From Escherichia phage vB_EcoM_ESCO25: a DNA stretch of 64,000 nucleotides. Positions 1-64,000 of this stretch are shown piece by piece. Location of the stretch: sequence record OM386656.1; one strand, written 5' to 3'. Numbering within the stretch: position 1 is the stretch's first letter; every line of letters begins with the position of its first letter. Below the pieces are notes generated by a model. That model made no database searches. It was not told the DNA's origin and saw only the letters and a program-made list of their open reading frames with translations. The position numbers and the translations under genes were made by a program.

Positions 1-142
1 TCACTTCTTCGGGGGCCAACCTATTCCTGATCCTCCGGCTAAGTATCGTCCCAACTGGATCATCAATGGTAAAGAACCACGTTTAGCACATTACCCTCTC
101 ACAGATGATGGGTATCCTACGCACGGTGGGTTCAAAGGTAGC

Positions 143-2572
143 ATGATGACTTGGATTAACGGAAGGACTGTTATTCCTAAAGGTGCACCGCATTGGGGGG
201 AATACTTAGATAAAGCTTGGTTTGCTTTCAATGGCAATCTTGGTTGGAACTCCGTTAACGCAACAGTTTATGCAACTAACCCAGATGGTTCAACTAACTG
301 GAAAGAATATGGAGATCAGTGGGACGTTGAATGGATTATAGATCGTCTAGGACGTAAAGTTGATTGGGATGGTAACATTTTATCTACAGGGCACAGCTTC
401 GCAGAATATGGAACAGTGCAACTTAAAAATGCTTCTGTGAACGGTGATTATAAATTCAACTACGCTACATGCAACCCTGTAGAACACGGTGGATATCTGC
501 TTAAGCGTAATGAGATGTGGCATAACCGTCCTGTAAACGTTCCGGTAGAGTTAGGCTATCAAGATAATGCTTCCGATGCTGAAACGTGGTGGTGTGATGC
601 AAACTACTTGATGTATCAGATCACAGGAGAGAGAAAATACTGGCTTTGCTGGCAATCTTCTTTATTGTTGTGTCAAGACTACTCAAACATCGATATGTTT
701 GATAAATTCTTCCGTAGATCTACGACAGCAATAATTCCTTTTACAGATGGTATCTCGTATGATTACTCATACCCATCTACAGCAATACCTAAATATTCTC
801 GTGACGAATTAGGATATACAGTAATTCGCCAAGATGTTTCAGCACAAACAACTCTAGAACAACAGGCAGTTTGGTTCAGAGTGGATCAGAATTCAAAACT
901 GCGTATTGAGTTTCAAGGTGTAGATGATGCAGGGGAAGGTGTTCTTTTCCGTCCAGAGTTAGAATTAAGCAAGACTAAGAGTGAAACAGACACAGTGACA
1001 TATCGTTGTGGCTTACCTCTTGGTGCAGCTAATATGACTAAGATGGATATACCTTTATCTAGTTTTATGCGCACCGAACCTCCTGGAGGTGGTGTATATA
1101 TTATTGCTGAACCTAGAATCATTGTTGACTGGGGAAGCAATACTGTGATACAATATAAATATGCAACTGGTATTGCTGGGACAAATAGTGATCAGATAGT
1201 TTCTGCTAATATGGATTCAGATGGTGGTTTTACTATTGGATTTTGGTTAACACCAACTAAAACAGCCAATTTAAAATCTATTACCTATCGTTCATACGCA
1301 GATGATTTTAACATCACTATTACGGATTCCGCAGGTTGGAGATGGTGGGCCATGTTAGAAAAAACAAATTCTGCATGGGTTACTAAAGCTTTAAGTCCTG
1401 CTGATTTCAAATTAAGTACTTGGCAACCTAATCACAATGACACAGAGACAAAACCTTCGTCAATAAACCTGACTGCTGTTGATCAGATCAACATTGCATT
1501 GGATTCTGAACCTGCAAATGGCTTGACAGGGGCAATCGACTTTTATTGCGTTAACGATATCCCATCTTTGTATTCTTCAGCCGCTGGTGATGATTACACA
1601 ATGTATTTCAGGGTTACAGTTTCATCTGAAAATCCTTATACAGCAAAACTTGGAGATTGTACGATACTGGACTACAAACTTGATAGTTTGAATTATACTC
1701 CAGGAATCATTCCATTTTCCAATATCAGTGATCCTAACACAGCATTATATGATGGTTGGCGTGGTATTCCTTACCCAGGTTATCAATACCCATCCTTATA
1801 TTGTTTTAAAGGGAGAGATATTGATTGGGTTCGTATGAACAACAGTATAGACTTTTTATATGATTCACAAATGTGGTTTTATAATAAGTTTGCCCCTGTG
1901 ATGCCTGGGCCAATGGCACAAGCTTATGTTTGGGATCGTTGGGATGCTCATAAATACGGAAACAAGAATGAGTTCACAATGTATCATTGGAACGATAAAG
2001 CTTGGGATGGTTATGAAGCACGAGCATTCTTCTGTGCGTGTCATACAGTATACGAACTGAAGCAACGAGGAGCAGAAGTTCCTGCAAAACTTTTAACAGT
2101 TTGTAAAAACTGGATCAACTATTTGAAGTGGTTCCAAGATAACAACGAAGGAAGAACACCAACAATCTTTTATCCCAATGGAGAAGTGGCAGCACCTGTA
2201 GATGACTTTACAAGTCACATGTCTGCGCTATTTATGGCAGGATGTGCTATAATGGGAATGGCAGGATACGATACGGAAATTCCTAATATTAAAATAGTTG
2301 CAGACCGCTGTTTTGAACTTATTCAGGAAAACTATATTGTTCTTGGTCCTAATCACGTTATGAATGGTTGTTGGAGTGCTGCTCCTAGACCAGACAGTGA
2401 CAATGGAGTTTTCTTTGGCTTCCACGCCGGAGAGTTGTTACGTGGTTTTGGGTTGTATGCTTTATACAAAAAACTTAATCCCCAAAATGCATTACCTGTT
2501 TTGGATTCAAGCAATATTCCTGCACTTACTGTTTTGACAATGGCAAACATTAGTGTAGACGTTACCGAGTAA
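143..2572 (+). CDS. large virion structural protein (tail/baseplate-associated), 809 aa from first ATG
   Basis: Long ORF heading a co-directional tail-gene block; its frame is open back to window position 2, so the true start may lie upstream of the window; weak AAAGG 6 nt before ATG 143. Confidence 0.6.
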   Translation: MMTWINGRTVIPKGAPHWGEYLDKAWFAFNGNLGWNSVNATVYATNPDGSTNWKEYGDQWDVEWIIDRLGRKVDWDGNILSTGHSFAEYGTVQLKNASVNGDYKFNYATCNPVEHGGYLLKRNEMWHNRPVNVPVELGYQDNASDAETWWCDANYLMYQITGERKYWLCWQSSLLLCQDYSNIDMFDKFFRRSTTAIIPFTDGISYDYSYPSTAIPKYSRDELGYTVIRQDVSAQTTLEQQAVWFRVDQNSKLRIEFQGVDDAGEGVLFRPELELSKTKSETDTVTYRCGLPLGAANMTKMDIPLSSFMRTEPPGGGVYIIAEPRIIVDWGSNTVIQYKYATGIAGTNSDQIVSANMDSDGGFTIGFWLTPTKTANLKSITYRSYADDFNITITDSAGWRWWAMLEKTNSAWVTKALSPADFKLSTWQPNHNDTETKPSSINLTAVDQINIALDSEPANGLTGAIDFYCVNDIPSLYSSAAGDDYTMYFRVTVSSENPYTAKLGDCTILDYKLDSLNYTPGIIPFSNISDPNTALYDGWRGIPYPGYQYPSLYCFKGRDIDWVRMNNSIDFLYDSQMWFYNKFAPVMPGPMAQAYVWDRWDAHKYGNKNEFTMYHWNDKAWDGYEARAFFCACHTVYELKQRGAEVPAKLLTVCKNWINYLKWFQDNNEGRTPTIFYPNGEVAAPVDDFTSHMSALFMAGCAIMGMAGYDTEIPNIKIVADRCFELIQENYIVLGPNHVMNGCWSAAPRPDSDNGVFFGFHAGELLRGFGLYALYKKLNPQNALPVLDSSNIPALTVLTMANISVDVTE

Positions 2573-2580
2573 GGAGTAAA

Positions 2581-4644
2581 ATGAAACAAGCTATATTTAC
2601 TGTCACGCGAGACAAGAGAGTAAATGCGAGTTCATTTAACTACACGACTGTTGATGGAACAGCAGTCGCTGGTAGAGATTATATTGCAAAATCGGGAACA
2701 CTTGTGTTCCCTGATGATGCAGATTCTGCTACCATTGTGGTTGAAGTATTTGAACGACCAAAGAACTCAATAGATCTTAACTTCTCCCTCCAAGTTTCAG
2801 GGATTAGTCAAAATAATATGATGGTTGAAACAACTATCAATTGTATTATAACTACGATCCAAGAAAACACTACTCCAATAACTTGGGCCACAAAAGACGT
2901 TAAAATGTTCTCTCCTATGTATTGGACAATAGATTCTCAAGCAACGGAAAGTTGTTCTATTGTATCTCATGGAGACTCTTTTACTGCAAGATTTGTAAAC
3001 AGAACAGCAGCAGGTTTGGCAGGGGTTATCTGGAGCACAGTGGACAAATATGACCATAAAGGTGTTGGATATTTACCTCACACAGACTTAAGTTCAGAGA
3101 AACTTTGGTTTAAAATGGAAATTAGTCAAAATATGCCAGGTTTTAAAGAAGAACCTTTGGTGCCAACTTTGACTGTAACTCTCTTGGATAAAAGCGTCCA
3201 CTATGTTAGTTTAGGATTTTATGCTTCAGATATTTCAGAAGATGGTAAAACAGCCACAATCAAATTAGATTTTGGTAATATCTTTTCTGGTCCTAATAAC
3301 GATATTCCTTTGGACATGAGTGCTGTAGATAATATTTTCTTCTCTTTGATTACAGCAAGGTATGAAGAAATAGAAGAGATTGTGCCTATTGATAGTCAAG
3401 AGGCTTCGTTTACTTTCACTCTTCTTGAACCTACTTCTGGTTATAGCATGATGAAAGTCAGCAACCTTGTCCAGCCTGAACATGATATTCGTATGTGCAC
3501 ATCTTATGATGATATGTATAACCTGACTCCAGAAAGAGTTATTTATAATACATATGCGCTAGGTTATCGTGGGATGATTAACCATTATAACGGAATGTCC
3601 CATTATTATGAGTTCTCATGGAATGGAACATCTTGGGCTTTAAATAGATCTGTCTTCCTGAATCCTGCTACAGAAGCTTGGCTAAATAGTTTCCATTCTA
3701 TAGCAAACGAGAAGGGCTACACAATAATGAACTCTTTAAGTTTTGAATTGATGAGCACAGTTTGTCCTGTAGAATGGGTCCAGCATGATTGGAACGATGC
3801 TCTTGCAGCAACAGGGTATGAACCTCCTAGTTATGTGTTGTCTCCAACTATTGACGAAGGTATGGAATATTTGCAAAATGTTATTAATAAAATAGCATCT
3901 ATTTCGCAAGCTAATAATATTCCAGTTGTCATTCAAATTGGTGAGCCTTGGTGGTGGTATAATACAGCAAGTAAAATGCCTTGTATATATGATTACACTA
4001 CCAAACTGGCATTCAATACAGAAACAGGCTTATTTGCACAAGATGCAGGAACAATAGATAATTATAAAACAGGAACACCGTTTGACGAATACTATGCATT
4101 TTTGTCTCGTAAACTAGGATTAAGAGTTACAAAGTTTGCAACAGATACTAGAGCAACTTATCCAGGAGCTAAAGTAACATTACTTCCATTCTTACCATCA
4201 ATTATTGGCAACGGTTTGATGGAGAAAGTTAACTTTCCGTCTGATTACTACATTCCTGAAGCTTTTGATTTTTACTGTTCGGAGTGTTACGACTGGCTTC
4301 TGGAAGGTAAAATGATGAAAGCATTTGATGCAATTACCATACCACATGAAAAATTAGGTTTTGAATATTCTGATATTCACTATCTTTCAGGTTTTGTTCC
4401 AGATGCTACTCTTGCACCTTTGTATGGCTTCGATCCTGAATCAAACTACCGAACGTATCTTTGGAAAATGATTATAGGCAATATAGTATTGAACGCCAAC
4501 AAGTTTGACGGGCTTACACAATATATATGGGCCTATCCTCAAATAATGCACGATTCAATCACGGTAGTTAATTCTCAATCCCAAGTGTTCTATATGGGTA
4601 ACGTGCCTTTGAACGTTTATTTACAGGATACAGTATATGCCTAA
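2581..4644 (+). CDS. structural protein with N-terminal Calx-beta-like domain
   Basis: 687-aa ORF, SD GTAAGGAG before ATG; N-terminus YTTVDGTAVAGRDYIAKSGTLVFPDDADSATIVVEV resembles Calx-beta signature. Confidence 0.6.
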   Translation: MKQAIFTVTRDKRVNASSFNYTTVDGTAVAGRDYIAKSGTLVFPDDADSATIVVEVFERPKNSIDLNFSLQVSGISQNNMMVETTINCIITTIQENTTPITWATKDVKMFSPMYWTIDSQATESCSIVSHGDSFTARFVNRTAAGLAGVIWSTVDKYDHKGVGYLPHTDLSSEKLWFKMEISQNMPGFKEEPLVPTLTVTLLDKSVHYVSLGFYASDISEDGKTATIKLDFGNIFSGPNNDIPLDMSAVDNIFFSLITARYEEIEEIVPIDSQEASFTFTLLEPTSGYSMMKVSNLVQPEHDIRMCTSYDDMYNLTPERVIYNTYALGYRGMINHYNGMSHYYEFSWNGTSWALNRSVFLNPATEAWLNSFHSIANEKGYTIMNSLSFELMSTVCPVEWVQHDWNDALAATGYEPPSYVLSPTIDEGMEYLQNVINKIASISQANNIPVVIQIGEPWWWYNTASKMPCIYDYTTKLAFNTETGLFAQDAGTIDNYKTGTPFDEYYAFLSRKLGLRVTKFATDTRATYPGAKVTLLPFLPSIIGNGLMEKVNFPSDYYIPEAFDFYCSECYDWLLEGKMMKAFDAITIPHEKLGFEYSDIHYLSGFVPDATLAPLYGFDPESNYRTYLWKMIIGNIVLNANKFDGLTQYIWAYPQIMHDSITVVNSQSQVFYMGNVPLNVYLQDTVYA

Positions 4645-4897
4645 AGAAAGTGGTTTTAAAAAATTTATTCGCGGAATGTTCTGCACTTACCCTGGCAACG
4701 GGGTAAGCTCTACAAAAGTCTGGAACGCTGTAGGTATGTCTGTTATGACAGGCATGTTTATCTTTTTAGGGATAGAAAAAGAAATTCCTGAATGGATGGG
4801 TTGGGCTTTTGTTTTCATGATAACACCTTCTCGCCTCATGAAAAATCTTATTGATTTACGTTGGGGCAGATCACAATCTACCAAAGAGGACGACTAA
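4637..4897 (+). CDS. small hydrophobic protein (uncertain)
   Basis: 86-aa ORF overlapping upstream stop by 8 nt; hydrophobic stretch; no clear SD. Confidence 0.3.
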   Translation: MPKESGFKKFIRGMFCTYPGNGVSSTKVWNAVGMSVMTGMFIFLGIEKEIPEWMGWAFVFMITPSRLMKNLIDLRWGRSQSTKEDD

Positions 4898-6384
4898 TGG
4901 ATGAATATGGTTTGACAGATGCGGGATTTGTAATCCCTACTTTTGACGATGTTCTAAACAACTATATGACAGCAGTAAAAAATACATTTGGTGCAGATGC
5001 AGCCACTTCGGAAGACACTGTGATCGGGCAACTGTTTAGAATAATTGCATATACAGATTACACATTGTGGGAAGGTATGCAAGGAGTTTATAACACTCAA
5101 ACACTTGATGGTGCAGAAGGTATCTATCTTGACGAAATCTTTTCTAAGCGTGGTTTCTATAGAGCAGGGGCAGCAGCAAGTACAGGTTATGCATATGTTA
5201 AGAGTAATAACAAAGCAGCTTGGACTTATGAGCTAGGCACTGATATTTACTTCAACTCTGACAGTGATATGAACTACTATGTTAGCACACCAACCATGTT
5301 GAATGCTAAGATTGCAGCTTATCAAATATCTCGTGCTAATGCAACTGCTACAGGTGTTCCAAATATTACTTTTTATGCACAAAGTGCGGTAGACGGAGGA
5401 CTAAACAGTAAAACACTTGCCCCTGGTTCTTCTACATTTATAACCGATCTTGAAACTTTTATCAAGGCAAACTTAACAGAAGCTGATCGTAGTCTTGTAT
5501 TTTCTGATTCTGGTAACTTGTCAATTGGTTTTACTTCTTTAACTAGTGAGACTCCAGTTGGACTGGTAACGCCTATCAAATTTTATGCCAGTGTTCCGGT
5601 TGGGACCAAATGGAGTGAGATTCCAGTGGTTGCAGCAGAGAAAGGTTATAATCCGGTGGGTGTAGAGTCCATTACAGGTATCTCATCTACCTTTACAGGT
5701 TATCTGGATAGTGGTAACTTCTATTCGTTTTCTCCTGGTCGAGACGTTGAGACAGACGCAGAATTCCGCTCTCGTTTCAATGACAACGTTGATGAAGCTA
5801 ACGCAGGGACACGAGCAGCTATTGTGAAAGCACTACTGCTTACAGATGGTGTCACTAAGGTGAAGATTTATGATAACCCTACGTTACATGATCAAGAACA
5901 CGCTCCAGCTATGACTTTCCAGACTATAGTTTATGGTGGCAGTGCAGAAGAAATTGCAAATGTTATCTATAAAACCAAACCAATCAACACTTTGACACAC
6001 GGAACAACTAACATAACAGTTACAACAGAAGATGGAGGACAAGAAATTATTCGCTTCTCTCCTGGTGCTTCTGCTATGTATTCCGTAAAACTTGTTTATC
6101 AAACTGTCAACGGAACAACTTTAAGTGGAACAGAAAAACAAAACATCGTAGAAGCTTTACAAAACCTGCAAGCTTACTTTGAGTTAGGTTCTTCAGTAAC
6201 AAACGATCAAATCAAAGGTGTTATTTATGCAGCACTTGCTTTTGGACGCTTGACTTCTCTTCGTGTTTATGTTAAACTTAATACTGAGGATGACAGTAAA
6301 TATACAGAGAATAATATAGTTCCTGCTTATAATGTTGTCCCTTCTTTTGACCTTGATAACATTTCTTACGAGTATGGAGTGTAA
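4897..6384 (+). CDS. baseplate J-like (baseplate wedge) protein
   Basis: 495 aa from ATG 4897 (TAATG overlap with upstream stop, SD AAAGAGGA); N-terminal GLTDAGFVIPTFDDVLNNY resembles baseplate J family (by memory, not searched). Confidence 0.55.
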   Translation: MDEYGLTDAGFVIPTFDDVLNNYMTAVKNTFGADAATSEDTVIGQLFRIIAYTDYTLWEGMQGVYNTQTLDGAEGIYLDEIFSKRGFYRAGAAASTGYAYVKSNNKAAWTYELGTDIYFNSDSDMNYYVSTPTMLNAKIAAYQISRANATATGVPNITFYAQSAVDGGLNSKTLAPGSSTFITDLETFIKANLTEADRSLVFSDSGNLSIGFTSLTSETPVGLVTPIKFYASVPVGTKWSEIPVVAAEKGYNPVGVESITGISSTFTGYLDSGNFYSFSPGRDVETDAEFRSRFNDNVDEANAGTRAAIVKALLLTDGVTKVKIYDNPTLHDQEHAPAMTFQTIVYGGSAEEIANVIYKTKPINTLTHGTTNITVTTEDGGQEIIRFSPGASAMYSVKLVYQTVNGTTLSGTEKQNIVEALQNLQAYFELGSSVTNDQIKGVIYAALAFGRLTSLRVYVKLNTEDDSKYTENNIVPAYNVVPSFDLDNISYEYGV

Positions 6385-6386
6385 AA

Positions 6387-7016
6387 ATGGCAGTGAGTGT
6401 TGACCATGTAACAACTTGGGCCAGTATCAATGAAGACGTTAAAAACCTTCTGATTGAAGATTTTAAATCTTCTCCTAACATTGTCAAGCTCCTCTACATC
6501 GTATCCAGTGAAAAGCAAAAGATAGATCAGGCAATGATCTATCTTGCTAAACACCGCTTGATCTCCACAGCCACAGGCAAATACCTAGATATTCTAGGGG
6601 AAGAAATGGGGATCGAACGTAATGGCTCTGATGATGAAGAGTATAGAACAATATTAAAAATCAGGGCTTACCGCGTAGCCTCATCGGGGACTCGTGGTGA
6701 CATAATTGATATCTTCGCCCGTTTCACAGGAACAGAGCGTGAAACGCTTAATACTTACGTAGGTTTGAATAAAACCTTTGATGTGTTTTTCTACAACCTG
6801 TGTCTTCAATCTGATCAAGCTTTAGAGCAGTTGCTAAGTGTTTTCCCTATTATTAGTAGCTACCGTCTTGGAGCAAAAGCAGGATCAGCTTTTGGTTTTA
6901 GTTCTTATTATGCTACCAAACCGCCTCATGGTATTGGTGGTTTAGGTTCCCTGTACATGGAATCTACTGGGGATGAAACAGGACGCATGTGTACGCTTCT
7001 CAAGCAAATAGATTAA
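6387..7016 (+). CDS. hypothetical baseplate/tail protein
   Basis: 209-aa ORF tightly coupled to baseplate J-like gene. Confidence 0.5.
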   Translation: MAVSVDHVTTWASINEDVKNLLIEDFKSSPNIVKLLYIVSSEKQKIDQAMIYLAKHRLISTATGKYLDILGEEMGIERNGSDDEEYRTILKIRAYRVASSGTRGDIIDIFARFTGTERETLNTYVGLNKTFDVFFYNLCLQSDQALEQLLSVFPIISSYRLGAKAGSAFGFSSYYATKPPHGIGGLGSLYMESTGDETGRMCTLLKQID

Positions 7017-7025
7017 GGAGTTTAA

Positions 7026-8087
7026 ATGGCGAAGCCAATATATTATCCTGACTGGGCTACACAAACTGTAACGCTCCCAGGAACTTTAAACACAAACAAA
7101 ATTAGACCTAAAGAAACCATCCGCACAGTTGGTATGGATTATGGTCAAATCATGACTTGCGAAGAAATGAACTGGATTCTTAATAATATCGGTTTATGGA
7201 TTCGCTATTTGGTGGATGACTTTCTTCCAACTTTACCTAATACCTACTTGCCTTTAGTGGGAACTAAGATTACAATGGCAGGTGATGCTACTGGTGAGGC
7301 TACTTGGAACGGTAACAAAGAAGTTACTTTATCTATCCAGGTTCAAGATAACAGTCATAATCACTTGTCGGCAAACATTACGGATGCCACTAGTTCAACA
7401 GTAACACCAAACGTGTTGGTAAAACGTGATGCGGGTGGTGCTATTTATGGTGGTGATGTTTATGTTAACGGTACTTCCACAACAGATCCTGCAACACTGT
7501 TCTTCAAAAACTTTGCAGGACAAACGAATGGTGAGATTTCTGCCGAGTATCAAAGCGGAGGTCAGCTTTACATCTATCGTAGAAATCCTAGCACAGGTAG
7601 TGTATCGGCAGGTGTTCGTTTATATGATGCAGGTTATGTTCTAATAGATAATCCAAGATCAAACAGTGGACAAGACACTTCTAACGGAAATGCTTTAGTT
7701 CGTTTAGATTATCTGAACTCTCGTTTGACTTCCCTTCAGAATACATTGCAGACGAATATTAACACTGTTCAAAACAACTTGAATAATGTTAACAACAACC
7801 TCTCTTCTCGTATAAACAATGTAGAAAGTAATCATCAAAGTCAGATTACAAATAACTACAACTATGCTAACGGAACCTTTGTAAGAGATATTCGTTATAC
7901 TAGCCAAGGTGTGTATTATCCACCAGGGAACGAGGTTTCTTGGACTTATATCTGTTCTTCTGGTTATGTTCTTTCTGGTATTATCGTACAGGAAACAGGA
8001 CGTAGCTCTGCGGATAACATCGGTGGGGTTTACTTCAAACGCCTCCAGCGCAACGTTAACGGAAACTGGTACGATATTGGAGGCTAA
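7026..8087 (+). CDS. tail fibre/baseplate protein with Asn/Gln/Leu-rich coiled-coil segment
   Basis: 353-aa ORF, SD TAAGGAG; heptad-like NALVRLDYLNSRLTSLQNTLQTNINTVQNNLNNV region. Confidence 0.55.
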   Translation: MAKPIYYPDWATQTVTLPGTLNTNKIRPKETIRTVGMDYGQIMTCEEMNWILNNIGLWIRYLVDDFLPTLPNTYLPLVGTKITMAGDATGEATWNGNKEVTLSIQVQDNSHNHLSANITDATSSTVTPNVLVKRDAGGAIYGGDVYVNGTSTTDPATLFFKNFAGQTNGEISAEYQSGGQLYIYRRNPSTGSVSAGVRLYDAGYVLIDNPRSNSGQDTSNGNALVRLDYLNSRLTSLQNTLQTNINTVQNNLNNVNNNLSSRINNVESNHQSQITNNYNYANGTFVRDIRYTSQGVYYPPGNEVSWTYICSSGYVLSGIIVQETGRSSADNIGGVYFKRLQRNVNGNWYDIGG

Positions 8088-8633
8088 ATGATATTTACAA
8101 ACTTTAAAAAATATATTCCTGAAGACCCTGAACTAAAAGAATTGGTAGAAGCAGAGAACATTCTTTTTCTTCGTTGCGATCAAGGTTACGATTGGTATGA
8201 TTTACGTAGCACAGAATTCAATAACGATAAAATGAAAGTCGTTTTTGATGATCAAAATCGTATTGTGTTTTGGAATACTGATCCTACACTACTTTGCCCT
8301 GAAGATCTTTCTATAGCACAAGTAGACTTTAACATAGATACTTTTGAGGATATTAGGAACAAGGTTCTGGATTTAGAAACCTTAACTCTTAAGAATAAAG
8401 AGTATTCCCGTGAAGAGTTGATGACACAAGCTAGTGCAAAAATTCGCTCTTTACAAGAAACAGCGGTAGCACTTATAACACCTTTACAGTATGCTAAAGA
8501 TTTAGAAATGGCTACTGAAGACGAATTAGCTTATCTTAAAAATCTTCAAGTTTATGTAGTTAAACTAAATCGTGTTCCGCTTCAAAAAGACTATCCTTAC
8601 GCTATAGATTGGCCTACATTACCGACAGAATAA
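8088..8633 (+). CDS. hypothetical structural/assembly protein
   Basis: 181-aa ORF, start abuts upstream stop (TAAATG). Confidence 0.5.
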   Translation: MIFTNFKKYIPEDPELKELVEAENILFLRCDQGYDWYDLRSTEFNNDKMKVVFDDQNRIVFWNTDPTLLCPEDLSIAQVDFNIDTFEDIRNKVLDLETLTLKNKEYSREELMTQASAKIRSLQETAVALITPLQYAKDLEMATEDELAYLKNLQVYVVKLNRVPLQKDYPYAIDWPTLPTE

Positions 8634-8642
8634 GGGATCACT

Positions 8643-8978
8643 ATGGAATTTCAAGAAGCATGGGGACTTGCAAAGGATGCAATAATCCCTTTAATCGGAG
8701 TCATCTGGTTCTTTTTCAAACAAAAAATGGATAAATTCGGCTCTGATCTTGAGGAAATGGAGGAGAAAAGTCGAGAGCTAGAGAAGAAGTTGGTCTTTGT
8801 TGAATCAACTTATGCAACTAAAGCCGAACTTACCCAGATGCTAAATCAAATTAACTCTACATTAATGGCAAATAATAACACTCTTGAGCAAAAAATTGAA
8901 AAGATTATGGACCTCAAGAATGCGACTATCCAAATGATGCTAGATGACATAGTTAAACGTACACAGAATAAGGGGTAA
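8643..8978 (+). CDS. small protein with N-terminal TM helix and coiled coil
   Basis: 111-aa ORF; IIPLIGVIWFFF hydrophobic segment then charged helical region. Confidence 0.5.
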   Translation: MEFQEAWGLAKDAIIPLIGVIWFFFKQKMDKFGSDLEEMEEKSRELEKKLVFVESTYATKAELTQMLNQINSTLMANNNTLEQKIEKIMDLKNATIQMMLDDIVKRTQNKG

Positions 8979-8981
8979 TTA

Positions 8982-11900
8982 ATGGCAACATTCCCAACAT
9001 ATCCAGCAACGTCTCTCGAACAGGGCGTAGACCTGGTTATTTTCTCATCTAACCAACTCCATGATGTTATTAATGGAAGTGCTACAGAGAGTATTGAAAC
9101 AGAATCAGGGTTGATACCAACCCTGAGAAAAGCCCTTGTTGACAACTTTTTCTTTAAAAGCCCATTGGATTGGGCGCAAGGCACAAACGAAACAGTTTTT
9201 AACCAACTTCGTTATTTCCAGAATGGAGTGTTGAGTGGTTATTACTATGCGCCTAATGCTACACTGGTAAACCCAATTCCTATGCAAGGGACTCCAGTAG
9301 GAGATAACAACTGGGTATTGTGGGGACTGAAGACAGAACAACTAGCAACAGAAGTCACCCCTTGGGTATATTCTGGTGCAACTGGTTATGAAACAGTAAT
9401 CAGTCCTCCCTACATCTTTGATAGTGCTATTGTTACAATCAATGGTGTTATTCAGGTTCTGGGAGAAGCTTTCCGCATAGAAGATAGTAAAATCATTTTA
9501 TCTGAACCTTTGGGACATGATCCTGCAACAGGACTGCCAAACAAGCTTTTTGCCTATATTGGTAAAATCGTAGCTTCCGCAGATACAGATCCTAACTTAG
9601 AAAACCGTCTTGTCAGTTTAGAAACAAAAACTGAAGAACTGACAGAAAGCATGGATAAAGTACCTTTACAAACTATTGCTCGTAAATACGGTTTGTTGGA
9701 TGATGAAGTAGCTTACGCAACAGCGGGTCAATCATTAACAGGGATTAAAGCTCTGTATGATCCAGTAGCACAATCTTCCTACACATTGCCTCCTAACATC
9801 ACAGGGACTTTAACATCTTTGTCTGTTTCTGGAGTAATGACTTATTCTGGCGGATCTGTAGATCTTTCTGCATTAGCTGTTGAACGTGGACAGTTTGTTC
9901 ATTTGCCTACAAGCTTTGGTAATAATGTAACTCTGACAGCTAAAAATCAGACGATTGGGCGTGGCGCTGGTCGCTATCGTTGGGCGGGAAGTTTACCAAA
10001 AAGTATTTTAGCTTCGGATACATTGGAAACAAGTGGTGGATTAGGTCCAAATGCATGGGTTCTAACTAATACAGAAGGACTGTTAACCCCTCGTGGTGGA
10101 ACATACAACGATTTATTCGATGTTGTTCACTTGTCAGAATTTGCTAACAATACAACTACCTATACCACACCAGAAGCAGCTTTCCAGGCGGCACTGTTAG
10201 CAGCAAAAGCTTCGAAAAGTAAGATTCTCGACGCTTACGGTTGCGATATGACTTTCACGACAAGCTCTTTTGATATTCAAGATATCACTTTGCGTGGGGG
10301 TGTGTTCCGTGGTCAACGCGACTATCGTGTGCAAAATGCTACAGTAGAAGGCACAACTTTCCGTAACTCTCGTGTTATGTATTGGGGTGGTGCTGTGCGC
10401 ATGTTCGATTGTTTGTGGGACGGTGCTCCTCGCGCAGGTCAAGTTGGTAGCTTGGTATTCCAAGGCAACCCAATATCAGGTACTTTTGAAATTGATAATT
10501 GTACTTTTAAAAATGGGTTATATGGCATCCTTCAACAAGGAACAGGGGAACCAGTAACACGCGGTGTCTTCCGTAACCTTACCTTCATGGATATGCAAGG
10601 TGATGCAATAGAACTGAACGTCATCAATAAACATTACGATGATGGTTGTGTGATTGAGAATATTTACCTGTCTAATATCGATGGGACTAACGCTCCTATT
10701 CCTCTGTCCAACTGGGGTATCGGTATTGGTGTAGCTGGTAAAGGACCATATGGTTACGGAATCCCTGACGATCAATATTGCAAGAATATTACAATTCGTA
10801 ACGTTTTTGCAAAACGTTGTCGTCAGATTGTCCACGTAGAAGTTGGTCGTAATATTTCTATCGAAAACATTCATGGCGATCCAGATCAAACTGTATCTGT
10901 TGGGACAGGTTTGGCAACTGGCGCAGTTGTAATGTATGGAAGTAAAGATTTTACGATTGATGGTGTTTATGGAGAGCCTAAAACAGACGGTAGCACACTT
11001 GCAAGTAATATCCGTATGATTTATTTGGAGTGGGGAACTAACGCAGTTCTGGACGAAGAGGGTAATCCGGTAGTTCCGGCACAGGGCAGACCTTCAAACC
11101 CATGCTTTAACTATTCTGTTCGTAACATTCACACCAAAACTGGGCGTGTTTTTGCAGGAGTTTCCGCTGGGCCAGGTTATGAAAACAGAGTCAGCTTTGA
11201 GAATATCCGTTGTGCTGCGTTGCAGTTGTTCGGTGTAGCTTCTTGGCTTTCAATGTCTAACATCACCTGTAATATCTTTGATTGTGTTGGTCAACCTGAA
11301 TCTGGTCCAGGAACATTTTATGATGGATTCTTCCGTAGAGAAAAATCTGTTCTTGAGATGGTTAACGTAAACTGTTACCCAGATGGCAAGACTATGGTTA
11401 CTGGTCGCCCACAGTGGAGCCGTTGCCGTTACTCTGATATTCATCGTGTCAACTGTAATGTTGAAGCTAATATGTATACCAATATCGCAGGTGGTATTGG
11501 AGCTATTGTAGGGACAACTGGCAAAGTTTATTACTTAGAGCCTAACCCTAGCCGAAACATTGATGGGATGCATTTCCCAACAGGGAAGGAGTTTGACAAA
11601 GGGGATATGATAGTCAAAGCGGATAATACGTTCTTCCTTGTAACAACAAGTGGGGCATACATTCCAGATATCCCAGCTTTCGGTATTCGAGCTACACAAG
11701 CAGGAGATACCTTCCTGACACAGAACTTGACTCCTAATGGGACAGCAACAAACGCTTCTTGGTTGTATCACTATCCTCTGTCAGCAGGAACACGTATCCG
11801 TATTCCTGGTGCTGGTGTAGGTGGAGCAGATTTGGACACAGTTATTACTCGTGCACCTTATCAAGATAATGATACGTGGACTAACCCAGTTAAAATAGAC

Positions 11901-12035
11901 ATTGCAGATCCAATTGTAACGCCTACGAGTGCTGGAGTTAGAATCAAAACCATACCTAACGATTCTAGTAATGTTTCTGTAGGTAATACTGCGGTTATTC
12001 GCCCAACACCAGTGGTAGATGTGCCAACAACCTAA
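8982..12035 (+). CDS. tail spike protein with parallel beta-helix (pectate-lyase-like) repeats
   Basis: 1017-aa ORF; repeated N-I-x-I-x-N rungs (NITIRNVFAKRC, NISIENIHGD); followed by hairpin terminator. Confidence 0.65.
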   Translation: MATFPTYPATSLEQGVDLVIFSSNQLHDVINGSATESIETESGLIPTLRKALVDNFFFKSPLDWAQGTNETVFNQLRYFQNGVLSGYYYAPNATLVNPIPMQGTPVGDNNWVLWGLKTEQLATEVTPWVYSGATGYETVISPPYIFDSAIVTINGVIQVLGEAFRIEDSKIILSEPLGHDPATGLPNKLFAYIGKIVASADTDPNLENRLVSLETKTEELTESMDKVPLQTIARKYGLLDDEVAYATAGQSLTGIKALYDPVAQSSYTLPPNITGTLTSLSVSGVMTYSGGSVDLSALAVERGQFVHLPTSFGNNVTLTAKNQTIGRGAGRYRWAGSLPKSILASDTLETSGGLGPNAWVLTNTEGLLTPRGGTYNDLFDVVHLSEFANNTTTYTTPEAAFQAALLAAKASKSKILDAYGCDMTFTTSSFDIQDITLRGGVFRGQRDYRVQNATVEGTTFRNSRVMYWGGAVRMFDCLWDGAPRAGQVGSLVFQGNPISGTFEIDNCTFKNGLYGILQQGTGEPVTRGVFRNLTFMDMQGDAIELNVINKHYDDGCVIENIYLSNIDGTNAPIPLSNWGIGIGVAGKGPYGYGIPDDQYCKNITIRNVFAKRCRQIVHVEVGRNISIENIHGDPDQTVSVGTGLATGAVVMYGSKDFTIDGVYGEPKTDGSTLASNIRMIYLEWGTNAVLDEEGNPVVPAQGRPSNPCFNYSVRNIHTKTGRVFAGVSAGPGYENRVSFENIRCAALQLFGVASWLSMSNITCNIFDCVGQPESGPGTFYDGFFRREKSVLEMVNVNCYPDGKTMVTGRPQWSRCRYSDIHRVNCNVEANMYTNIAGGIGAIVGTTGKVYYLEPNPSRNIDGMHFPTGKEFDKGDMIVKADNTFFLVTTSGAYIPDIPAFGIRATQAGDTFLTQNLTPNGTATNASWLYHYPLSAGTRIRIPGAGVGGADLDTVITRAPYQDNDTWTNPVKIDIADPIVTPTSAGVRIKTIPNDSSNVSVGNTAVIRPTPVVDVPTT

Positions 12036-12044
12036 TGGAAATAG

Positions 12045-12070
12045 AGAGGGGGAATCCCCCTCTTCTTCCA
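12045..12070 (+). terminator. hairpin terminator after tail spike gene
   Basis: AGAGGGGG-AAT-CCCCCTCT stem-loop followed by TCTTCC. Confidence 0.5.
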
Positions 12071-12099
12071 ATAGAATGGTCTAATAATAGGAGAGATAA

Positions 12100-14124
12100 A
12101 TGAATTTAACAAGACCTAATAGTGCGATAGCCGATCTAGTAGAAGCTACTTATCGAAAACGTCGCAGTTTTGAGGCAGGTTTTACATTACGTAATTCCCG
12201 TGAAGTTTTGCTGTTAGCGGCAGAAGGGAATTATTACCAATGGAAAGGAACTTTTCCTAAAGTAGTTCCAGCAAACTCTACGCCAGCCACCACAGGTGGT
12301 ATTTCTTCCCTTGCATGGCAAAGTGTTGGGACCGCTGATGATATAGCAATTATCAATGCCAAGTTTACGGCAATGCAGCAACAGATTGATGATCTGTCGG
12401 AAACAATACCTGAAGCTGGTAAATCGGCTTATCAGATCGCACTTGATAATGGTTTTGTTGGAACAGAAGCACAATGGCTTGCTTCTTTGAAAGGGGATAC
12501 TGGTGCTCAACTTAATATTAAAGGGTCATTAGCAAGCACTAGTGAACTACCATCTACAGGTAACGTTGCAGGGGATGGTTATATCGTAGGTGATGTAATC
12601 TACGCTTGGGATGGTTCTGTTTGGAAACTTATTTCTTCTCTTGGGCCAGAAGGTAAATCAGCTTACGAGGTATGGTTGGCAGATGGTAATACAGGATCTG
12701 TTTATGATTTTCTTACCTCTATAAAAGGTGATAAAGGCGATGTTGGTCCTACAGGGCCACAGGGAGCACCTGGTGTTAACGCCAACGGTTTTGATTATCG
12801 TGGAGATTTGCCTTCTACAAGTAACTTACCACAACCTAACTCTGAAAACGTAAGCCAAGCTTATTCTATCAATGGTAATCTTTATGTCTCTAATGGGACA
12901 GCTTGGGTCAACATGGGTAATATTGTTGGTCCTCAAGGTCCACAAGGTGAGGCAGGTAAAGACGGTCTAGATGGAACAGATGGAGATGAAGGGAAATCTG
13001 CATATCAAAGTTGGCTGGATGCTGGTAATGAAGGGACAGAAGTAGATTTTATTGCCTCGCTTAAAGGTCCAAAAGGAGACAAGGGTGATCAAGGAGAGCA
13101 AGGTCCACAAGGTGAATTAGGTCCACAAGGACCAGTAGGTGCAACAGGATCAGGCTTAGAGATTATCGGGGTTCTGAACAGCGAAGCTGAACTTCCTCCG
13201 ACTGGAGAAGTAGGTGACGCATATAAAATTAATAATGATTTATATGTTTGGGTCCAAGATGCTACGGAATGGATGAATGTTGGCAGTCTTGGAGGAACAT
13301 CAATTACAGCTAAAGGTCATGTTCCGAACAGTGAAGCTCTCCCTGTTTACAATAACTATGGTGATGCTTACTTAACTGAAGACACTAGTAATCTTTACAT
13401 CTATACCTACGATCAAGGCACCAATTCCGCATCTTTTGTTGACATGGGAAGTATTAAAGGCGACAAAGGTGAAAAAGGGGATAAAGGAGATAAGGGTGAT
13501 CCTGGAACAAACGGAACCAACGGTACTGATGGGACCAACGGTAAGGACGGCGCACAGTGGTTTGTAGCAACAACTAATCCAGTCGCAGGAGACGGTGTTA
13601 TCAATGATTACGCCTTCAATACTACCACTGGAGCAGTGTTTAAGAAAACAGATTCTTCTACGTGGACGCTTATAGGAACTCTTCCTAGTATACCAGAAGC
13701 CCCTCAAGACGGCTTGACGTATGGTAGGTCTGATGGAAACTGGATCGAAATATCAGGATCAGATCCTACGGAAGCTATAATACCAACTAGAGTTACAGCA
13801 GGTTTCATGGAACTTGAAACAACTACTGCCAACTCTGGAGCATCTTGGACTCCTTCTGGAACTTCCAATATGTATGTTGTTACAGTAACTGACGCTCTGA
13901 CAGTTGGAGCATGGCCTGGTGTCACTGGCTCTACAAAACCTAAAGCGTTTTCAGCAATGATTTATTTGATTCAAGATACAACGGGACACACGGTTACACT
14001 AGATGCGTCTTATGGAGCACTAAATGATACAGAAATAGCAACTACTGCTAACGCAGTAACAATTTTGCAATTAACGTATCCTGGTGTGGGTGATATCGTG
14101 GACATGGTTGTTGTAACACGATAA
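12100..14124 (+). CDS. collagen-like tail fibre protein
   Basis: 674-aa ORF, SD TAGGAGAG; several Gly-X-Y tracts (GDKGDQGEQGPQGELGPQGPVGATG) separated by three copies of a GKSAY..WL..G..G...DF..S.KG repeat. Confidence 0.8.
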   Translation: MNLTRPNSAIADLVEATYRKRRSFEAGFTLRNSREVLLLAAEGNYYQWKGTFPKVVPANSTPATTGGISSLAWQSVGTADDIAIINAKFTAMQQQIDDLSETIPEAGKSAYQIALDNGFVGTEAQWLASLKGDTGAQLNIKGSLASTSELPSTGNVAGDGYIVGDVIYAWDGSVWKLISSLGPEGKSAYEVWLADGNTGSVYDFLTSIKGDKGDVGPTGPQGAPGVNANGFDYRGDLPSTSNLPQPNSENVSQAYSINGNLYVSNGTAWVNMGNIVGPQGPQGEAGKDGLDGTDGDEGKSAYQSWLDAGNEGTEVDFIASLKGPKGDKGDQGEQGPQGELGPQGPVGATGSGLEIIGVLNSEAELPPTGEVGDAYKINNDLYVWVQDATEWMNVGSLGGTSITAKGHVPNSEALPVYNNYGDAYLTEDTSNLYIYTYDQGTNSASFVDMGSIKGDKGEKGDKGDKGDPGTNGTNGTDGTNGKDGAQWFVATTNPVAGDGVINDYAFNTTTGAVFKKTDSSTWTLIGTLPSIPEAPQDGLTYGRSDGNWIEISGSDPTEAIIPTRVTAGFMELETTTANSGASWTPSGTSNMYVVTVTDALTVGAWPGVTGSTKPKAFSAMIYLIQDTTGHTVTLDASYGALNDTEIATTANAVTILQLTYPGVGDIVDMVVVTR

Positions 14125-14127
14125 CAG

Positions 14128-14152
14128 AAGCCCCGAAAGGGGCTTTCTTTTT
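14128..14152 (+). terminator. rho-independent terminator after collagen-like fibre gene
   Basis: AGCCCC-GAAA-GGGGCT stem with GNRA loop then TTTCTTTTT. Confidence 0.75.
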
Positions 14153-14165
14153 ATGGAGGGTTTAA

Positions 14166-16841
14166 ATGTTTCCAATTCCAATATTTACTATTATGACCAG
14201 CACTGGTGTCGTTCCTCTGCCAGCAGGTATTGTTAAAAAAGTAATCACTTTAGATTACCCAGATAATGCTGGTAATTCTAATAGCAGTTTAGCAATTTTG
14301 CTTAATGATGGTAGATTGTTTACTCAAGGCGCAAACCTTTTTGGTGAGATTGCAGATGGAACTCGTAGTGCACGATTCAATAATTTCCACTTAGCTTCTA
14401 CTGTAGTAGCGGATGTGTTTACCGCAGATCGTTGTTTTGTTATTAAAACTAACAGTGGAGGATGGCAATATTCAGGATTGACAGCAGGATTGGTAGGATC
14501 TATAGCAGCAGGTGGTACGGACGCATGTGTAACTACTTGGACCAGCTTTCCATCTGTAATAACAGGGACTATCTCTTTAGCTAATCTTAAAGAGGTTAAG
14601 GGAGGATATAACAATACTCTCTGGTTAATGAATAGTGGTGTTCTTTATGGATCAGGTCAAAACACAGTAGGTAGTTTAGGTGCAAGTACTACTAACGAAG
14701 TTTCTACTCCTCGTCAGATAACAAGTGCAGCAGTTGCTTTTGATGCAGGTTACAACCAATGTTCTTATGTCAACAATGTGGGAACCTTGCGTGTTTGTGG
14801 AGCCAGTAAAGGTTTAGCAGGTAATAATAACACAACAACAGCTTTTGTCAATGCCAAGATATCCGCTACTGAAACAGTGTATGTCAAAGATTACATCAAT
14901 ACAGTTTCCCAGACAATAGTTGTAGGAGATACCTCCGGTGGCACGGGTACAGTAAACTACTTATATGTTAGATCTAATACAGAAACAACCTACACTAAAC
15001 TGGATACCTTTGCAGCAGGTTTCTCAATATGGAAGTTTCCACCAAGCCGCCACTCTTTTTTCGTTGGGATCAATAATTCCTTGTGGGCTATTGGTAAGAA
15101 CTACACTGCAAACTTAGGTTTGGGGTATGATTCTGCGAGCGGAGATCCACTCCAAGTGGGAAAACCAGTTAAACCTGAAGGAGTGGGTTCTTGGGATATA
15201 AACAAGCTCACAAGCGTTCATACGCTGAATATGGATGTTACTAACCAATTAGGTTATCAAGGAACCTTTTTCGTTTATAATGGAGATATGTATTATTCCG
15301 GTATTTGGAAAGATGGGAAAGCCTCGTATCTGTTCAATAGTGGTCTAAACTATAATAAATTCACACCAATAGCAAGCTCCGTGATTACGGGCGATATTCT
15401 GGCAACTGGCTTAACTACAGATTCTTTAGGAGTTTGTATTGTAGGTGGAACTAAACAGTTGACACATTCTGTTAGCCCAGAAGGAGGTAAACTTTTCAAT
15501 ATTAAATACACTTCTTCTGCCCCTGCAAACATGACAATATCATCTACTGGTTTAATGACTTTCCATGCAGAAGGTGGTTTTGATGCAGGTATGACAGCCT
15601 TAAACGCTGAAGGAACAACTTTATCAGATACCTCTGGAGGATATGCTTCAACATTGAGCGTTTACACCCCTAGCTTATCTGCGATGGATGTAGGAACAAC
15701 ACAAACAATGGTAGCAGAAATAACGCCAACAGGAGCAGCAAGCTTACCTGGTATGGTTGTTGAGTATTTCTCTAATGACCCTACGGTAGCAACAGTTGAC
15801 CCCGTTACAGGCGTTATTACAGCGGTCGCTGATGGGGATTGTCGTATCGGTTGTAGAGCAACTTATCAAGGTGTGGTAACTGCCGAAGATAGTTCTTATC
15901 TCGCAGTGAATGCTGTGGTGATTGTGATGGACTATGATTTGACGCAAGAAACTATTCCGGCGGATGTAAAGGTCAACAGGAGTAACCGTTATGCCAGGGC
16001 TTCTGGAGATATCCTTGTACCTACAGAGAGTTCTGCTCCCGTAGCACCTTTAGAATATGTTGGTACAACTCCACAAGGTAGACGTGTTGTAGCAGCCAAC
16101 CGTACACATATCTTTATCAACAATAACTTGACAACAGCTTCCCCGTGGTTGAAGACGAACTTGACAGTCACAGCATCAACAATCAACTCTCCGGTTGGAA
16201 CTACGGCTAACACTTACAAGTTAACACCTTCTACAACTTCAGGACAACATATTTTATCAGCAGTGAATACAGCTTCTGATATTACAGCAGGTAAGCACTG
16301 GGCGGCATCCGTATTCTTGAAGCCAGATGGGATCACTAAAGTGAAACTCAAATTGACTTCAGGAGATGAGATTAACGAAGGGACTTATGATCTTGTAGCT
16401 GGAACATTTACAGGTGCAGATGCAAACATAATCGATATGGGGAATGGTTGGTATCGTGTAATTCTACACAAAGTGACAGTTGCCAAACAAGCATCTATAA
16501 CCTATGAGATTATAGCTTTGAATGCAAGTGGATCAGACACTTTCGCAGGAGATGGTACGGCAGGTCTTATTGCTTGGGTTCCACAGCTTGAGATGGGTGA
16601 TATGACAAATCCAGTTTGGGCGGGGACACCATTTGTTTGTTCTTATGCACGAGACACTACCAGTGCTGTTACCTTCACTATTCCTAAGAATGGACATACT
16701 GGCGTGGACATTTACCACACTGATGGTACTGTGCAACGAGAGGTCTTCACTGGTACAGCTACAACTTGGATGTTGACGTTCACCGCCGCAAGTGCGGATT
16801 GGGGATCGAAGTTCATTACAGGTTTGAAATATTACGACTAA
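14166..16841 (+). CDS. tail fibre protein with bacterial Ig-like (Big_2-type) domain
   Basis: 891-aa ORF after terminator and SD GGAGGG; segment ITPTGAASLPGMVVEYFSNDPTVATVDPVTGVITAVADGDCRI resembles Big_2 domain. Confidence 0.6.
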   Translation: MFPIPIFTIMTSTGVVPLPAGIVKKVITLDYPDNAGNSNSSLAILLNDGRLFTQGANLFGEIADGTRSARFNNFHLASTVVADVFTADRCFVIKTNSGGWQYSGLTAGLVGSIAAGGTDACVTTWTSFPSVITGTISLANLKEVKGGYNNTLWLMNSGVLYGSGQNTVGSLGASTTNEVSTPRQITSAAVAFDAGYNQCSYVNNVGTLRVCGASKGLAGNNNTTTAFVNAKISATETVYVKDYINTVSQTIVVGDTSGGTGTVNYLYVRSNTETTYTKLDTFAAGFSIWKFPPSRHSFFVGINNSLWAIGKNYTANLGLGYDSASGDPLQVGKPVKPEGVGSWDINKLTSVHTLNMDVTNQLGYQGTFFVYNGDMYYSGIWKDGKASYLFNSGLNYNKFTPIASSVITGDILATGLTTDSLGVCIVGGTKQLTHSVSPEGGKLFNIKYTSSAPANMTISSTGLMTFHAEGGFDAGMTALNAEGTTLSDTSGGYASTLSVYTPSLSAMDVGTTQTMVAEITPTGAASLPGMVVEYFSNDPTVATVDPVTGVITAVADGDCRIGCRATYQGVVTAEDSSYLAVNAVVIVMDYDLTQETIPADVKVNRSNRYARASGDILVPTESSAPVAPLEYVGTTPQGRRVVAANRTHIFINNNLTTASPWLKTNLTVTASTINSPVGTTANTYKLTPSTTSGQHILSAVNTASDITAGKHWAASVFLKPDGITKVKLKLTSGDEINEGTYDLVAGTFTGADANIIDMGNGWYRVILHKVTVAKQASITYEIIALNASGSDTFAGDGTAGLIAWVPQLEMGDMTNPVWAGTPFVCSYARDTTSAVTFTIPKNGHTGVDIYHTDGTVQREVFTGTATTWMLTFTAASADWGSKFITGLKYYD

Positions 16842-16842
16842 T

Positions 16843-16878
16843 AAAAAAGGGAACCCGTAAAGGTTCCCTTTTCTTTTA
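16843..16878. terminator. bidirectional terminator between convergent tail and replication blocks
   Basis: A6 GGGAACC-CGTAAA-GGTTCCC then TTTTCTTTT; between + gene ending 16841 and - gene ending 16906. Confidence 0.75.
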
Positions 16879-16905
16879 TAAAAAACTCTTTATAAATCAA
16901 TAAGA

Positions 16906-17793
16906 TCAGAATGGAATATCATCGTCGAAGTCCATTGGAGGTTCTTCTTGATTACTTGGAGTTGGTTCTGGTTGTGGTTCAGGCTTTTTAACTTCTTTCT
17001 TCTCTTCTTTCTTAGGTTGTTCTGCGGAACCACGAATGGCAGCAGCAACTTTATCAGACAAAGCTAGAACTTTACGAGCAGAGTCAATCAGATCTTCTAC
17101 AGATACAGTCTTAATGGTATGGTCTTTACAAGCATTGAGAATAGCGTGACCAACAGATGCCCCAAGATCATAATCATTAATATCAACGCCACGAGATTCA
17201 GCAATTTCAGATTTCAGCGTGACAGTTGCAGATTGAACAACCCCAGCGATATCGAAAGCATCGCCTTTAACACCATTACGAATCAGTTCCAGTGCACCAT
17301 TTACTGCGTGACCAGTTTCCAGACCTACAGTATCACGTTTTTTATAGGACTGCTTAGGGGCAGCATCGTTGGAACCTTTATTGCCAGAAGATTTGTTAGA
17401 CTTCTGAACACCATCGGTAGACAATACTGTAATACGAGATTTTTTAGTATTGTAGTAAGTTTTACCGCCTTTATTATCAACGCGATCAATATCAATACTT
17501 ACTTCTACACCTTTTTCAATAGTGATCCAATTATCACCTTCTTTGACTTGCAGGTTTTCATAACCTTCTTTCAGTTCAATGTCACCAAGAGAAATCCAAA
17601 CACCTTTCTCATCTGGTTTAGCACCTTTCTCTTTCAGAACAAGAGAGGCTCGGTGAGTTGAAACAATCGTTTTTCCTTCCCAATGAAAAGTTTTAGGTTC
17701 AGCGAATTTATCCAGTTTGACGTAGTCTACGATACCAGTTGCATAAGTTACGGTTTTGCCTTTACGATCAGTTTCAGTATTAATTACGGACAT
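16906..17793 (-). CDS. ssb: single-stranded DNA-binding protein with host-SSB-like acidic C-terminal tail
   Basis: 295-aa ORF ending EEPPMDFDDDIPF, near-identical to E. coli SSB tail tip; body not canonical OB-fold by eye. Confidence 0.65.
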   Translation of the reverse strand: MSVINTETDRKGKTVTYATGIVDYVKLDKFAEPKTFHWEGKTIVSTHRASLVLKEKGAKPDEKGVWISLGDIELKEGYENLQVKEGDNWITIEKGVEVSIDIDRVDNKGGKTYYNTKKSRITVLSTDGVQKSNKSSGNKGSNDAAPKQSYKKRDTVGLETGHAVNGALELIRNGVKGDAFDIAGVVQSATVTLKSEIAESRGVDINDYDLGASVGHAILNACKDHTIKTVSVEDLIDSARKVLALSDKVAAAIRGSAEQPKKEEKKEVKKPEPQPEPTPSNQEEPPMDFDDDIPF

Positions 17794-17809
17794 TATTATC
17801 TCCTCTACA

Positions 17810-18202
17810 TTACATTAATTTTGCACAGAAAGAGCGGAGTCTTTCCATATCATCTTGCTCTAACAGGTATTTACCTTTACCTATTCCAACTCCAATTTCA
17901 CCATTAGGAAAATGAACTATTTGCACTGGGAAACCTCCGAGTTTAATTGTGGCAGCTTTGCCTTCTTCGTCTATAACGTTTCGGATTGTATCTTGCAGTG
18001 AAATGAATTCTTTGTTTGTAACAGTGGTTTCAATTATTTCAGATGTTTCGACACGAGCAGTTAGCTTCTTGTTTCCACCTTGAATAACCAAAATTTGAAA
18101 ATAAAAAGAGTTGTCAAGACCTACAACATTTTTCTCAACTAGTGTCAAACTGGTATAGTTTCCATAAACAGTTTCAACAGCTATCTTAGAACGTTCAGTC
18201 AT
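17810..18202 (-). CDS. hypothetical protein
   Basis: 130-aa ORF in replication gene block. Confidence 0.5.
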   Translation of the reverse strand: MTERSKIAVETVYGNYTSLTLVEKNVVGLDNSFYFQILVIQGGNKKLTARVETSEIIETTVTNKEFISLQDTIRNVIDEEGKAATIKLGGFPVQIVHFPNGEIGVGIGKGKYLLEQDDMERLRSFCAKLM

Positions 18203-18247
18203 TGAATGCTATCCTATCATAAAATGTTTAATATTGTCAAGCTTTAA

Positions 18248-18841
18248 TTACCAAGGAATATCATCTTCTTCCAATCTGGTATCTACTTGAGGTGGACGTG
18301 GAACCTTAACCTCTTTCACAAAACGAAGATATGGGAAACGTGTAGCAATTTTAATAACATGTTTGGCATCTTCTCTAACATCTTTGTGCAAGAAGCAGAT
18401 CCCTGTTTCCAAGGTTGTTTCAAAATCTTTAGAATAATAACAGTCCTTCCCATCAAATGCAGCCTGGCAGATGGACAGATCGAACTCATTTAGAAAGGTT
18501 GTCATTACGCTTGGTTCCATAATCATAAGGTTGCAAAGCTGACCATCACGTTCAAACTCAAAAACGTGTTTAAGACCAGTAACACCTTCATAATTGTCAG
18601 AAGCCTCTTTGTTTCCTAGTTTACGAATATTGGTTCCCATTAAAGCAGATGCAATTAATCCTTGTATTTGTTCTTCAGTCCGATGTGCAGGAAGGGATGT
18701 ATAGAAATCCAGATCACGTCCAGCAATATCAAGAATACGCCAATCACGAACAGCACCGCCAGCCAAGACAGAATTAGGATCAGCGATCTTTAATACGGTA
18801 AGAATTTCTTTGGCAATATTGATTTGTTTTGATTTAGTCAT
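18248..18841 (-). CDS. hypothetical protein with SSB-tail-like C-terminus (EEDDIPW)
   Basis: 197-aa ORF; C-terminal LEEDDIPW resembles SSB tail motif. Confidence 0.5.
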   Translation of the reverse strand: MTKSKQINIAKEILTVLKIADPNSVLAGGAVRDWRILDIAGRDLDFYTSLPAHRTEEQIQGLIASALMGTNIRKLGNKEASDNYEGVTGLKHVFEFERDGQLCNLMIMEPSVMTTFLNEFDLSICQAAFDGKDCYYSKDFETTLETGICFLHKDVREDAKHVIKIATRFPYLRFVKEVKVPRPPQVDTRLEEDDIPW

Positions 18842-19052
18842 TGATACGCTCCACAGTTACTTTTACAACATCGTCCATATTAATCTCATCCCCCAAGACC
18901 TCAATAACACCTTCCTCATAAAGTCGAGCACATTCTTCCCACACTTCAGCTTCCGTCATTCCACCTGCAATCTTATTTGCAAGACCTTTAATAACATCTT
19001 CATTTTGTTCATCAACAAGAATTGAAACATTAAAGCTCACTAATTTACGCAT
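18834..19052 (-). CDS. hypothetical protein
   Basis: 72-aa ORF, SD GGAGAAAACA before ATG. Confidence 0.5.
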   Translation of the reverse strand: MRKLVSFNVSILVDEQNEDVIKGLANKIAGGMTEAEVWEECARLYEEGVIEVLGDEINMDDVVKVTVERIND

Positions 19053-19062
19053 TGTTTTCTCC

Positions 19063-19215
19063 TTATACTTCTAAACGGAAAGTTTCTTTAGATACAAAAT
19101 CGTATCCACCTTTTTCAAGCCAGTCATTGTAAACCTCATCGGCTTGAGACTCTATCATAAAATACCGAGTGGTAACTTCGTCTCCGACAATACGCACAAT
19201 TTTATAGCAAATCAT
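19063..19215 (-). CDS. small hypothetical protein (50 aa)
   Basis: ORF below track cutoff, fills gap between flanking genes; no strong SD. Confidence 0.3.
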   Translation of the reverse strand: MICYKIVRIVGDEVTTRYFMIESQADEVYNDWLEKGGYDFVSKETFRLEV

Positions 19216-19229
19216 GATACCATTTCCCA

Positions 19230-19421
19230 TTAATCTTCCTCCAGATCAATTTCATTATAACAATGTATGCAGAAACCATCATTGTGCATATGTTGTTCAT
19301 AGGACATATCTTTACCACAAGACCAACAACGGATATCCCCATCGTTCCATTCACGTTCTTCTTCACCTTCAAATTCATCTGGTAGGTAAGGCATACCAAG
19401 ACAATCTAAATCGTAATGCAT
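19230..19421 (-). CDS. small acidic zinc-ribbon protein
   Basis: 63-aa ORF with CWSCG...CIHC pairs; strong SD GGAGGAGG before ATG. Confidence 0.55.
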   Translation of the reverse strand: MHYDLDCLGMPYLPDEFEGEEEREWNDGDIRCWSCGKDMSYEQHMHNDGFCIHCYNEIDLEED

Positions 19422-19434
19422 ACCTCCTCCTATA

Positions 19435-19452
19435 AAGGGGCAGAAGCCCCTT
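19435..19452 (-). promoter_or_regulatory. stable hairpin between DNA polymerase and downstream small genes (attenuator/processing site?)
   Basis: AGGGGC-AGAA-GCCCCT stem-loop; only a short U-run follows on - strand. Confidence 0.35.
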
Positions 19453-19469
19453 ATAAAACAATGAGTTAA

Positions 19470-22067
19470 TTAGTGACATGTGGCCCAGGAATTACCCACA
19501 TCATATCCGGCAGTAAGCTGAACGTTAAGATTGTAAAATTCTCCAGCCTTAGTAACAGCTAAAGCAGCAAGTTCACCTGCCCGACTATAGGCTGTAAACC
19601 ATCCACCTTTAGGAGATTCATGAATGTTAGCCCAAATTTGCCCTGTCTCTTTTTCCTTATTATGCTTCCATTCTTCGACTTTAGCAAGACATTCTTTATC
19701 AATTTTCTTTTGTTCTTCAGGATCGTCTACTTTCTTCCAACCTAATGATTCAGGTGAAAACCATTTAAATTCTACAAGGTTACGAGAAACTTCAAGCTGG
19801 GCTTCATCGTGATATGCAATCATTTGTTGCACGAAGTCTTTATTCTTCCAGTCATCTTTAAAGAAGTCAACACTTAGCCCTTCTTCTTCGATCATGTCGT
19901 CATAAATAACCATTGCACGTTTAGCACAGATAACCCCACCACTTTGGAACAGAGAGTTAAGAATCGCGTGAGCAGAACGAGTAGGAACCTTACGACCGTC
20001 AATACCCAAAACATACTGTTTACCAGTCTTAACCCAGAAATCGTTTAAACGTTCTTTAAGACGCGCCAGTGGGAATGCAGCTTCCCAGAAAGCATCGAAC
20101 ACCAGTTGCCCTGTGTATTTATCGCTACCAATTGTTTTAGCAACCTTGTCTGCTTGTGCACCATAAGTGATCCCGTATTTAACAGATTTCGCCGGACTAC
20201 GTTCAAATTTACGCCCAATAGTATCTGTAATACGTTTTGCCATCATGGTATGAACATCGTTAGGTTTCTCTAACAACAGAGCGTTACAATATTCGTGTGG
20301 CTCCGGCTCGTACCGCCAACAGTAGTGTGATTCAATTTTTGCTTCCAAAGAGTCGAAGTCGTAGCCGATCTGGAAGTATTTAGGAACTTCTACACCAAAC
20401 AAGTTACGCATCTCCCATCCAAACAAAGATGTGACACGAGGAATATTAGCTACAGATCTATGCTTCATACGAGAGGTTGCAGCATCACATGTAGCGGCTG
20501 GTGTAGGAATACGCCCATCCGCCCTTACTGCGGCTAAGAAACCTTTATCATATTCTTGATCTTCCTCATCTTCTTCCCAATCAGCACCGCCACCTAAAAT
20601 AGAGTTCCTACGGTGTTTATACGTTAAGTATTCTACAATCTGTGTAGCATAAGGAAATTTCTCACCCAAAGCTTGCAGGTTAGGACAAATCTCTTTTTCC
20701 TGACCTTTGGTAAAACATGGGTTAGTCAATACTTTAAGACCGCGACCTTTACCTTTTGCTATACGCTCTTGAATCTTCCTTTCCAAGGTTTCCGGTGTGC
20801 ACTCCAGATGATCACAACGATCCTGACAAAAATTAGAAGATAGAGTTTGCTCAACGTAAGCTCGAATACCTTTCTGAAGTTCTTCCTCGCTCTTTTTAAT
20901 CTTGGTGCCAGATTTAAGAGTTAAGTCTTTATCTTTATATTCAGACGGTACCCAACCTAATCCTACAAGCCAGTTTTTAATATGGGTTGTATCGTTCAAT
21001 GTTGCAGGGATGTTAGGATCACATAGAGGTTCATCTGCTGCAACTGGCAGTTTCCACTCTTTCCCCAACATAACTAACCACCAATCGCCATCCCTCTCTT
21101 CCAAATGACCATCATGTTTCTTAGCAAAATTGATCATATGGTTAGTTGGCTCTAAGTTCTTTTTAATTTGCAACTTAGGTGGAATAAAAGCCTTAAGATA
21201 GCCTTTTGTTGCTGGTTTAGGTGGCAAAATAGGCTCAACGAGTAAACGAAGACGCTCCATTTCTGCATCCAAAAAAGCAAGGTTCTCTTCTGCTTGCTTC
21301 ATGTTAAAAGCAAACCCACGGTGTTCCTGGCGTGTGATAATGTCTGCTACACGTTGTTCAAGTTCAAATGGACCTTCCCATTTATCATAATCACCCCATT
21401 CTTCCATGAGGTAATTATATACACTTGTGTTGGCTTTGTTATCATAGATACAGTAATAAAGCATATCCGCAGCAAAAGTCTTAAATCGATCTTCTTCTGG
21501 AATCTCTTTACGGAAATCTATTTTTACATCCCCGCCTGCCTTTCGAGAAAGTGCTGCCAAGCTATGTCCTGATTTGCCCTCAATCTTTCGATCTGGGTTT
21601 AACACTTTACTCAAAATTAAGGAGTCAATAAGTTTTACCTTGCTTTTACCCCACGTGTTATATTTAACACTGTAATCTAATCCATAAAACAGTTTTGTAG
21701 CCAACCAGTCATAGTTGATACCGTTGTGTGCCACAGCCATTTCAACCAAATATTCAGGCTTGTCTTTAAAATAACCTTCATGATTAATAAAATCTGGGAA
21801 ATCTTTTAGTTGAAAATGTGTGTAATCTTGCGCCACATATTCTTTAAGAACATATGTATATTTATCATCTGACTCTTCATAAGGACGACCATCAAAAATG
21901 TATTTAGGGCCATCGTGGAAAGCTACTATTTCTCCTGTTTCATGGTTCTCTAAGACAATACAGTGCATTTGAAATGTGTCTTTGAGACGATAAGGACTAG
22001 CTAAATAATCAATAGTATCATTATTCAACAATCCATTTGCTTCAATATCCCATGTAAACTTACTCAC
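19470..22067 (-). CDS. DNA polymerase, family A (T7 gp5-like) with 3'-5' exonuclease domain
   Basis: 865-aa ORF; N-terminal WDIEANGL exo motif; DGRKVPTRSAHAILNSLFQSGG and C-terminal ...NSWATCH parallel T7 DNAP (DGRKVHVRSPHAALNTLLQSAG, ...NWAICH). Confidence 0.9.
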   Translation of the reverse strand: MSKFTWDIEANGLLNNDTIDYLASPYRLKDTFQMHCIVLENHETGEIVAFHDGPKYIFDGRPYEESDDKYTYVLKEYVAQDYTHFQLKDFPDFINHEGYFKDKPEYLVEMAVAHNGINYDWLATKLFYGLDYSVKYNTWGKSKVKLIDSLILSKVLNPDRKIEGKSGHSLAALSRKAGGDVKIDFRKEIPEEDRFKTFAADMLYYCIYDNKANTSVYNYLMEEWGDYDKWEGPFELEQRVADIITRQEHRGFAFNMKQAEENLAFLDAEMERLRLLVEPILPPKPATKGYLKAFIPPKLQIKKNLEPTNHMINFAKKHDGHLEERDGDWWLVMLGKEWKLPVAADEPLCDPNIPATLNDTTHIKNWLVGLGWVPSEYKDKDLTLKSGTKIKKSEEELQKGIRAYVEQTLSSNFCQDRCDHLECTPETLERKIQERIAKGKGRGLKVLTNPCFTKGQEKEICPNLQALGEKFPYATQIVEYLTYKHRRNSILGGGADWEEDEEDQEYDKGFLAAVRADGRIPTPAATCDAATSRMKHRSVANIPRVTSLFGWEMRNLFGVEVPKYFQIGYDFDSLEAKIESHYCWRYEPEPHEYCNALLLEKPNDVHTMMAKRITDTIGRKFERSPAKSVKYGITYGAQADKVAKTIGSDKYTGQLVFDAFWEAAFPLARLKERLNDFWVKTGKQYVLGIDGRKVPTRSAHAILNSLFQSGGVICAKRAMVIYDDMIEEEGLSVDFFKDDWKNKDFVQQMIAYHDEAQLEVSRNLVEFKWFSPESLGWKKVDDPEEQKKIDKECLAKVEEWKHNKEKETGQIWANIHESPKGGWFTAYSRAGELAALAVTKAGEFYNLNVQLTAGYDVGNSWATCH

Positions 22068-22861
22068 TATTCCTCCTTTCTAATGTTCTCCAGAACCCAC
22101 TGAAGTTCTTTTAAACTTAAACTTCTTACTCCCGCAGTTTTACTAGCTTCAGTTTTAAGTAACGGGTAAGCCTCAATGATACGTGTTTTAAGATCAGAAG
22201 TCAAGGCTTTTAAAAAATAGGTAGATGCTTCAGATAAAGAATCTTCTTCTGTTAGCACTTTACCTGCGCTTGCTCCGGCTCTCCTAACAGCTATGTCGTA
22301 GTCTTTGCTGTTACCTAATACGAACAGTCGATTCTCTCCTAAAACAACGGGAGAACGCTTCTGGCTGCGTTTAATCCATATTTGGAATACACAAGGAACA
22401 TCCCAAGGTTCTCCATGAAGAATAAAAGATCCTTTGGGACACTCTTCTTCGTGAAGAAGATGCATATAAGGATTTAGTTTGTGTGCAAAAAAGATTTTTT
22501 GAAATGTGCGAGGTAAGATAAAACAAATACCACCTTCGTTATCCAGCATTTCAGCACAATGGTTAAAGAACTTAATGGCAAGACTAGCGTTTTTTCCGAA
22601 TGGAGGATTACCAACAAAAGCCGTTACACTACCAACAGACTCAACAGATTGAGCTAAAAAATCTGCCTCAATACAATCTTCAAACTTAGGGTCAATATCA
22701 AAAGAAGTTATGTTTTTAAAACAAGAAGAGAAAGCTCCTTCTCCCGCAGATGGTTCTACGTAGTTAGCTTCCTCTCCAAAAATTTCTTTGATCTTATCAC
22801 ATAAGAACCCCGCATAAGCGGGGTTAGTGTAATATTGATCAAGTGTGTTCAACTTGCTCAA
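22067..22861 (-). CDS. SAM-dependent methyltransferase, probably DNA N6-adenine/N4-cytosine class
   Basis: 264-aa ORF; motif I VEPSAGEGAF and catalytic NPPFG. Confidence 0.6.
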   Translation of the reverse strand: MSKLNTLDQYYTNPAYAGFLCDKIKEIFGEEANYVEPSAGEGAFSSCFKNITSFDIDPKFEDCIEADFLAQSVESVGSVTAFVGNPPFGKNASLAIKFFNHCAEMLDNEGGICFILPRTFQKIFFAHKLNPYMHLLHEEECPKGSFILHGEPWDVPCVFQIWIKRSQKRSPVVLGENRLFVLGNSKDYDIAVRRAGASAGKVLTEEDSLSEASTYFLKALTSDLKTRIIEAYPLLKTEASKTAGVRSLSLKELQWVLENIRKEE

Positions 22862-22870
22862 TAGTCCTCC

Positions 22871-23302
22871 TTAGTTGTTAGCGAACTCAATAGTGAGGTC
22901 AACTTTACCATCATCAGAAATAACCATGTTTTTGGTATTTTTAAAGATGATATCTACTTTACCTTCACTTACACGACAGAATGCAACACCATCTGCAACT
23001 TTATCGATATAATATTTGTAAGAAAGAATACCCACTTTACTACGACCAGCACCTTTTGTGAAAGAAGGGCTTACATCGAAACGAAAACCTTTAGAAGAAA
23101 CAACACGGTAAGAACGTCCAGTTGGAAGATGTTCAATAACAGAGACATTGTTCTCAACAACTTTTACAGCAAACTCTTCAGGATGATCCTCAACAATCAT
23201 GTGTGGGATGGCAAATGCCAACGCTTGTTTGTGTTTAATAACACCAGCACCCAGAGCACCAGCAGCTTTAACTTTTGCATTCAGATCGATTGTCATACGC
23301 AT
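22871..23302 (-). CDS. hypothetical protein
   Basis: 143-aa ORF with own promoter (TTGACA-17-TATACT) and SD AGAGGAG. Confidence 0.55.
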   Translation of the reverse strand: MRMTIDLNAKVKAAGALGAGVIKHKQALAFAIPHMIVEDHPEEFAVKVVENNVSVIEHLPTGRSYRVVSSKGFRFDVSPSFTKGAGRSKVGILSYKYYIDKVADGVAFCRVSEGKVDIIFKNTKNMVISDDGKVDLTIEFANN

Positions 23303-23335
23303 TTTTACTTCTCCTCTTGTTTGGTTGATGAGACA

Positions 23336-23364
23336 AGTATAAGTCCCTTCCGCAAAGTTGTCAA
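23336..23364 (-). promoter_or_regulatory. sigma70-type promoter for gene 22871..23302
   Basis: On - strand TTGACA, 17-nt spacer, TATACT. Confidence 0.5.
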
Positions 23365-23374
23365 CAGGTATTTT

Positions 23375-23396
23375 TAATAAAAGGGCCGAAGCCCTT
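23375..23396 (-). terminator. rho-independent terminator after primase-helicase
   Basis: On - strand AAGGGC-UUCG-GCCCUU then UUUUAUU. Confidence 0.65.
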
Positions 23397-25173
23397 AGTA
23401 GTTGCTATCCGTAGGTAAGTTAGCAGGGTTGTTAAAATACTGCTCTTTGTCGTGAAGAGTTGCAGTTCTAATGTCATAGTAAAACTGCCCTGCTGGACCA
23501 GTCTCCGAGAACTCACGGTTTTTTAGGATAAAGCAATGAGTTGTATTACGTTCTACAGGATCTTCAGCAGCCTTATCTCGTTCCAAAGCCAAGGTAATAC
23601 CAGCACCTTTAGCCAAGAAACTACTACCCATTGCATCGTCCTCTGTTAAGTGCTCATTGCCACCATTAGCTGACTTCTTAACGTGTGAGATGACGATAAT
23701 AGTTATAGCATACTCTTTCATGATTCGCTTCAACCATGTTGCTAACTCTTCCTGGGCTTGAACATCCATACCAGAAAGCAAATCAGAATAAGGGTCGATA
23801 ACAAGAATTGTTACTCCAAAATAGATGATCATCTCCAAAACTTTTTCTTTGATAGACTCCACATCTGCTCCACGATCATCACACACGTAAAAACGTGGTG
23901 ATCCATCTTCTCTTTCGTAAAAATCTAGGATTTTTTCTTTATTCTCTTCCAAGATTTGAAATTTCTCTTCCGGTGTTTTCCTGTGTAGAGGAATGTGTAG
24001 GAAAGAGGATAACAGGTTACGAGAATACTTTTTATAAGTCGCTTCCAAGGACAGAATACCTAGGGTATGTTCTGGGTGTGCAACAATAATATGTTTGGTG
24101 ATCTCGTTCACCATCAAAGTTTTACCGATACTGGTCTTTGCCAGGATGACTGTAATCTCTTCCTCTACTAAACCACCACCCAACATGTTTGCAGCAACAC
24201 GCATAAAAGGAGGCAAGGTAATCATCTTGGATTCCAAGCATTCCAATGCAGCTTCATACAAGACATTAGAAGCATAAACACCTGCTGGGGTGTATAGACG
24301 AGCACTCCAAAAAGCTTTTACGAAATCTTTTGCACGGCCTTCTTCCAGATACTGATTGGCATCCTTAAGATCCATCTGCATACGGTAGACTTTGTTACGA
24401 GGCAGCACCTTAACAATATTTTCAAATGCCTCGTTACCTGCTTTGTCGTTATCCATGCAAACAATAATCTTCTTAAATTTTTCAAAGAAAGGATATTGTG
24501 CCTGAACTTGTTTATACATACTGGTTTCACCAGTTGTGCCACTTACTACGGCTGGAAGCTCATATTTACTGTCCAAGTTTTCAGATAGCATTTGATAAGC
24601 TGCCAGAGCATCGTGTTCACCACCTGTAATTACAACAGTATGAGAACGATCTGCAAAACGAATTTGTCCAAAAAGATCTACATCTTTACCTACTTGACCA
24701 ATAGGTTTACTGAAATCTTTAGGATGAATACGACGCTTAAAACCAACCAATTCTTTACCGATGGTAGTTGGATATAAACAACTTTCTACTACCATCTGAT
24801 CCCCTTCCTGACGGTATTCATAACGAACACCATAGAAAGATGAAACTTTTTCTTTAATGCCTCGATAACCACGTGGGTTGGTTGATGTTTCTTGAACAAT
24901 TTTACGATGAATCTGTTTATTAAATTCCGAACCCACAATCTCCTCCTCTTCTTCTAAAACTTCACCATTTTCTCGTAACCATTCTACGCTAGGAATAGTG
25001 TATTCACACGCAAAGCACTTAGCACCTTTATGCTCTCCATTAGAATCTAATCCATAAACCATCAGGTTATTACGAGAGCGATCCTTGCCATTTTTCATGC
25101 AGCGCGGACAACCTGTATGTCCTTCCTTGCTAAGATCAACATCAAATCCATATTTAGTTATAATGTGCGACAC
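23395..25173 (-). CDS. primase-helicase (T7 gp4-like: zinc ribbon, TOPRIM primase, DnaB-like helicase)
   Basis: 592-aa ORF; N-terminal CPRC...CFAC zinc ribbon; TOPRIM-like IIVCMDNDKAGNEAF; Walker A AKTSIGKT. Confidence 0.85.
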   Translation of the reverse strand: MSHIITKYGFDVDLSKEGHTGCPRCMKNGKDRSRNNLMVYGLDSNGEHKGAKCFACEYTIPSVEWLRENGEVLEEEEEIVGSEFNKQIHRKIVQETSTNPRGYRGIKEKVSSFYGVRYEYRQEGDQMVVESCLYPTTIGKELVGFKRRIHPKDFSKPIGQVGKDVDLFGQIRFADRSHTVVITGGEHDALAAYQMLSENLDSKYELPAVVSGTTGETSMYKQVQAQYPFFEKFKKIIVCMDNDKAGNEAFENIVKVLPRNKVYRMQMDLKDANQYLEEGRAKDFVKAFWSARLYTPAGVYASNVLYEAALECLESKMITLPPFMRVAANMLGGGLVEEEITVILAKTSIGKTLMVNEITKHIIVAHPEHTLGILSLEATYKKYSRNLLSSFLHIPLHRKTPEEKFQILEENKEKILDFYEREDGSPRFYVCDDRGADVESIKEKVLEMIIYFGVTILVIDPYSDLLSGMDVQAQEELATWLKRIMKEYAITIIVISHVKKSANGGNEHLTEDDAMGSSFLAKGAGITLALERDKAAEDPVERNTTHCFILKNREFSETGPAGQFYYDIRTATLHDKEQYFNNPANLPTDSNY

Positions 25174-25185
25174 TTTGTTCTCCTG

Positions 25186-25464
25186 TTAAAATGGTTCGTT
25201 AGTCTCCATCATATATTCTGCTTCTAGTTCTTCCATGTGCTTTCTAAATTGGAAAGCAATTTCTGCTACAGTTACATTTAAATCTTTTTCAAAAACTTCT
25301 GTAGATCCTTCATAAAAACGAATACCGTCAATTAAAAGCCCTCCGTGGTAATCCCAATCGCTTTCACGAGAAAGTGGATTAGGTTCTTCATAATAGTAAT
25401 CCACCTCCACGACCAAGGCTTTCCCGTTACGAGTGGTGTATTCAAAATCAAAAGTGTTAATCAT
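25186..25464 (-). CDS. hypothetical protein
   Basis: 92-aa ORF between primase-helicase and glycosyltransferase genes. Confidence 0.5.
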   Translation of the reverse strand: MINTFDFEYTTRNGKALVVEVDYYYEEPNPLSRESDWDYHGGLLIDGIRFYEGSTEVFEKDLNVTVAEIAFQFRKHMEELEAEYMMETNEPF

Positions 25465-26408
25465 TATAGCTCCTCAAATAAAAGTCTACGACGCTCATTC
25501 AACACATCAATGTGATAATGAGTCCTGACATACTTAGCTAATGCTAATCCTTTCTCCATGCAAACATCGGGAGCACTTAATAAGTATTCCGTAATATCTT
25601 TCCACTCGGAAGGTGTTTCAGCAAAGAATAACAAATCTTTAAACTCTTGTGTATGATAATTCTCACGAGGAGAGCAGATTAAAGGTAAACCCTTAGCACC
25701 TGCCTCAAGAATTTTAAGATTGCTTTTTGCATTATTAAACACGTTATCGATCAATGGTGCAAGACTGATTTGATGACCATCGTAAGATTCCATGTAGTTG
25801 GCATATGGTCTTACACCTTCATAAACACAAGTTGGTGCTACATTTTCCCTGATTAAAGACCATTCACGACTACTTAAAACTTCAGAATCCCTACGAAAAC
25901 CACATATTGTAAGATCTTTACCAAAATCGGGCAAGATAGCCAAATCTTGTTTATGTGTTTCACTTCCAGCCCAGACTAATGGAGTTTTGGAGTAGCGATC
26001 ACGGGTCAACACAAATTGACCTTCATCGTAAGGAAGTCCATTAGGGATTATGTGCACATTATCATTGTATTGTGAAAGTTCAACTTGCAAGGCAGGTGTC
26101 GTAGTTGTAACAAGATCACTGTGCTCTAAAAACCATTTTAAATGTTCACGAATACCTGATTCAAAAATACCTTCTAACATGTGTCCTTTTGGAATAACTA
26201 AAGAGTCATCCAAATCCATAACCATTTTAAAGCCCAGGTTTTTAAGGGCTAAAAAGCCCTCTTTACCTTTTGTTGGCACTCCGTTAAAAACGAAAACGTT
26301 GTGTTTAGGTTGTGAAGAGAACTGCCTTGAGTAAGGCAGCACTACCCTATGGAAATCGCAGACACTATAATTGATTCCGTTACGATTGTCAAGAATTATT
26401 TGTCCCAT
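25464..26408 (-). CDS. glycosyltransferase (intact copy of tandem paralog pair)
   Basis: 314-aa ORF; C-terminal KSNLKILEAGAKGLPLICSP... resembles GT-B group-1 glycosyltransferase core; paralog immediately upstream. Confidence 0.6.
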   Translation of the reverse strand: MGQIILDNRNGINYSVCDFHRVVLPYSRQFSSQPKHNVFVFNGVPTKGKEGFLALKNLGFKMVMDLDDSLVIPKGHMLEGIFESGIREHLKWFLEHSDLVTTTTPALQVELSQYNDNVHIIPNGLPYDEGQFVLTRDRYSKTPLVWAGSETHKQDLAILPDFGKDLTICGFRRDSEVLSSREWSLIRENVAPTCVYEGVRPYANYMESYDGHQISLAPLIDNVFNNAKSNLKILEAGAKGLPLICSPRENYHTQEFKDLLFFAETPSEWKDITEYLLSAPDVCMEKGLALAKYVRTHYHIDVLNERRRLLFEEL

Positions 26409-26415
26409 ACTTCAC

Positions 26416-27364
26416 CTACAAACTTTCAATAACCTGGCGTCGCAATTCGTTTGCATCTGCCAGATTATAATGTGTTCGAACATGTTCCGCTAAGAACAAG
26501 CCGCGATCTTCCCGATAGTTCGGATTTCGAAGAAGCTTAACAATTTCGTAATGCCATTCTGCTTTATTCTCTGCATAAGCAACAGCGCGAGCATCTACAG
26601 GGTTAAAATAAGGTAATACCTTAGAACAAACAATCGGAATACCTTTTGCCCCCAGCTTCAAGGATTTTGAGATTACTTTTACAATTATTAAAATCATTAT
26701 CTACCAAAGGAGCTATAGCAATAGCATGACTTTCGTAAACACTCATGTAATTATCTAAATCTTTTACAGCAGCTTTATATTTGGCATTTGGTAAATTTCT
26801 ACGGATCTTAATCCACTCTTGCCCTGTGATACTCTGCGATGCTTCATATCCTGCAATAGTAAGAAGTTCATCATCGAAAGTATTAGAGACTAGTCGTAAA
26901 TCGGGTTCGTGACTAGCACCGCCAGCCCATACAACAGGGGTACCGGATGAACGATCATTTGACAAAGTGAATTGTCCGCTATCAAAAGGAAGTGCATTTC
27001 GGATCACAACAACATTCCTATTTAAGTGACGGATCTTATATGCCAAATATTCCGTAGTCACAATGACCACATCGGCAAGCTTAACCATAGCTACAATAGC
27101 ATGAGTGTTTGACTCATATAAACTTGCTAAATAATGTTCTGGATTAAGTTGGTAGAAATCATCTAAATCTACAACAATCTTAACACCTTGACGTTTCAGG
27201 GACAGAACATATTCTGCCCCTTTAGAATGAATACGGTTAAACACGACAACATCTTTCTTAGGCTGAAAATTATTGTTGTTAAATGGTATAACAATACGAT
27301 GATAATCACAACCACTGTGAGGTTTTGCATCAATTTTCAGTTTAGTCCATTTTTTATTTGACAT
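26416..27364 (-). pseudogene. glycosyltransferase paralog interrupted by a +1 frameshift in a G5/C5 homopolymer (or sequencing error / programmed shift)
   Basis: ORFs 26621..27403 and 26416..26697 together align to the intact paralog; frames switch at C5 run 26649-26653 (G5 on coding strand); four Gs would restore ...EAGAKGIPIVCSK... Confidence 0.6.
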
Positions 27365-28037
27365 GTGCCAGTGCCTCCTCATAAGAAATTCGGATTTTCC
27401 CATTTTTAATATCTTCTAAAGACGCTTTATATTCTTCCCAGTTAATGCCAATAGCAGCTTCTTTCTCTTCTTTTGTCAGATTAGCAAAAGGCATAGGATT
27501 GTTTCCAAAAACATCGTCTGGGTGGATATAAGCCATGATACGAAGTGGACAAGGTATTGCCTGAATGCCCTGATTCAAACCAGCAGCTTTCAAACGGTGT
27601 ACCCATTCAGCATCTTCAAAACCATAGCCGTGAGTGTAAGGGCGGAAATAACCCATCTTCTCAACAACGGCACGAGAATACATTGCAAATTGACACATTG
27701 CAAGTTCCCAGAGAATAACTTCTCCTTTACTCCCAACAACTTTATCTTTGAAATACTCCGGCATACCAAAGAAATCCCATCCTCCAGAGACAGCTTGATC
27801 TACAAAATATGTTTCCCATCCCTCCATGATTGGGTAGCAATCGTCGTCAAAAATAAACCAATAATCATAACCTTCTTCATAAAACTGGTGCATAAGTTCA
27901 TTCCTGGCGTAAGCTACACCTTTACGATCTGGATCGTTGAATACTCGAAAATCTGCATGTGGATCTGTTACAAGATAGTCTTTAAGTGGACGGACACCTA
28001 CAGTGATAACACCCACTCCGATTTTAATATTTTCCAT
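27354..28037 (-). CDS. putative glycosyltransferase, GT-A-like with DDD motif
   Basis: 227-aa ORF; WFIFDDDCYP acidic motif; adjacent to other glycosyltransferase genes. Confidence 0.5.
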   Translation of the reverse strand: MENIKIGVGVITVGVRPLKDYLVTDPHADFRVFNDPDRKGVAYARNELMHQFYEEGYDYWFIFDDDCYPIMEGWETYFVDQAVSGGWDFFGMPEYFKDKVVGSKGEVILWELAMCQFAMYSRAVVEKMGYFRPYTHGYGFEDAEWVHRLKAAGLNQGIQAIPCPLRIMAYIHPDDVFGNNPMPFANLTKEEKEAAIGINWEEYKASLEDIKNGKIRISYEEALAHVK

Positions 28038-28045
28038 TTTCTCTC

Positions 28046-28609
28046 CTAGATAGTTTTACTGTGATCGTGACAGTGTAATAAATGATGTATAGACCGTTGA
28101 GGATTTGTTTGACCTAATCTGTAAATGTGAAACAGATACATTCCCCGCATCAATCCTAACCTTTTTCCTTTTTCATGTAAAGTGCGAGAGAAAATTAGGT
28201 CGAATTGGATAGATTTTTCTTCGAAAGGAATTTCATTCCACAATGATTTTCTAAAAAGCAAAAAGAAACCTGCCAGAGGTGTTCCGAAAGGAACTTCTTC
28301 AACACTCACTTTATGATATTCTCTTGCAATCTTAGCATATTCTATATGGTTTAGAATATTTGGATCATCGTTAATTTGGTTAGAGAAAAGCTGATAACCA
28401 CTACCTAACCTGTTACAAGTTGCACCTATTACATCAAAAGGCGGGTTTGACATAATAAGCTCTTCAAGCATAGATGGTTGATCAGGCAGGAGGAACATTG
28501 TATCGGTATCTCTTAAGCACACCCAACTATCATCTGGAAGAACGGCAATAGCTTCATTGATAGCCTTGCCGATATTTCCTGTCAGATAGGGAGTAATATA
28601 ATAAATCAT
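28046..28609 (-). CDS. putative glycosyltransferase-like protein (DxD motif)
   Basis: 187-aa ORF; CLRDTDTMFL motif; context only. Confidence 0.4.
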   Translation of the reverse strand: MIYYITPYLTGNIGKAINEAIAVLPDDSWVCLRDTDTMFLLPDQPSMLEELIMSNPPFDVIGATCNRLGSGYQLFSNQINDDPNILNHIEYAKIAREYHKVSVEEVPFGTPLAGFFLLFRKSLWNEIPFEEKSIQFDLIFSRTLHEKGKRLGLMRGMYLFHIYRLGQTNPQRSIHHLLHCHDHSKTI

Positions 28610-28625
28610 TCTCCCCTCCGTTATA

Positions 28626-28817
28626 TTAACTGTCAGCTACAATCCCACGTTTAATCATTTCTTGTTGGATTTGGATGACACGATCTCGTGCTTCCATATA
28701 TTCTTTAAAAGATTCTTGGAGATGGTCACGAGCTACATCCCGTAGTTTAATCAGCTTGTCGTTTGTCACTTCTTGAAGAGAGATCTCGCCAGTTTCATTG
28801 GTCCCAAGCGTTTTCAT
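28626..28817 (-). CDS. hypothetical small protein
   Basis: 63-aa ORF. Confidence 0.45.
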   Translation of the reverse strand: MKTLGTNETGEISLQEVTNDKLIKLRDVARDHLQESFKEYMEARDRVIQIQQEMIKRGIVADS

Positions 28818-29025
28818 TTACAACCTCCTTAATAGCTACTGCACAGTTCTTACAAATACATTGACCTTTGTTCTTAGAAATTTCAATGTAAGGTTCATTT
28901 TCGTTTTCTCCGCGTCGTGAATCGTATATTACAGTATTGAAGCAGACAACGCAAATGTTTTTAATAACAACATATTTTTGCACTTTTTGTTTAGTGCGAA
29001 AATTTACTTCAATGACTTCTCCCAT
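28795..29025 (-). CDS. small zinc-ribbon protein
   Basis: Start moved to internal ATG 29025 (SD AGGGGAG); CVVC...CICKNC pairs. Confidence 0.5.
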   Translation of the reverse strand: MGEVIEVNFRTKQKVQKYVVIKNICVVCFNTVIYDSRRGENENEPYIEISKNKGQCICKNCAVAIKEVVNENAWDQ

Positions 29026-29309
29026 CAGTGAATCTCCCCTAAAATGTTGTTTTGAGACATTACTGCGGAGCATTCTACAGCATCATGAGTCCTTGCAAAA
29101 CGCTCCCACAGCACAGCATCTACTTTAAGAACCATACAAGGATAAATACTGTCGTTGATCATATCAATGCTATATTTATCTACATCCTTTTCATCTTCCA
29201 TAAACAAAGTAGCGTATGCTTCCAAATGTTTACGGGTGTAGTATACGTCCTCTTCGGTAAGACCGACAACCAGGTAACTTGCTACAACAACAGTATTATC
29301 TTCTTGCAT
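29025..29309 (-). CDS. hypothetical protein
   Basis: Start moved to ATG 29309 (SD AAGGGGAG); 94 aa. Confidence 0.45.
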   Translation of the reverse strand: MQEDNTVVVASYLVVGLTEEDVYYTRKHLEAYATLFMEDEKDVDKYSIDMINDSIYPCMVLKVDAVLWERFARTHDAVECSAVMSQNNILGEIH

Positions 29310-29310
29310 T

Positions 29311-29832
29311 TTAACTCCCCTTTGGTAGATAGAAACCATGCACTTTATCTCGATAAACAAGACGCATATCACGCTCCCAGTGTGTCCTTATATTCCGTTT
29401 CTTGAAGTATAGAGCACCTTTAGTAACATCTAAAACAGACCGCAATTCAGGAAAATGTTTCTCTAAATAAAGTAAACGCTCCGCTATTGCTTTTGCTTCC
29501 TGCCACTTATCTTTCTCTGTCACGTTAAAAGTTTTCGCATATGAGAATTGCCCTTTCTGGAACAAGACTCCCTTGACTGTGTTAGGGAAGTAGGCATCAT
29601 TTCTTCTGTTGATTACCACATTCCCAACGGCATTCATTCCTTTTTTACCCAGACCGCGACCTTCTGCGTAAATTGCACAAGCTAATAGAATTTTATCATT
29701 ATATTGCTTTGTACATTTGTGAACTACTTTAGCGGTTTTTACGTTTGCAGCTTCGGCTTTCGCCACAACAGGTGTAAATGTAAAAGCAGTTAAGGATAGT
29801 AACGCAACTGTTACAAAGTTTTTTATCAGCAA
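29311..29832 (-). CDS. secreted cell-wall hydrolase, SleB/CwlJ-like (candidate endolysin)
   Basis: 173-aa ORF with TTG start after SD AAGGAGG; N-terminal signal-like LLSLTAFTFTPVVAKA; CAIYAEGRG...AVGNVVINRR motif. Confidence 0.6.
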   Translation of the reverse strand: MLIKNFVTVALLSLTAFTFTPVVAKAEAANVKTAKVVHKCTKQYNDKILLACAIYAEGRGLGKKGMNAVGNVVINRRNDAYFPNTVKGVLFQKGQFSYAKTFNVTEKDKWQEAKAIAERLLYLEKHFPELRSVLDVTKGALYFKKRNIRTHWERDMRLVYRDKVHGFYLPKGS

Positions 29833-29893
29833 ATTTTGCCTCCTTTTTAAGTTAACGAACTTCTAGTATAACACGATAGAGGCTTTATTGCAA

Positions 29894-29914
29894 GAGGGGG
29901 ACTTCTCCCCCCTC
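29894..29914 (-). promoter_or_regulatory. G/C hairpin downstream of terD (weak terminator?)
   Basis: GAGGGGG-ACTTCT-CCCCCCTC inverted repeat; no strong U-run. Confidence 0.35.
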
Positions 29915-29932
29915 AAAATCATTTGTTAATTA

Positions 29933-30535
29933 TTATGGACATTCATACCATTCTTTTTTACCACCGAAGGCCATCACCACATCGCAAATATCCAGACCAG
30001 CTTTACCTACACCATATGCTTTCAGCTTCCATTCTCCATCTTCACGAACCAGGGAAGCCACGTGGCAGATTGTGTTGCCAGCTACTTCAGGAGCCAGGAA
30101 GTCAAAATCCAGAATTTCCACATTGCGCTCGGAGTCGAAGATTTTAAGCATACCTTCAGAAGCATGACCAAAACGTTTCAGACCTGTATCATCATCAATG
30201 GTCAGAACAAAGGCAATCTCTTGTGCATCAGGAGAGATTTTAGCCAGAGTAATATCAATCTGCTCCATGCTGCCAGTTCCATCACGAACATCGTCACCAG
30301 CGAAGGTAGAACGTTCAGGATCAAACTTGTTAGCATAGCAAACCAGATGACGTGCAGACAGCATTTCAGGATTGCCAGCGGCATTGTGACGACAAACCAG
30401 TGCACTTACATCCAGATCCAGTTTAGAATCAGATTTCCAAGAGAATTCCAGACGCAGTTCTTTCAGAGCCGGAGCAACTTTCTTCAGGGAAATTTTTTCG
30501 CTAGAACCTTTTTTCAGGGAAATTTTATCAGTCAT
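29933..30535 (-). CDS. terD: TerD-family protein
   Basis: 200-aa ORF; GDDVRDGTGSMEQIDITL matches TerD acidic signature. Confidence 0.8.
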   Translation of the reverse strand: MTDKISLKKGSSEKISLKKVAPALKELRLEFSWKSDSKLDLDVSALVCRHNAAGNPEMLSARHLVCYANKFDPERSTFAGDDVRDGTGSMEQIDITLAKISPDAQEIAFVLTIDDDTGLKRFGHASEGMLKIFDSERNVEILDFDFLAPEVAGNTICHVASLVREDGEWKLKAYGVGKAGLDICDVVMAFGGKKEWYECP

Positions 30536-30550
30536 CTTTTGTCTCCTCTA

Positions 30551-30820
30551 TTATTTAAGTGTAATACCAGTTACAGTCAATTCTACTTCCAAAAGCTTAG
30601 ATGTGTTTTGGATTGATACTAATTGTGCATGATGGTTTAGTTCTACAGCAGAATAATCATTTTCCCCATCATCTACTTTTAAATAAACAATGATTTCACT
30701 AAGGTCTAAACCATTTTCGTCAAATGCATTTTCATAGACGAAAGTATCTCCTACATCCAAATCTTTAATGGTAAGGCATCGTTTATTTACTTTTTGCTCA
30801 TCAATTTCGAAGTTTAACAC
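30551..30820 (-). CDS. small hypothetical protein, paralog of 31842..32138
   Basis: 89-aa ORF; shares layout and C-terminal ...VTGITLK / ...VTNITLKK with neighbour paralog. Confidence 0.5.
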   Translation of the reverse strand: MLNFEIDEQKVNKRCLTIKDLDVGDTFVYENAFDENGLDLSEIIVYLKVDDGENDYSAVELNHHAQLVSIQNTSKLLEVELTVTGITLK

Positions 30821-31049
30821 TTCTTCCTCCTAATGTTATCTCCGGTTTGTATATACGAAGAATTATAGCATTTTCATTTTCTTTGTCAACCCATTCTTCA
30901 TAATCAGGCCATACATGAATCTCTACTCTACTTACAATATCTTCCATTCGCACAGTCCCAATGAAATACTCTTTGAGACTGCGCATAATGAAAGCTTCTC
31001 TCTCGCGCCAATAATTTTCTATGACTTGAGAGGCAAGCTCGTCGATCAT
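30801..31049 (-). CDS. hypothetical protein
   Basis: 82-aa ORF coupled to flanking genes. Confidence 0.45.
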   Translation of the reverse strand: MIDELASQVIENYWREREAFIMRSLKEYFIGTVRMEDIVSRVEIHVWPDYEEWVDKENENAIILRIYKPEITLGGRSVKLRN

Positions 31050-31840
31050 TTTTTAGCACCTACTTTAACAACCCACTCTCCGAACTCTTCAGATAAGAGT
31101 TTGTCATAAAGCTCTGAATCTGTCAAGTCTAAATCTTTAATGCCAATAAAACCAACATTATCATAAGCATTTGCCAGTTCTTTCAGGAAGCCAAACTTCT
31201 CATTACCAACGCCAACCATGAACCAATAAATAGGTTTATTCTTATTCTCTTCAATAAGACGACGAACAGCACTAGGATCACCATTCTCACCATCCGTCTG
31301 GAAGAATACAACACCAGGGGTAACGTCAGCACCTGGTTCAGACACAGCTACAACCTTTTCACGCTCTACAGATACTGTTTCAGTTTTACCAAGCAGACGA
31401 TTAAAGAAGCCTTTCTTTGGAGCCTCCTCTTGTACCACTTGTTTAGTGGTAATATATTTGGTAACAGTGCCAAAATACTCATCGTAGATATCTGCCATTA
31501 CAGGGGCGTAATTTGTTCCACCTCCGATACGAACATTGCGCATACATTTACCAACATAGTCATCGTAAACGTCTGCTGTTGCTGGAGTAAGCTCTTGGGA
31601 ACTCGTATTGAAGGCCCACATATCAATTTGTTGATTATCGTCGAACAGCATACCAAAAGGAAGCAGTTTACCTACAAAATCACTCACTACCCCACTAGAA
31701 TATAGACCATGCATACTACCAGAAATATCTAGAGCACATGCTACACGAAGAACAATCTTACCTTCATTCAGGTTCTTATTCTTTTTCAGAGAGAAAGCAA
31801 GGTTTTCTTGACGTTTTTTCAGGCTGATTTTCTCGGACAT
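31046..31840 (-). CDS. von Willebrand factor A (vWA) domain protein, Ter-associated
   Basis: 264-aa ORF; MIDAS motif ALDISGSM; N-terminal EKISLKK like TerD N-terminus. Confidence 0.7.
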   Translation of the reverse strand: MSEKISLKKRQENLAFSLKKNKNLNEGKIVLRVACALDISGSMHGLYSSGVVSDFVGKLLPFGMLFDDNQQIDMWAFNTSSQELTPATADVYDDYVGKCMRNVRIGGGTNYAPVMADIYDEYFGTVTKYITTKQVVQEEAPKKGFFNRLLGKTETVSVEREKVVAVSEPGADVTPGVVFFQTDGENGDPSAVRRLIEENKNKPIYWFMVGVGNEKFGFLKELANAYDNVGFIGIKDLDLTDSELYDKLLSEEFGEWVVKVGAKK

Positions 31841-31841
31841 A

Positions 31842-32138
31842 TTATTTCTCCTTCTTAAGTGTAATATTGGTAACTTCTAAATCTACTTCCACCATATTTG
31901 TATCTGGCGGGATGCAATGAGTATAGCCTCGTTGTGCTAGTGATCCATTAATACAGATCGCACTGTTTGTGGAATTTTTAATGAACACCAAGTTACGGTA
32001 GGTATCCAACCCTGCGTCTTCATAGGCATCATAATACATGAATGTGGCCCCTATGCCAAGATCTTCGAAAGCAATAGGTAAATCCTGACACTTTTCTTCT
32101 TGAATATTGAATCTAAACACGCATACCTCCTCTACCAA
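31842..32138 (-). CDS. small hypothetical protein, paralog of 30551..30820
   Basis: 98-aa ORF. Confidence 0.5.
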   Translation of the reverse strand: MVEEVCVFRFNIQEEKCQDLPIAFEDLGIGATFMYYDAYEDAGLDTYRNLVFIKNSTNSAICINGSLAQRGYTHCIPPDTNMVEVDLEVTNITLKKEK

Positions 32139-32676
32139 TTTTGAAGCCCAAATCGTAAGCTTCTTTAGTGATCTTTTGCAACTCGCTTATAGGAAGTGTT
32201 ACAAGAGGATCATCTTCTTCAATTTCCATCTTGTCATCTTCTGTTTCAATGAGAGTATTATGCACTTTATGATAAGGGTTGTCAACACGTTTAAACTTAT
32301 TCTTTTCTGTGCTGAAGAAACAATCTGGATCTTCTTCACCATCACCCCAACCTTGATTAGGATCTCTGTCAGATTGTTCTGTAGGGATCTCACCTGTAAA
32401 GTACTCTTCCAGCACCATAGCGATGCCGTCCCTTGGATTTGAGGAATGCATCAAATCACAAACCTTACTCCAATCCATAGCCCAGTCGAACCGTTCACGA
32501 ACGCCATTTTCATCCTCTTTTCCAGAGAAAACACAACCATAACTATCATAGTTGCCATACATCTCTTCAATAACAACACCGTCCTTCAAAAGAAAGAGGT
32601 AGCAAGGTGATCCGTCGAAAGAAGTAGAAAGGGCAGCTTTGCCCGATTCTTTGCACAAAAAGCTAAAACAACCCAT
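32113..32676 (-). CDS. hypothetical acidic protein
   Basis: 187-aa ORF. Confidence 0.45.
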   Translation of the reverse strand: MGCFSFLCKESGKAALSTSFDGSPCYLFLLKDGVVIEEMYGNYDSYGCVFSGKEDENGVRERFDWAMDWSKVCDLMHSSNPRDGIAMVLEEYFTGEIPTEQSDRDPNQGWGDGEEDPDCFFSTEKNKFKRVDNPYHKVHNTLIETEDDKMEIEEDDPLVTLPISELQKITKEAYDLGFKIGRGGMRV

Positions 32677-32879
32677 TACAAACCCTCCTTCAGATTATCA
32701 AGAGCTACAGTGGTTTCACAAAATTCTCCATAAGCTTTATGATGTTCCAGAAAAGCTTCGGGTCCACCCCAATCATTGTCTTGTGTATTCCAGCCATCAA
32801 TAAAAGCATCTTCAATGATTGTGATCAGTTCTTGTCGGGTTAACTGGATAATATTAGGGTCGTTATCGTAGTTAAACAT
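32676..32879 (-). CDS. hypothetical protein
   Basis: 67-aa ORF. Confidence 0.45.
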   Translation of the reverse strand: MFNYDNDPNIIQLTRQELITIIEDAFIDGWNTQDNDWGGPEAFLEHHKAYGEFCETTVALDNLKEGL

Positions 32880-33045
32880 CCTCTTCCTCCTCTAAAATAT
32901 GGAACCCGTAATTACAATAGTCCTGAAAGGTTTCGTGTGCAAGATCTTCTATATCCTCTTGAGACATATCATCTTCAATTTCGATATCCACAACCTCATT
33001 GCATCCACACCAAGCAGTTTCAATATTCACTCGTAATATTTTCAT
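32872..33045 (-). CDS. small acidic hypothetical protein (57 aa)
   Basis: ORF below track cutoff filling the gap; stop overlaps next start. Confidence 0.35.
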   Translation of the reverse strand: MKILRVNIETAWCGCNEVVDIEIEDDMSQEDIEDLAHETFQDYCNYGFHILEEEEDV

Positions 33046-33242
33046 TACTCCTCCTCCTCATTGAAGTCAATATCTGCAAGGAGTTCGAATTTACGGAAGT
33101 TACGACAACCTTCATAAATATAACAATCACGACAAACTGCTAGAACACTTGGGGGATATATGCCTCCCATCGGCGCGAATCGTTTTTCGTCATCATAACG
33201 GACACCAATGTCCTCATCAATTATATAGATACGGATTCTCAT
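33045..33242 (-). CDS. hypothetical protein
   Basis: 65-aa ORF with Cys pair. Confidence 0.45.
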   Translation of the reverse strand: MRIRIYIIDEDIGVRYDDEKRFAPMGGIYPPSVLAVCRDCYIYEGCRNFRKFELLADIDFNEEEE

Positions 33243-34351
33243 TTACCAAGCCCTCGTTTCACAGCAGCTACCATCCCGTCTTCCAAAGATTGAACTTCAT
33301 TAATATAATCAACACGAGCAGCACGGGCTTCCGTATTGATGCGGTTAGTTTCTTCCAACATCTTAACCAAGTTTTCCTGATCGTGACGCAGAGTTTCAAT
33401 ATCCAACACTTGACGGTTAGCCAGTGCTGCTGCTTCGATCTGATTCTGTGTGGCAAGATCGCTACCCAGTTTAATTGCCAGGTTAAATTCATCAAGAACG
33501 TTATTCTGCGTCTCTGCTGCTTTCATTTGACGTAAGCTCTCGATATACATTGAGAAGTTAGCAGAGTAAGCAGGAATAACATTATTTACTATGTTACGCG
33601 CAGATCGCATTAAGCTTGCAGAAACTTTTTGCATACCTTGTACACGCGGTCCCATTTGGACACACAGTAGGCGCAATGCTTTTAAATCTGCAATACGAAT
33701 CTCCAGAAGATCCAAAGTATCTCGGATCACTTGTCGCTGTTCTACTGCATCTTCTGGAAGAGCAGCCAAAGCTTGTTCTTCTTTTTCATAGGTTGCTGTT
33801 AGAAGCTGCATATCTCGGTTCAAACTTGCAGCATATTGTCCAATAGCTTGATGTAGCTTTTCAAGATATACCAAGGAATCTTCTTCTTTGCGAATATCCA
33901 TTTGAAGGTTTTTTACCAACTCTTCAATACGGTTATTAACATTATCAAACTCCCCAAACAGATCTTCTTTCATACCCATAACTTTTTTAATGAGTTTAGT
34001 AATACCCTTGCTTTGTTTAATAGAGTTTGGATCAAGTTGTTTTGCCTGTTTAATCAAAGCTGTGAGTCGTTCACTCATCTGATCGCCTTGATTACTACGT
34101 TGATGTTTTAATACCTCGGCATTCAAGGAACGCAAGGTTGTTCCTGCCTCTGCCCCAATCTCTTCGATCTCCTGTCGGGTCATAGAAGGCAAAACTGGAA
34201 CTTCTTGCGGTGCCGCTGGTGCATAAACAGGACTGGCATCTAACACGCTTGGAGCGAATACAGATTTACTTGCATCTGTTGTTGCAGCAAATACGCTCAT
34301 TTCAGGTTTCTTCTGACAGCCAGTAGCTGCTTTTAAAAATGGACTTGTCAT
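33239..34351 (-). CDS. telA: TelA-like (toxic anion resistance) protein
   Basis: 370-aa helical/coiled-coil ORF; family assignment by resemblance and Ter-cluster context. Confidence 0.55.
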   Translation of the reverse strand: MTSPFLKAATGCQKKPEMSVFAATTDASKSVFAPSVLDASPVYAPAAPQEVPVLPSMTRQEIEEIGAEAGTTLRSLNAEVLKHQRSNQGDQMSERLTALIKQAKQLDPNSIKQSKGITKLIKKVMGMKEDLFGEFDNVNNRIEELVKNLQMDIRKEEDSLVYLEKLHQAIGQYAASLNRDMQLLTATYEKEEQALAALPEDAVEQRQVIRDTLDLLEIRIADLKALRLLCVQMGPRVQGMQKVSASLMRSARNIVNNVIPAYSANFSMYIESLRQMKAAETQNNVLDEFNLAIKLGSDLATQNQIEAAALANRQVLDIETLRHDQENLVKMLEETNRINTEARAARVDYINEVQSLEDGMVAAVKRGLGK

Positions 34352-34938
34352 TCTTCATTCTCCTCTTCTGCATCTCTTATATATGGTGAAACACCGTACT
34401 CTTTAGCTACTTTAACCCAATCGTCCCATTTATACAACCATAATTTTCCTTCGGTCCCTTCTTTATCTGATTTCAACCACATATTAGGTTGCTTACCTGG
34501 GTACATGCGATTAGGTTTACGATTATAACCTCTAACACATCTTGTCGCAAACCTATCTACCAGAACAAGAACATATTTATATTCGTGGTTCAACGGCTCT
34601 TTGGAAGTGGCTTTAGGATTAGCCCCTAACTCTGCTGCCAGTTTTTGCCAATGAGCACCGTGTCTACTAAACTTACCCATACAACCATCAATAGCATGAG
34701 CAATTTCGTGCTTCATTGTATCCACGATCATATCTCTTGTAGAGTTCTTATGCAAGTGCCAATTTACAACAACAATTTTATCTCGGTAGTTGCACCAACC
34801 GAAAGAGTTATTCACTTTGTTTCTAACACAAGCTTTATATCCTGCTTCACGTAACATGTTGTAGTAAACAGGAAAATCTTCTTTTATTTCCTGCATCACT
34901 TCCCACCACAAGAGTTGCAAGTCTCTCTCGGTATACAT
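34348..34938 (-). CDS. SprT-like zinc metallopeptidase
   Basis: 196-aa ORF with HEIAHAIDG HExxH motif and downstream HGAHW. Confidence 0.55.
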   Translation of the reverse strand: MYTERDLQLLWWEVMQEIKEDFPVYYNMLREAGYKACVRNKVNNSFGWCNYRDKIVVVNWHLHKNSTRDMIVDTMKHEIAHAIDGCMGKFSRHGAHWQKLAAELGANPKATSKEPLNHEYKYVLVLVDRFATRCVRGYNRKPNRMYPGKQPNMWLKSDKEGTEGKLWLYKWDDWVKVAKEYGVSPYIRDAEEENEE

Positions 34939-34941
34939 AAC

Positions 34942-35535
34942 TTACACCTTAAAAGTGAAATGCGTGGTCGTGGTTTCAAAATCAGGACCAGATAAACGTG
35001 CACTGAAATCTGAAATATTTGTAATTAAAAAGCTTTTATGCATACCTAACACAGCTACGCTTTCAATATCTTCTACTAACATTTCAATCATGTTAGAAAC
35101 ATGGCTGAACGTAGAGTTTTGTTTTTTGATGGTGTAGAAAGAAAGATTCCCACCTGCTGTATAAGATACCTCTTCAAAATCTTTAATGGTATATTGTGTG
35201 CCATCAGTAAAGAAAATGGTAGCTTTATTAGTAGCACGTTTCTTGTTTTTTGGTCCTTTTTTACGTTTACTGCGAGTAGGCAAACCGTTTGGGAACACCA
35301 TAGCTACAAATTCTTCAGCAGAAACCTCCTTACCGAAATCATAACCATAAGAAACAGCGTCTATAAACTCGTCATCTTCATTTTTAAAATAATGGAAATA
35401 GGGCCAATTTGAAAGATTATCAAGCATCTTATGCTCGTCCACAGCAGAGAATGTATCCCTCAAAGCGCGTGTGATTTGCAAAGCATTAGGCAACCTTTTA
35501 ACACCTACGATGGAAGTACGAATAGAAATTGTCAT
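34942..35535 (-). CDS. hypothetical protein
   Basis: 197-aa ORF. Confidence 0.5.
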   Translation of the reverse strand: MTISIRTSIVGVKRLPNALQITRALRDTFSAVDEHKMLDNLSNWPYFHYFKNEDDEFIDAVSYGYDFGKEVSAEEFVAMVFPNGLPTRSKRKKGPKNKKRATNKATIFFTDGTQYTIKDFEEVSYTAGGNLSFYTIKKQNSTFSHVSNMIEMLVEDIESVAVLGMHKSFLITNISDFSARLSGPDFETTTTHFTFKV

Positions 35536-35549
35536 TGTTTTTCTCCTTA

Positions 35550-35987
35550 TTAACGTCGCTTGCTACGAGATGAACTCTTTTTACTTAAAGGGCTATTGTA
35601 AGATTTACGAGTTGTATAGCTACTATTTGTTTTAAAAGTTTGTCTCGGCTTTTCATAAGTTTTTATCTCTTGTTTAGGCTTACTATAAAAATTAGTTTTC
35701 GGTTTAGGTGTATTATAATGCTTATTAATAATCGTTCTGTTATCGTTATAATCCCCACTGCTACGATTACTACCGCCACTCATCATATGCCCTAACAACA
35801 TACCTGTAGCAAACTCACCAACACCGCTACTACTAGAACCGCCACCATTGTTGATAATAGTTGTATCTCCGTCAGATCCTTGTTGAGCGTATTGTTGAGG
35901 AGGTTGTTGGTATTGTGCAGGATTTGTCTCATCCTCGCAAGCTGTTAAAAAGATACAACCAATTAAAATCAGGGCTAGTTTTTTCAT
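35550..35987 (-). CDS. lipoprotein (lipobox LTAC), Gln/Gly/Ser-rich with basic C-terminus
   Basis: Start moved to ATG 35987 (SD GAGGA); MKKLALILIGCIFLTAC signal peptide. Confidence 0.6.
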   Translation of the reverse strand: MKKLALILIGCIFLTACEDETNPAQYQQPPQQYAQQGSDGDTTIINNGGGSSSSGVGEFATGMLLGHMMSGGSNRSSGDYNDNRTIINKHYNTPKPKTNFYSKPKQEIKTYEKPRQTFKTNSSYTTRKSYNSPLSKKSSSRSKRR

Positions 35988-36174
35988 ATTTGCTTTCCTC
36001 GTTTTGGCTATTAATACATCTGTGTTTGAAATCTCCAGAGAAGCAATAAAGTTGCTCTCCATCTCGGTATAAACTCACTTTACTGCCGTTGATTACGCTT
36101 GTCAATACAAAAATTACAACAAACAACCCTATTGCAAAACAAATATTTTCAAACACAACCAACAAGTATTTCAT
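35929..36174 (-). CDS. small membrane protein (uncertain)
   Basis: 81-aa ORF with hydrophobic N-terminus; overlaps lipoprotein start by about 59 nt. Confidence 0.35.
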   Translation of the reverse strand: MKYLLVVFENICFAIGLFVVIFVLTSVINGSKVSLYRDGEQLYCFSGDFKHRCINSQNEESKYEKTSPDFNWLYLFNSLRG

Positions 36175-36521
36175 TTTAAAAATACCTCATCATCAGTTTC
36201 ATTATCCCAGAAGAACAAGTCCCAACCATTCGGATCATTCCATTTAGCTGCTGGAGAAGTCCATATTTGCTCGATATCAATATTCAAAACTTCACCGTTT
36301 CGTTTTGAAACAGCTTTAGTTAATTCCCAACGGGATACAGGCTCCACTTCCCCTGAACCACTCCCACAACAAGCTACCACATTAGGAGGCAAATTAATTG
36401 GATCTTTGGTCACGATCATAACGCTTACCCCAGGGTAAACTTTTGAAAGATAATCTAAAACGTAATCCACATCACCAGATAAATCCCAAACAAGTTCTTG
36501 AATTTCATCAAAATTACTCAT
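36171..36521 (-). CDS. hypothetical protein
   Basis: 116-aa ORF after terminator hairpin, SD TAGGAGAG. Confidence 0.5.
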   Translation of the reverse strand: MSNFDEIQELVWDLSGDVDYVLDYLSKVYPGVSVMIVTKDPINLPPNVVACCGSGSGEVEPVSRWELTKAVSKRNGEVLNIDIEQIWTSPAAKWNDPNGWDLFFWDNETDDEVFLK

Positions 36522-36532
36522 AAGTCTCTCCT

Positions 36533-36558
36533 ATAAAATAGCCTCCCGAAGGAGGCTC
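36533..36558 (-). terminator. rho-independent terminator after terC
   Basis: On - strand AGCCUCC-UUCG-GGAGGCU then AUUUUAUAG. Confidence 0.6.
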
Positions 36559-36563
36559 ATTTA

Positions 36564-37538
36564 TTAAACAGTAGCTTCTTCTTTTTCAGGGAAGATAAAG
36601 CTTGCAATAACACCAAGAGATAATGTGCCTAGAACAATCATCAGACTTACGTTAGGGGAAATATCATGCGGGAGGAATGACCACTTGGCATGAAGTGTTT
36701 CACCGAACGGGTGATACATAAGTTTAGCACCAACAAACACCAGAACCACAGCAACAGCTTTCTCTAAGTGAACCAGATATTTCACAGCTACACTTAACAC
36801 AAAGAAAAGTGCACGTAAACCAAGAACAGCCATCAGCATTGCAGAATAAACTAGCAGAGGTTCTTGTGTCACACCGATCACAGCCGGAACTGAATCAAAA
36901 GAGAAGACAATATCTGTAAGCTCAATAACAAACACACAAAGAAGAGCAGGAGTTGCATATTTAATACCATTCTTAATGGTGATGAACTTTTCACCATCCA
37001 GTGCATTGTGCACAGGCAGAACTTTACCTACTAAACGAACAGCCCAATGTTTAGAGTAATCAATATCCTCTTCTTTGTCACCACCTTTGATGATAGCCAC
37101 GGCAGACCAAGCTACAATCAAACCGAACAACACTTGGACCGACCAATGAAGGTTAAACAAAGCGGTCCCTGCTGCAACAAAAATACCTCGGAAGACAATG
37201 GCTCCTGCAATCCCCCAAAGTAGAATCTTATGTTGGAGATGTGTGCTCTTAATTCCAAAGCTTGCAAAAATTGCCATGAACACCATTAGGTTATCTACAG
37301 AAAGACTCTTTTCCAACACATAGCCACTTAGGAAAAGCGCGGCAAACTCTTTACCATGTTCTACCCAAATGAATGCGTAATACCCTAAAGCTAAAGCAAT
37401 CCAAAAAACAGACCAAAGCAAAGCAGATTTAATTCCAATTTCTTTATTCTCTTTATGACCAAAGAAATCGATACCAATAGACAATGCTAAAATACCAACT
37501 AAAACAACTACATCAATAATTGGGAAACCGAGTTGCAT
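36564..37538 (-). CDS. terC: TerC-family integral membrane protein
   Basis: 324-aa polytopic ORF with LEKSLSVDNLMVF motif; own promoter-hairpin unit upstream. Confidence 0.8.
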   Translation of the reverse strand: MQLGFPIIDVVVLVGILALSIGIDFFGHKENKEIGIKSALLWSVFWIALALGYYAFIWVEHGKEFAALFLSGYVLEKSLSVDNLMVFMAIFASFGIKSTHLQHKILLWGIAGAIVFRGIFVAAGTALFNLHWSVQVLFGLIVAWSAVAIIKGGDKEEDIDYSKHWAVRLVGKVLPVHNALDGEKFITIKNGIKYATPALLCVFVIELTDIVFSFDSVPAVIGVTQEPLLVYSAMLMAVLGLRALFFVLSVAVKYLVHLEKAVAVVLVFVGAKLMYHPFGETLHAKWSFLPHDISPNVSLMIVLGTLSLGVIASFIFPEKEEATV

Positions 37539-37555
37539 TCTTTTCTCCTCTCTTT

Positions 37556-37614
37556 GCGGGGAACTATTCCCCGCTTCATGTGATATATCTTACTCTTTTT
37601 AAGAACTATGTCAA
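37556..37614 (-). promoter_or_regulatory. promoter plus 5' stem-loop unit driving terC (same family as right-end array)
   Basis: On - strand TTGACA, 16-nt spacer, TAAGAT, 12 nt, then GCGGGGAA-TAG-TTCCCCGC, then SD AGAGAGGAG and terC ATG. Confidence 0.6.
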
Positions 37615-37617
37615 CAC

Positions 37618-37839
37618 TTATTTTGTTGAATGAGAGGAAAAGATTCCTCGTAATACCGCCAAAATAAACGAAACACAAACCACGGTCCAGAAGGTTACTG
37701 GGACAGTGATATCTGCATGACCCATAACTTCAGCAACATAGTTGTAAGCCAGCAACAGTAACCAAGCTGGAATCAAACTAAGCATAAAAGCAATAACAAA
37801 AAAGCTTACCACTGCAACAATACCTGCAAAAACACCCAT
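37618..37839 (-). CDS. small membrane protein (two TM helices)
   Basis: 73-aa hydrophobic ORF, SD AAGAGGAG. Confidence 0.5.
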   Translation of the reverse strand: MGVFAGIVAVVSFFVIAFMLSLIPAWLLLLAYNYVAEVMGHADITVPVTFWTVVCVSFILAVLRGIFSSHSTK

Positions 37840-37851
37840 ACTAATCTCCTC

Positions 37852-38325
37852 TTAAAGTTTATAAATAGTCACATCGTGACCTGTTTTTACTAAAGTTTCT
37901 TCAATCATCACTTGGATGATAGCCCAATTACCTCCGGCATGTCCCGCTCCAATCATAGGTAAACCGATCTTACATTTTTGGTCACGGAGAAGCAAATCAT
38001 TAGCCATAGCTATTAGTGCATCGTAAAGTGCATCATAGTCCAACTGACGACCTTTAGCATTGTATCCGTAACGGTATTGCCCGTATAGATTATATACCAA
38101 AGGGTCTGATTGTTCGTCTGGCACCCCTAAACTAAAAGAACCTAACTTACTTTGATCACCAGCCATTGTGTCTAAATCTGCCGCATATGCATAAGGGAAT
38201 GCTCGTTTAATTTGCGGAGCAATTCCTGCTCCCATATTACACATACAATTGCAACAATGAGCAATAACAGTTACTTCACCTGCTTTAGCGGCATCAATAA
38301 GATTACCTGTTTTCATTTTAAGCAT
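37852..38325 (-). CDS. macro-domain protein (ADP-ribose binding/hydrolase-like)
   Basis: Start moved to ATG 38325 (SD AAGGAG); TGNLIDAAKAGEVTVIAHCCNCMCNMGAGIA and IGLPMIGAGHAGG parallel macro-domain motifs. Confidence 0.6.
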   Translation of the reverse strand: MLKMKTGNLIDAAKAGEVTVIAHCCNCMCNMGAGIAPQIKRAFPYAYAADLDTMAGDQSKLGSFSLGVPDEQSDPLVYNLYGQYRYGYNAKGRQLDYDALYDALIAMANDLLLRDQKCKIGLPMIGAGHAGGNWAIIQVMIEETLVKTGHDVTIYKL

Positions 38326-38338
38326 TTTTAGCTCCTTA

Positions 38339-39166
38339 TTACAGAATGTGTTGTTTTGTGTAACGATCCAAGAATTCAAAGTTTTCAGCATACTTTGAAA
38401 TTCGGTTGTAACCTTCTCCCAAACATCCGAAGAAAAGTTGCTCTACATAGTAGTGTGGCAATTGGCTAAGAATGATTTTGAAGTCTTCGTGATTTTGGCC
38501 CATAAGATACTTAATAGGACGAACAAGACACTGTGCATCACGTTCTTCATTAATCATTTTAACAAACGCTTCTGGTGTATTGATGTAGTTAAAATTCAGT
38601 TTAGCTTCAGTATCTGCTTGATTACCTTCATATTTTGCAAAATACAAGAAGTAAACATCATTTTTAACTTGATTTTCATCAAGAATCTCAATCAGTTTGT
38701 CTTCATGAGTTCCGGTGATATTTACATCATCAATGAACACAAGCTTCTTATCACCCCAGAATTCTTTGTTGCAGTAGAATGTATCCCCATCAATAAGTTT
38801 CTTACGACTAGCTTTATCCAAGAAACCATAATCGTTGATATAGCTAACTTTACGATGAATAATATCCAGTTCTGCTGAACGACCTTGATCATATTGTGCT
38901 TGCAACATATTAAAGTAATTAATAAAATGATCTGTCATCATTGTTGCAGCATTGTGCACATGGTTATAAGGAGAAGGGATGATAACAAATTGTTCCCCAA
39001 TATGTTTCATTGCCACTTGAGCAAAAAACTGAAGTACCAATTCTTTACCCATACGACGCGCAGCTTGGTTACTACCAAATTTCAATTTTGAATAGTCTTT
39101 GATATCAAAAGTAGCAGTTTCCAGGTCATCAAATTTATTTGCAAAAATTTGAGTTTGATTACGCAT
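38339..39166 (-). CDS. phosphoribosyltransferase-like protein (Ter-associated PRTase)
   Basis: 275-aa ORF; KLVFIDDVNITGTH resembles PRPP-binding motif. Confidence 0.5.
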   Translation of the reverse strand: MRNQTQIFANKFDDLETATFDIKDYSKLKFGSNQAARRMGKELVLQFFAQVAMKHIGEQFVIIPSPYNHVHNAATMMTDHFINYFNMLQAQYDQGRSAELDIIHRKVSYINDYGFLDKASRKKLIDGDTFYCNKEFWGDKKLVFIDDVNITGTHEDKLIEILDENQVKNDVYFLYFAKYEGNQADTEAKLNFNYINTPEAFVKMINEERDAQCLVRPIKYLMGQNHEDFKIILSQLPHYYVEQLFFGCLGEGYNRISKYAENFEFLDRYTKQHIL

Positions 39167-39815
39167 TTACAATTTCTCCTCTTTTAAGTTTCTCTAGTAA
39201 GTCGTTAGGGTTCTTAATATGACAGAAGTTAATCCCTATGTCAACACATTTACCATCAAATTCTTCGCTGTCCCCAACATGTAAAATCTCTTCAGCCTTC
39301 AAAGGAATGCTTGAATATGTGGCGGTCCTAACAAAGAATCTAGGATCTGGTTTACATAACAGATGTTCGTCTGAAAAATGCATAAATTCAAAACAATTCC
39401 AACTGTCGAACATACAAGCACGACGCAAAATATCCCCAGATATAAAATTAGTATTGCTTTTAATACTAAGATCATATTTACCAGACAAGTATAGCAAACA
39501 AACTGGCAAATCTAAAGCGATATGTGGAGGAAATTTAAGAAACCATTGCTCACACTCAAAACGCATTTGTGCAGATTCTACAGGGGTTAAACCTATCTTT
39601 CTTCCCAACATATTCCATGCATATGCTACACCTTCTGCACACCCATTTAGTGCAGCATTATCCATAATTTCTTTGGCATCTTTATATGCTTCTTTTGCCG
39701 CACGTTCAGACATTCTACCATATGTAGCAATAGTGTGCGTACGTGCATCTGCATAGTTTTGATTGGCAGAAATAAGAGTATTCCATACATCAAAAGAAAT
39801 ATGTTTTATTGTCAT
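39159..39815 (-). CDS. HAD-superfamily-like hydrolase (atypical motif I)
   Basis: Start moved to ATG 39815; HISFDVWNTL is non-canonical motif I; C-terminal VGDSEEFDG like HAD motif IV. Confidence 0.4.
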   Translation of the reverse strand: MTIKHISFDVWNTLISANQNYADARTHTIATYGRMSERAAKEAYKDAKEIMDNAALNGCAEGVAYAWNMLGRKIGLTPVESAQMRFECEQWFLKFPPHIALDLPVCLLYLSGKYDLSIKSNTNFISGDILRRACMFDSWNCFEFMHFSDEHLLCKPDPRFFVRTATYSSIPLKAEEILHVGDSEEFDGKCVDIGINFCHIKNPNDLLEKLKRGEIVNA

Positions 39816-39816
39816 A

Positions 39817-40422
39817 CTAGGCCCACCACGCATCAAGATTTAAGTTACTGTCTACCACAACTTGTTCTATGTGGTAGCCTTTTATCTGTATCCCACTGTT
39901 CAAGAGCATATCATATGCTTCATTGAAACGCAACTTATCTTCTGCGGAATATAAGCGAGCATTGTAAAATCGGTAATCAAGTTCTTCAGCATTAGAAGAA
40001 ATACGGAAGAAGTTTGTTTCTACTTCAGGATCACTTGCTGAAGTTTTAATGTGAACTTCTCCGTAATTTTCTTTGCTTAGATCCATGAAAAGAACACAGG
40101 CAACATGTTTAAACATTCGTTCCAGTTTGTAACGAACAACATTGAAACCTGCGTTCTCAAGTTTTTCTACACATTGCAACATTAACGTAGTGTCGAGATC
40201 GCTTTGATACTTTGTTAACATACGATCACGTTGAGACTTTGTATCCCGATGTAAATCAATTGTTGTGCATTTGGCACCAATGATCTTAGCTGCTTTCATC
40301 AACTCTTCAGAACTAACGTTAGATAAAGTAAGATGAAAATGGGCTTTCCACACTTTTTTAGCAGGGACACCAAAAGATTTATCCCCACTATTCGGCATGT
40401 TGACTACTACACTATGTTGCAT
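39817..40422 (-). CDS. hypothetical protein
   Basis: 201-aa ORF. Confidence 0.5.
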   Translation of the reverse strand: MQHSVVVNMPNSGDKSFGVPAKKVWKAHFHLTLSNVSSEELMKAAKIIGAKCTTIDLHRDTKSQRDRMLTKYQSDLDTTLMLQCVEKLENAGFNVVRYKLERMFKHVACVLFMDLSKENYGEVHIKTSASDPEVETNFFRISSNAEELDYRFYNARLYSAEDKLRFNEAYDMLLNSGIQIKGYHIEQVVVDSNLNLDAWWA

Positions 40423-40437
40423 TACTTATCTCCTCAC

Positions 40438-40662
40438 TTAAAATGGAAGTCTTTGAAGTTCATCTCCTCCGATATCAAGTAATTTAGCAACATCTCGATC
40501 AGAAAGCAACTCTTTTCTTTGTAAAATATCCACAAGGGTTGCAAGAATGTCCTTAACGTCCCGATCATTGTTCTTCAAAAGTTCTCCTGCCGTCCCTACC
40601 CTATCTCCTACAGCAAAATATGTAACCATAAAACCTCCTACGCTAATCTGATTGCCAACCAC
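40438..40662 (-). CDS. small hypothetical protein (uncertain)
   Basis: 74-aa ORF overlapping nrdG end by 20 nt. Confidence 0.3.
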   Translation of the reverse strand: MVGNQISVGGFMVTYFAVGDRVGTAGELLKNNDRDVKDILATLVDILQRKELLSDRDVAKLLDIGGDELQRLPF

Positions 40663-41113
40663 TCGCCGTTTTGGTCCATAATCTTTGATTATCTGACCCT
40701 CTGAAAGGTTTTGTGGTTGGATTGTTTATTTCATACTTTCCGTCTACAATAATGTCAACAAGATTTTTAATATACAAAGGCACTTCCTCAAAAGTATATC
40801 CTGTATACACCATTATATCTTTGCTTGACCCATAAACGTCTCTAACCTTTTCTATAAGGTTTTTAACATTGTAAATATTCTGCGGATCTAATGGTTCTCC
40901 TCCTAAAATTGTTAAACCTTTTACAAACGGTCTTGACAAATCTTTTAAAACTTGCTCTACATTTTCGTTAGTGAACGGTTTCCCATAAGAATAAGACCAG
41001 GCTTTCTGGTTAAAACAGCCACGACAACCGTGGCTACAACCACTAACCCAGAGGGAGCACCTAACTCCCTCACCATTAATAAGATCTACAGGTTCATATC
41101 CTGCAAAATTCAA
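40643..41113 (-). CDS. nrdG: anaerobic ribonucleotide reductase activating protein (radical SAM)
   Basis: 156-aa ORF; CSLWVSGCSHGCRGCFN cysteine cluster; directly downstream of nrdD. Confidence 0.85.
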   Translation of the reverse strand: MNFAGYEPVDLINGEGVRCSLWVSGCSHGCRGCFNQKAWSYSYGKPFTNENVEQVLKDLSRPFVKGLTILGGEPLDPQNIYNVKNLIEKVRDVYGSSKDIMVYTGYTFEEVPLYIKNLVDIIVDGKYEINNPTTKPFRGSDNQRLWTKTASGWQSD

Positions 41114-42924
41114 AGATGTTTCTCCCTTTGCAAAACTTCCTGCATTTTACCTTTGTTATAAGGCCGTGAATTAGGGGCAGAAAGATACCCTGATACACGT
41201 CTAACTACAGAAATAGTTTCTTCTTCATGGTTGCCACAATTAGGACACTCAAACCCTTTAGCCGTTGCCTTAAATTCTCCATGAAAACCACACTTAAAGC
41301 ATTGATCCACGGGCTGATTAATACCAAAATAGTGAATATGTTCATAAGCGTAGTCTACTAAAGTCTCCAAAGCTTCTAAGTTATTCTTTAAGTTTGGTGT
41401 TTCGACATAACTTATGTTACCACCATTGCTAATCTGTGCAAAACCTGCTTCATAATCCCATTTTTCAAAAGGATTTGTTACCAACCATACAGGTTGATGA
41501 AAAGAATTAGTAAGATAGTCTCTTTCTACCAGACCTGGATATTTTTCATTTAAAGCTGTTGCAAATTTATAGCACAAGGATTCTGCTGGAGTTCCATAAA
41601 GACTAAATGCCAACTTAGATCGTTCTTTAAACACAGCACACACATCTTTCATATGTTGCAGAATGTTTTTACCTAGTTCCTTTTTATCTTTTTCCTCTGG
41701 ATAAAGGATTTCCAAAGCTTCGGCAAGACCTACATAACCAATACTAATAGAAGCATAACCACCTTCAAACAAAGCACCAATTTCATCGTTGGCATTTAAA
41801 CGCGCTAAAGCCCCTTCCATGAAAAGAATAGGGTTTTCAGATGCTTTGGTATGTCTGATACGGTTTACACGTAGCATGTGAGCATCGTAGGCTATCTCCA
41901 TATGTTTATTAAGAAGATCGGTGAAAGATTCTCCTTTACTTCTCGCTTCCGCAGCAATCAGAGGCAAGTTGATAGAAACTACTCCAAGGTTGAATCGTCC
42001 ATCATATTTTTCTCCTTGTTCGGTGGCATAGTACGACAAAAAGGAACGACAACCCATACTCGTAACGGTACCATCTGCTGATCCCGTAACTTCTTTGTTC
42101 AAAGGAACAGAAATAAAATCTGGATAAATACGATCAGCACAACATGCCAAAGCTTGTTGCTTAAGGTCGTAGTTAGGATCACTAGGTTTCATGTTAACAC
42201 CTTCTTGTAAAAAGAAAATAACTTTAGGGAATACAGGCGTTACATGATCTTTACCTAGACCGTTACTATGCACTTTAAGATAGTTAGCTGTGATCATTCT
42301 GCCAAAAACAGAGGTATCCAGACCCATACTGATTGTAATAAAAGGAGATTGTCCATTAACACTCATTAAAGTGTTAACCTGATACAAAAGAGTTTGCATA
42401 GCGTCATATACATCTTGTTCGGTCATTTCTAGGGCTTCTTTCCTTGCATAACAACCGTAGCGACGTTTGGTTATCTCCATGTTTTTAAGGAAACTGGCTT
42501 CAACATAAGGACTAAGACCTTTATCAATGTGCGCACACGTCTGACCTCCATACTGACTGGAGGCAACAGCTTGGATGATTTGAGTTAGCACTGTAGTAGC
42601 TACTCCAATAGATTTTGGTTTTTCTATCTGTGCAGCACCGATCTTAAAACCATTCTCTAACATATCTTGATAATTAACAAGACAACAGTTTGTAAGAGGA
42701 GAGAGCAGATAATCCAAGTCGTGAATATGTCCAAAACCTTCTGTATGCCATTCTGACAAGTTTTTTGGCAGTATCTGTGTCATTGCCATATGTTTGCTTA
42801 AAATCCCCGCCAAGAGATCCCTGTGCGTGTTAACAAGGTGGGAAGGTTTGTTTGCATTCTCTCTAGTGTATGTTTCTGAAGTGCGATCTAAAAAAGAAAA
42901 AACATCTTGGTACAAATCTTTCAT
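41110..42924 (-). CDS. nrdD: anaerobic ribonucleoside-triphosphate reductase (class III)
   Basis: 604-aa ORF; C-terminal CxxC...CxxC then glycyl-radical motif RRVSGYL. Confidence 0.85.
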   Translation of the reverse strand: MKDLYQDVFSFLDRTSETYTRENANKPSHLVNTHRDLLAGILSKHMAMTQILPKNLSEWHTEGFGHIHDLDYLLSPLTNCCLVNYQDMLENGFKIGAAQIEKPKSIGVATTVLTQIIQAVASSQYGGQTCAHIDKGLSPYVEASFLKNMEITKRRYGCYARKEALEMTEQDVYDAMQTLLYQVNTLMSVNGQSPFITISMGLDTSVFGRMITANYLKVHSNGLGKDHVTPVFPKVIFFLQEGVNMKPSDPNYDLKQQALACCADRIYPDFISVPLNKEVTGSADGTVTSMGCRSFLSYYATEQGEKYDGRFNLGVVSINLPLIAAEARSKGESFTDLLNKHMEIAYDAHMLRVNRIRHTKASENPILFMEGALARLNANDEIGALFEGGYASISIGYVGLAEALEILYPEEKDKKELGKNILQHMKDVCAVFKERSKLAFSLYGTPAESLCYKFATALNEKYPGLVERDYLTNSFHQPVWLVTNPFEKWDYEAGFAQISNGGNISYVETPNLKNNLEALETLVDYAYEHIHYFGINQPVDQCFKCGFHGEFKATAKGFECPNCGNHEEETISVVRRVSGYLSAPNSRPYNKGKMQEVLQREKHL

Positions 42925-42994
42925 TATTAATCCTTATTTTGTGAGTAGAACTATTATTCTACCTCTTTCAACCGAAAAAAGCTTTGAGGGAAAT

Positions 42995-43024
42995 CAAAAA
43001 AGGCGCAAAGTGCGCCTTTAAGTT
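42995..43024 (-). terminator. rho-independent terminator (usable in both directions)
   Basis: AGGCGCA-AAG-TGCGCCT stem; on - strand followed by UUUUUU; A-run on the other side. Confidence 0.7.
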
Positions 43025-43027
43025 TTA

Positions 43028-44413
43028 TCATTTGGAGAGGAATTGTCTTCCCATGATCTTACCGTTCTTCACAGCGGTCCCATCGTGTCCATTGTAATCC
43101 CAGGTTCCATCGATATTACGCAAGAAGCTATCACGAACAGTATAGGCTTTACCGTTCTCTACTTTACTTTCTTCCACAATGATTGCCATAACAAGCTTAT
43201 TTTCAATTTCGGTAGTAACCGATTCTTTGATACCCTCTGTAACTTCACGATCATATTGGATATAAACTCGCTCCTCGGTTACTTGCACGTCTACCACATT
43301 TTTAAATGTGTAGGTCTGTTGCGTAGTGTAGAGGACACGAACGACACTCTTCTTACCTACCGGAGGCTTCTTACGAGGCTTACGGTAACGTGGTTTAGGG
43401 TTGTTAGTTGGAAGCCAACCAACAATATCCCGATCATATCCAACATGACCCCAAGTGAAATGCGTAGCCGATCCACTATCCGTAGTTCCGTCACGAAAGA
43501 GAACTTCTACGTGACCACCACAAGGGCGGTGTCCACCATTATTATAGTTGTATTTTGCCGTGCGCGGGAGAATGAAGTATTCTTTAATCGCCCACTCTTC
43601 CAGATTGTCGATATTCCAAGTGAATACTGTTCCCTTAGCAACATCTGTTTGACCATTGTTGAAGCGAACCTGCACGAAATCTTCCGAAGGCATAACACCT
43701 GTGTTCGGCAGATATTCAAATGCAGTATCTTCCGCTACAAACTGTTCTTCCTCTTGCTCCTCAATACTTGGCACAGGCGCAGCTTCATCGTATTTCGCAG
43801 CAAACATATTTTTAAATTCTTGAGCCGTGACTTCTACAAGGCCGCGATCACCAGTAGCAGCAGAGTGTGGGCGTGGTAAATCCCCAACTTCAATATGCAT
43901 TGCATCTAAGCCTGCTTGACGATCAAAGAAGATAACCTTGCGGAATTGTTTATCTTTATATTGTGGCAGTTCATACATACTTGGATCGATTGTCTTCAAA
44001 CGTTCAGCATCTTCTGGCTTCCAGAAGCTTTTACCTGTTGCAAATCTAAAGTCTACCAGTAGTTTAACAACATCTCCTAATGATAAACTATCTGCATCTA
44101 CGAAAACGTCTTCGATTCCCAATAACCCTGATTTCTTAAGAATCAAATCTAACATGTAACCTCCTGTGGTTTGTTCTGCGTCTGGATAACGATCAACACT
44201 GGTGCTGGTTACACCGTTTATTTCACCAGTGGAGGCATTGTAGGAAATATATGGGAAGGTCATATCGTTCATTGCAAAATCACCTGAACAGGTTGGATCA
44301 TCTTCTCCCTCCCAGCCATACACCTTCACAATACCTTCACACAATTTGTCATACACACCAGCGCGACGTGCTGCTTCAGCAACTTCCTGTTTACGGGCAA
44401 ATTTATTAATCAT
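43028..44413 (-). CDS. hypothetical protein
   Basis: Start moved to ATG 44413 (SD AGGAGG); strong terminator downstream. Confidence 0.5.
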   Translation of the reverse strand: MINKFARKQEVAEAARRAGVYDKLCEGIVKVYGWEGEDDPTCSGDFAMNDMTFPYISYNASTGEINGVTSTSVDRYPDAEQTTGGYMLDLILKKSGLLGIEDVFVDADSLSLGDVVKLLVDFRFATGKSFWKPEDAERLKTIDPSMYELPQYKDKQFRKVIFFDRQAGLDAMHIEVGDLPRPHSAATGDRGLVEVTAQEFKNMFAAKYDEAAPVPSIEEQEEEQFVAEDTAFEYLPNTGVMPSEDFVQVRFNNGQTDVAKGTVFTWNIDNLEEWAIKEYFILPRTAKYNYNNGGHRPCGGHVEVLFRDGTTDSGSATHFTWGHVGYDRDIVGWLPTNNPKPRYRKPRKKPPVGKKSVVRVLYTTQQTYTFKNVVDVQVTEERVYIQYDREVTEGIKESVTTEIENKLVMAIIVEESKVENGKAYTVRDSFLRNIDGTWDYNGHDGTAVKNGKIMGRQFLSK

Positions 44414-44963
44414 GATTCCTCCTGTTAATTGCCATAGATGCACGAGGTTCGGCTATGGCTGTTGCATAAATATATGGATGACCTTGTGGGGACAATCTTG
44501 TTCCGAATGACCCTAATTCTAAACCATTCATGTCTTCCACGTCAAGCCCTATTTCTGTTTCTACAATTCTTGTTTGGACTTTGTAGTAGGTCCAGAAGAA
44601 GTATCGCATTTCTTCGGCATACTCTTTCACTTCACCAAAGCTGGGATAGAACTCAATCAACTCCAGCTTCAAGAAGATGTTGAAGTGAGAATCATCCAAC
44701 ACTTCCTCTGTGCGGTAACATGGTGTCAGGGCCATGTAGGGATGACCAGCGATAAACTCGTAGCCATCCTTTTCCATTTGCAAGAATGATTGCTCGGCAC
44801 TGGCAACATAAAACTTCCCATTAGGATGCCCCAAAGGAGCATCTTCTTTGCCAGGTGGCAGTGTGAATGCCAAAATATCTGCATCCACTAAATAAGGAAC
44901 ATCTAACATTTCAGCAAAGCGTCCATAACTCTGGATGGCTTCGGCAATCACACCTGTGTTCAT
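44406..44963 (-). CDS. hypothetical protein
   Basis: 185-aa ORF coupled to MazG-like gene. Confidence 0.5.
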   Translation of the reverse strand: MNTGVIAEAIQSYGRFAEMLDVPYLVDADILAFTLPPGKEDAPLGHPNGKFYVASAEQSFLQMEKDGYEFIAGHPYMALTPCYRTEEVLDDSHFNIFLKLELIEFYPSFGEVKEYAEEMRYFFWTYYKVQTRIVETEIGLDVEDMNGLELGSFGTRLSPQGHPYIYATAIAEPRASMAINRRNHD

Positions 44964-45211
44964 GACCTTCCTCCTGTGCTGAAAGCGCGTTTAGTAATGT
45001 TGGACATAATGATTAAATCTTGTAAAGTCATATCTGGGAACTGTTGTTCTAAAACTCCCTCGACAGCCCCTATAATATCTGACAATTCAACAAGTTGCAT
45101 TATTTTGCAATCCTGCTCAACAGCATCAAAAAGTTCTTCTACTTCCTCTTTAATCTTTTCTATGCTGCCATAAGGTTGTTTCTTAATGTCTGTTATGTGA
45201 TACCCTGCCAT
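44960..45211 (-). CDS. MazG-like nucleotide pyrophosphohydrolase (small all-alpha)
   Basis: 83-aa ORF; EKIKEEVEELFDAVEQ resembles MazG EExxE metal-binding helix. Confidence 0.45.
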   Translation of the reverse strand: MAGYHITDIKKQPYGSIEKIKEEVEELFDAVEQDCKIMQLVELSDIIGAVEGVLEQQFPDMTLQDLIIMSNITKRAFSTGGRS

Positions 45212-46804
45212 TTAACGATCCTCTCTGATTTGATTAATCTTACGAGCAAGGGCAGCTATAAGCTTATCTTCTTCAGATACAGGAGCCGTGCTCTTACCTA
45301 AACGATGCATGTCTAAAATCTCTTGAACAGTTCGGTTCCATTGCAGACATTTAATACAACGTGTATGTGCAACATACAGAAGATTTCGTTCTGATTCTTC
45401 AAGACCTACCCACTCACCCTTCTTATCGTAATTAGAAGGGAAGTCATTTGCAACAATAACCTGATCCCATTCCAAACCTTTTGATTTGTGGGCTGTAGTT
45501 AAAGTAACTTTAGCCGTTGGAGAGTTACGGTGCATACGTAAAGTGTATGCAATATTATTAGCTTTACCAGAAACAACAATGTTTAAAAGTCGTTTTGCAT
45601 CAGGATCTGATTCTGCACACTCTACAAATTCTTCCCAAGAAGTGTAAGGTAGAACTGTCTCATGCTTAACTTTGTCCAAATCACCTCTACGTAAAGCATT
45701 AACACTATCAACCATAGAAATGAAATCTTTGGTATCTACGTTAATAATAATCTCTTCTCCGTTAGCGATTCGGTCCATAGCTTCGAGCAACAGGGTCAAA
45801 TTCTTACGGAAAATAATGGTGTAAGGTTTACTATAATCTACCACATCAGAATGAAAACTTCCAGTGACAGTATCATAACCTTTCCCTACCAGCGGATGCT
45901 TCAGAGGTGAGCGATCAGAAAGGATCGCATTAGCAATGTCCGCAACTTTAGGACCAAAGCGAAAACAAGCTGTCAGAGGCAACTCAACCCCATATGTAGC
46001 CGTTTGCTTCATCATGTTCTGGCTTCCACGGAACTGATAAATACTCTGAAACTCATCACCCACAACAACAATACGTTTAGCCGATTTAGCATTGCGAAGG
46101 ATAGACAGGAATGCAGGGTTAACATCCTGGAATTCATCTCCAAAAATAATATCGTATCCTAAATCTTCTTTACTCAATTCAAAGAGTTTCACATAGGTGT
46201 CATGAGTCATAATGGTTTCTGATTTAGGATCAATACGCTCACGCCAAAGTTGCTTCGCATATTTAACAACTTCGTTAATAAGTTTTTGTTCGTTGATGTT
46301 CTTACGTTTAAGATCTGACATATGCACTTTAGGAAAATGTTTATGTCCAATATGTTCATCGTCAGAAAACTCGTATTTAGCTAAAGTTTGTTTTACCATT
46401 AACCCGATCATTGCACGAGTCAGTAGCACTTTACCATTCTTATCAATCAAGTTCTGAATCTTGAATTTTTTGGCAATCTCACTACCAGTTCCAGCTACGT
46501 TAACATATTGACCTTCTGGACGAGACAATTTGTGTCGAAGGTTTTGTGGAAGACGCTGGTAACAGATTGAATGTAGCGTTCGGCACATAACATTAGGCGG
46601 CATTTTACGTCGAGCTTCCTCTGCCATACTTTTGTTAAACGCCAAGTATAGAATACTATCATTTGTGCCATTAGCCAACATATACAGCGTTGACGTTTTA
46701 CCTGATCCAGATTTAGCTTGAATTGTAACGAAACGATTTTCTTGATACCCACTTTCAATAGCGTATTGTTCGTCGGTAGGTGTAAAACTCAATTGTGTAG
46801 ACAC
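45212..46804 (-). CDS. UvrD/Rep-like superfamily 1 DNA helicase
   Basis: 530-aa ORF; Walker A AKSGSGKTS; motif CRTLHSICYQ; Walker B-like IIFGDEFQD. Confidence 0.75.
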   Translation of the reverse strand: MSTQLSFTPTDEQYAIESGYQENRFVTIQAKSGSGKTSTLYMLANGTNDSILYLAFNKSMAEEARRKMPPNVMCRTLHSICYQRLPQNLRHKLSRPEGQYVNVAGTGSEIAKKFKIQNLIDKNGKVLLTRAMIGLMVKQTLAKYEFSDDEHIGHKHFPKVHMSDLKRKNINEQKLINEVVKYAKQLWRERIDPKSETIMTHDTYVKLFELSKEDLGYDIIFGDEFQDVNPAFLSILRNAKSAKRIVVVGDEFQSIYQFRGSQNMMKQTATYGVELPLTACFRFGPKVADIANAILSDRSPLKHPLVGKGYDTVTGSFHSDVVDYSKPYTIIFRKNLTLLLEAMDRIANGEEIIINVDTKDFISMVDSVNALRRGDLDKVKHETVLPYTSWEEFVECAESDPDAKRLLNIVVSGKANNIAYTLRMHRNSPTAKVTLTTAHKSKGLEWDQVIVANDFPSNYDKKGEWVGLEESERNLLYVAHTRCIKCLQWNRTVQEILDMHRLGKSTAPVSEEDKLIAALARKINQIREDR

Positions 46805-46818
46805 GTGTTTCTCCTCTC

Positions 46819-47328
46819 TTAATAAAAACTCTTGACAATCCTCATCATTTCCTTAGCTCTGCTGGCATAAGGTTCTTTTAGATTAGGTGGCAAATGTGCA
46901 TTAATGTATCCCATTTGTTTTTCCCATGTCCACTTATCTTTAAATCTTGGCATGGTATCTCCTGCTAAACTGTTTTCTTTTCGTGTTTGAATAATCCAAT
47001 TACATGGAAAATGCACACCACCTTTACGGAAGGGAATATAATGTCCCAATGTGAATGCCTTATTGTTCTTTAAACGTCCAGCTAAATTAAGATTAACAAT
47101 AAGACTACGAAACACATAGTATTGATAAAGATTGTCAACAGTATATACAGAGTAGTATGCTCTAAGTGCATTATCTCTACTAAGATTACCAACATCCAAA
47201 CTGCACCAGTTTAAATTACTTGGATCATAGTTGTGATTATCAATCCATTCTTCTCTTTCCTCAAATTCTGCATTAACAGCAGATTGCCCTGCTGTAGATA
47301 CAAAAAGAGAATTTGCATCAAAGAACAT
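46819..47328 (-). CDS. hypothetical protein
   Basis: 169-aa ORF. Confidence 0.5.
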   Translation of the reverse strand: MFFDANSLFVSTAGQSAVNAEFEEREEWIDNHNYDPSNLNWCSLDVGNLSRDNALRAYYSVYTVDNLYQYYVFRSLIVNLNLAGRLKNNKAFTLGHYIPFRKGGVHFPCNWIIQTRKENSLAGDTMPRFKDKWTWEKQMGYINAHLPPNLKEPYASRAKEMMRIVKSFY

Positions 47329-47338
47329 ACTCCCTCCT

Positions 47339-47749
47339 TTAGTTTACATCGTTTAGAGCATTACCAATCTTTAAGATAATAACATCGTTAAGGGCTTCTT
47401 CTCCATTAAGGCCAGAGAAAGCAGGAGTAACGAAAGTTACCATATAATAATGGTCTTCTTGTAGGATTGCGATAACGCCGTCTAGTTTAACATCTCCTGT
47501 GAAACGAAAAACTTTCAACTTTTGTTCTAAAGGAAGATCTCCTTCAACATTTAAAACCATATCTCCAACACCAAACTTTTCTGCCCCGATGTAGATGTAA
47601 GCTTGGTCCTCTTTTTTATGATAATACAGTGTTGCTTGTTTGTCTTGTAGTGTTGTGATACCAAACACATCTACATCAATAATATTTTTCAAAAATTCTC
47701 CTCCCAAATCCAATAATTGTCTACATAAGTAGGATGCCTTTTGTCCCAC
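47339..47749 (-). CDS. hypothetical protein (start uncertain)
   Basis: 136-aa ORF; 5' end overlaps upstream ORF by about 60 nt. Confidence 0.4.
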   Translation of the reverse strand: MGQKASYLCRQLLDLGGEFLKNIIDVDVFGITTLQDKQATLYYHKKEDQAYIYIGAEKFGVGDMVLNVEGDLPLEQKLKVFRFTGDVKLDGVIAILQEDHYYMVTFVTPAFSGLNGEEALNDVIILKIGNALNDVN

Positions 47750-48057
47750 TCTTTTCTAGCCCAAGCCACGGCTGCTATCAATACATCTCCATGACAAGGT
47801 TGAGGGGAGCAGAAGCAAACTAAATCTTTCCCTTCTAGCTCTAATAAATCTTCAAGAGTGATCTTACCACAACGAATTTGCTCCCACAACCACTCTTTAT
47901 ACCTTTGTATAGTTGATCCTCGTGGTTCATCATCTTTTAACTTAAAAGGGTTTGCAAACTTGGAGGCTTTTAGTCCCATGTGTGGCATTGCTCTACCAAT
48001 ATAAACAGCACCTTCTGGGATTGTTTTGCCTAAATGGTAAAAGTTTAATACCTTCAT
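47689..48057 (-). CDS. conserved hypothetical protein (C-F-C-S-P-x-P-C-H-G-D motif, DUF4326-like)
   Basis: 122-aa ORF with GKDLVCFCSPQPCHGDVL motif; family name recalled from memory. Confidence 0.5.
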   Translation of the reverse strand: MKVLNFYHLGKTIPEGAVYIGRAMPHMGLKASKFANPFKLKDDEPRGSTIQRYKEWLWEQIRCGKITLEDLLELEGKDLVCFCSPQPCHGDVLIAAVAWARKEWDKRHPTYVDNYWIWEENF

Positions 48058-48058
48058 A

Positions 48059-48421
48059 TTAACCTAAACACATACGTGCGATCAGACCTTGAATTAGTTT
48101 ATCTGCTTCTTCTCGATCATAGTCGGTATCTTCTATACCACCATCTTCGTCACGATAAACTTTACCTTCCAGGTACCCAGCATCGATCAAACCAATAATC
48201 AAATCGAACTGCCAACAAGAATTACCGAAAGGACGTTTTCCACTGAAACTGTCTTCTTCTTCCCAAAGTGTAGAGAGCAGTCGTCTGAAATATTCACGCA
48301 CAGTAACAGTGCCAAGATCATCGTCTTCAAAAACAACATCTAAAGCATCTGGTTCAGCTTTATCTACAACAGGCACATAACGTTGACCATTAATAACAAC
48401 ATCTACAATCGTTTCTCTCAT
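48059..48421 (-). CDS. hypothetical acidic protein
   Basis: 120-aa ORF. Confidence 0.5.
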   Translation of the reverse strand: MRETIVDVVINGQRYVPVVDKAEPDALDVVFEDDDLGTVTVREYFRRLLSTLWEEEDSFSGKRPFGNSCWQFDLIIGLIDAGYLEGKVYRDEDGGIEDTDYDREEADKLIQGLIARMCLG

Positions 48422-48780
48422 TTTTCCTCCTTCTTGTATTCTAAGAACATGTCAACTTCATAAGCTGCCCGTTCATTAAATTTACTAGGATCTACTAAAA
48501 TAAAAAGTTGTTTATTTATATCTTGAAACTCTTTTACTACAATGTAAAGGTGTTTCTTACAAGAGAAGCCTGTTGCTTGATAAGCATCGCCCCAATCATC
48601 CACACCTTTTAATGTTTCTACATACTTACATTTTATTTTATCTTTACCGTCTTGGTAAAGTGCTTCACCTCCGAACCATGTGAAGAATTTAGTGCGATCT
48701 GCCCCAACCTTAAAGCCGTCACGAGCAAAAACACCAGTAGAGGCTAATAACAGCAAGGCAAACAGCACTTTTCTCATCAC
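48418..48780 (-). CDS. secreted hypothetical protein (signal peptide)
   Basis: 120-aa ORF; N-terminal MMRKVLFALLLLASTGVFA. Confidence 0.5.
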   Translation of the reverse strand: MMRKVLFALLLLASTGVFARDGFKVGADRTKFFTWFGGEALYQDGKDKIKCKYVETLKGVDDWGDAYQATGFSCKKHLYIVVKEFQDINKQLFILVDPSKFNERAAYEVDMFLEYKKEEK

Positions 48781-49088
48781 ATCTCCTCGTCGGACTTCAA
48801 GGCTTTAGAGAATACTACATTAAACATTTCACCGCAACCATTATTAACATAATACATGATGTAATTATCATCTTCGTCTACAGGCGCACGATACTCCAAT
48901 TCATAACTATACAGATTAGAATTACTTGTGCAACCTTGTGGATACCAAAAGTAAAGTTCACCACAAGATTCTACCCATTTAAGACCAGTCCGATCTTCAA
49001 ACACCAATGTAGAAGGGTTTTCTGAATCTTTCACAGCTTCTTCATACTGTTGATGTACCATAACTGCTAATGATAATGTACTCATCAC
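48777..49088 (-). CDS. hypothetical protein
   Basis: 103-aa ORF; GTG 49088 or ATG 49085 start. Confidence 0.5.
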   Translation of the reverse strand: MMSTLSLAVMVHQQYEEAVKDSENPSTLVFEDRTGLKWVESCGELYFWYPQGCTSNSNLYSYELEYRAPVDEDDNYIMYYVNNGCGEMFNVVFSKALKSDEEM

Positions 49089-49258
49089 GCCTCCAAATAG
49101 TGTTTACAAATGACAAAACGCCATGTTTGTTTATAATAGTCTCTTTTTTCAAGAGCCTCTTTGTAAGAGGGTATACGTTGCGACAGAAGCATCCATTCAC
49201 AATCTGCACCCATTCTTCCATAAAGCGCGTAACGGATGTTACTTTGTTTATCTCCCAT
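49085..49258 (-). CDS. small hypothetical protein (57 aa)
   Basis: ORF below track cutoff with strong SD AAGGAGG 5 nt before ATG; the track's + strand ORF 49070..49297 is antisense to it. Confidence 0.4.
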   Translation of the reverse strand: MGDKQSNIRYALYGRMGADCEWMLLSQRIPSYKEALEKRDYYKQTWRFVICKHYLEA

Positions 49259-49301
49259 AAATGCCTCCTTAATCTTGTTTACAAGTATACCCTCTAATTA
49301 G

Positions 49302-49499
49302 TTACACTTTTTCCCAAGTACCAAAAGCACAGGAAGGGTAGATTCCAACTTGAGGGTTTCCGTTATCATCTTTGAAAGTAAAACTGTTGTTGTCTTTATC
49401 AAGAACTGTAGAATAAATCTTACCAACAGTAACGCAGTTGGAAGCTTGACCCAGTTCAGTAAGAGTAAGACATTTCATTTTCTGTTTCTTTGTAGCCAT
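49302..49499 (-). CDS. hypothetical small protein
   Basis: 65-aa ORF, SD TAAGGAGAC; own palindrome-flanked promoter upstream. Confidence 0.5.
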   Translation of the reverse strand: MATKKQKMKCLTLTELGQASNCVTVGKIYSTVLDKDNNSFTFKDDNGNPQVGIYPSCAFGTWEKV

Positions 49500-49529
49500 T
49501 TATAAAGTCTCCTTAGTAAGTGAATCTTT

Positions 49530-49572
49530 ATTCTACACAAAGAGCTTTGCACATGTCAAGTAACTCTTTGTG
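49530..49572 (-). promoter_or_regulatory. sigma70-type promoter bracketed by a perfect 9-bp inverted repeat (candidate operator)
   Basis: On - strand TTGACA (49554-49559), 18-nt spacer, TAGAAT; arms CACAAAGAG / CTCTTTGTG (49536-49544, 49564-49572) flank the -35. Confidence 0.45.
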
Positions 49573-49581
49573 AGATTAATC

Positions 49582-49848
49582 TTAATGATTGATGTTGATG
49601 ACGATCTTAGTTTCAACCTTAGCCCAACAGGAATCTGCTTCATTAAAACGACTATTTGCAATGTATTCTCCTGCACGAGAACCTGTTAAGCAAACTGCAC
49701 CTGTATCTGTAGCTAAGTAGTAGTCCCGTTCTTGTTCATTTACTTCTGAGTTGTAGTAATAGAAAACAGACATAGGTTCAATTTCAGATAAACGGTATAA
49801 CTTTGGAACAGGGGATTTCTCGATAAACTCAACAGAAGTTTTACTCAT
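49582..49848 (-). CDS. hypothetical protein
   Basis: 88-aa ORF. Confidence 0.5.
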   Translation of the reverse strand: MSKTSVEFIEKSPVPKLYRLSEIEPMSVFYYYNSEVNEQERDYYLATDTGAVCLTGSRAGEYIANSRFNEADSCWAKVETKIVININH

Positions 49849-50081
49849 TTGTTTTCTCCTAGATCTAAACTAATTAAGAAGTCACGAAGGATGATCATTT
49901 GTTCTGTAGACAATGATAATACACCTTCTCCATAAATATCACCAGACCATTCAGCAGTTAGATCTAGTGTACCAGTACCAGGAAACCAATCAATAGTGAT
50001 CTGATTACCATTAGAGTCAGGTAGTATTTCACTGACTAACATAACACACTCTCCTATTATTGTTCTTGATCTTACGATCAT
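49845..50081 (-). CDS. hypothetical protein
   Basis: 78-aa ORF, SD TAGGAGAG. Confidence 0.5.
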   Translation of the reverse strand: MIVRSRTIIGECVMLVSEILPDSNGNQITIDWFPGTGTLDLTAEWSGDIYGEGVLSLSTEQMIILRDFLISLDLGENK

Positions 50082-50211
50082 CTACCGATAAGAACAAGTA
50101 CTTAAATCTCTGTTCTTCGAACATCTAACGATAGAGATTAATCTATTACATAATCTATACTCGCTATCGCTCGACCCTTCGGGGTTAGGGTAGCATATTT
50201 TTTGAAAAAAG
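50082..50211. promoter_or_regulatory. 130-bp intergenic region with nested dyad symmetries and a tetraloop hairpin
   Basis: Dyads CGATAG/CTATCG and GAAGAACA/TGTTCTT; hairpin ACCC-TTCG-GGGT; TTGACT overlapping upstream stop but no well-spaced -10. Confidence 0.4.
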
Positions 50212-50535
50212 TCAACACTTATTTTTGGTAAGTAGATAAATCAATTGTTCACCTGCTTCTGGTGCATATAGTGCTTTAGTATCGAAGTCAAAGAAGTGAG
50301 TGACTCCTGTTACTTTGGATGCCTGAATAGATAATCGTGCAAGCTTAAGCAGATTATCCATTTCTGCAATCTTTGCACGAAACACTGCACGTGTAGCGTC
50401 AAAAGCTGCATGTGGCATGTATTTACGATTTAGACTACTACGTTTAAATTTACGATAATCTGCAATGATCTTGTTACGTTCTTTGTTCAAGTGCTTTACC
50501 AGTGCAGTGTATACATGTGGTTCTTTGTTAGCCAT
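50212..50535 (-). CDS. hypothetical basic protein
   Basis: Start moved to ATG 50535 (SD GAGGAG); 107 aa. Confidence 0.5.
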   Translation of the reverse strand: MANKEPHVYTALVKHLNKERNKIIADYRKFKRSSLNRKYMPHAAFDATRAVFRAKIAEMDNLLKLARLSIQASKVTGVTHFFDFDTKALYAPEAGEQLIYLLTKNKC

Positions 50536-50740
50536 TGTTAATCTCCTCTTCATATGTTGGTAGTGCATGGTATGCGATCACAGGTGCCAAGTCAAAATAA
50601 AAATGACCATTGATAACAGCTATCGTGCCATTGCGTGTTTTGTTAACTTCACAGAATCCCTTCTTGCCGTTTGCCATGATTACAAGCCACTCTCCGATAG
50701 GAACATCCTCGGTACCAGATACTTTAATCCATCCACTCAC
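50528..50740 (-). CDS. hypothetical protein
   Basis: 70-aa ORF. Confidence 0.45.
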   Translation of the reverse strand: MSGWIKVSGTEDVPIGEWLVIMANGKKGFCEVNKTRNGTIAVINGHFYFDLAPVIAYHALPTYEEEINNG

Positions 50741-50994
50741 TTTACTTCCCCTTTGTAATCGGACACTATACCAGGTCTTACTTTTGCCTTAAGATGTTTC
50801 AACTCTACCATAGGAGTTGCCACTTGTATAGGGCTAACTTCAACCTTGTAGATAGTATATTCATAAGTCGCATATTTACCGATGGAATGCAAATACTTAA
50901 TTGCGTGTTCAGGGGAATCTGCTTCAACATACCCTAAATCTTTCGTAGTACGACCTTCGGTATCGCCTTCAGTGGTTACGTGATAAAGTGTCAT
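50737..50994 (-). CDS. hypothetical protein
   Basis: 85-aa ORF. Confidence 0.45.
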   Translation of the reverse strand: MTLYHVTTEGDTEGRTTKDLGYVEADSPEHAIKYLHSIGKYATYEYTIYKVEVSPIQVATPMVELKHLKAKVRPGIVSDYKGEVK

Positions 50995-51314
50995 AAAACC
51001 TCCTTCTGGTTGGCTGCTTCAATCATAACGTTAAGAGTCTCCATACCGCTTTCAACTGCTTGAGCAATCTCTTGGAACACTGTTTTCTTAAAGATGTATA
51101 AAGATCCTGCCTGTAAGCGTTGCACACAGCATAAGAGGGTTTGGTGATCCATAACAAAGTCTCCATAAGCACAATCAATTTTCCCTGTGATTGGGTTGTC
51201 TCGTGAGCGAGGATCGTATTCTAATGTGATATGCGTTACACCAGGTAAAGTAACAAACTGACAACGGATGTTGACACGTGGTGCAATTGACACGCTAAAC
51301 AAACTGTTTGACAT
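50991..51314 (-). CDS. hypothetical protein
   Basis: 107-aa ORF. Confidence 0.45.
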   Translation of the reverse strand: MSNSLFSVSIAPRVNIRCQFVTLPGVTHITLEYDPRSRDNPITGKIDCAYGDFVMDHQTLLCCVQRLQAGSLYIFKKTVFQEIAQAVESGMETLNVMIEAANQKEVL

Positions 51315-51461
51315 TTAAACCTCCTCGTAGTAAGGCAAAGCTTTGATCAGCTGTTCTGAAGTGCCATTCTCTGTCCATGTAACCCCGTTGTCAAGAGAAA
51401 CATACCCTTTCTTATCGATAAATTTACGGAGACAACCAGTGAACTTGTTTTTGTAGATCAT
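51315..51461 (-). CDS. small hypothetical protein (48 aa)
   Basis: ORF below track cutoff exactly filling the gap; ATGA overlap upstream, TAAATG junction downstream. Confidence 0.4.
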   Translation of the reverse strand: MIYKNKFTGCLRKFIDKKGYVSLDNGVTWTENGTSEQLIKALPYYEEV

Positions 51462-51892
51462 TTCTTCTTTCCTTTCTTTAATTTGTTGTGACCTTTACCC
51501 TTATAAAGCTTGTGATTACGAGCAGATGGGTTATTTTGGTTCTCCAGTCGGCTAACAGGTGTATTCCAAAGATTTCCTGCTACAAAAGATGCTGCCACAA
51601 GTTCTTCCAGGTATACAAAATCCAAAGCAGGTATCTTTGTTTCCCTCATCTTGCGTTCTACATTAGACAACACGCCTTCTTCCTTACTGTCTTCTTTTTC
51701 AATTACAGACCAACCCTCTTCCTGCCAAGCTTCCCCTCTGAACCAAGTTTCCATGTTATAACCTTGTTCGTCGAGAATAACACCATCTCGCATCTCAAAC
51801 CATTCACCACCGCAAAAATAACTGTGCTCAACACGTCTACCTTCCTTCATTGCTTCTTTAGCTTCGGTCCAAGTCAGTTTGATGTTTTGCAT
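51458..51892 (-). CDS. hypothetical protein with Lys-rich C-terminus
   Basis: 144-aa ORF, first gene after divergent promoter region (TTGACA-16-TAAGAT). Confidence 0.5.
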   Translation of the reverse strand: MQNIKLTWTEAKEAMKEGRRVEHSYFCGGEWFEMRDGVILDEQGYNMETWFRGEAWQEEGWSVIEKEDSKEEGVLSNVERKMRETKIPALDFVYLEELVAASFVAGNLWNTPVSRLENQNNPSARNHKLYKGKGHNKLKKGKKK

Positions 51893-51922
51893 TTGTTTTC
51901 TCCTCTTGTTTTGTATGAGTTG

Positions 51923-51981
51923 ATCTTAACAGGACTAAAAAGCATGTCAATACTTGATCTGAAATTATTTTCAGGTATCAT
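51923..51981. promoter_or_regulatory. divergent promoter region between - and + strand gene blocks
   Basis: - strand TTGACA (51945-51950) 16 nt TAAGAT (51923-51928); + strand TTGATC (51954-51959) 16 nt TATCAT (51976-51981). Confidence 0.45.
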
Positions 51982-52006
51982 ATATGAACATTAACAAGAG
52001 AGGTAG

Positions 52007-52300
52007 ATGATGAACATTACTTTAGCAACTAAGAATATTTCTGAGACAATTAACGGTTTTGGTGTCATTGTAGCCTTACACGGTAACAACGAGAAATGGT
52101 TGGCTTCTTTTGAAGAGGATCGTCAGCACAACATTATTTTAGATGCTCCTATAAAAGTTATGCATATCGTTGGTGAAAGCAAAGTGCTCACTTCCTCCCG
52201 TTCAAAAGAACAAATTACAAATGAATTAGTAAAACTGCTTGACAATGTTCTTAACATGTTTGATAATGCACCCATCGATACAAAACGTGTCTTAATGTGA
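52007..52300 (+). CDS. hypothetical protein
   Basis: 97-aa ORF, first gene of + strand island, SD AGAGAGG. Confidence 0.5.
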   Translation: MMNITLATKNISETINGFGVIVALHGNNEKWLASFEEDRQHNIILDAPIKVMHIVGESKVLTSSRSKEQITNELVKLLDNVLNMFDNAPIDTKRVLM

Positions 52301-52312
52301 GAGGAGAACCAA

Positions 52313-52600
52313 ATGTATTATTCACAAAATGAAGTAGCAAACATTAAACTGGCAGTTGGCGATCTTATTGTGTCACCTAACTACCATTGGGATAACACAG
52401 ACTTGGTTGAAGTAGTAACTCATGTTGGGTTTGAGGGTGTTGTGCTCTACACCCTGGGTGGAGGTGTTGTTGGGGAAATGGAACGTTATACAACGACCAA
52501 GAAACTGGTAAGTTCTTATCGTATGTTCTTGCATCAAGGCTCAGAAGAGTATGCAACCTTCTTGTTGAAATTGGACGCAGATCGGGAGAAGGCACGATGA
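52313..52600 (+). CDS. hypothetical protein
   Basis: 95-aa ORF, SD GAGGAGAA. Confidence 0.5.
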   Translation: MYYSQNEVANIKLAVGDLIVSPNYHWDNTDLVEVVTHVGFEGVVLYTLGGGVVGEMERYTTTKKLVSSYRMFLHQGSEEYATFLLKLDADREKAR

Positions 52601-52953
52601 AAATTGTACACGATGAAATTCAAATAGAAGAAAGTGACCTGATGGATTTGGATGCAGCTTTGGGGAAGGTAATCTATGCAGGAATTAAAGCCTTCCGTGA
52701 GAAGGCAAACAATAGCACGTTTGTCATGATCCCCACTAAACTGATGCGTGTTTTGTATCCAAATAGAAGTGCGCCGTATACAGATGAAGAAGAGGAGACA
52801 GGTAGAAGAGAGTGGTTAAATATTTTAGAAAAGATGGAGAATGCTTTTATTGATAGTGGTAATCCAGAAATCGTGTATGCTGAAGATCAAAGGAAGGCAC
52901 GGTTAGAGGGCCGTCTTTTATTCGCTAGTTATTTTGATAATCTTTGGAGCTAA
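52597..52953 (+). CDS. hypothetical protein
   Basis: 118-aa ORF with ATGA coupling. Confidence 0.5.
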   Translation: MKIVHDEIQIEESDLMDLDAALGKVIYAGIKAFREKANNSTFVMIPTKLMRVLYPNRSAPYTDEEEETGRREWLNILEKMENAFIDSGNPEIVYAEDQRKARLEGRLLFASYFDNLWS

Positions 52954-52955
52954 AT

Positions 52956-53132
52956 ATGTCTGAATTCTTCACAATGGCTTTCTTAGGGATCTATCTGATT
53001 ATTAGTGCTGTTGGCTTAATCATGTCTCTAATAGAGGAAATGGGAATTAAGTGGAATTGTGCATTCGGTATAGCTCTTATGCTCACTCCGGTTTGGATCT
53101 ACATCTGCAAAGCAGTTGAACTCATTGGTTAA
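52956..53132 (+). CDS. small membrane protein
   Basis: Start at ATG 52956 (SD GGAG); hydrophobic 58-aa product. Confidence 0.5.
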   Translation: MSEFFTMAFLGIYLIISAVGLIMSLIEEMGIKWNCAFGIALMLTPVWIYICKAVELIG

Positions 53133-53142
53133 TGGAGGTAAT

Positions 53143-53481
53143 ATGTTTAGTAAAGAAATGAGAGAGGTGATCGCTACTCTGGTAGTAGATCATGGTGTTG
53201 AAGTTGAGCGTCACGTTTGGAAAGATGAGCCTCCTTTCTTTGATTTGGCATCACGGGCTAAAAGTCACATGTATCTCCTTGAAGATGATAAGGATTTTAT
53301 TCTGCGTATGCGTTATGATCGAGAGTTTAGAATTCCTCTTGACACAGATCCTGGTGATGTAGTATTGTGGTTGGCAGAGCATTTCGCATTTAACGCTCTA
53401 CATGGAAGAAGTTTTGGTAATGAACGTTGGGATACCATTTGTCGTAAACATAATATTGAACCAGAATACGGGAGTATGTAA
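53143..53481 (+). CDS. hypothetical protein
   Basis: Start at ATG 53143 (SD GGAGG). Confidence 0.5.
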   Translation: MFSKEMREVIATLVVDHGVEVERHVWKDEPPFFDLASRAKSHMYLLEDDKDFILRMRYDREFRIPLDTDPGDVVLWLAEHFAFNALHGRSFGNERWDTICRKHNIEPEYGSM

Positions 53482-53732
53482 TGTTAAGTATCAAACCTAA
53501 AATGATTACTGAAGATCAAAAAGATTACATTTATAAATGTGGTCGGGTGTGGAAAGAATACACTAAAGGTAATGAAGTTATTGTAGTTACGGAACATGCT
53601 ATTTCTTTATCAGATCTTTTTGGTGATTATTTGCAAGTCATTAAAATTGGTATTGACAGAGGTTTGGTGCAGGTGTTAACATTATCCCAAGTTGAAGCAG
53701 AACACTTAGACAAAATCATTGTCGAGTTCTAA
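53481..53732 (+). CDS. hypothetical protein
   Basis: 83-aa ORF, overlapping-stop start. Confidence 0.5.
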   Translation: MLSIKPKMITEDQKDYIYKCGRVWKEYTKGNEVIVVTEHAISLSDLFGDYLQVIKIGIDRGLVQVLTLSQVEAEHLDKIIVEF

Positions 53733-53745
53733 GAGGAGAAAGAAT

Positions 53746-53910
53746 ATGATCTCTTTAGAATCAATAGCTTTTAAGAAGGGGTATACCGCAGGGTTCAAGT
53801 TTGGTATGTTTAATAAAGTAAATCCATATTGTCCAATGACACACAAAAAGGAATTCGAAGAATGGGAAGATGGATTTTCTAAAGGCTATCAGGCAAAAGG
53901 TTGGTTGTAA
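53746..53910 (+). CDS. small hypothetical protein
   Basis: Start at ATG 53746 (SD GAGGAG); 54 aa. Confidence 0.45.
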   Translation: MISLESIAFKKGYTAGFKFGMFNKVNPYCPMTHKKEFEEWEDGFSKGYQAKGWL

Positions 53911-53919
53911 GGAGAGAAT

Positions 53920-54084
53920 ATGATTTTAAACTTCATCATCAACTTGTGTTTGACATTGGGGTTACTCTGTGCAATAGTATCCCCTTTGGTTGGTGAATAT
54001 TGTTCTGAACTGGCGATGTTTATAGTTCTTGGTGCGGCTATTGCTAATATGTTTGTCGCTGCGATTTGTATGTTGTGGGAATAG
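53920..54084 (+). CDS. small membrane protein (54 aa)
   Basis: ORF below track cutoff, SD AAGGAGAG; two hydrophobic segments. Confidence 0.4.
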   Translation: MILNFIINLCLTLGLLCAIVSPLVGEYCSELAMFIVLGAAIANMFVAAICMLWE

Positions 54085-54095
54085 GAGGGAAGTTT

Positions 54096-54452
54096 ATGAA
54101 AAAACTAATCTTAGCCACATTGCTGGCTACCGTAAGCTTCACCACTTACGCTCAAAAATTTGTAGCAGTTAAAACAGATATTGGTAAAGATGTTGTGATC
54201 ACAGGCAACAAGTTTTACTATACACCTGGGAATGGTGTTCTAGAAGAGTGTAAAGATGTTGAGGCATATACGGGAAAAGAAGATAACACGGAACGTCCTT
54301 TTTATTCGATTATAGCTACTTGCAAAAATGAAATAGTAGCTATTAAACAATACAAAGATGCCCCTGGAGGAGAATACTTATTAGTCAAGAATATTAAGAG
54401 TGAAAAAACTGCAAAGTTTACAGTAATTATTTTAAAAGGAGAAACGTTCTAA
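54096..54452 (+). CDS. secreted protein (signal peptide)
   Basis: Start at ATG 54096 (SD GGAGGG); MKKLILATLLATVSFTTYAQ signal peptide. Confidence 0.55.
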   Translation: MKKLILATLLATVSFTTYAQKFVAVKTDIGKDVVITGNKFYYTPGNGVLEECKDVEAYTGKEDNTERPFYSIIATCKNEIVAIKQYKDAPGGEYLLVKNIKSEKTAKFTVIILKGETF

Positions 54453-55591
54453 TGAAATACACTATTTTTGGAGATGTAGCTGTTGTAAATAAGGAATATG
54501 GCGTTGAAGCTAATAAACTTCCTGCTGGAGTTTGGGTTGTCAACTGCGATCCGCACGGTAACTACTCTTTAGTGCGTGGTGAAAGTTTCTCTCTTCCGAA
54601 CACTCTTTATGGGGAAACTAAAGATCGCGCCGCACATGTTATTAAAACATTTGCTCGTCGTAGTAAAGAAGGTAAAAATACTGGGGTGTTACTGACAGGG
54701 ACAAAAGGCAGTGGTAAGACGATGTTAGCTAAACTAATTAGCATGTCTCTAATGTCCACAGAAGGTTTAGGTATTCCAACCATTTTGGTTACACAGCCTT
54801 ACACAGATGCTGGCTTCTTAGAATTTATGAGTAAAATTACAGATCGGGCTGTTGTTTTATTTGACGAATTTGATAAAGTGTACGCTAAGAAAGAAGATCA
54901 GGAAGCACTGTTGACCTTGTTGGATGGAACAGGAAGTGGGAATAAACTTTACATCCTCACTAAAAATAGTGGTTATATCTCGGAATATTTTGTAAACCGT
55001 CCTAGTCGTATCTACTACAGTTTCAATTACGATAAACTGTCTAGTGAAACTATGTTAGATTACTTGGATAAGAACTTGGTAAATAAAAAGCACGTAGATA
55101 ACTTCCAACGTTTATGGGATGTTAGCACAGAGTTGTCTTTCGATGTTATTCAAGGCATTGTAGAAGAATTGAATTTCTATCCAAAAATGACTTTTAAAGA
55201 ATGTCTTGAAATGATGGGTATTTCTTTAGGGAACGATGCTAAATGGAATGTGGCTTCTATCGTAGCTAATGGCAAAACCTTGAAGGTGAATTGGATCAAT
55301 AACTGGCACGACTTCACCCCTACTAAGTTTTTGTCGGGTGCTTGTTCCCTGAACATCTATCTACAAAGTTTGAAAGATGATGAAGTGGAAGCAATGGAAA
55401 CCAACAGTTATGTTATCCTGGATGAAGATGGTGATCCACATATTGATCTATGTGCAACGGCTGATGGTCTAACTTGTGATCTGATTGAAGGTGGTAAGAT
55501 TCTGGTTATGAGCACTACACCAGGAAACACTTTGCGAGTGGTGCTGGAGCCTGTAACACAACGTTCCACTACACTTGGTAGCGTGTTCTAA
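54452..55591 (+). CDS. AAA+ family ATPase
   Basis: 379-aa ORF; Walker A GTKGSGKT, Walker B VVLFDEFD; strong terminator downstream. Confidence 0.7.
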   Translation: MKYTIFGDVAVVNKEYGVEANKLPAGVWVVNCDPHGNYSLVRGESFSLPNTLYGETKDRAAHVIKTFARRSKEGKNTGVLLTGTKGSGKTMLAKLISMSLMSTEGLGIPTILVTQPYTDAGFLEFMSKITDRAVVLFDEFDKVYAKKEDQEALLTLLDGTGSGNKLYILTKNSGYISEYFVNRPSRIYYSFNYDKLSSETMLDYLDKNLVNKKHVDNFQRLWDVSTELSFDVIQGIVEELNFYPKMTFKECLEMMGISLGNDAKWNVASIVANGKTLKVNWINNWHDFTPTKFLSGACSLNIYLQSLKDDEVEAMETNSYVILDEDGDPHIDLCATADGLTCDLIEGGKILVMSTTPGNTLRVVLEPVTQRSTTLGSVF

Positions 55592-55596
55592 TAAAG

Positions 55597-55619
55597 ATGC
55601 CCCGCAAGGGGCATTTGTT
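55597..55619 (+). terminator. rho-independent terminator after AAA+ ATPase gene
   Basis: GATGCCCC-GCAA-GGGGCAT then TTGTT. Confidence 0.7.
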
Positions 55620-55679
55620 ATGGAGGGATTTTAGTTATTCTTTTGTTGTAGGCTCGCACTAATAGCTAAAGGGGGAGGT

Positions 55680-57140
55680 GTGCCAAAAATAGTCACTTGG
55701 GAACAATATAAAACAGATATAAAACAAGCTTATCAAGGTAAGTCTTGGACTGTTGTAGATTATATTGAGCCGTGGAACGGCAATAAAACTAAACTTAGAT
55801 GCATCTGTGCTCTGCATGGAGAATGGAAAACAACAAGCATAAATACCGCTAAACTAGGGAGGGGTTGTCCAGAATGCGGTAGGGAGATTATAAGTAAAGC
55901 AGTATCTATAAACAAATCAAAAACCTGGGAGCAATATAAAGAAGAAGTGCAAACCACTTACAATCAGGCAGGTAAGTTTTGGACTGTTACAGGATGGCAC
56001 GGAGAATGGAAAGGATGGAATACTAAACTGGTTTGTTGTTGTGCTTTACATGGGGAGTGGAGGTCTACTTCTATATCTTCTGCGAAAAACGGGAGTGGAT
56101 GCAGGAAGTGTATGGGAGAAGCAAACAGAGAAAGAACATCGATTGCATGGGAGAAACATAAAGAAGAAGTAGAAGAAGCTTATAAAGAAAAACCCTGGAT
56201 TGTTAGAGGCTATGTGGAACCGTGGAACGGTTCCCGCACTAAGTTGATTTGTGAGTGTAAGGTTCATGGTCAATGGTGCACTACCACTGTAAACAGTGCT
56301 AAACAAGGGACTGGATGCTACAGTTGTCAAAGAGAAATGACGAAACAAAGGAATACAATGGAGGATAAACAACATGTTGAAGATTTTATAAAAGCTTGTC
56401 CTGATAATGTAGAGCGTAAATATTATCGTAGCGATAGAGTAGATAGATTAGGTCGTCAGGTTTACTGGATTGTAGAATGTCCTATATGTGCAGAGGATGA
56501 TTATTGTAAAGAAGGCTTATGCGATAATAAATTTGAGATGAAGATGAGTCATTTGAAAAGGGGTGGCCTTCCTTGCCGTTGTTCTAAATATTATCATTAC
56601 ACTCCTGAACAATGGGCCTACCGTATGACCAAAGCTTGCCAGGAACGAGGGGATCAATTTATAGGATTCATTGATAAGGTAAGCAATAACAGCAAGTTTA
56701 AATATCTATGTAGGGAGCATGGAGAGCAAACGATCACACCTACCGATTATCTCAATGGGAAAGGTTGTCCAGGCTGTAAGAACAGAAATATGCAAGAATT
56801 TTACATCAATATTATTCTTGATGAGTACGGAGAAGACACGGGAGCTTACAAGTTGGGGATTGCAAAGGACAGTGATATCAGGATCAAAGGGCAGAATGCA
56901 AACAACAATTACTCTATGCGCCGTATAGCATTGTTCGATCTGCCGTCCTACCAAGCTTGCAGGGCGTTAGAGAGTAAGCTAAAGTCTAAGACTGATCAGA
57001 TTCTACCGTCTATTGGCTGTGTAGAACGCTTGCACATGAAAGATGGTCATAGTGAAACCTTCCTGCGCGAGGATTTGGCTATCGTCTTAAGTGCTATCAA
57101 CCAAGCAGGTGGAATAATGAGAGAGGAGGAAACATGTTAG
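55680..57140 (+). CDS. protein with three tandem Cys-rich zinc-ribbon-like repeats and a C-terminal T5orf172 (GIY-YIG-like) domain; putative nuclease/DNA-binding
   Basis: 486-aa ORF with GTG start; three copies of W..Y...W.V..Y.EPWNG..TKL.C.C..HGEW..TS...AK.G.GC..C; C-terminal GAYKLGIAKDSDIR...GHSETF. Confidence 0.45.
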   Translation: MPKIVTWEQYKTDIKQAYQGKSWTVVDYIEPWNGNKTKLRCICALHGEWKTTSINTAKLGRGCPECGREIISKAVSINKSKTWEQYKEEVQTTYNQAGKFWTVTGWHGEWKGWNTKLVCCCALHGEWRSTSISSAKNGSGCRKCMGEANRERTSIAWEKHKEEVEEAYKEKPWIVRGYVEPWNGSRTKLICECKVHGQWCTTTVNSAKQGTGCYSCQREMTKQRNTMEDKQHVEDFIKACPDNVERKYYRSDRVDRLGRQVYWIVECPICAEDDYCKEGLCDNKFEMKMSHLKRGGLPCRCSKYYHYTPEQWAYRMTKACQERGDQFIGFIDKVSNNSKFKYLCREHGEQTITPTDYLNGKGCPGCKNRNMQEFYINIILDEYGEDTGAYKLGIAKDSDIRIKGQNANNNYSMRRIALFDLPSYQACRALESKLKSKTDQILPSIGCVERLHMKDGHSETFLREDLAIVLSAINQAGGIMREEETC

Positions 57141-57499
57141 TTGACGTTCAAATTATGCGCAACGAAAGAATGGACTTCTTTGAAGCAGTAGAGAAACATC
57201 TGATCAGATGGGACTATGAATTTGTTCCTGCTGGATGTGGACCAGTAGAGCATTTAGCGGAAGACGACGATGTATACATGATCATTCGTCAAGTGTACCA
57301 GACAGACCAGTGTGAAGAAACTCCCGAACTGATTTTGTTTGAGTGTAAAGATCTTGCAAAATATTTTGACTATGGCGGAAAAGAGGGTCATAATCTCTCC
57401 AGATACAATAAACGTCTACTTATCTTAGACTACATGCGGAACAACAAACACAAACTCATCGACGCAGACGCAGTTTATGGCTACTGGTGGATGGACTAA
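57134..57499 (+). CDS. hypothetical acidic protein
   Basis: 121-aa ORF, SD GAGGAGGA. Confidence 0.5.
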   Translation: MLVDVQIMRNERMDFFEAVEKHLIRWDYEFVPAGCGPVEHLAEDDDVYMIIRQVYQTDQCEETPELILFECKDLAKYFDYGGKEGHNLSRYNKRLLILDYMRNNKHKLIDADAVYGYWWMD

Positions 57500-57512
57500 C
57501 AAAGGAGAAACT

Positions 57513-57692
57513 ATGGCACGTTTAGCAGATCATGAAATCTTTAAACCTATTCTGAACCACTATGATGAACTTAAAGCAGTGTTGGATTGTTATAGAGAGG
57601 ATGAAGAACGTTTGGAAGTCAATCTTAAGATAGTTCTGATGAAAGCTTTTCAAGACGGGCAAGCTAAAGTTTTAGAAGGCATGAAAAAATGA
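57513..57692 (+). CDS. small hypothetical protein
   Basis: Start at ATG 57513 (SD AAGGAG); 59 aa. Confidence 0.45.
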   Translation: MARLADHEIFKPILNHYDELKAVLDCYREDEERLEVNLKIVLMKAFQDGQAKVLEGMKK

Positions 57693-58231
57693 GAATAACT
57701 GATGAATATGTATTCTTCTTTTCACATAAAGATGTGTTTAGTAATTGGTATATTGCACCCTTTACAGAAACTGAACCAGGTTACAATGAGACTTTCTGTT
57801 GTGTTGAGCAATATATGATGTGGCGTAAGGCTTTGCTGTTCAAGGATCATGCGATTGCAGCAGCTATCCTTGATCACTCAACTATACGTGACAACGAGAG
57901 GAAACAAGCATACTACAAACGTATGGGTCGAGCGGTATCTGGTTTTAATAATGATATGTGGGAAGAGAACCGTGAGCGTATTGTTATGCGAGGCTTATGC
58001 TTGAAATATGTACAGAATCCAGATTTGTATGCAGACTTACACCTTTACCAATACAAAACGTTTGTTGAAGCAAGTCCTTACGATAAGGTTTACGGTATTG
58101 GAATGGGAATGTATGAACCAGGGGTGCTAAACCCTGCTACCTGGAAAGGGCAGAATCTTTTAGGAAAATATCATAATAAACTGATCGAAATACTTTTCCC
58201 AGACAAAATACCGCAAAGACGATATTTGTGA
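57689..58231 (+). CDS. NADAR-domain (YbiA-like) protein
   Basis: 180-aa ORF; FFFSHKDVFSNWY, CVEQYMMWRKALLF and EASPYDKVYGIGMG match NADAR conserved blocks. Confidence 0.75.
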   Translation: MRITDEYVFFFSHKDVFSNWYIAPFTETEPGYNETFCCVEQYMMWRKALLFKDHAIAAAILDHSTIRDNERKQAYYKRMGRAVSGFNNDMWEENRERIVMRGLCLKYVQNPDLYADLHLYQYKTFVEASPYDKVYGIGMGMYEPGVLNPATWKGQNLLGKYHNKLIEILFPDKIPQRRYL

Positions 58232-58287
58232 TATTTTAACTTTTTTCATTTTTAGAACAAAGGTGTCACTTTGTAGCACAGAAATAA

Positions 58288-58322
58288 GGCTCCTACAGCA
58301 CCGTAGAGAGCCTGTTATTTTG
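58288..58322 (+). terminator. putative terminator after NADAR gene
   Basis: GGCTCCTAC-AGCACC-GTAGAGAGCC imperfect stem then TGTTATTTTG. Confidence 0.45.
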
Positions 58323-58456
58323 TCCTATACAAACCCTTGTCTTTTTCAGTTTGCATCACTAGGATTCGATCTGAGTGGGTTCCTGAAGGTTTACCAATAA
58401 GATTAAAGGTTATATCAAATTCCCACTATCTTTTATCTCAAAAATCCCTCAAATTA

Positions 58457-58521
58457 TTTAAACTTTTTAAGAATTTACAAAAGTGAAAGTTGAAAACCAA
58501 AATTTAAAGTTTAGGAAAATT
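58457..58521. repeat. AT-rich direct repeat, copy 1 (65 bp)
   Basis: About 85 percent identical by manual alignment to copy at 58595..58659; shared core TTTACAAAA.TGAAAGT..AAAA.CAAAATTTAAAGTTTA. Confidence 0.7.
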
Positions 58522-58594
58522 ATCTTAAAATATTAGATACAAAACAAAACTCAAAAGTCAAGGAAAATTTTAAAAATTTTGCGCGCCCACAGTA

Positions 58595-58659
58595 TTTAAA
58601 GTTTTTTTGCTTTTACAAAAATGAAAGTACAAAAGCAAAATTTAAAGTTTACAAAAATT
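58595..58659. repeat. AT-rich direct repeat, copy 2 (65 bp)
   Basis: Second copy; 10 mismatches in 65 positions versus copy 1. Confidence 0.7.
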
Positions 58660-58671
58660 TTTATGCAGGTG

Positions 58672-58790
58672 AAAATGAGAAGAGTTCTCATATGGAAATG
58701 CAAATGATAATGATTCGCATTTAAGTTTATAAATGAGATTGATTCTTATTTAATAAGGTAAATGACAATCATTCTCATTTAGAGAATGAC
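58672..58790. repeat. cluster of AAATGA / TCATTT dyad elements (iteron/operator-like)
   Basis: ATGAGAA-GAG-TTCTCAT perfect palindrome (58675-58691); AAATGC..GCATTT (58696-58722); AAATGAGA..TCTCATTT and TAAATGA..TCATTTA further right. Confidence 0.6.
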
Positions 58791-59009
58791 GCGCAGGGGC
58801 GGTGTTTGTCTCGCGCTCCCGTGTCCCCTCGCCATGTAATAAGAATAACAGATCCAGCCAGGAAAGCAAGCGATTATTTTATCTTTACATTTCTTTACAA
58901 ATATATAGCACCCAGCCTACCGGCGATCAACCTTCCAACCAGTGCCCCCTGGTATGTTAGCCCCGCCTTTACGCCGTGGGGTGGCGCTTCCTCTTCTGTA
59001 TGTAAAACA

Positions 59010-59036
59010 GTATAAGCCCGATCCCTGGGCTTGTCA
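59010..59036 (-). terminator. hairpin downstream of - strand gene 59040..59306
   Basis: AAGCCC-(7 nt)-GGGCTT inverted repeat; T-rich flank on both strands. Confidence 0.4.
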
Positions 59037-59039
59037 AGA

Positions 59040-59306
59040 TTATTTTTTGTTTTCTTGCCAGGATAGGACACCTAACCAAAAATACATATCGCCCCGCGCC
59101 CCTGGTGGTATCTTGCTTTCCCCGCCGCCACTGCAAGCCCATAGATAACCATTTGCGAACGTATCAAAATGATCTATCTCTTCCACCTTATGATCGCCCA
59201 GGTTGAGAACGGTTTCAACCTTTAAGCCCGTTGCGCTTGCTACCTGGTGCACCGTGCCGCCTTGCCAGCCCAATGAGTGCATAAGGTGTAATGTAGTATT
59301 TGTCAT
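59040..59306 (-). CDS. hypothetical protein in GC-richer right segment
   Basis: 88-aa ORF with GC-rich codon choice; own promoter plus 5' hairpin; SD AAGGG. Confidence 0.5.
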   Translation of the reverse strand: MTNTTLHLMHSLGWQGGTVHQVASATGLKVETVLNLGDHKVEEIDHFDTFANGYLWACSGGGESKIPPGARGDMYFWLGVLSWQENKK

Positions 59307-59328
59307 GATATCGCCCTTTCTTTGTTGT

Positions 59329-59382
59329 GCGCCCTGGTTGGCGCGGTAGAAAGATAATAGCCCTTTTCTTTATATATAGCAA
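59329..59382 (-). promoter_or_regulatory. promoter plus 5' stem-loop for - strand gene 59040..59306
   Basis: On - strand TTGCTA, 17-nt spacer, TATTAT, about 9 nt, then GCGCC-AACCAG-GGCGC hairpin, then SD. Confidence 0.5.
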
Positions 59383-59414
59383 GCAAAAAGAAAATAAAAA
59401 AGATTGAAAAATGG

Positions 59415-59473
59415 TTGACGTTAACCAGGCGGCGGCGTAGTATTCATCTTGTAGGGCGGCAATGGTGCCGCTC
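59415..59473 (+). promoter_or_regulatory. promoter-hairpin unit 1 (hairpin type A)
   Basis: TTGACG 59415-59420, 17-nt spacer, TAGTAT 59438-59443, 10 nt, GGGCGGC-AATGGT-GCCGCTC 59454-59473. Confidence 0.6.
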
Positions 59474-59492
59474 ACTATTTGGAGTTAAGATC

Positions 59493-59690
59493 ATGGCAAC
59501 ATTGCACATTGTGGCGAAAGCTGGACAAATCAACGTAGTGGTAAACGGTTTTACTGAGTTCAGTCACCCCCAGGATGATCATGAAACGGTTTTATCTTTC
59601 ATTGATTCCCTGTTAGAAATGGGAGTCATTACAGAAGACCAGCACGCTACAAAATGCAAGCGCGTTAATCAAATCGCAGGAATAGAATAA
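59493..59690 (+). CDS. small early-region protein
   Basis: ATG 59493 after promoter-hairpin unit and SD GGAG; upstream extension of track ORF lacks SD. Confidence 0.5.
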   Translation: MATLHIVAKAGQINVVVNGFTEFSHPQDDHETVLSFIDSLLEMGVITEDQHATKCKRVNQIAGIE

Positions 59691-59697
59691 AAACTAT

Positions 59698-59756
59698 TGA
59701 CAACAAACAACAACCTGATAAGATGTATCACATAGGGCGGGAAGTGGTTTCCCGCT
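59698..59756 (+). promoter_or_regulatory. promoter-hairpin unit 2 (hairpin type B)
   Basis: TTGACA 59698-59703, 16-nt spacer, TAAGAT 59720-59725, linker GTATCACATAGG, GCGGGAA-GTGGT-TTCCCGC 59738-59756. Confidence 0.6.
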
Positions 59757-59780
59757 CGTAACAGAAGAGAGATTATCATC

Positions 59781-60053
59781 ATGGCATCATATAGCGCAAC
59801 AATGATCGTAGCTGGCACAACTGGTAAACCTATGAGCGGTGGCGGATCTTTCGCTAATATCAATATTGACGGGCGTTTATCCCTGGACGCAGCGATCGCT
59901 ATTGCACGGGAAACATTTAAGAAAGAATGTAATTTCAACAAGCAAGATTATCTCGGTTTCGCTATTGAAAAAACCGCGCGCTTTGTTGATTATAAAAGCC
60001 CGAAAATGGTTGATACTACACTAAAAGCGCAAGATGTAGCGTTTTTGCTTTAA
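59781..60053 (+). CDS. small early-region protein
   Basis: 90-aa ORF after promoter-hairpin unit, SD AGAAGAGAG. Confidence 0.5.
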   Translation: MASYSATMIVAGTTGKPMSGGGSFANINIDGRLSLDAAIAIARETFKKECNFNKQDYLGFAIEKTARFVDYKSPKMVDTTLKAQDVAFLL

Positions 60054-60056
60054 GGC

Positions 60057-60111
60057 TTGACATTAACGAATAATTTGTTAATATGTTACATAAAGCGGGA
60101 ATAGTTCCCGC
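60057..60111 (+). promoter_or_regulatory. promoter-hairpin unit 3 (hairpin type B)
   Basis: TTGACA 60057-60062, 16-nt spacer, TAATAT 60079-60084, then GCGGGAA-TAG-TTCCCGC 60095-60111. Confidence 0.6.
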
Positions 60112-60129
60112 TATTTGTAAGGTGGTAGA

Positions 60130-60387
60130 ATGTTTTACATCAAATTAAAAGGTCACGTGATCGCGTTCAAAGATAACGCTTTTTACAGATTAGCAAAATA
60201 TGCGTTAATACATCCCCACTATGTTTATATAAGGAGGCGTGATGAAATAAATATCTTTGATCAAACAACATGCGAGAACATCGAGATCCGCAAGGTTGGC
60301 GTACGTGATTATCGTACATCTTTCTACCCTTGCAAGGATTCAGCAAGTCTTTTTAAAGTATGCCAATTGTTGAAAAAAGGTGGTTAA
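60130..60387 (+). CDS. small early-region protein
   Basis: 85-aa ORF after promoter-hairpin unit, SD AAGGTGG. Confidence 0.5.
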   Translation: MFYIKLKGHVIAFKDNAFYRLAKYALIHPHYVYIRRRDEINIFDQTTCENIEIRKVGVRDYRTSFYPCKDSASLFKVCQLLKKGG

Positions 60388-60388
60388 T

Positions 60389-60946
60389 ATGGGCCGCGAA
60401 TATGTGATCCAGTCTTGGGTAAAACATGAAGCAGATGATCCGCGCATCATTCCCGATCATCTTATCGATGAATCCACGGGATATAGCGGTGAGCAAATAG
60501 GTAACAGATTAGCACGTAGTAACGGCAACGTAAAAGCGCGTTATGTGCGCCCTGGTTGGCTGGCAAATGGTAACGCTGATTTATCCAGTGCGGAAGATGC
60601 GAGCGACGGCGCGAAAGATAATCCTTTGTACAAAGTTGATCCGGCTTTTCGTGTCCTGGATGAATACCCCAGCAAGATAGCGGCGCTCGATCAGGCCCTG
60701 GAAAGTAAGCGCATCACCTGGACCGCTTACAACATGGCAAAAAACGTACTTGATGGTAAATTGATTCAAGCTGAAAGAAAATTAGCCAAAATTGCAGCCA
60801 TAGCCCAGGAGGAAGACGAGGAGACAACGGAAGAGGAAGAGTACGAAGAGATCCCGCCGTTGTTGTGTGTTGATGCTTTTCCTGATTATCAGCCGACAGA
60901 GGAAGAAAAAAGGATCGCACTAGAAAACTTTGAAAATAGTCTTTGA
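60389..60946 (+). CDS. hypothetical protein with highly acidic C-terminal region
   Basis: ATG 60389; C-terminal EEDEETTEEEEYEEIPP tract. Confidence 0.5.
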   Translation: MGREYVIQSWVKHEADDPRIIPDHLIDESTGYSGEQIGNRLARSNGNVKARYVRPGWLANGNADLSSAEDASDGAKDNPLYKVDPAFRVLDEYPSKIAALDQALESKRITWTAYNMAKNVLDGKLIQAERKLAKIAAIAQEEDEETTEEEEYEEIPPLLCVDAFPDYQPTEEEKRIALENFENSL

Positions 60947-61001
60947 CATATCGCCGCCACTGGCATAATATTTACCACGTAGGGCGGCAATGGTGCCGCT
61001 C
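60943..61001 (+). promoter_or_regulatory. promoter-hairpin unit 4 (hairpin type A)
   Basis: TTGACA 60943-60948, 17-nt spacer, TAATAT 60966-60971, 10 nt, GGGCGGC-AATGGT-GCCGCTC 60982-61001. Confidence 0.6.
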
Positions 61002-61028
61002 ATAGTGAAATTATGCAAGAGGCTTACA

Positions 61029-61124
61029 ATGATTAATAAAGAAAATAGCTTGACGGTTGGAACGATTAACGCTATCATTCTAGCCGTTCCATTTTGGATT
61101 GTAGTAGCGGCTATTATTTTCTAA
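61029..61124 (+). CDS. hydrophobic micro-protein (31 aa)
   Basis: Promoter-hairpin unit then SD AAGAGG then ATG; single TM-like segment; below track cutoff. Confidence 0.4.
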   Translation: MINKENSLTVGTINAIILAVPFWIVVAAIIF

Positions 61125-61132
61125 AAATATTC

Positions 61133-61193
61133 TTGACAACGTTTTTTAATCTGATAAGATGTATCACATAGGGCGGCGGAATACTTCCCCGCC
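61133..61193 (+). promoter_or_regulatory. promoter-hairpin unit 5 (hairpin type C, bulged)
   Basis: TTGACA 61133-61138, 16-nt spacer, TAAGAT 61155-61160, linker GTATCACATA, GGCGGCGGAA-TAC-TTCCCCGCC 61172-61193. Confidence 0.6.
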
Positions 61194-61214
61194 AAAACAA
61201 AAAAGGGTAACACA

Positions 61215-61577
61215 ATGAGCAAGCAAATCAATACTATCATGTTAAACCTGGTATCCTTCCGCGATGATATGAAAAATTTACCACGTGAAACGGTTGATAT
61301 TCATGTTTCAGCTTATCGCGCCCTTATTGACATGTTACCGCTAAAACGTGATCAACATGCCGCTAACATGATGCTTAATGCTATGCTTAAAAAGATGATT
61401 CAAACGGATCTCATCCTGGCGTATGAGTATCAAGGGCGCTTATATGCTACTTACAACAAGGCGGTACCTGGTCTGGGAAGTACCGAAGAGTTGCACGGCT
61501 TAAACCTGGATCAGAACACTTGGGATAGTATGCGCCGCGTTATGGTATGGGCCGAAAGCGGTAAAATTTACGAATAA
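61215..61577 (+). CDS. small early-region protein
   Basis: 120-aa ORF after promoter-hairpin unit, SD AAAGGG. Confidence 0.5.
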   Translation: MSKQINTIMLNLVSFRDDMKNLPRETVDIHVSAYRALIDMLPLKRDQHAANMMLNAMLKKMIQTDLILAYEYQGRLYATYNKAVPGLGSTEELHGLNLDQNTWDSMRRVMVWAESGKIYE

Positions 61578-61582
61578 AACGG

Positions 61583-61639
61583 TTGACACTGTTTAAAATT
61601 CTGGTATAGTTTATCACGTAGGGCGGCAATGGTGCCGCC
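61583..61639 (+). promoter_or_regulatory. promoter-hairpin unit 6 (hairpin type A)
   Basis: TTGACA 61583-61588, 16-nt spacer, TATAGT 61605-61610, 10 nt, GGGCGGC-AATGGT-GCCGCC 61621-61639. Confidence 0.6.
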
Positions 61640-61659
61640 AACAATAAAAGGTTAACATC

Positions 61660-61839
61660 ATGACTATCATTGCAAAAACTGAGATTATAGGTTTAGATTC
61701 GATCCTCCTGGCTTATGAGGAAACTTTAAAAATGTATGTAGTGACCTATGGTGATTATGTGCGTGAATACGAATACATTGATCTTGCTTTCGAATGTTAC
61801 ATTCGCCAGGTCAATAAAGCCTATAACGATTATCGTTAA
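61660..61839 (+). CDS. small early-region protein (59 aa)
   Basis: Promoter-hairpin unit then SD AAAAGG then ATG; below track cutoff. Confidence 0.45.
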   Translation: MTIIAKTEIIGLDSILLAYEETLKMYVVTYGDYVREYEYIDLAFECYIRQVNKAYNDYR

Positions 61840-61858
61840 AAGTTTTAGTCTTATACTA

Positions 61859-61910
61859 TTGACAATGAGTGATAGTATAAGCATAATAACTTTTATCGGG
61901 AATACTTCCC
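61859..61910 (+). promoter_or_regulatory. promoter-hairpin unit 7 (degenerate hairpin)
   Basis: TTGACA 61859-61864, 17-nt spacer, CATAAT 61882-61887, then weak GGGAA-TAC-TTCCC 61898-61910. Confidence 0.5.
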
Positions 61911-61936
61911 ACTAACCAAAAAAAGAGAGTAATATC

Positions 61937-62302
61937 ATGGCTATTAATATCAATGTTTCCTCTTATGCTACCCTGGCTGACACGGCTAAAATTGAATTAT
62001 CCAGCATTGAGGCGGTGCATATTAGCGCCCGTCGTTGGTTTCAACAGTCCTACGGTAACACATATTTTTCTTTAATGGTTGACGTTGAGATCGGCGGTAA
62101 ACTGATCGAGGTGGTTAACGTTCCGTTTCAATATGGTTATGGTGATCATTTTGATACCGTCGCCCTGGAAGAATTTAGCAAGGTTATTAATATGGAAGGT
62201 AAAGAGTTTTCACGCGGCGCGTATCTTTCCCGTTTTTGCCGTGACAATGGGATCACTGTATACAGTCATGCAAGCGATGTTAAACGTAAAAAAGATTTAT
62301 AA
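61937..62302 (+). CDS. small early-region protein
   Basis: 121-aa ORF after promoter-hairpin unit, SD AAGAGAG. Confidence 0.5.
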   Translation: MAININVSSYATLADTAKIELSSIEAVHISARRWFQQSYGNTYFSLMVDVEIGGKLIEVVNVPFQYGYGDHFDTVALEEFSKVINMEGKEFSRGAYLSRFCRDNGITVYSHASDVKRKKDL

Positions 62303-62308
62303 AAAGCA

Positions 62309-62371
62309 TTGACAGCACGAATAAAAAGAGTAAACTGTATTACATCAAGGCGGCGGAATGGTCCACCGCCT
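62309..62371 (+). promoter_or_regulatory. promoter-hairpin unit 8 (hairpin type C)
   Basis: TTGACA 62309-62314, 16-nt spacer, TAAACT 62331-62336, linker GTATTACATCA, AGGCGGCGG-AATGGT-CCACCGCCT 62348-62371. Confidence 0.6.
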
Positions 62372-62394
62372 AACAAAGAGAAGAGGAAAACATC

Positions 62395-62562
62395 ATGATC
62401 ACTTTCGCTACCCGTGAAGCCGCTCGCAACGTTGCCCGTAAAGTTAACGCCGCCAACCTGGGCGCTACGCTTAAAGCCCCTGTAAAAGATGAATCAGGAA
62501 AATGGATCTTCCCTGGTCTGCGTCATGCTGACAAGTTAGGTACTTTAAGCCTTAAAAAATAA
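62395..62562 (+). CDS. small basic early-region protein (55 aa)
   Basis: Promoter-hairpin unit then SD GAGAAGAGGAAAA then ATG; shares first 21 nt with 62637 ORF. Confidence 0.45.
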   Translation: MITFATREAARNVARKVNAANLGATLKAPVKDESGKWIFPGLRHADKLGTLSLKK

Positions 62563-62565
62563 TCG

Positions 62566-62603
62566 TTGACTTTTCGTTATAGCGCCTTATAATGGGCGCT
62601 ATA
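62566..62603 (+). promoter_or_regulatory. promoter unit 9 with inverted repeat enclosing the -10 box
   Basis: TTGACT 62566-62571, 16-nt spacer, consensus TATAAT 62588-62593; 9-bp arms TATAGCGCC (62578-62586) and GGCGCTATA (62595-62603) flank the -10. Confidence 0.6.
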
Positions 62604-62636
62604 GAGAAGAGAAACCACTACTAACAAGGAAACATC

Positions 62637-62858
62637 ATGATCACTTTCGCTATTGTCGCCGTTGTCGCTGGTCAGGTTTACATAAACGATACATTCACCA
62701 CAGAAGACAAGGCCGCAGGAGACATAACCGCCGTTTACAATGAGTGCAAGGCAGTAGAAAGGATGTTAGCGCCTTGTATGCTAATGAGTGAACGCCAGGA
62801 CGGGATAACAGTATTTACTAACATTGAAACAGGGTACCAAATGGTAGTAACAAAATAA
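62637..62858 (+). CDS. small early-region protein with hydrophobic N-terminus
   Basis: 73-aa ORF after promoter with palindrome around -10. Confidence 0.5.
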   Translation: MITFAIVAVVAGQVYINDTFTTEDKAAGDITAVYNECKAVERMLAPCMLMSERQDGITVFTNIETGYQMVVTK

Positions 62859-62861
62859 AGC

Positions 62862-62918
62862 TTGACACGGATTTAATTTTTAGTAAACTGTTACACGTAG
62901 GGCGGGAATAGTTCCCGC
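62862..62918 (+). promoter_or_regulatory. promoter-hairpin unit 10 (hairpin type B)
   Basis: TTGACA 62862-62867, 16-nt spacer, TAAACT 62884-62889, linker GTTACACGTAGG, GCGGGAA-TAG-TTCCCGC 62902-62918. Confidence 0.6.
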
Positions 62919-62937
62919 TCAAAAAGAGAGAAAGACC

Positions 62938-63291
62938 ATGAAAGCACAAAATGCAATTAAAGAGTACATCCTTGCCGCTATCGATTTTAATGATTACGGT
63001 ATTACAACCGAAAAAGAGAAGATCGCGGAATTGATGCGCCGTTTTAATTCCGAGTACTGGTACCCTGATAACCAATCACGTTTTAATTATAGTATTGTTA
63101 AAGCACTTGCATCATGGTTACAAGGCTTGCCATCAGATATCAATATCGCTTTCGAATATTGGGAAATTGATCGCCTGTTAACATCCTGGGGATACATTAA
63201 AGAGAATAGCAGCGATGATAAAATCCAACGAGAAAGGGAAAATTATTGGCTTTATATTGCAGGCGTGATCCTTGCTTGCTCTTATGAATGA
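62938..63291 (+). CDS. small early-region protein
   Basis: 117-aa ORF after promoter-hairpin unit, SD AGAGAGAAAGA. Confidence 0.5.
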   Translation: MKAQNAIKEYILAAIDFNDYGITTEKEKIAELMRRFNSEYWYPDNQSRFNYSIVKALASWLQGLPSDINIAFEYWEIDRLLTSWGYIKENSSDDKIQRERENYWLYIAGVILACSYE

Positions 63292-63297
63292 TAAACC

Positions 63298-63351
63298 TTG
63301 ACAATTTTACAAAACAGTTTAAATTAACAATATAGCGGCAATGGTGCCGCT
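63298..63351 (+). promoter_or_regulatory. promoter-hairpin unit 11 (hairpin type A variant)
   Basis: TTGACA 63298-63303, about 16-nt spacer, TAAATT-like -10, then AGCGGC-AATGGT-GCCGCT 63334-63351. Confidence 0.55.
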
Positions 63352-63370
63352 CATATGAAGAGGAAACAAA

Positions 63371-63517
63371 ATGAATACATCTAATCGCGCAGAAAAAATT
63401 CAATCTTCCAAGATCCGCAAGGCCTGGAACGAGGAAGTGATCCGCAAAGGCGACAAGCGCAATAAAACAAAGCGTGGGAAGAGTGACAAATATAATTGGA
63501 TGGATTTAGAGGATTAA
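63371..63517 (+). CDS. highly basic micro-protein (48 aa)
   Basis: Promoter-hairpin unit then SD AAGAGGAAA then ATG; Lys/Arg-rich; terminator directly downstream. Confidence 0.45.
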   Translation: MNTSNRAEKIQSSKIRKAWNEEVIRKGDKRNKTKRGKSDKYNWMDLED

Positions 63518-63525
63518 CATAACAA

Positions 63526-63552
63526 GGGGCGCACCAAGCGCCCTTTCTTTTT
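63526..63552 (+). terminator. rho-independent terminator after 48-aa basic ORF
   Basis: GGGGCGC-ACCAA-GCGCCC then TTTCTTTTT. Confidence 0.7.
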
Positions 63553-63573
63553 ACATGTAGAGGATAAACAAAG

Positions 63574-63759
63574 ATGACTTTAAGCGAGCTTAAAACAGCC
63601 TACAACGCAACGTTAAAAATAGCCGTGCGTTACCGTGACGAATACGGTTTTATTGCGCAGGGCGTGATCCTGGGCTTTTCTGACGATGGTTTGATCTATG
63701 TTGATGCACATCACAATAAGGTTAAACCTGAAAACGTCATTAGCATAAAATATCTTTAA
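63574..63759 (+). CDS. small early-region protein
   Basis: 61-aa ORF, SD GAGGAT. Confidence 0.45.
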   Translation: MTLSELKTAYNATLKIAVRYRDEYGFIAQGVILGFSDDGLIYVDAHHNKVKPENVISIKYL

Positions 63760-63765
63760 AAGTGG

Positions 63766-63824
63766 TTGACACCATAACCGGACCTGTTAAACTGTATTAC
63801 ATCAGGCGGGGAATAGTTCCCACC
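63766..63824 (+). promoter_or_regulatory. promoter-hairpin unit 12 (hairpin type B variant)
   Basis: TTGACA 63766-63771, 16-nt spacer, TAAACT 63788-63793, linker GTATTACATCA, GGCGGGGAA-TAG-TTCCCACC 63805-63824. Confidence 0.55.
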
Positions 63825-63843
63825 ATACAAAAAGGTAAATATT

Positions 63844-64000
63844 ATGATCACCGCAAAACAAGAAAAAATCATTATCGACGTTGCAGCCGTTGCTGCTATT
63901 GCTATTATTGGATCTTATTATGACACCGCGCGTCCTTCCTCCTTGCATGAGGTCGCCGCCGTTGCATCAGTTGGCGTACTGTTTTACGTTGGTAAACGCT
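63844..64000 (+). CDS. early-region protein, 3' end beyond window
   Basis: ATG 63844 after promoter-hairpin unit (SD AAAGG); hydrophobic N-terminus; runs off window end. Confidence 0.45.
   Translation, partial: MITAKQEKIIIDVAAVAAIAIIGSYYDTARPSSLHEVAAVASVGVLFYVGKR

Follow-up and report, generated by a model that had tools for sequence, protein, structure and literature searches.

Identification and genomic setting of the gene

The window analysed here, 64,000 nt of Escherichia phage vB_EcoM_ESCO25 (sequence record OM386656.1), encodes a 486-aa protein with a tandemly repeated Cys-rich N-terminal region, which raises the question of whether it represents an unusual mode of nucleic-acid recognition or a variant of an established protein family. 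The window belongs to the Phapecoctavirus group (phAPEC8-like coliphage myoviruses, Stephanstirmvirinae). Across a 3-kb stretch around the gene, ESCO13, ESCO37, REC, and others are 100% identical to it, and further Phapecoctavirus members show 95-99.9% identity. The protein itself is 100% identical to ESCO13 gp171 (YP_009786705; 'endonuclease' in RefSeq) and matches the PHROG 681 family 'endonuclease' with an E-value of 8.8e-84. The same ORF is annotated in ESCO13, ZCKP1, ASO2A, and WPEC4, and it is intact in 22 of the 70 matching phage records. Searches with the protein returned no match in NCBIfam, and a tblastn search for paralogues against the 64-kb window returned only the protein itself. 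A weak tblastn match at 41233-41364 on the minus strand, considered as a paralogue, was rejected as a chance match to the C-terminal zinc ribbon of NrdD.

A GGAGG core lies just 1 nt ahead of the GTG start of the gene; in the ESCO13 record, an AAGGGGG site is annotated at a distance of 4 nt from the start, also upstream. A promoter scan detected no sigma-70-like promoter directly upstream, and the RNA fold of the 5' region was indistinguishable from that of shuffled sequence (z = -0.96). Given the lack of such a promoter and the terminator-like hairpin ahead of the gene (Table 1), its expression may be low.

Table 1. Coordinates of features at the locus, in positions of the window. HEG, homing endonuclease gene; RBS, ribosome-binding site.
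Feature	Position	Strand	Details
AAA-type ATPase gene	54452-55591		Upstream neighbour of the HEG; PF00004
GC-rich hairpin (ATGCCCCGCAAGGGGCAT) with T-rich tail	55597..55620	+	Terminator-like; just past the ATPase stop codon
HEG cassette	55617..57124	+	Segment of ~1.5 kb missing from phiWec188; between the hairpin and the downstream RBS
Putative free-standing HEG	55680..57140	+	486 aa; GTG start; intact ORF
CapR-homology module R1 (predicted zinc finger)	55692..55889	+	aa 5-70; PF21817 E 7.5e-6, 26.5 bits
CapR-homology module R2	55920..56123	+	aa 81-148; PF21817 E 1.5e-4, 22.3 bits
CapR-homology module R3	56142..56339	+	aa 155-220; PF21817 E 1.1e-4, 22.8 bits
CapR-homology module R4	56364..56594	+	aa 229-305; PF21817 E 2e-10, 41.1 bits
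CapR-homology module R5	56595..56789	+	aa 306-370; PF21817 E 1.5e-9, 38.3 bits
GIY-YIG-superfamily nuclease domain, probably of T5orf172/MUG113 type	56790..57137	+	aa 371-486
GGAGGAAAC RBS and ATG of the 121-aa gene	57125..57136	+	
121-aa gene	57134-57499		Downstream neighbour of the HEG; no assigned function

An N-terminal array of five CapR-homology modules

The Pfam profile PF21817 ('CapR homology domain') matched the whole protein at 99.3 bits (E 1.4e-28) over five stretches. Taken singly, R1, R4, and R5 exceed the gathering score of this profile (24.2 bits), and R2 and R3 fall slightly under it; DUF723 and DUF4379 ('probable treble clef', E 0.22) appeared as weak secondary Pfam matches of the modules. 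The three tandem Cys-rich copies recognized in the initial annotation are present as R1-R3, each of ~65 aa and hereafter referred to as type A. They share 45-53% pairwise identity at the protein level and 66-76% over their best DNA stretches, with DNA start-to-start distances of 228 and 222 nt. Because the self-offset tblastn alignment of the repeats reached an E-value of 3.6e-36 and the CapR profile recurs over all five stretches, these tandem repeats lie far beyond chance. Their spacing, first put at about 85 residues, measures 72-78 aa (C41, C119, C191; W7, W83, W157), and the repeat motif as first written needs amending in repeat 2, which carries GWHGEWKGWNTKL in place of Y-x-E-P-W-N-G. 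The further CxxC pairs noted downstream are indeed present but form no separate feature, as they correspond to two diverged CapR copies, R4 and R5. These belong to the same domain as R1-R3, and the array therefore counts five modules.

Predicted metal ligands and fold of the modules

As in the CapR domain, each module contains two Cys/His pairs ~16-28 residues apart. The predicted ligands are C43, H46, C63, and C66 in R1; C121, H124, C141, and C144 in R2; C193, H196, C213, and C216 in R3; and C344, H347, C363, and C366 in R5. These four modules share a C-x2-H...C-x2-C pattern with 16 or 15 residues between the ligand pairs, whereas R4 has 28 and a predicted Cys4 pattern (C267-x2-C270...C299-x-C301) like that of CapR itself. 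Across 118 homologous type-A modules, the ligands are conserved as C(99%)-x2-H(83%)...C(100%)-x2-C(100%). The C-x-C previously taken as the motif core does not survive this comparison, its first Cys being unconserved in the same 118 modules. With the exception of H196, all ligands of R3-R5 are invariant in 25 full-length homologues.

An AlphaFold2 model of the 486-aa protein, computed from a 25-sequence alignment, gave a mean pLDDT of 84.3; values were ~89 in R2 and 55-73 in R1, the latter being low because the query alone covers the R1 region of the alignment. In the model, the elements of a module run in the order helix, three strands, short helix, C-x2-C pair, and final helix. The first ligand pair lies at the turn between strands 2 and 3, and the second (e.g. 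C63, C66) at the N-terminus of a helix (64-77), so that the predicted arrangement appears treble-clef-like more than it resembles a two-hairpin zinc ribbon. The earlier description of the repeats as zinc-ribbon-like was thus correct in recognizing metal-finger-type modules, every one of which matches the CapR homology domain, but probably imprecise as to their fold. Sequence searches for solved structures related to the finger region or to the nuclease profile found none. Each module probably binds one Zn2+ ion through its Cys3His or Cys4 set.

A diverged GIY-YIG-type nuclease domain at the C-terminus

When modelled alone, aa 371-486 yielded a beta-beta-alpha-beta-alpha core (pLDDT 92.2), the core fold of GIY-YIG nucleases. 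Invariant in the 25 homologues are Y375-I-N, K391-x-G393-I394, R401, Q405, N406, and N409, together with E431 and D455-G-x2-E459-T; in 129 more distant relatives, the Y, K-x-G, R, E, and D-G-x2-E-T positions are still invariant. With catalytic-type roles assigned from position in the predicted secondary structure rather than by superposition, these residues supply the strand 1 Tyr, the strand 2 motif, the helix 1 Arg, and the metal-binding Glu of a GIY-YIG domain.

The T5orf172-like C-terminus proposed in the initial annotation finds good support in this fold and weak support in sequence. Pfam T5orf172 (PF10544) gave no match to the full-length protein at E<=1, and the isolated C-terminal 125 aa scored 13.6 bits (E 0.099; profile positions 3-86 of 101), short of the 20-bit gathering score that applies to both T5orf172 and MUG113 (PF13455). 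Searched against 1.84 billion proteins, a profile of the nuclease domain recovered 770 cluster representatives (E<=1e-3). We examined 129 of the best 150 relatives, each with an E-value of at most 2e-23: CapR was found in 117 of these, DUF723 in 39, and DUF4379 in 26. T5orf172 was matched by 23 of the 129 (best E 6.4e-5) and MUG113 by 17 (best E 5e-6), most of them matching neither profile. The best match of the nuclease domain was SLX1, which is structure-specific. Based on the modelled fold, the invariant residues, and the T5orf172/MUG113 matches of its relatives, we assign the domain with confidence to the GIY-YIG superfamily and, with moderate confidence, to the T5orf172/MUG113 branch as a diverged subgroup.

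Cassette boundaries, empty site, and allele turnover

In phiWec188, the ATPase gene is followed after 45 nt by the 121-aa gene, and the HEG is absent. The junction at this empty site consists of the ATPase stop codon, the same hairpin, 9 nt, a GGAGGAAA ribosome-binding site, and the ATG of the 121-aa gene; phiWec190 gave the same match pattern. The hairpin, at whose position the ASO2A record annotates a rho-independent terminator, forms the upstream cassette edge and is retained at the empty site. At the opposite end, the last codons and stop of the HEG overlap the ribosome-binding site and start of the 121-aa gene.

A different situation was observed in ukendt, UP17, EcG1, and phAPEC8. Flanking sequences in these four phages match the window at 93-99% identity; homology breaks at 55594-55621 and resumes at 57108-57124, and the HEG alleles in between share 33-39% protein identity with the 486-aa protein. 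In the empty-site allele and in these four replaced alleles alike, homology resumes at, or at most 17 nt upstream of, the ribosome-binding site at 57125. In phiWec179 and PsgM04F, downstream homology resumes inside the HEG. The phiWec179 allele (337 aa) has no R1-R2; from R3 on it is 68% identical, with positional homology beginning in R3, at 56148. Other phapecoctaviruses carry alleles that are 33-42% identical and have one or two N-terminal modules, and some HEG allele occupies the locus in nearly all phapecoctaviruses among the matches listed.

As in free-standing HEGs, the gene displays presence/absence polymorphism and sits in a discrete cassette whose flanks are conserved and whose alleles turn over. 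Since an empty site, shared boundaries, and allele turnover are combined with an intact catalytic set, the pattern at the locus is as expected of a free-standing homing endonuclease gene, from which we infer cleavage and homing. The empty site and the divergent alleles fit homing, and they fit ordinary recombinational mosaicism too.

Variation in module number and sequence

The architecture survey covered 177 family proteins and seven locus alleles, with modules counted by three fixed HMMs (A, R4, and R5). The common architectures were A-R4-R5 (31) and A-A-R4-R5 (12). Within this set, A-A-A-R4-R5 was found only in the cluster of the 486-aa protein itself; a metagenomic protein of 527 aa (P0088) has four A modules. 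The three-module N-terminal expansion is uncommon, yet amounts to an established design with a different copy number. Among R1-R3, R2 is closest to the single N-terminal A module of the short alleles (62-69% aa identity), and R1 and R3 are ~50% identical to everything compared. A recent tandem duplication of R1-R3 was considered and rejected, given that their mutual identity is only 45-53% and that R2 lies nearer to the modules of other alleles. Tandem Repeats Finder detected no module-length array, returning only two short repeats of 9 and 11 nt.

At shorter evolutionary distances, Klebsiella phage ZCKP1 carries an identical HEG allele, and the allele of ASO2A and WPEC4 differs at 25 nt (11 aa). 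Eight of these 11 amino acid changes fall in R1-R2, and none in R4 or the nuclease. Against the same allele, dN/dS is 0.22, an estimate from 25 substitutions only, and the nuclease domain shows 0 nonsynonymous and 3 synonymous changes.

Relationship to known systems

The CapR finger (CxxC...CxC) was defined by Netter et al. 2021 (PMC8096241), who showed by EMSA that Cys-to-Ser mutations in the finger abolish sequence-specific DNA binding, and who reported its homology to the N-terminal regions of T5orf172 putative HEGs of ICP1. Barth et al. 2023 (PMC10448857) subsequently found CapR, DUF723, or DUF4397 (the paper's spelling) fingers in 200 of 229 T5orf172 HEGs, many of which bear several fingers like 'beads on a string'. 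The same study described recombination between intragenic repeats that alters copy number, turnover of the HEG content of individual sites, and dependence of the T5orf172 nuclease activity of Odn on a Glu; neither cleavage nor a target site nor homing had been experimentally verified for any CapR-type T5orf172 HEG (PMC10448857). Its dataset included the phapecoctaviruses Inny, Muut, and Mt1B1_P17, and the 486-aa protein is not named in its text or in the supplements searched. With a Pfam model available for the module and such fingers, often repeated, in 200 of 229 T5orf172 HEGs (PMC10448857), the array can no longer be called unusual, as it was at first. The initial annotation had set against its own proposal any homology to a well-characterised homing endonuclease family. 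Homology to a homing endonuclease family is what we found, the family in question having been described bioinformatically and not characterised biochemically.

The closest counterparts are the T5orf172 HEGs of ICP1 (e.g. gp165 and gp174; PMC10448857), which likewise combine N-terminal CapR-type modules, often repeated, with a C-terminal T5orf172/GIY-YIG nuclease, are free-standing between phage genes, and shift in copy number by recombination between repeats. A tblastn comparison with these ICP1 CapR-type HEGs gave 28% identity over aa 175-479 (E 2e-23). They differ in residing in a vibriophage rather than in an E. coli Phapecoctavirus; in addition, the 486-aa protein has five modules, three of which constitute a tandem type-A expansion, and its nuclease is too diverged to pass the Pfam T5orf172 threshold. 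CapR of the Vibrio cholerae PLE satellite (PMC8096241) shares the homologous zinc-finger domain PF21817, with the CxxC...CxC pattern recurring in R4. Unlike the 486-aa protein, CapR is a single module without a nuclease, domesticated as a transcriptional repressor of the ICP1 capsid operon.

More distant parallels are provided by the T4 Seg proteins and I-TevI. Here, too, a large lytic phage encodes a GIY-YIG fold tethered to a modular DNA-binding region, and the gene is free-standing or mobile. These endonucleases home by double-strand-break repair, a route that is predicted for the 486-aa protein. Their nuclease is N-terminal, whereas that of the 486-aa protein is C-terminal, and I-TevI binds DNA by a helix-turn-helix and minor-groove elements, its zinc finger serving as a linker or ruler and not as part of an array. 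The same-locus alleles (phAPEC8 gp013, ukendt gp053, UP17, EcG1, phiWec179, and PsgM04F) share the insertion site and the R4-R5-nuclease core, and in every case the stop overlaps the downstream ribosome-binding site and start; they differ in length (330-402 aa), in having one or two type-A modules where the 486-aa protein has three, and in sequence, at 33-68% protein identity. Finally, DUF723/DUF4379 arrays on other nucleases, such as P0027 (665 aa, Vsr/DUF559-like C-terminus) and the PHROG 559 HNH endonucleases, likewise use tandem treble-clef-type fingers as the targeting part but have another catalytic domain; only in the fingers do they resemble the 486-aa protein.

A model for the function of the locus and its alternatives

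We consider it about 75% probable that the gene encodes an active or recently active free-standing homing endonuclease of the GIY-YIG/T5orf172 type, targeted by five CapR zinc fingers. In its proposal of a metal-finger array for predicted nucleic-acid recognition joined to a T5orf172-like nuclease, the initial annotation was right in substance and is partly supported by these results. Under this model, the N-terminal 370 aa would fold as five independent CapR-homology modules, three tandem type-A copies followed by R4 and R5, which would recognize neighbouring segments of a long asymmetric DNA target, and the GIY-YIG-type domain tethered to this array would cut the DNA nearby. During co-infection, a phage genome lacking this allele would be cut and then mended with the HEG-carrying genome as template; the repair would copy the cassette, with some flanking sequence, into the site that separates the AAA-ATPase gene from the 121-aa gene. 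Recombination between modules would shift the number of type-A copies (1, 2, 3, or 4 in relatives), presumably altering the length or identity of the target.

The principal competitor, which we regard as unlikely, is a domesticated HEG derivative that no longer homes and instead serves the phage, either as a nuclease against competing phages or satellites or as a sequence-specific repressor of neighbouring genes. Occupation of the locus in nearly all phapecoctaviruses among the matches listed could reflect such a benefit, and the HEG and the 121-aa gene are coupled through the overlap between the stop of the former and the ribosome-binding site and start of the latter. Regulation by an enzyme of this fold has a parallel, in that I-TevI autorepresses. 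Precedents for both roles exist in CapR, a documented repressor (PMC8096241), and Odn, an anti-satellite nuclease (PMC10448857). However, the invariant catalytic-type residues argue against a pure DNA-binding repressor, the empty site in viable phages implies that the HEG is dispensable, and same-site alleles diverged down to 33% identity are more readily explained by HEG turnover than by a conserved host function; the protein also has no match in PADLOC.

That the gene is an inactive HEG in decay, persisting only as a passenger, is in our view very unlikely. HEGs commonly degenerate after fixation, and both the poor start context and the upstream terminator would suit such a fate, but the 22 records with an intact ORF, the preservation of every ligand and catalytic position, the dN/dS of 0.22, and the purely synonymous changes in the nuclease all point the other way. 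Least plausible of all, and in our judgement highly improbable, is a shape-based, dsRBD-like binding of RNA or double-stranded nucleic acid by the modules in place of DNA sequence recognition, which would make the protein an RNA- or structure-directed nuclease. Every module does follow the alpha-beta-beta-beta-alpha order of a dsRBD, tandem-dsRBD proteins are the best Foldseek PDB matches of the full model, Pfam DSRM_2 appears at E 0.068, and SLX1 is structure-specific. However, the dsRBD signals are all non-significant (Foldseek E-values of 4e-3 or more, probabilities no higher than 0.38, TM no higher than 0.24), Pfam and Foldseek gave no significant dsRNA-binding domain profile or fold match, a specific DNA site is bound by CapR through its homologous domain (PMC8096241), and at the genomic level the gene behaves as a DNA homing element.

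Within the homing endonuclease model, a more specific proposition concerns how the array would read its target. Cys2His2 finger arrays and TALEs are models of modular, additive DNA recognition, and the type-A CapR modules might similarly form an additive code with a fixed number of base pairs per module, a notion that we hold to be distinctly unlikely. If it were true, alleles with one, two, three, and four modules at one phage locus would constitute a natural series of differing target length and specificity, reprogrammed by gain, loss, or swap of modules, and the clustering of amino acid changes in R1-R2 (8 of 11) would represent ongoing retargeting.

Implications for phapecoctaviruses and CapR-type HEGs

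The 486-aa protein is an ordinary member of the family of T5orf172 HEGs with CapR fingers described in 2021-2023, its only distinctive trait being an unusually long type-A array. As it stands, the finding is of little importance, given that the gene was already annotated as an endonuclease, the module is in Pfam, and the architecture has been published. The locus nevertheless offers a clean natural example, in which one intergenic site of phAPEC8-like phages is found empty and is also found holding one of no fewer than five divergent HEG alleles, which bear 1-3 N-terminal fingers and mostly share one pair of cassette boundaries. As these are culturable E. coli phages, the locus is convenient for addressing homing and the relationship between finger number and target length.

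Junctions flanking the probable homing endonuclease gene

Alignment of the window with ZCKP1, which carries an identical allele of the free-standing homing endonuclease gene (HEG), and with ASO2A and WPEC4, which carry a near-identical one, places a recombination boundary about 360 bp 3' of the HEG. At about 57496-57530, where the 121-aa gene ends, divergence rises abruptly in all three comparisons: coding segments 5' of this point, the HEG included, differ by 0-2.5%, and positions 57500-58000 by 12-21%. A co-conversion tract may end at this boundary.

Upstream, the 88-nt spacer between the ATPase gene and the HEG differs from the window at 7 positions (about 8%) in ASO2A and WPEC4, and its hairpin-to-start portion (see table) is absent from shorter HEG alleles. 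This portion starts with GTTATGGAGGGATTTTAG, a sequence similar to the ribosome-binding-site region preceding the PsgM04F and phiWec179 alleles. The portion may be a relic of an earlier start region, resulting from upstream addition of the finger modules R1-R2. Two hairpin types follow the ATPase stop: ATGCCCCGCAAGGGGCAT is common to the window, ukendt, phiWec179 and the empty site of phiWec188, with a near-identical variant at the PsgM04F junction, and a distinct terminator hairpin, AAACCCGCTTCGGCGGGTTT, occurs in UP17, EcG1 and phAPEC8 (L004-L006). The hairpin thus moves with some cassettes and not with others.

Coordinates of features discussed in this section
Feature	Window position	Strand	Details
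Spacer, hairpin to GTG start of HEG	55617-55679		63 nt
NrdD-like anaerobic ribonucleotide reductase ORF	41110-42924	-	
NADAR-domain protein ORF	57689-58231	+	180 aa; PF08719, E 3.4e-35

Related proteins and genomic context

The metagenomic protein P0002 (669 aa) comprises, in a single ORF, two complete HEGs of the family arranged head-to-tail (A-R4-R5-nuclease twice), and represents either a genuine fusion or two adjacent HEGs merged through loss of a stop codon. Within the window, the sole other weak match to the finger modules is the C-terminal CxxC...CxxC zinc ribbon of the NrdD-like ORF (E 0.043), which we judged a chance match. ARAGORN found no tRNA genes across the 64-kb window, and the GC skew reverses around 16-18 kb and again around 52 kb, switch points that agree with shifts in transcription direction.

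The NADAR ORF near the HEG is named 'GTP cyclohydrolase II / COG3236' in several phage records. NADAR proteins reverse ADP-ribosylation of DNA, and the phage copy might therefore counter DarT-type defence.

Follow-up and report, generated by a model that had tools for sequence, protein, structure and literature searches.

The window analysed here, a stretch of 64,000 nucleotides from Escherichia phage vB_EcoM_ESCO25, is 99.9% identical to vB_EcoM-Ro121lw over positions 57600-59600. At this locus the stop codon of a NADAR gene (58231) and the next plus-strand ATG (59493) are separated by a non-coding gap of 1262 bp, in which the single ORF is a small one of 88 aa on the minus strand (59306..59040). 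An earlier note had described an ORF-free gap of about 570 bp; that stretch is real, but its size understates the full gap. The GC content is 29.2% over 58232-58800 and 23.9% over 58400-58700, versus 39.3% for the whole window. The genes and signals that frame the gap are the following:

57689 to 58231, plus strand: NADAR-domain gene, which ends the upstream plus-strand block (Pfam NADAR, E=3.4e-35)
58287 to 58321, plus strand: intrinsic terminator of the NADAR unit, read from the sequence; stem AGGCTCCTAC / GTAGAGAGCCT, interrupted by a single bulge and followed by GTTATTTTGT
59040 to 59306, minus strand: 88-aa ORF (PHROG 19316), annotated in ESCO13
within 59354 to 59443, minus strand: divergent promoter of the 88-aa ORF, TTGCTA-17-TATTAT
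within 59354 to 59443, plus strand: divergent promoter of the first early gene (ATG 59493), TTGACG-17-TAGTAT

The NADAR terminator is kept across Phapecoctavirus and is missed by a simple terminator scan because of its bulge. The 88-aa ORF shares an N-terminal LGWQGGTVHQVA motif with phiTE gp079, and searches of Pfam and PHROGs assign it no function. The GC-richer part of the gap had been taken for a promoter array, which is not simply so. A host origin of this part was considered and rejected, as sensitive blastn against 5,426 E. coli genomes matched nothing.

The position of the locus in the genome can be derived from related records. The Phapecoctavirus Schickermooser has been reported to carry a terminal repeat of 328 bp (PMC6563267), and the prefix and suffix of its record (NC_048196.1) are identical over 329 nt. 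Schickermooser, from which the position of the terminal repeat was taken, is 98.8% identical to this phage, and the Ro121lw record reads from position 1 onward as the Schickermooser repeat with few substitutions. Since these two records fix the ends, the locus lies about 12.5 kb to the left of the right-end terminal repeat, with 34 small early genes in between; in BME3, the repeat identified by PhageTerm is likewise about 12 kb away from the homologous gap. The segment described in the earlier note makes up the left half of a conserved control region, non-coding and 1.26 kb long, in this phAPEC8-like (Phapecoctavirus) coliphage, and this control region is the inner border of a right-terminal module of about 11 kb of small early genes.

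The AT-rich part of the gap contains a repeat array:

58450 to 58521, no strand: direct repeat copy 1, AT-rich; core TATTTAAACTTTTT at 58455-58468
58538 to 58571, no strand: partial third copy, corresponding to the 3' part of the unit; 74% identity to both full copies
58581 to 58590, no strand: GC island GCGCGCCCAC between the repeat copies, kept within Phapecoctavirus
58588 to 58659, no strand: direct repeat copy 2, AT-rich; core TATTTAAAGTTTTT at 58593-58606; AAAAATTTTT at 58653-58662

Two direct repeats had been noted earlier, and they are present at that place, but they are 72 nt long instead of 65 and 82% identical (59/72) instead of about 85%; the best 72-nt self-match in Markov-1 shuffles of the same 300 nt reached 38.2 +/- 2.1, with a maximum of 45. 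The short GC islands mentioned in the same account were also recovered, GCGCGCCCAC being the example. Three copies of the core TATTT(A/T)AA(C/G)TTTTT are present in the gap, at 58232, 58455 and 58593, with no further copy at fewer than two mismatches elsewhere in the 64 kb, and the core is invariant in Phapecoctavirus and Justusliebigvirus. Copy 2 is the one common to Justusliebigvirus, whose blastn matches begin at about 58568. Within the window neither TTTGTAAAG nor AAAAATTTTT is enriched, and a seed-complement search with GAGACAAACACC found no second site. Comparison with related genomes bore out the presence of such an element, a conserved and presumably cis-acting one in which predicted protein-binding dyads adjoin AT-rich repeats: all relatives examined have the same kind of array at the syntenic position, with lineage-specific sequences (three copies of about 62 nt in PHB05, three of about 63 nt in SSE121, and about seven copies of GGGTCTCGATC in phiTE). 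The AT-rich repeats are an array whose sequence varies by lineage, and one separate from the dyads described below.

To the right of the repeats lie four dyads, beginning at 58673, 58702, 58731 and 58760, that is, with a spacing of exactly 29 bp. The earlier claim of at least four dyads, including a perfect 7-3-7 palindrome, holds in full, the palindrome being ATGAGAAGAGTTCTCAT at 58675-58691. Scores are given below for a matrix trained on 34 dyads, all from other phages, and ranks for a matrix built from six E. coli K-12 sites:

58673 to 58693, no strand: predicted Fur box 1, AAATGAGAAGAGTTCTCATAT, which holds the 7-3-7 palindrome; 21.1 bits, host-matrix rank 4
58702 to 58722, no strand: predicted Fur box 2, AAATGATAATGATTCGCATTT; 31.8 bits, host-matrix rank 1
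58731 to 58751, no strand: predicted Fur box 3, AAATGAGATTGATTCTTATTT; 27.7 bits, host-matrix rank 3
58760 to 58780, no strand: predicted Fur box 4 (proximal), AAATGACAATCATTCTCATTT; 29.2 bits, host-matrix rank 2
58784 to 58789, no strand: GAGAAT, of ambiguous assignment; GAAT is invariant in the alignment

A search with the 19-mer Fur consensus gave no match at up to three mismatches; at five mismatches it was unspecific, with boxes 2 and 4 matching at 14/19 and 15/19. A matrix test against real host operators was therefore needed. When applied to E. coli K-12, the phage-trained matrix placed its six best hits in the 595-645 kb segment within the fepA-fes, fepD-entS and fepB-entC intergenic regions, and its two best hits in the 4.49-4.54 Mb segment at the fecI and fecA promoters, so that all of its eight top hits within 100 kb of host DNA are known Fur-regulated promoters. 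In the opposite direction, the host-site matrix ranks the four dyads 1-4 among 63,980 window positions and also picks the sites of T5-like phages and of the terminal repeat, a test that is partly circular because the host sites are the best matches of the phage matrix. The four dyads score 21-32 bits, versus 11.8 for the next best position in the 64-kb window, and the 99th percentile of the maximum score in composition-matched simulations is 13.6 bits. Aligned by hand, they match 11-15 of the 19 positions of the Fur consensus GATAATGATAATCATTATC, and the 7-1-7 core of box 4 (TGACAATCATTCTCA) matches the Fur core TGATAATNATTATCA at 12 of 14. Relatives carry AATGATAATCATTATC exactly, and some have near-perfect consensus boxes, such as GAATGATAATCATTATCATTT in 4MG. 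Judged by the reciprocal matrices, the dyads are strong predicted sites for the host iron regulator Fur, and not phage iterons or a pac signal, as their reading as a packaging site would have it. The adjoining GAGAAT could be an extra Fur hexamer, the -10-like element of a Fur-occluded promoter on the plus strand, or part of a hairpin; a weak terminator-like minus-strand hairpin at 58768-58790 overlaps it.

Between one and five boxes, detected as palindrome matches, occupy the corresponding position in Phapecoctavirus, Justusliebigvirus, Certrevirus, Seunavirus, Henunavirus and Avunavirus, and ECO340P2 has, by eye, additional copies. The 29-bp spacing is common to CR3, phiTE and 4MG, and of 18 distinct homologous blocks that were aligned, 15 have box 4 in the same place. 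The right-terminal non-coding region contains three more strong boxes, two of them within the 329-bp terminal repeat. A lead concerning the pseudo-ToxI of phiTE was dropped without being excluded, the passages on it giving no coordinates; the ToxI 36-nt repeat is presumably unlike the 29-nt dyad units.

The part of the control region that borders the boxes on the right contains conserved elements on the minus strand:

58790 to 58840, minus strand: module A, a conserved block ACAUGGCG...GAGACAAACACCG...CGUCAU
58873 to 58900, minus strand: candidate promoter P2, for module A, TTGTAA-16-AATAAT
58880 to 59002, minus strand: RNA-B, candidate structured small RNA of about 100 nt with four helices
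59009 to 59037, minus strand: promoter P1, TTGACA-17-TATACT (11/12), which would drive the RNA-B candidate

A promoter of at least 9/12 is found at the position of P1 in all 21 loci, with varying hexamers, and at the position of P2 in 18 of 21, where the hexamers of relatives read TTGATC-16-TATTAT or TTGCAA-17-TATATT. In SSE121, a third leftward promoter follows immediately past the box. A covariance model of RNA-B gives hits at 23 loci. In the alignment, 92-94% of the cells are paired, versus at most 57% when the partners are slid, and it should be noted that the 92.3% pairing, against at most 52% with slid partners, comes from an alignment fitted to the model, which favours structure. Compensatory changes occur at four pairs, 15 cells being doubly changed, and the frequent G.U pairs fit the minus strand only. 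RNA-B has no canonical terminator and shows a U-rich stretch 3' of its closing helix. A search of 56000-61000 against Rfam 15 (E<=1) gave no match, RNA-B included, and ARAGORN found no tRNA or tmRNA. On these comparative grounds, RNA-B is a widely conserved predicted phage small RNA outside the Rfam families. In the case of module A, the closing stem of 6 bp combines GC<->AU compensation with minus-strand G.U pairs, and module A is possibly a short RNA with paired 5' and 3' ends, with weak structural support. The idea that it forms a stable structured RNA was rejected: six of seven single-sequence folds were no better than shuffles, and only the closing stem covaries. The boxes are not obligatorily coupled to RNA-B and P2, because each is kept without the other in some phages: four more distant phages (L109, L082, L047 and L088) keep RNA-B and P2 without a Fur box, and the T5-like phages keep boxes without RNA-B.

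We infer from the motif that Fur actually binds the dyads, and the same applies to which transcript it would control. The four boxes are probably a cis-regulatory array of Fur operators, tandem and phased at 29 bp, within the region that borders the early module. In an iron-replete cell, Fe2+-Fur dimers would occupy the four-box array and would probably spread along it, and the most likely effect of bound Fur would be to occlude or block transcription that crosses the array. This could happen by two candidate routes, either of which would tie the expression of this hub to the iron status of the host. Fur might stop leftward read-through from the tandem sigma-70 promoters P1 (RNA-B) and P2 (module A) into the AT-rich repeats; counting against a block of this type, roadblocking far downstream of a promoter is not the classical mode of Fur. 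Alternatively, Fur might occlude a weak rightward promoter that has the proximal box as its spacer. No box-overlapped promoter is convincingly conserved: in nepoznato the spacing of a plus-strand TTTACA-17-GAAAAT over box 1 is lost, and in phiWec181 this pair is different, and the TTGAAT-18-CAGAAT pair around the proximal box is missing the key -10 A in several relatives. Overlaps between boxes and predicted promoters mean little in themselves, because Fur boxes resemble -10 hexamers.

The array shares with E. coli Fur operators (fepA-fes, fepB-entC, fecI and fecA) the same palindromic motif, the matrices of the two recognising each other, and the multiple adjacent or overlapping boxes known from fepB-entC. 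It differs in being located on a strictly virulent phage, without an iron-related gene downstream and without a clearly overlapped promoter, and in forming a tandem of four to six copies spaced regularly at 29 bp. Host Fur boxes on phage DNA have a parallel in the Fur-regulated genes of temperate phages, namely stx1 and the sitABCD genes on lambdoid prophages (PMC6969025). In those cases a single box serves an identifiable cargo gene expressed from the prophage, whereas here arrays are located in non-coding hubs of a lytic phage with no cargo gene.

The same features might instead belong to a transcription-activated replication origin, in which P1 and P2 fire into the 24%-GC array, the latter supplying an unwinding element and initiator iterons, with Fur in an accessory or regulatory role. 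This view may be supported by the low GC content over 58400-58700, the 72-nt repeat and the motif present three times, by the two or three promoters aimed into the array, and by the finding of arrays at the same place with a different sequence in each lineage, as expected of sites that co-evolve with a phage protein; in addition, the T5-like counterpart has DnaA boxes too. The primary origin of T7 consists of two promoters followed by an AT-rich stretch, and oriF and oriG of T4 consist of a promoter followed by an unwinding element, so that at least one promoter aimed into an AT-rich stretch is common to those transcription-primed origins and the present locus. However, the transcripts here are conserved structured RNA candidates and not mere primers, and Fur boxes are not a feature of the T7 and T4 origins. 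Moreover, a scan of 58232-59493 for DnaA and IHF consensus sites found no TTWTNCACA, TTATNCANA or WATCAANNNNTTR; the adjoining genes (NADAR, the 88-aa ORF and the small early genes) include no initiator, helicase loader or primase; in the GC skew there is no more than a small local dip, and this tracks gene orientation; and the searchable literature gave no replication mapping for rV5- or phAPEC8-like phages. On balance, we consider an origin unlikely.

It is also conceivable that the boxes act as a Fur decoy, about nine strong boxes per virion genome titrating Fur and thereby de-repressing iron uptake and RyhB for the benefit of phage enzymes. Titration would set in once the phage DNA is amplified, and the non-coding location would be incidental. 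The principle is that of the Fur titration assay, in which one Fur box, carried on a multicopy plasmid, is enough to lift the repression of the Fur regulon. Consistent with this view, the boxes score strongly and are numerous (four here, three at the right end and two duplicated at the left end), and units have been gained and lost in a way that would fit a dosage effect, giving one to five palindrome matches per relative and extra copies in ECO340P2. On the other hand, the boxes are not scattered, being concentrated in two non-coding hubs at fixed positions with 29-bp phasing across subfamilies. T5 is reported to degrade host DNA early in infection (10.64898/2026.04.02.716235), and on that account de-repression of host genes would bring nothing to those T5-like phages that also have the array. 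A decoy function seems decidedly unlikely.

The T5-like phages suggest a further function, in DNA entry. Over 55 nt, boxes 2-3 share 83-87% identity with several records of Tequintavirus and Epseptimavirus, the match being to the palindromes of 'Repeat Region 3' (palE-palJ, DRC), about 9.6 kb into the left terminal repeat; the pal and DRC names are those of Davison (bioRxiv 10.1101/866236). The locus could accordingly be an architectural element like the T5 injection stop, at which Fur bound at both borders of the early module would pause DNA entry, anchor the DNA or insulate the ~12 kb that would enter first. Beyond the similarity of boxes 2-3, the layout is alike: at one end of the genome, repeat-rich non-coding DNA brackets a block of small early genes, about 11 kb in length. 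As in the T5 iss region, tandem Fur-type palindromes are flanked by other repeat arrays and lie about 10-12 kb from a genome end, bordering on the earliest genes. In T5, however, the array is located within a terminal repeat of 10 kb, together with paired DnaA boxes (IRD'/IRC'), which are regarded as central there by Davison, and nine DRD repeats, whereas the terminal repeat of this phage is 329 bp long and located elsewhere, and DnaA boxes are absent here. Two-step injection is not known from rV5- or phAPEC8-like phages, and we found no paper that implicates Fur in T5 injection; Davison (bioRxiv 10.1101/866236) does not mention it, and the literature outside subscription journals, searched for Fur in combination with T5, rV5 or virulent phages, yielded nothing of relevance. 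A role of this kind is, in our judgement, highly doubtful.

It is very improbable that the dyads are merely Fur-like operators of a phage repressor or of another protein of the Fur family (Zur, Mur). The phage consensus AAATGAGAATCATTCTCATTT does depart symmetrically from GATAATGATAATCATTATC, having G in place of T and C in place of A, the palindromes are more perfect in the phage than in the host, and a conserved ORF with no assigned function, that of 88 aa, is encoded nearby. However, these G/C variant positions vary exactly as they do in host operators, as in ATATGAGAATGGTTATCATTA of fecI, and in 100 kb of host DNA the motif finds Fur operators only. The motif is, moreover, common to the otherwise unrelated Stephanstirmvirinae plus Vequintavirinae and Demerecviridae, and its presence in three otherwise unrelated phage groups favours a host protein. 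The E. coli Zur box consensus, GAAATGTTATAATATAACATTTC, is unlike the dyads.

Finally, the proposal that the locus is a physical terminus or a packaging (pac/cos) site can practically be dismissed: it is AT-rich and repeat-rich, and the real terminal repeat has similar dyads, but the supposed junction at the physical genome ends is at odds with ends that map about 12.5 kb away, at the 329-bp repeat that the 98.8%-identical phage has at the first and last positions of its record, an arrangement to which that of BME3 is alike.

Returning to the Fur-operator array, it may be asked whether it reflects a more general strategy, in which the phAPEC8-, rV5- and T5-like virulent phages have recruited arrays of host Fur operators into non-coding DNA beside their first-expressed genes and their terminal repeats and use Fur as a structural or regulatory co-factor of early infection. 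Fur would then act in DNA entry or pausing, in the protection of ends or in an early transcription switch; the injection-stop palindromes of T5 would be Fur sites, and iron status would gate infection. We put this forward tentatively and consider it rather unlikely. The mechanism of the T5 injection stop has been open since the 1960s, and Fur is a concrete candidate for the protein that acts at its palindromes. A second lead is RNA-B, widely conserved and outside Rfam. To our knowledge, Fur boxes on phages are known only as switches of prophage cargo genes. If the reading proposed here is true, strictly lytic coliphages read or exploit the iron sensor of their host through conserved, phased arrays of Fur boxes in their control and terminal regions, which would be relevant to phage therapy, since both the gut and blood are iron-limited environments.

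The AT-rich, non-coding stretch at 58232-58800 of Escherichia phage vB_EcoM_ESCO25 lies within a 1262-bp gap that runs from a NADAR-domain gene to the ATG at 59493. The phage belongs to Phapecoctavirus (Stephanstirmvirinae, phAPEC8-like; genome about 150 kb), and window positions 57600-59600 share 99.9% identity with vB_EcoM-Ro121lw and 98-99.8% with other Phapecoctavirus records. MG065645.1, 'Campylobacter phage A145' (146 kb), is 85% identical to this region, like Justusliebigvirus, and may carry a wrong host label or stem from a contaminated sample. Read on the minus strand, the order is P1, RNA-B, P2, module A, the array of candidate Fur boxes, the AT-rich repeats and the NADAR terminator:

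57689-58231, NADAR-domain gene (Pfam E=3.4e-35), left edge of the gap
58450-58521 and 58588-58659, direct repeat of 72 nt, 59/72 positions identical
58538-58571, third, partial repeat copy
58673, 58702, 58731 and 58760, starts of four dyads (boxes 1-4), spaced exactly 29 bp
downstream of RNA-B, minus strand, promoter-like site P2, preceding module A
about 59002-58880, minus strand, RNA-B, structured candidate RNA of roughly 100 nt driven by P1
59037-59009, minus strand, P1, near-consensus sigma-70 promoter (TTGACA-17-TATACT)
59306..59040, minus strand, 88-aa ORF inside the gap, annotated by some records, with most annotating nothing
ATG 59493, plus strand, first small gene of a long plus-strand series, right edge of the gap

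By eye, the dyads resemble boxes for Fur, the host ferric uptake regulator (e.g. GTAAATGACAATCATTCTC against GATAATGATAATCATTATC, where 15/19 positions match). A plain consensus search for the Fur box was not discriminating, and two matrix tests were therefore used. The phage matrix, assembled from 34 different dyads found in other phages with the window and its close relatives left out, was scanned over two 50-kb segments of E. coli K-12. At 595-645 kb, the top six matches all fall in the fepA-fes, fepD-entS and fepB-entC intergenic regions, which make up 1.5% of that segment, and at 4.49-4.54 Mb the top two lie at the fecI and fecA promoters; these are the classical promoters under Fur repression in the two segments. 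The four dyads themselves score 21-32 bits with this matrix, compared with 11.8 for the runner-up position in the window and 13.6 bits for the 99th percentile of the maximum in composition-matched simulations. For the reverse test, six of those host sites were made into a matrix, which ranks the window's dyads 1-4 among 63,980 positions and also detects the dyads of a T5-like phage and of the terminal repeat; this test is partly circular because the phage matrix served to choose the host sites. On these sequence comparisons we regard the dyads with high confidence as sites of the Fur-box type, which very probably bind host Fe2+-Fur.

In sensitive blastn searches, about 58700-59006, which includes the right part of the AT-rich stretch, is 70-75% conserved in Vequintavirinae (among them phiTE, CR3, SSE121, 4MG and pEp_SNUABM_01) and mostly lacks annotation there. 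Each relative examined has one to five dyad-palindrome matches at the syntenic gap, ECO340P2 has additional copies, and CR3, phiTE and 4MG share the 29-bp phasing. P1 is kept as a promoter in 21/21 loci examined, with varying hexamers, and RNA-B is represented by 23 loci, which come from Stephanstirmvirinae, Vequintavirinae and IMG/VR phages further away. In 17 RNA-B sequences, 94.5% of cells are paired, versus at most 57% when the partners are slid; the 23-sequence alignment was fitted to a covariance model, which favours the structure, and has 92.3% paired, with compensatory changes in four pairs and 15 cells. The abundant G.U pairs fit the minus strand only, and one hairpin, as read from the sequences, is wholly exchanged in distant homologues. 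No Rfam family matches RNA-B, nor is it a tRNA. Module A is a conserved block whose two ends pair, its fold being otherwise not significant, and SSE121 has a third leftward promoter after the Fur box. The 88-aa ORF corresponds to PHROG 19316, of unknown function; its N-terminal motif LGWQGGTVHQVA..TGL is shared with phiTE gp079 (PHROG 33408), and this neighbour of the repeats could encode a small DNA-binding protein.

Boxes 2-3 also match T5-like phages (83-87% over 55 nt). The counterpart in the T5-like chee24 is located near 9.6 kb in the left terminal repeat, inside a non-coding repeat region with DnaA boxes and many palindromes that corresponds in T5 to 'Repeat Region 3', a candidate injection-stop signal (Davison, bioRxiv 10.1101/866236). 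According to that paper, which does not mention Fur, the function of the palindromes and DRC repeats of this region is unknown. The host-site matrix rates the T5-like palindromes as strong Fur boxes, giving them as much as 25.6 bits (chee24, L004 1040-1560; phiR2-01, L005). A plus-strand intrinsic terminator follows the chee24 palindromes (1575-1592 in L004). The distant relatives L109, L082 and L047 keep the neighbouring RNA gene and have other repeats in place of the Fur boxes; in L109 (about 13020-13130) and L082 (about 2980-3090), where RNA-B and P2 are kept, AAACTATCACNCCCGAAAC occupies this position, suggesting a swap of DNA-binding partner.

The earlier note had named a physical genome end as one possibility here, and this is contradicted by relatives, whose terminal repeat lies about 12-12.5 kb away. 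Phapecoctavirus Schickermooser has a 328-bp terminal repeat (Korf et al., PMC6563267), and in NC_048196.1 the first 329 nt (1-329) and the last 329 nt (150866-151194) are identical. Since the Ro121lw record opens with the Schickermooser repeat, allowing a few substitutions, the stretch (Ro121lw 136.7-137.3 kb) is placed about 12.5 kb in from the right end, with 34 small plus-strand genes in between. In Justusliebigvirus BME3, the homologous gap is about 12 kb from the 342-bp PhageTerm repeat (PMC12210895). Unexpectedly, two strong Fur boxes, of 25.5 and 30.1 bits, fall within the terminal repeat, with a third just inside the right end (MH160766.1 positions 74, 253 and 149124), and the BME3 repeat region has the same pattern. 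The boxes thus form clusters at the gap and at the terminal repeat, which bracket a terminal early-gene module of roughly 11 kb. The phage-trained matrix finds no box above 12 bits elsewhere in the 64-kb window. The 34 genes (59493-64000 and on to Ro121lw 148,876) have spacers of about 80-90 bp, each scanned spacer with its own sigma-70 promoter (e.g. TTGACA-16-TAAGAT at 59697 and TTGACA-16-TAATAT at 60057), and seem to form an array of early genes oriented toward the genome end. In BME3 record PP239276.1, about 0.8 kb is repeated near the end (146,170-147,371, with N bases) and the 'DTR-L' annotation stands 73 bp away from where the record ends; this assembly seems unresolved at its ends.

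Of the mechanisms considered, the likeliest is that the Fur array acts in cis on transcripts that cross this hub, a reading to which we give nearly half of the total weight. It could affect transcripts from P1 and P2 that read leftward into the repeat array, or else a weak rightward promoter that has the proximal box as its spacer. Among the relatives compared, no box-overlapped promoter is convincingly conserved, so that none points to a particular target transcript. A less likely rival is a transcription-activated origin. The AT-rich arrays are lineage-specific, as expected of sites for a co-evolving phage protein, and may have an origin-like or partition-like role. The repeats, GC island, 7-3-7 palindrome and dyads of the earlier note are all present, the island and palindrome as placed. 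Positions 58400-58700 have a GC content of 23.9%, compared with 39.3% across the whole window, and Markov shuffles of the same stretch give 38 +/- 2 identities (maximum 45) versus 59/72 for the real repeat. The core TATTT(A/T)AA(C/G)TTTTT has three copies in the gap and none with fewer than two mismatches elsewhere in the 64 kb; it is invariant among Phapecoctavirus and Justusliebigvirus, and arrays at the same position are unrelated in sequence from one subfamily to another:

PHB05, 3 x about 62 nt
SSE121 (L008 1240-1450), 3 x about 63 nt, each unit with CTCGATC and GAAAAAATTTTT
phiTE (L003 1150-1410), about seven GGGTCTCGATC, left of the Fur boxes
T5, nine DRD units (Davison, bioRxiv 10.1101/866236)

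Against an origin, neither DnaA nor IHF consensus sites occur in the window's gap, and no replication gene was found among the neighbouring proteins checked. Alternatively, though with low probability, the stretch might be a T5-like entry or architectural element, or the dyads might be bound by a phage-encoded protein. A Fur decoy is disfavoured by T5, which keeps the array although host DNA is destroyed early in infection (10.64898/2026.04.02.716235).

Phages were already known to carry Fur boxes at prophage cargo genes, for instance at sitABCD in lambdoid phages (PMC6969025). Our search, which covered literature outside subscription journals, found none linking Fur to T5, rV5-like or phAPEC8-like phages. 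The type of element is a familiar one; its setting, its occurrence in arrays and its connection with the injection-stop region of T5 are unusual.

Follow-up and report, generated by a model that had tools for sequence, protein, structure and literature searches.

Tandem sigma70-type promoters and stem-loops ahead of small genes in a Phapecoctavirus resemble promoter-early stem-loops

The 64,000-nt window analysed here is part of the ~150-kb genome of Escherichia phage vB_EcoM_ESCO25 (OM386656.1), a phAPEC8-like myovirus of E. coli that belongs to Phapecoctavirus. Its positions 59415-64000 hold the first half of an array of small genes with unknown functions, ~10 kb in total, which runs past the end of the window; in the closest relative it comprises ~10 kb and ~20 units. 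In these 4.6 kb the + strand has twelve near-consensus sigma70 promoters, all rightward, with -35 elements starting at 59415, 59697, 60057, 60943, 61133, 61583, 61859, 62309, 62566, 62862, 63298, and 63766. Ten of the -35 hexamers read TTGACA, and the other two are TTGACG (unit 1) and TTGACT (unit 9); the spacer measures 16-17 nt, the -10 element reads TAnnnT or CATAAT, and five of the twelve have an extended -10 (TGn). Each promoter leads to an ORF, with sizes from 31 to 185 aa as had been claimed, and the twelve units bear out the original prediction of a tandem series of sigma70 promoter, stem-loop, Shine-Dalgarno sequence (SD) and small ORF. The ten ORFs that were scanned all fall into PHROG families without an assigned function and match nothing in Pfam, and the four largest gave no significant match to solved structures. 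A role of the products in host takeover or anti-defence, as had been suggested, would be conjecture.

Unit 1 (59415..59492; all twelve on the + strand, MFE values in kcal/mol) combines the -35 TTGACG at 59415-59420 and the -10 TAGTAT at 59438-59443 with the family a hairpin GGGCGGCAATGGTGCCGCTC at 59454-59473 (MFE -14.6, z -2.5, 50.6 bits with covariance model R1) and an ORF of 65 aa at 59493-59690. Unit 2 (59697..59780) has TTGACA, an extended -10 TGaTAAGAT ending at 59724 and a family b hairpin at 59735-59757 (GGGCGGGAA/TTTCCCGCTC; MFE -15.5, z -3.0), and its ORF at 59781-60053 encodes 90 aa. The third unit (60057..60129; TTGACA, -10 TAATAT at 60079-60084, hairpin AGCGGGAATAGTTCCCGCT at 60094-60112 with MFE -12.4 and z -2.4) precedes a gene pair, in which an 85-aa ORF at 60130-60387 is abutted by an ORF of 185 aa with an acidic tail at 60389-60946. 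The stop codon of the latter is overlapped by the TTGACA of unit 4 (60943..61028), which continues with a -10 TAATAT at 60966-60971, a family a hairpin at 60982-61001 (MFE -14.7, covariance model 56.6 bits) and an ORF at 61029-61124 for a hydrophobic peptide of 31 aa.

Unit 5 (61133..61214) consists of TTGACA, an extended -10 TGaTAAGAT ending at 61160 and a family c hairpin with an internal C.C mismatch at 61172-61193 (MFE -14.0, z -2.2), ahead of a 120-aa ORF at 61215-61577. It is followed by unit 6 (61583..61659), where TTGACA and the extended -10 TGgTATAGT ending at 61610 precede the hairpin GGCGGCAATGGTGCCGCC at 61622-61639 (MFE -14.4, z -2.8) and a 59-aa ORF at 61660-61839. The hairpin of unit 7 (61859..61936; TTGACA, -10 CATAAT at 61882-61887) is degraded, being a weak stem of 5 bp at 61898-61910 (MFE -5.5, z -1.1), and the ORF behind it at 61937-62302 encodes 121 aa. 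Unit 8 (62309..62394) again has TTGACA, a -10 TAAACT at 62331-62336 and a family c hairpin, here with a C.A mismatch, at 62348-62371 (MFE -15.8, z -3.6), with a 55-aa ORF at 62395-62562.

In unit 9 (62566..62636; TTGACT, -10 TATAAT at 62588-62593) the inverted repeat TATAGCGCC (62578-62586) and GGCGCTATA (62595-62603) encloses the -10 element, no leader hairpin is formed (leader MFE 0), and an ORF of 73 aa lies at 62637-62858. Unit 10 (62862..62937) contains TTGACA, the -10 TAAACT at 62884-62889, a family b hairpin at 62900-62920 (MFE -14.9, z -4.0) and a 117-aa ORF at 62938-63291, while unit 11 (63298..63370) contains TTGACA, the -10 TAAATT at 63320-63325 and the hairpin AGCGGCAATGGTGCCGCT at 63334-63351 (MFE -11.4, z -2.9, covariance model 43.2 bits) ahead of a basic 48-aa ORF at 63371-63517. 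Next comes the sole canonical intrinsic terminator of the segment (63524..63546, + strand), a 9-bp stem followed by CTTTTT which is annotated as a terminator in the phAPEC8 record (position 1-17), and after it a promoterless ORF of 61 aa at 63574-63759 (+ strand). The last unit in the window, unit 12 (63766..63843), has TTGACA, an extended -10 TGtTAAACT ending at 63793 and a hairpin with a C.A mismatch at 63805-63824 (MFE -9.3, z -2.1); its ORF starts at 63844 and leaves the window.

Upstream of 59415, a leftward promoter (59009..59037, - strand; TTGACA, 17-nt spacer, -10 TATACT) faces a GC-rich stretch at 58800-59000 which contains no ORF of 60 aa or more. It had been taken for a unit of the same type, but its inverted repeat, AGCCC..GGGCT, lies within the spacer and there is no hairpin downstream. 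An isolated unit of the array type is present on the - strand at 37539..37614, with TTGACA at 37614-37609, TAAGAT at 37592-37587 and the hairpin GCGGGGAATAGTTCCCCGC at 37574-37556, upstream of a 324-aa ORF (36564-37538); the same site in the relative REC is upstream of an "integral membrane protein".

The array of promoters and hairpins is not due to chance, as was confirmed with 300 dinucleotide shuffles of the + strand between 59400 and 64000. The native strand has 14 strong promoter-like sites there, and the leaders of 11 fold at -9 kcal/mol or below, compared with a mean of 1.55 sites (maximum 6) and of 0.05 sites with a hairpin (maximum 2) in the shuffles. The segment had also been described as GC-richer with host-like codon choice, and this stands for GC content to a modest degree: 41.4% GC against 39.3% for the window, a level exceeded in several other parts of the window which reach 42-44%, and a third-position GC of 0.42 in the array ORFs against 0.32 +/- 0.07 in 40 long ORFs elsewhere.

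Every unit had been expected to carry a hairpin downstream of its promoter. This applies to ten of the twelve rightward units, in which a GC hairpin with an MFE between -9.3 and -15.8 kcal/mol starts 8-12 nt past the -10, a fixed spacing that may partly reflect common descent because the units are paralogues; the exceptions are the weak stem at 61859 and the repeat around the -10 at 62566. Nine of the twelve leaders reach a z of -2.0 or less. Downstream of the -10 lies a conserved linker motif, CAC(A/G)TAG, and the order is then GC hairpin, unpaired A-rich spacer, SD, and ATG; in all folded leaders the hairpin is limited to the 5' part, and SD and AUG are unpaired. A position at the extreme 5' end of the mRNA would be the most natural reading of this geometry.

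The three stem families that had been proposed were all recovered (GCGGCA/TGCCGC, GCGGGAA/TTCCCGC, and GGCGG-C-GGA(A) with an internal C.A or C.C mismatch). Paired cells account for 95.7% in the hairpin alignment; families a and b differ by a C-G to G-C swap, and one pair runs through G.U, G-C and A-U. The covariance model of the hairpin finds matches in the arrays alone, on the coding strand; the remaining sequence of the closest relative (135 kb) and of the window (58 kb) contains no match. Among relatives, at least six stem and at least eight loop sequences occupy the hairpin position, and the 120-aa ORF has orthologues in Phapecoctavirus, phi92, a Vequintavirus and a jumbo phage which all retain the promoter and the hairpin position, with four different stems. 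An apparent selection of the hairpin for structure, not sequence, speaks for the reading developed below; some substitutions in relatives do disrupt stem pairs. Wobbles appear as sense-strand G.U pairs in families a and b and as C.A, that is antisense-strand G.U, in family c, an asymmetry that does not settle which strand acts.

Comparison of the window with eight relatives places all indel and replacement junctions except one at units. Unit 8 is a chimera of two REC units, with three cassettes missing, and a three-way alignment puts the crossover within a shared stretch of 16 nt, GTAAACTGTATTACAT. In phage nepoznato, exactly the promoter-hairpin unit 10 is absent. The intergenic units +/-12 nt make up 30% of the full REC array and contain 23 of its 28 junction clusters (binomial 2e-8), an enrichment that is partly expected because indels which disrupt ORFs are selected against. 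The junction points themselves vary between the -10/linker, the edge of the hairpin, the 5'UTR, and ATCATG or the first codons, and identical units are common to unrelated lineages. On genome sequence evidence, this junction mapping shows exchange at the units.

The array unit is probably an early-expression cassette whose hairpin would give mRNA stability or insulation and whose repetition supplies homology for recombination. Each cassette would be a self-contained gene or gene pair of the PeSL (promoter-early stem-loop) kind, in the order previous stop codon, A/T-rich stretch of a few nt, sigma70 promoter, linker, GC stem-loop, A-rich spacer, SD, and ATG. Because the promoters match the consensus and PeSL promoter strength has been measured in RB49/phi1, host sigma70 RNA polymerase may be expected to fire at all units soon after DNA entry. 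By consensus geometry, transcription would start at the purine in CAC(A/G)TAG, 6-8 nt past the -10, so that the first 25-30 nt of the mRNA would fold as the hairpin and leave ~2-5 unpaired nt at the 5' end. As in known 5'-terminal stem-loops, this could shield the mRNA against 5'-end-dependent decay and leave the ribosome site accessible. On read-through RNA the same hairpin would follow the upstream ORF and could stabilise its 3' end or weakly attenuate transcription. The 70-90-bp units, with ~20 copies in the same orientation, would supply the homology for the deletion, insertion and exchange of cassettes that the junction mapping shows.

In unit 9 and at the leftward promoter the repeat lies within the promoter and cannot form the 5' end of the transcript made there; one function for all positions would need read-through RNA or DNA to act on. 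The phage also has sigma70-like promoters that function with no hairpin.

It is rather unlikely that the hairpins are terminators or attenuators which insulate the cassettes from upstream read-through, the original reading of PeSLs, with promoter and hairpin adjacent merely because intergenic space is tiny. Placed between a promoter and lacZ, a PeSL stem-loop of RB49/phi1 reduced expression to a degree similar to rrnB T1 (PMC2839356, PMC4122927), the GenBank record ASO2A calls unit 62862 a "terminator", and neither unit 62566 nor the leftward promoter can have its hairpin in its own transcript. However, no unit hairpin is recognised by a terminator scan of the + strand, the stems are followed by A-rich tails (CAAAAAGAGAG, CAACAATAAAAGG, etc.) instead of U-rich ones, the one canonical terminator of the array lies elsewhere, and termination leaves the fixed site just past the predicted start unexplained.

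More doubtful is a single dedicated factor that would recognise the hairpin, either as RNA (boxB/put-like antitermination, a signal modifying RNA polymerase, or a translational or decay regulator) or as DNA (an operator or a phage-specific promoter, as in the PHIRE annotation of the phAPEC8 record). The 20-mer GTAGGGCGGCAATGGTGCCG, annotated "putative promoter determined with PHIRE", recurs, and there is fair conservation of the A-T-R-G loops and of the GGGCGG with which the 5' arm starts. The boxB/put-like signal or single regulator site of the original prediction is nevertheless weakened by the many stems and loops found at one position, even before orthologous genes. The complete REC genome has no annotated RNA polymerase gene, and antitermination loses further ground because one canonical terminator in 4.6 kb leaves almost nothing to override. 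Active, integron-like site-specific recombination at the hairpin, with secondary effects on expression, would suit the cassette architecture, the identical units of unrelated lineages, and the findings in RB49/phi1 of PeSL mini-circles by inverse PCR and of one crossover in the loop of a stem-loop (PMC2839356, PMC4122927), but it is very improbable, as the varied junctions fit homologous or microhomology exchange and not one cleavage site, and no dedicated recombinase is annotated beside the array.

The hairpin has no match in Rfam. Short hairpins near early promoters are shared with lambda nut (boxA/boxB), HK022 put and the promoters of the N4 virion RNA polymerase. By contrast, the loops here are not boxB-like pentaloops and no N-like target terminators are annotated, the two-stem put fold is absent and the stems are diverse, and no virion RNA polymerase gene is annotated. 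Stabilising 5'-terminal stem-loops include the 5' hairpin of E. coli ompA and the late phi10 leader of T7, GGGAGACCACAACGGUUUCCC. The predicted leaders resemble them in having a stable hairpin a few nt from the 5' end and then an open ribosome-binding region, whereas they differ in their host sigma70 promoter, their predicted start and the lack of an annotated phage RNA polymerase. By eye, linker and stem (TCACATAGGGCGGGAAGTGGTTTCCCGCTC) also resemble the phi10 start region (TCACTATAGGGAGACCACAACGGTTTCCCTC), which is probably coincidental.

Contrary to the original prediction, the system has been described. PeSLs, with their anatomy, subclasses and role in shuffling, were reported for RB49/phi1, T4/PST and KVP40/nt-1 (Arbiol et al. 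2010, PMC2839356; Comeau et al. 2014, PMC4122927), and the phAPEC8 GenBank record (JX561091, 2012) annotates both halves of the unit, separately. The sequences in that record are the same, its MEME "host dependent promoter" entries being the sigma70 promoters and its PHIRE 20-mers the hairpins, but they are given as two types of promoter, and the hairpin, the composite unit and a role in cassette exchange are absent. By their sequence features, the array units fit the PeSL class: a near-consensus sigma70 promoter adjoins a GC-rich stem-loop, an A/T-rich stretch with the previous stop codon lies upstream and SD and ATG at the 3' end, dense tandem copies lie among small ORFs of unknown function in a hyperplastic region, and indel or replacement junctions of close relatives fall at the elements. 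PeSL stem-loops have been described at five positions, and the window has examples of three, namely past the -10, overlapping the -10 (unit 62566), and between -35 and -10 (the leftward promoter at 59037). Differences are the hosts of the element, which are Stephanstirmvirinae (also Vequintavirinae and jumbo coliphages) and not T4-like phages, and the stem sequences. The stem-loop also lies mostly inside the promoter in RB49/phi1 and upstream of it in PST, while 10 of 12 are fixed in the transcribed leader here and therefore should belong to the unit's own mRNA. The promoter-hairpin architecture extends to phi92, Bas59 and fEgEco12. New are the presence of the unit in phi92-like, rV5-like and jumbo coliphages, the retention of the hairpin position at orthologous genes despite changed stem sequences, and the indel junctions of relatives inside units, including one clear chimeric unit.

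The DNA between 59415 and 64000 is organised as a tandem array of twelve rightward units, recognised by reading the sequence and by scanning it for TTGACN/TAnnnT pairs. Their -35 hexamers start on the + strand at 59415, 59697, 60057, 60943, 61133, 61583, 61859, 62309, 62566, 62862, 63298 and 63766, and the units are named after these positions. The -35 element is TTGACA in ten of the twelve and TTGACG or TTGACT in the remainder, and is followed in all of them by a spacer of 16-17 nt and a -10 element of the TAnnnT type, extended (TGn) in five. A GC-rich hairpin begins 8-12 nt past the -10 element in ten units; folded from the expected start to the ATG, these ten leaders have minimum free energies of -9.3 to -15.8 kcal/mol, and nine of the twelve leaders reach z <= -2 against dinucleotide shuffles. 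In every case the fold places the hairpin within the first 25-30 nt of the leader and leaves the Shine-Dalgarno region and the AUG unpaired. The arrangement of promoter, linker, hairpin, Shine-Dalgarno sequence and ORF had thus been correctly described in the original prediction, as had the three stem families (a, GCGGCA/TGCCGC; b, GCGGGAA/TTCCCGC; c, GGCGG-C-GGA(A) with an internal C.A or C.C mismatch), which are real and can be seen in the sequence.

The exceptions are few. Unit 61859 has a weak stem of only 5 bp, in unit 62566 a 9-bp inverted repeat surrounds the -10 hexamer, and the leftward promoter at 59037 (- strand) carries an inverted repeat inside its spacer and has no downstream hairpin. 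The stop codon that precedes a unit lies at most 19 nt before the -35 element and within about 8 nt of it in 10 of the 11 units that follow an array ORF; in unit 60943 the -35 element overlaps the stop codon itself. The 20 nt upstream of the units are A/T-rich, and each unit leads into a Shine-Dalgarno sequence and the ATG of an ORF, the array ORFs ranging from 31 to 185 aa. Chance does not account for this pattern: the + strand of 59400-64000 holds 14 strong promoter-like sites, 11 of which have a leader that folds at -9 kcal/mol or below, against means of 1.55 and 0.05 over 300 dinucleotide-shuffled sequences. Just one such site occurs on the minus strand there, and it has no hairpin. The analysis shows that the units are genuine and non-random, that they are confined to the array and structurally conserved across phage lineages, and that cassettes are exchanged at them.

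The 5.8 kb around the array is 99.7% identical to Escherichia phage vB_EcoM_REC (REC), the closest relative, and to ESCO37, and 94-98% identical to many other genomes of Phapecoctavirus, the phAPEC8-like myoviruses of about 150 kb in the subfamily Stephanstirmvirinae. Several relatives match this DNA in 2-8 separate pieces scattered over as much as 12 kb, which was a first sign of variable gene content here, and the gene content of the array does vary among eight relatives. The array of the complete REC genome extends over about 10 kb with about 20 units, of which the window holds the first half, and a single array-type unit is found outside it in 156 kb. The counterpart of this lone unit in the window is a promoter-hairpin at 37539-37614 (- strand), situated in the replication and nucleotide-metabolism region and followed downstream by an ORF for a 324-aa membrane protein (36564-37538, - strand). 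No hairpin is present in the short A-rich leaders behind the other sigma70-like promoters of the phage, which stand before the replication and nucleotide-metabolism operons. As a MAFFT alignment of all hairpin families left the 3' arms misregistered, a covariance model was built from family a and its structure-aware alignment was used. This model matches the arrays only, essentially on the coding strand only, with no match in the other 135 kb of REC. A distant blastn search with one unit matched only Phapecoctavirus-like records and a few Klebsiella phages; because such short queries reached few phage groups, the wider distribution was traced by fetching loci through a protein homologue, and arrays of the same design were found in phi92, in the Vequintavirus (rV5-like) Bas59 and in the jumbo phage fEgEco12.

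Several deposited records begin or end inside the array, so that it is split in linear annotation. The phAPEC8 record (JX561091) opens in the middle of it, at a terminator corresponding to 63524-63546 (its 1-17), and in phi92 the end of the array adjoins the annotated right direct terminal repeat. Directly upstream of the array lies about 1.1 kb of non-coding DNA (58240-59400), with AT-rich direct repeats (72 nt twice, at 58450 and 58588, and 29 nt three times), three Fur-box-like palindromes in tandem, with a spacing of about 35 bp (58696-58722, 58730-58752 and 58759-58781; e.g. TAAATGACAATCATTCTCATTTA) and, downstream of the leftward promoter, a GC-rich stretch (58790-59010) without an ORF of at least 60 aa. 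This region could be an origin, an iron- or Fur-linked element, or a non-coding RNA.

The original prediction had also called the segment GC-richer, with host-like codon choice, and this holds to a modest degree. The GC content is 41.4% in the array against 39.3% in the window, which overall has other, equally GC-rich parts, and third-position GC is 0.42 in the array ORFs (59493-63759) against 0.32 +/- 0.07 in 40 long ORFs elsewhere in the window. The raised third-position GC fits either a different evolutionary history, with a flux of cassettes between phages, or an adaptation to the tRNAs that the host offers when infection begins. As to the products, ten array ORFs scanned had no match in Pfam, PHROGs returned families of unknown function only, and a PDB sequence search with the four largest gave no significant match.

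In the model-based alignment of the hairpins, 95.7% of the cells are in standard pairs. One stem pair alternates between C-G (14 sequences) and G-C (6), and another between G.U (13), G-C (8) and A-U (2). None of 500 column shuffles, and none of the slid registers, reaches the covariation score, with the caveat that the units are paralogues and that the alignment leans to the model. Wobble pairs occur as G.U on the sense strand in families a and b, and as C.A, which would be G.U on the other strand, in family c; as a guide to the acting strand they point to sense in the first two families and to antisense in the third. Stronger evidence for structural selection than this covariation among paralogues comes from orthologous genes. 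The 120-aa ORF at window position 61215 has homologues in rV5-like, jumbo and phi92-like coliphages, and each of the four lineages examined has a sigma70-type promoter and a GC hairpin at the same distance before the gene. The stems are GGCGGCGGAA/TTCCCCGCC in the window, GGCGGGAAA/TTTCCCGCC in phi92, GGGGCAA/TTGCCCC in Bas59 and GCGGGAA/TTCCCGC in fEgEco12. As the stems differ at orthologous genes, it is complementarity at a fixed position, not one particular sequence, that is conserved, and this argues against a single sequence-specific binding site.

Among four jumbo coliphage matches (350-375 kb) to this ORF (61215-61577), three have homologues that are 58-63% identical and lie near the start of the deposited record, and homologues in Erwinia jumbo phages are 37-43% identical. 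On the fetched locus, the homologue paired with window 61215-61577 has the coordinates 1689-2108. In fEgEco12, the single jumbo phage inspected, a promoter and hairpin of its own precede the homologue. The jumbo homologues point to a sharing of cassettes across very different phage groups. About 20 records labelled "Campylobacter phage" (MG0656xx, host C. jejuni) also match the array or the 120-aa ORF; phage B15 has about 96% DNA identity to the array, and the other listed records match the ORF at 67-73% amino acid identity, as rV5- and phi92-like coliphages do. The host labels of these records look doubtful.

Comparison of the window with eight relatives places all breaks of collinearity but one in a unit. 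Unit 62309 is the clearest case: its left part (the end of the upstream ORF, the -35 element and the spacer) corresponds to one REC unit, and its right part (hairpin, Shine-Dalgarno sequence and ORF) to a second REC unit 925 bp downstream, with three REC cassettes absent from the window. The crossover must lie in GTAAACTGTATTACAT, because both REC units share these 16 nt of -10 element and linker. Other junctions coincide with the edge of the hairpin or lie within the 5'UTR or the conserved ATCATG start context, and nepoznato, another relative, lacks the promoter-hairpin unit 62862 alone (about 60 bp). When the whole REC array is compared with seven relatives, the intergenic units with 12 nt on either side account for 30% of its length but contain 23 of the 28 junction clusters (binomial 2e-8), although part of this enrichment is to be expected anyway because selection acts against indels inside ORFs. 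The chimeric units show that exchange within the repeats really occurs. Since the crossover points vary along the unit, homologous or microhomology exchange fits better than a site-specific system.

Two neighbouring cassettes have the leader end and the first five codons in common (62381-62410 and 62623-62652; ATGATCACTTTCGCT, MITFA), and a third ORF (63844) begins with MIT. The homology used in recombination therefore seems to reach into the coding sequence, giving chimeric N-termini. P3322 and ECO340P1 have, in place of the first unit's hairpin and leader (window 59452-59480), a different leader of about 113 bp (TCGAGGGGGGCGCGGCACAACGA...; 2750-2864 of the relative), and a phi92 unit at 17745 has a similar leader start. 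The 113-bp sequence is an alternative leader of the first cassette.

The working model that these results favour is as follows. The units would be strong early promoters for the host RNA polymerase, to judge from their consensus and from reporter data on related elements of RB49 and phi1. The geometry predicts a start at the purine in the conserved CAC(A/G)TAG, 6-8 nt past the -10 element, so that the hairpin would form a 5'-terminal mRNA structure preceded by about 2-5 free nt. Stem-loops at the 5' terminus are familiar from the ompA leader and the T7 late leader. By analogy with these, the hairpin would shield the short transcripts from 5'-end-dependent decay while the ribosome site stays open. 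The Shine-Dalgarno sequences of the array transcripts look weaker by eye. In read-through RNA the same hairpin would lie 3' of the upstream ORF, where it could act as a 3' barrier or a weak attenuator.

The main rival to a 5' stabiliser is the original view of promoter-early stem-loops (PeSLs), the elements known from T4-like phages, in which the stem-loop terminates or attenuates transcription arriving from upstream. Two promoters of the window carry the repeat where their own RNA cannot include it, which speaks for this view, but the stems have A-rich, not U-rich, tails, and a terminator scan of the + strand called none of the unit hairpins. The one canonical terminator of the array lies elsewhere (63524-63546), and among the strong GC hairpins on the + strand it alone has a U-tract, so intrinsic termination was rejected for the units. 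A different role is that the 5' hairpin may be a "self" mark common to early phage mRNAs, by which they would escape a shut-off nuclease. This is the less radical relative of a reading that we regard as very improbable, namely that the unit is more than passive homology and forms an actively recognised, integron-like site, at which a dedicated phage or host factor bound to the hairpin moves cassettes of unknown function between unrelated virulent coliphage lineages; these would be the phi92-like, rV5-like, jumbo and possibly RB49-like phages. An integron attC site was rejected, as crossovers occur at several points of the unit and no integrase is annotated near the array. The suggestion of a boxB/put-like antitermination signal in the original prediction also fails: an Rfam scan of 58000-64000 at E <= 1 gave no match, only one terminator is present in 4.6 kb, and the loops vary (ATGG, ATAG, TAG, GTGGT, TAC, CAC, ACAAG, GACGT), whereas lambda nut requires boxA and a boxB of conserved pentaloop, HK022 put its two-stem fold, and both of them terminators further on to override; nut and put were accordingly rejected. 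The linker TCACATAGGG is like the T7 core TCACTATAGGG, and linker plus stem (TCACATAGGGCGGGAAGTGGTTTCCCGCTC, 59724-59760 and equivalents) resembles by eye the T7 phi10 core with its 5' leader hairpin (TCACTATAGGGAGACCACAACGGTTTCCCTC); as the complete REC genome has no annotated phage RNA polymerase, a T7-like promoter was rejected and the phi10 resemblance is probably a coincidence. An N4-type hairpin promoter was rejected because a defining feature is missing.

Small early genes of unknown function number in the hundreds in large virulent phages; many of them are thought to serve host takeover or anti-defence, and how they are exchanged so freely is poorly understood. If PeSL-type cassettes are present in phi92-like, rV5-like and jumbo coliphages too, and orthologous genes there retain the hairpin as its sequence changes, such cassettes would be a general device and not a T4 curiosity, and one in which a portable linker for recombination comes together with autonomous early expression. 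A simple test between a 5' mRNA stabiliser and a terminator is offered by the fixed leader position. For annotation the units, which current records variously call promoter, terminator or nothing, delimit the cassettes, and for the engineering of therapeutic phages in this group they show where insertions are safe and are compact, strong expression modules.

In the original prediction the array was not recognised as a described system, which needs to be corrected. The 2012 phAPEC8 record already annotates both halves of the unit, the sigma70 parts as "host dependent promoter (MEME)" and the hairpin 20-mers (GTAGGGCGGCAATGGTGCCG) as "putative promoter (PHIRE)", and another GenBank record labels one unit a terminator. 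The anatomy, moreover, matches that of PeSLs, reported from RB49/phi1 by Arbiol et al. 2010 (PMC2839356) and from T4/PST and KVP40/nt-1 by Comeau et al. 2014 (PMC4122927). Our literature search found PeSL reports for T4-like phages only, no account of the composite unit for phAPEC8-, phi92- or rV5-like phages, and no study of transcriptomes or start sites for Phapecoctavirus or Vequintavirus. PeSLs consist of a strong sigma70-like promoter with an A/T-rich upstream region containing the prior stop codon, a GC stem-loop at any of five positions relative to the promoter, and then a Shine-Dalgarno sequence and ATG; they cluster among small ORFs without known function in hyperplastic regions and have been implicated in modular shuffling and mini-circle formation (PMC2839356, PMC4122927). 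Promoter, adjacent G/C-rich stem-loop, A/T-rich stop-codon region and SD/ATG are all present here, as are the clustering among small non-conserved ORFs and the indel and replacement junctions at the elements. Three of the five positional subclasses occur in the window, with the stem-loop downstream of the -10 element, overlapping it, or between -35 and -10. The array therefore belongs to the PeSL promoter/stem-loop cassettes, in a phage group for which such arrays were undescribed, and is not a new kind of system. It is distinguished by its strong preference for the transcribed-leader position, and by the evidence that its design and some of its units are common to phi92-like, rV5-like and jumbo coliphages.
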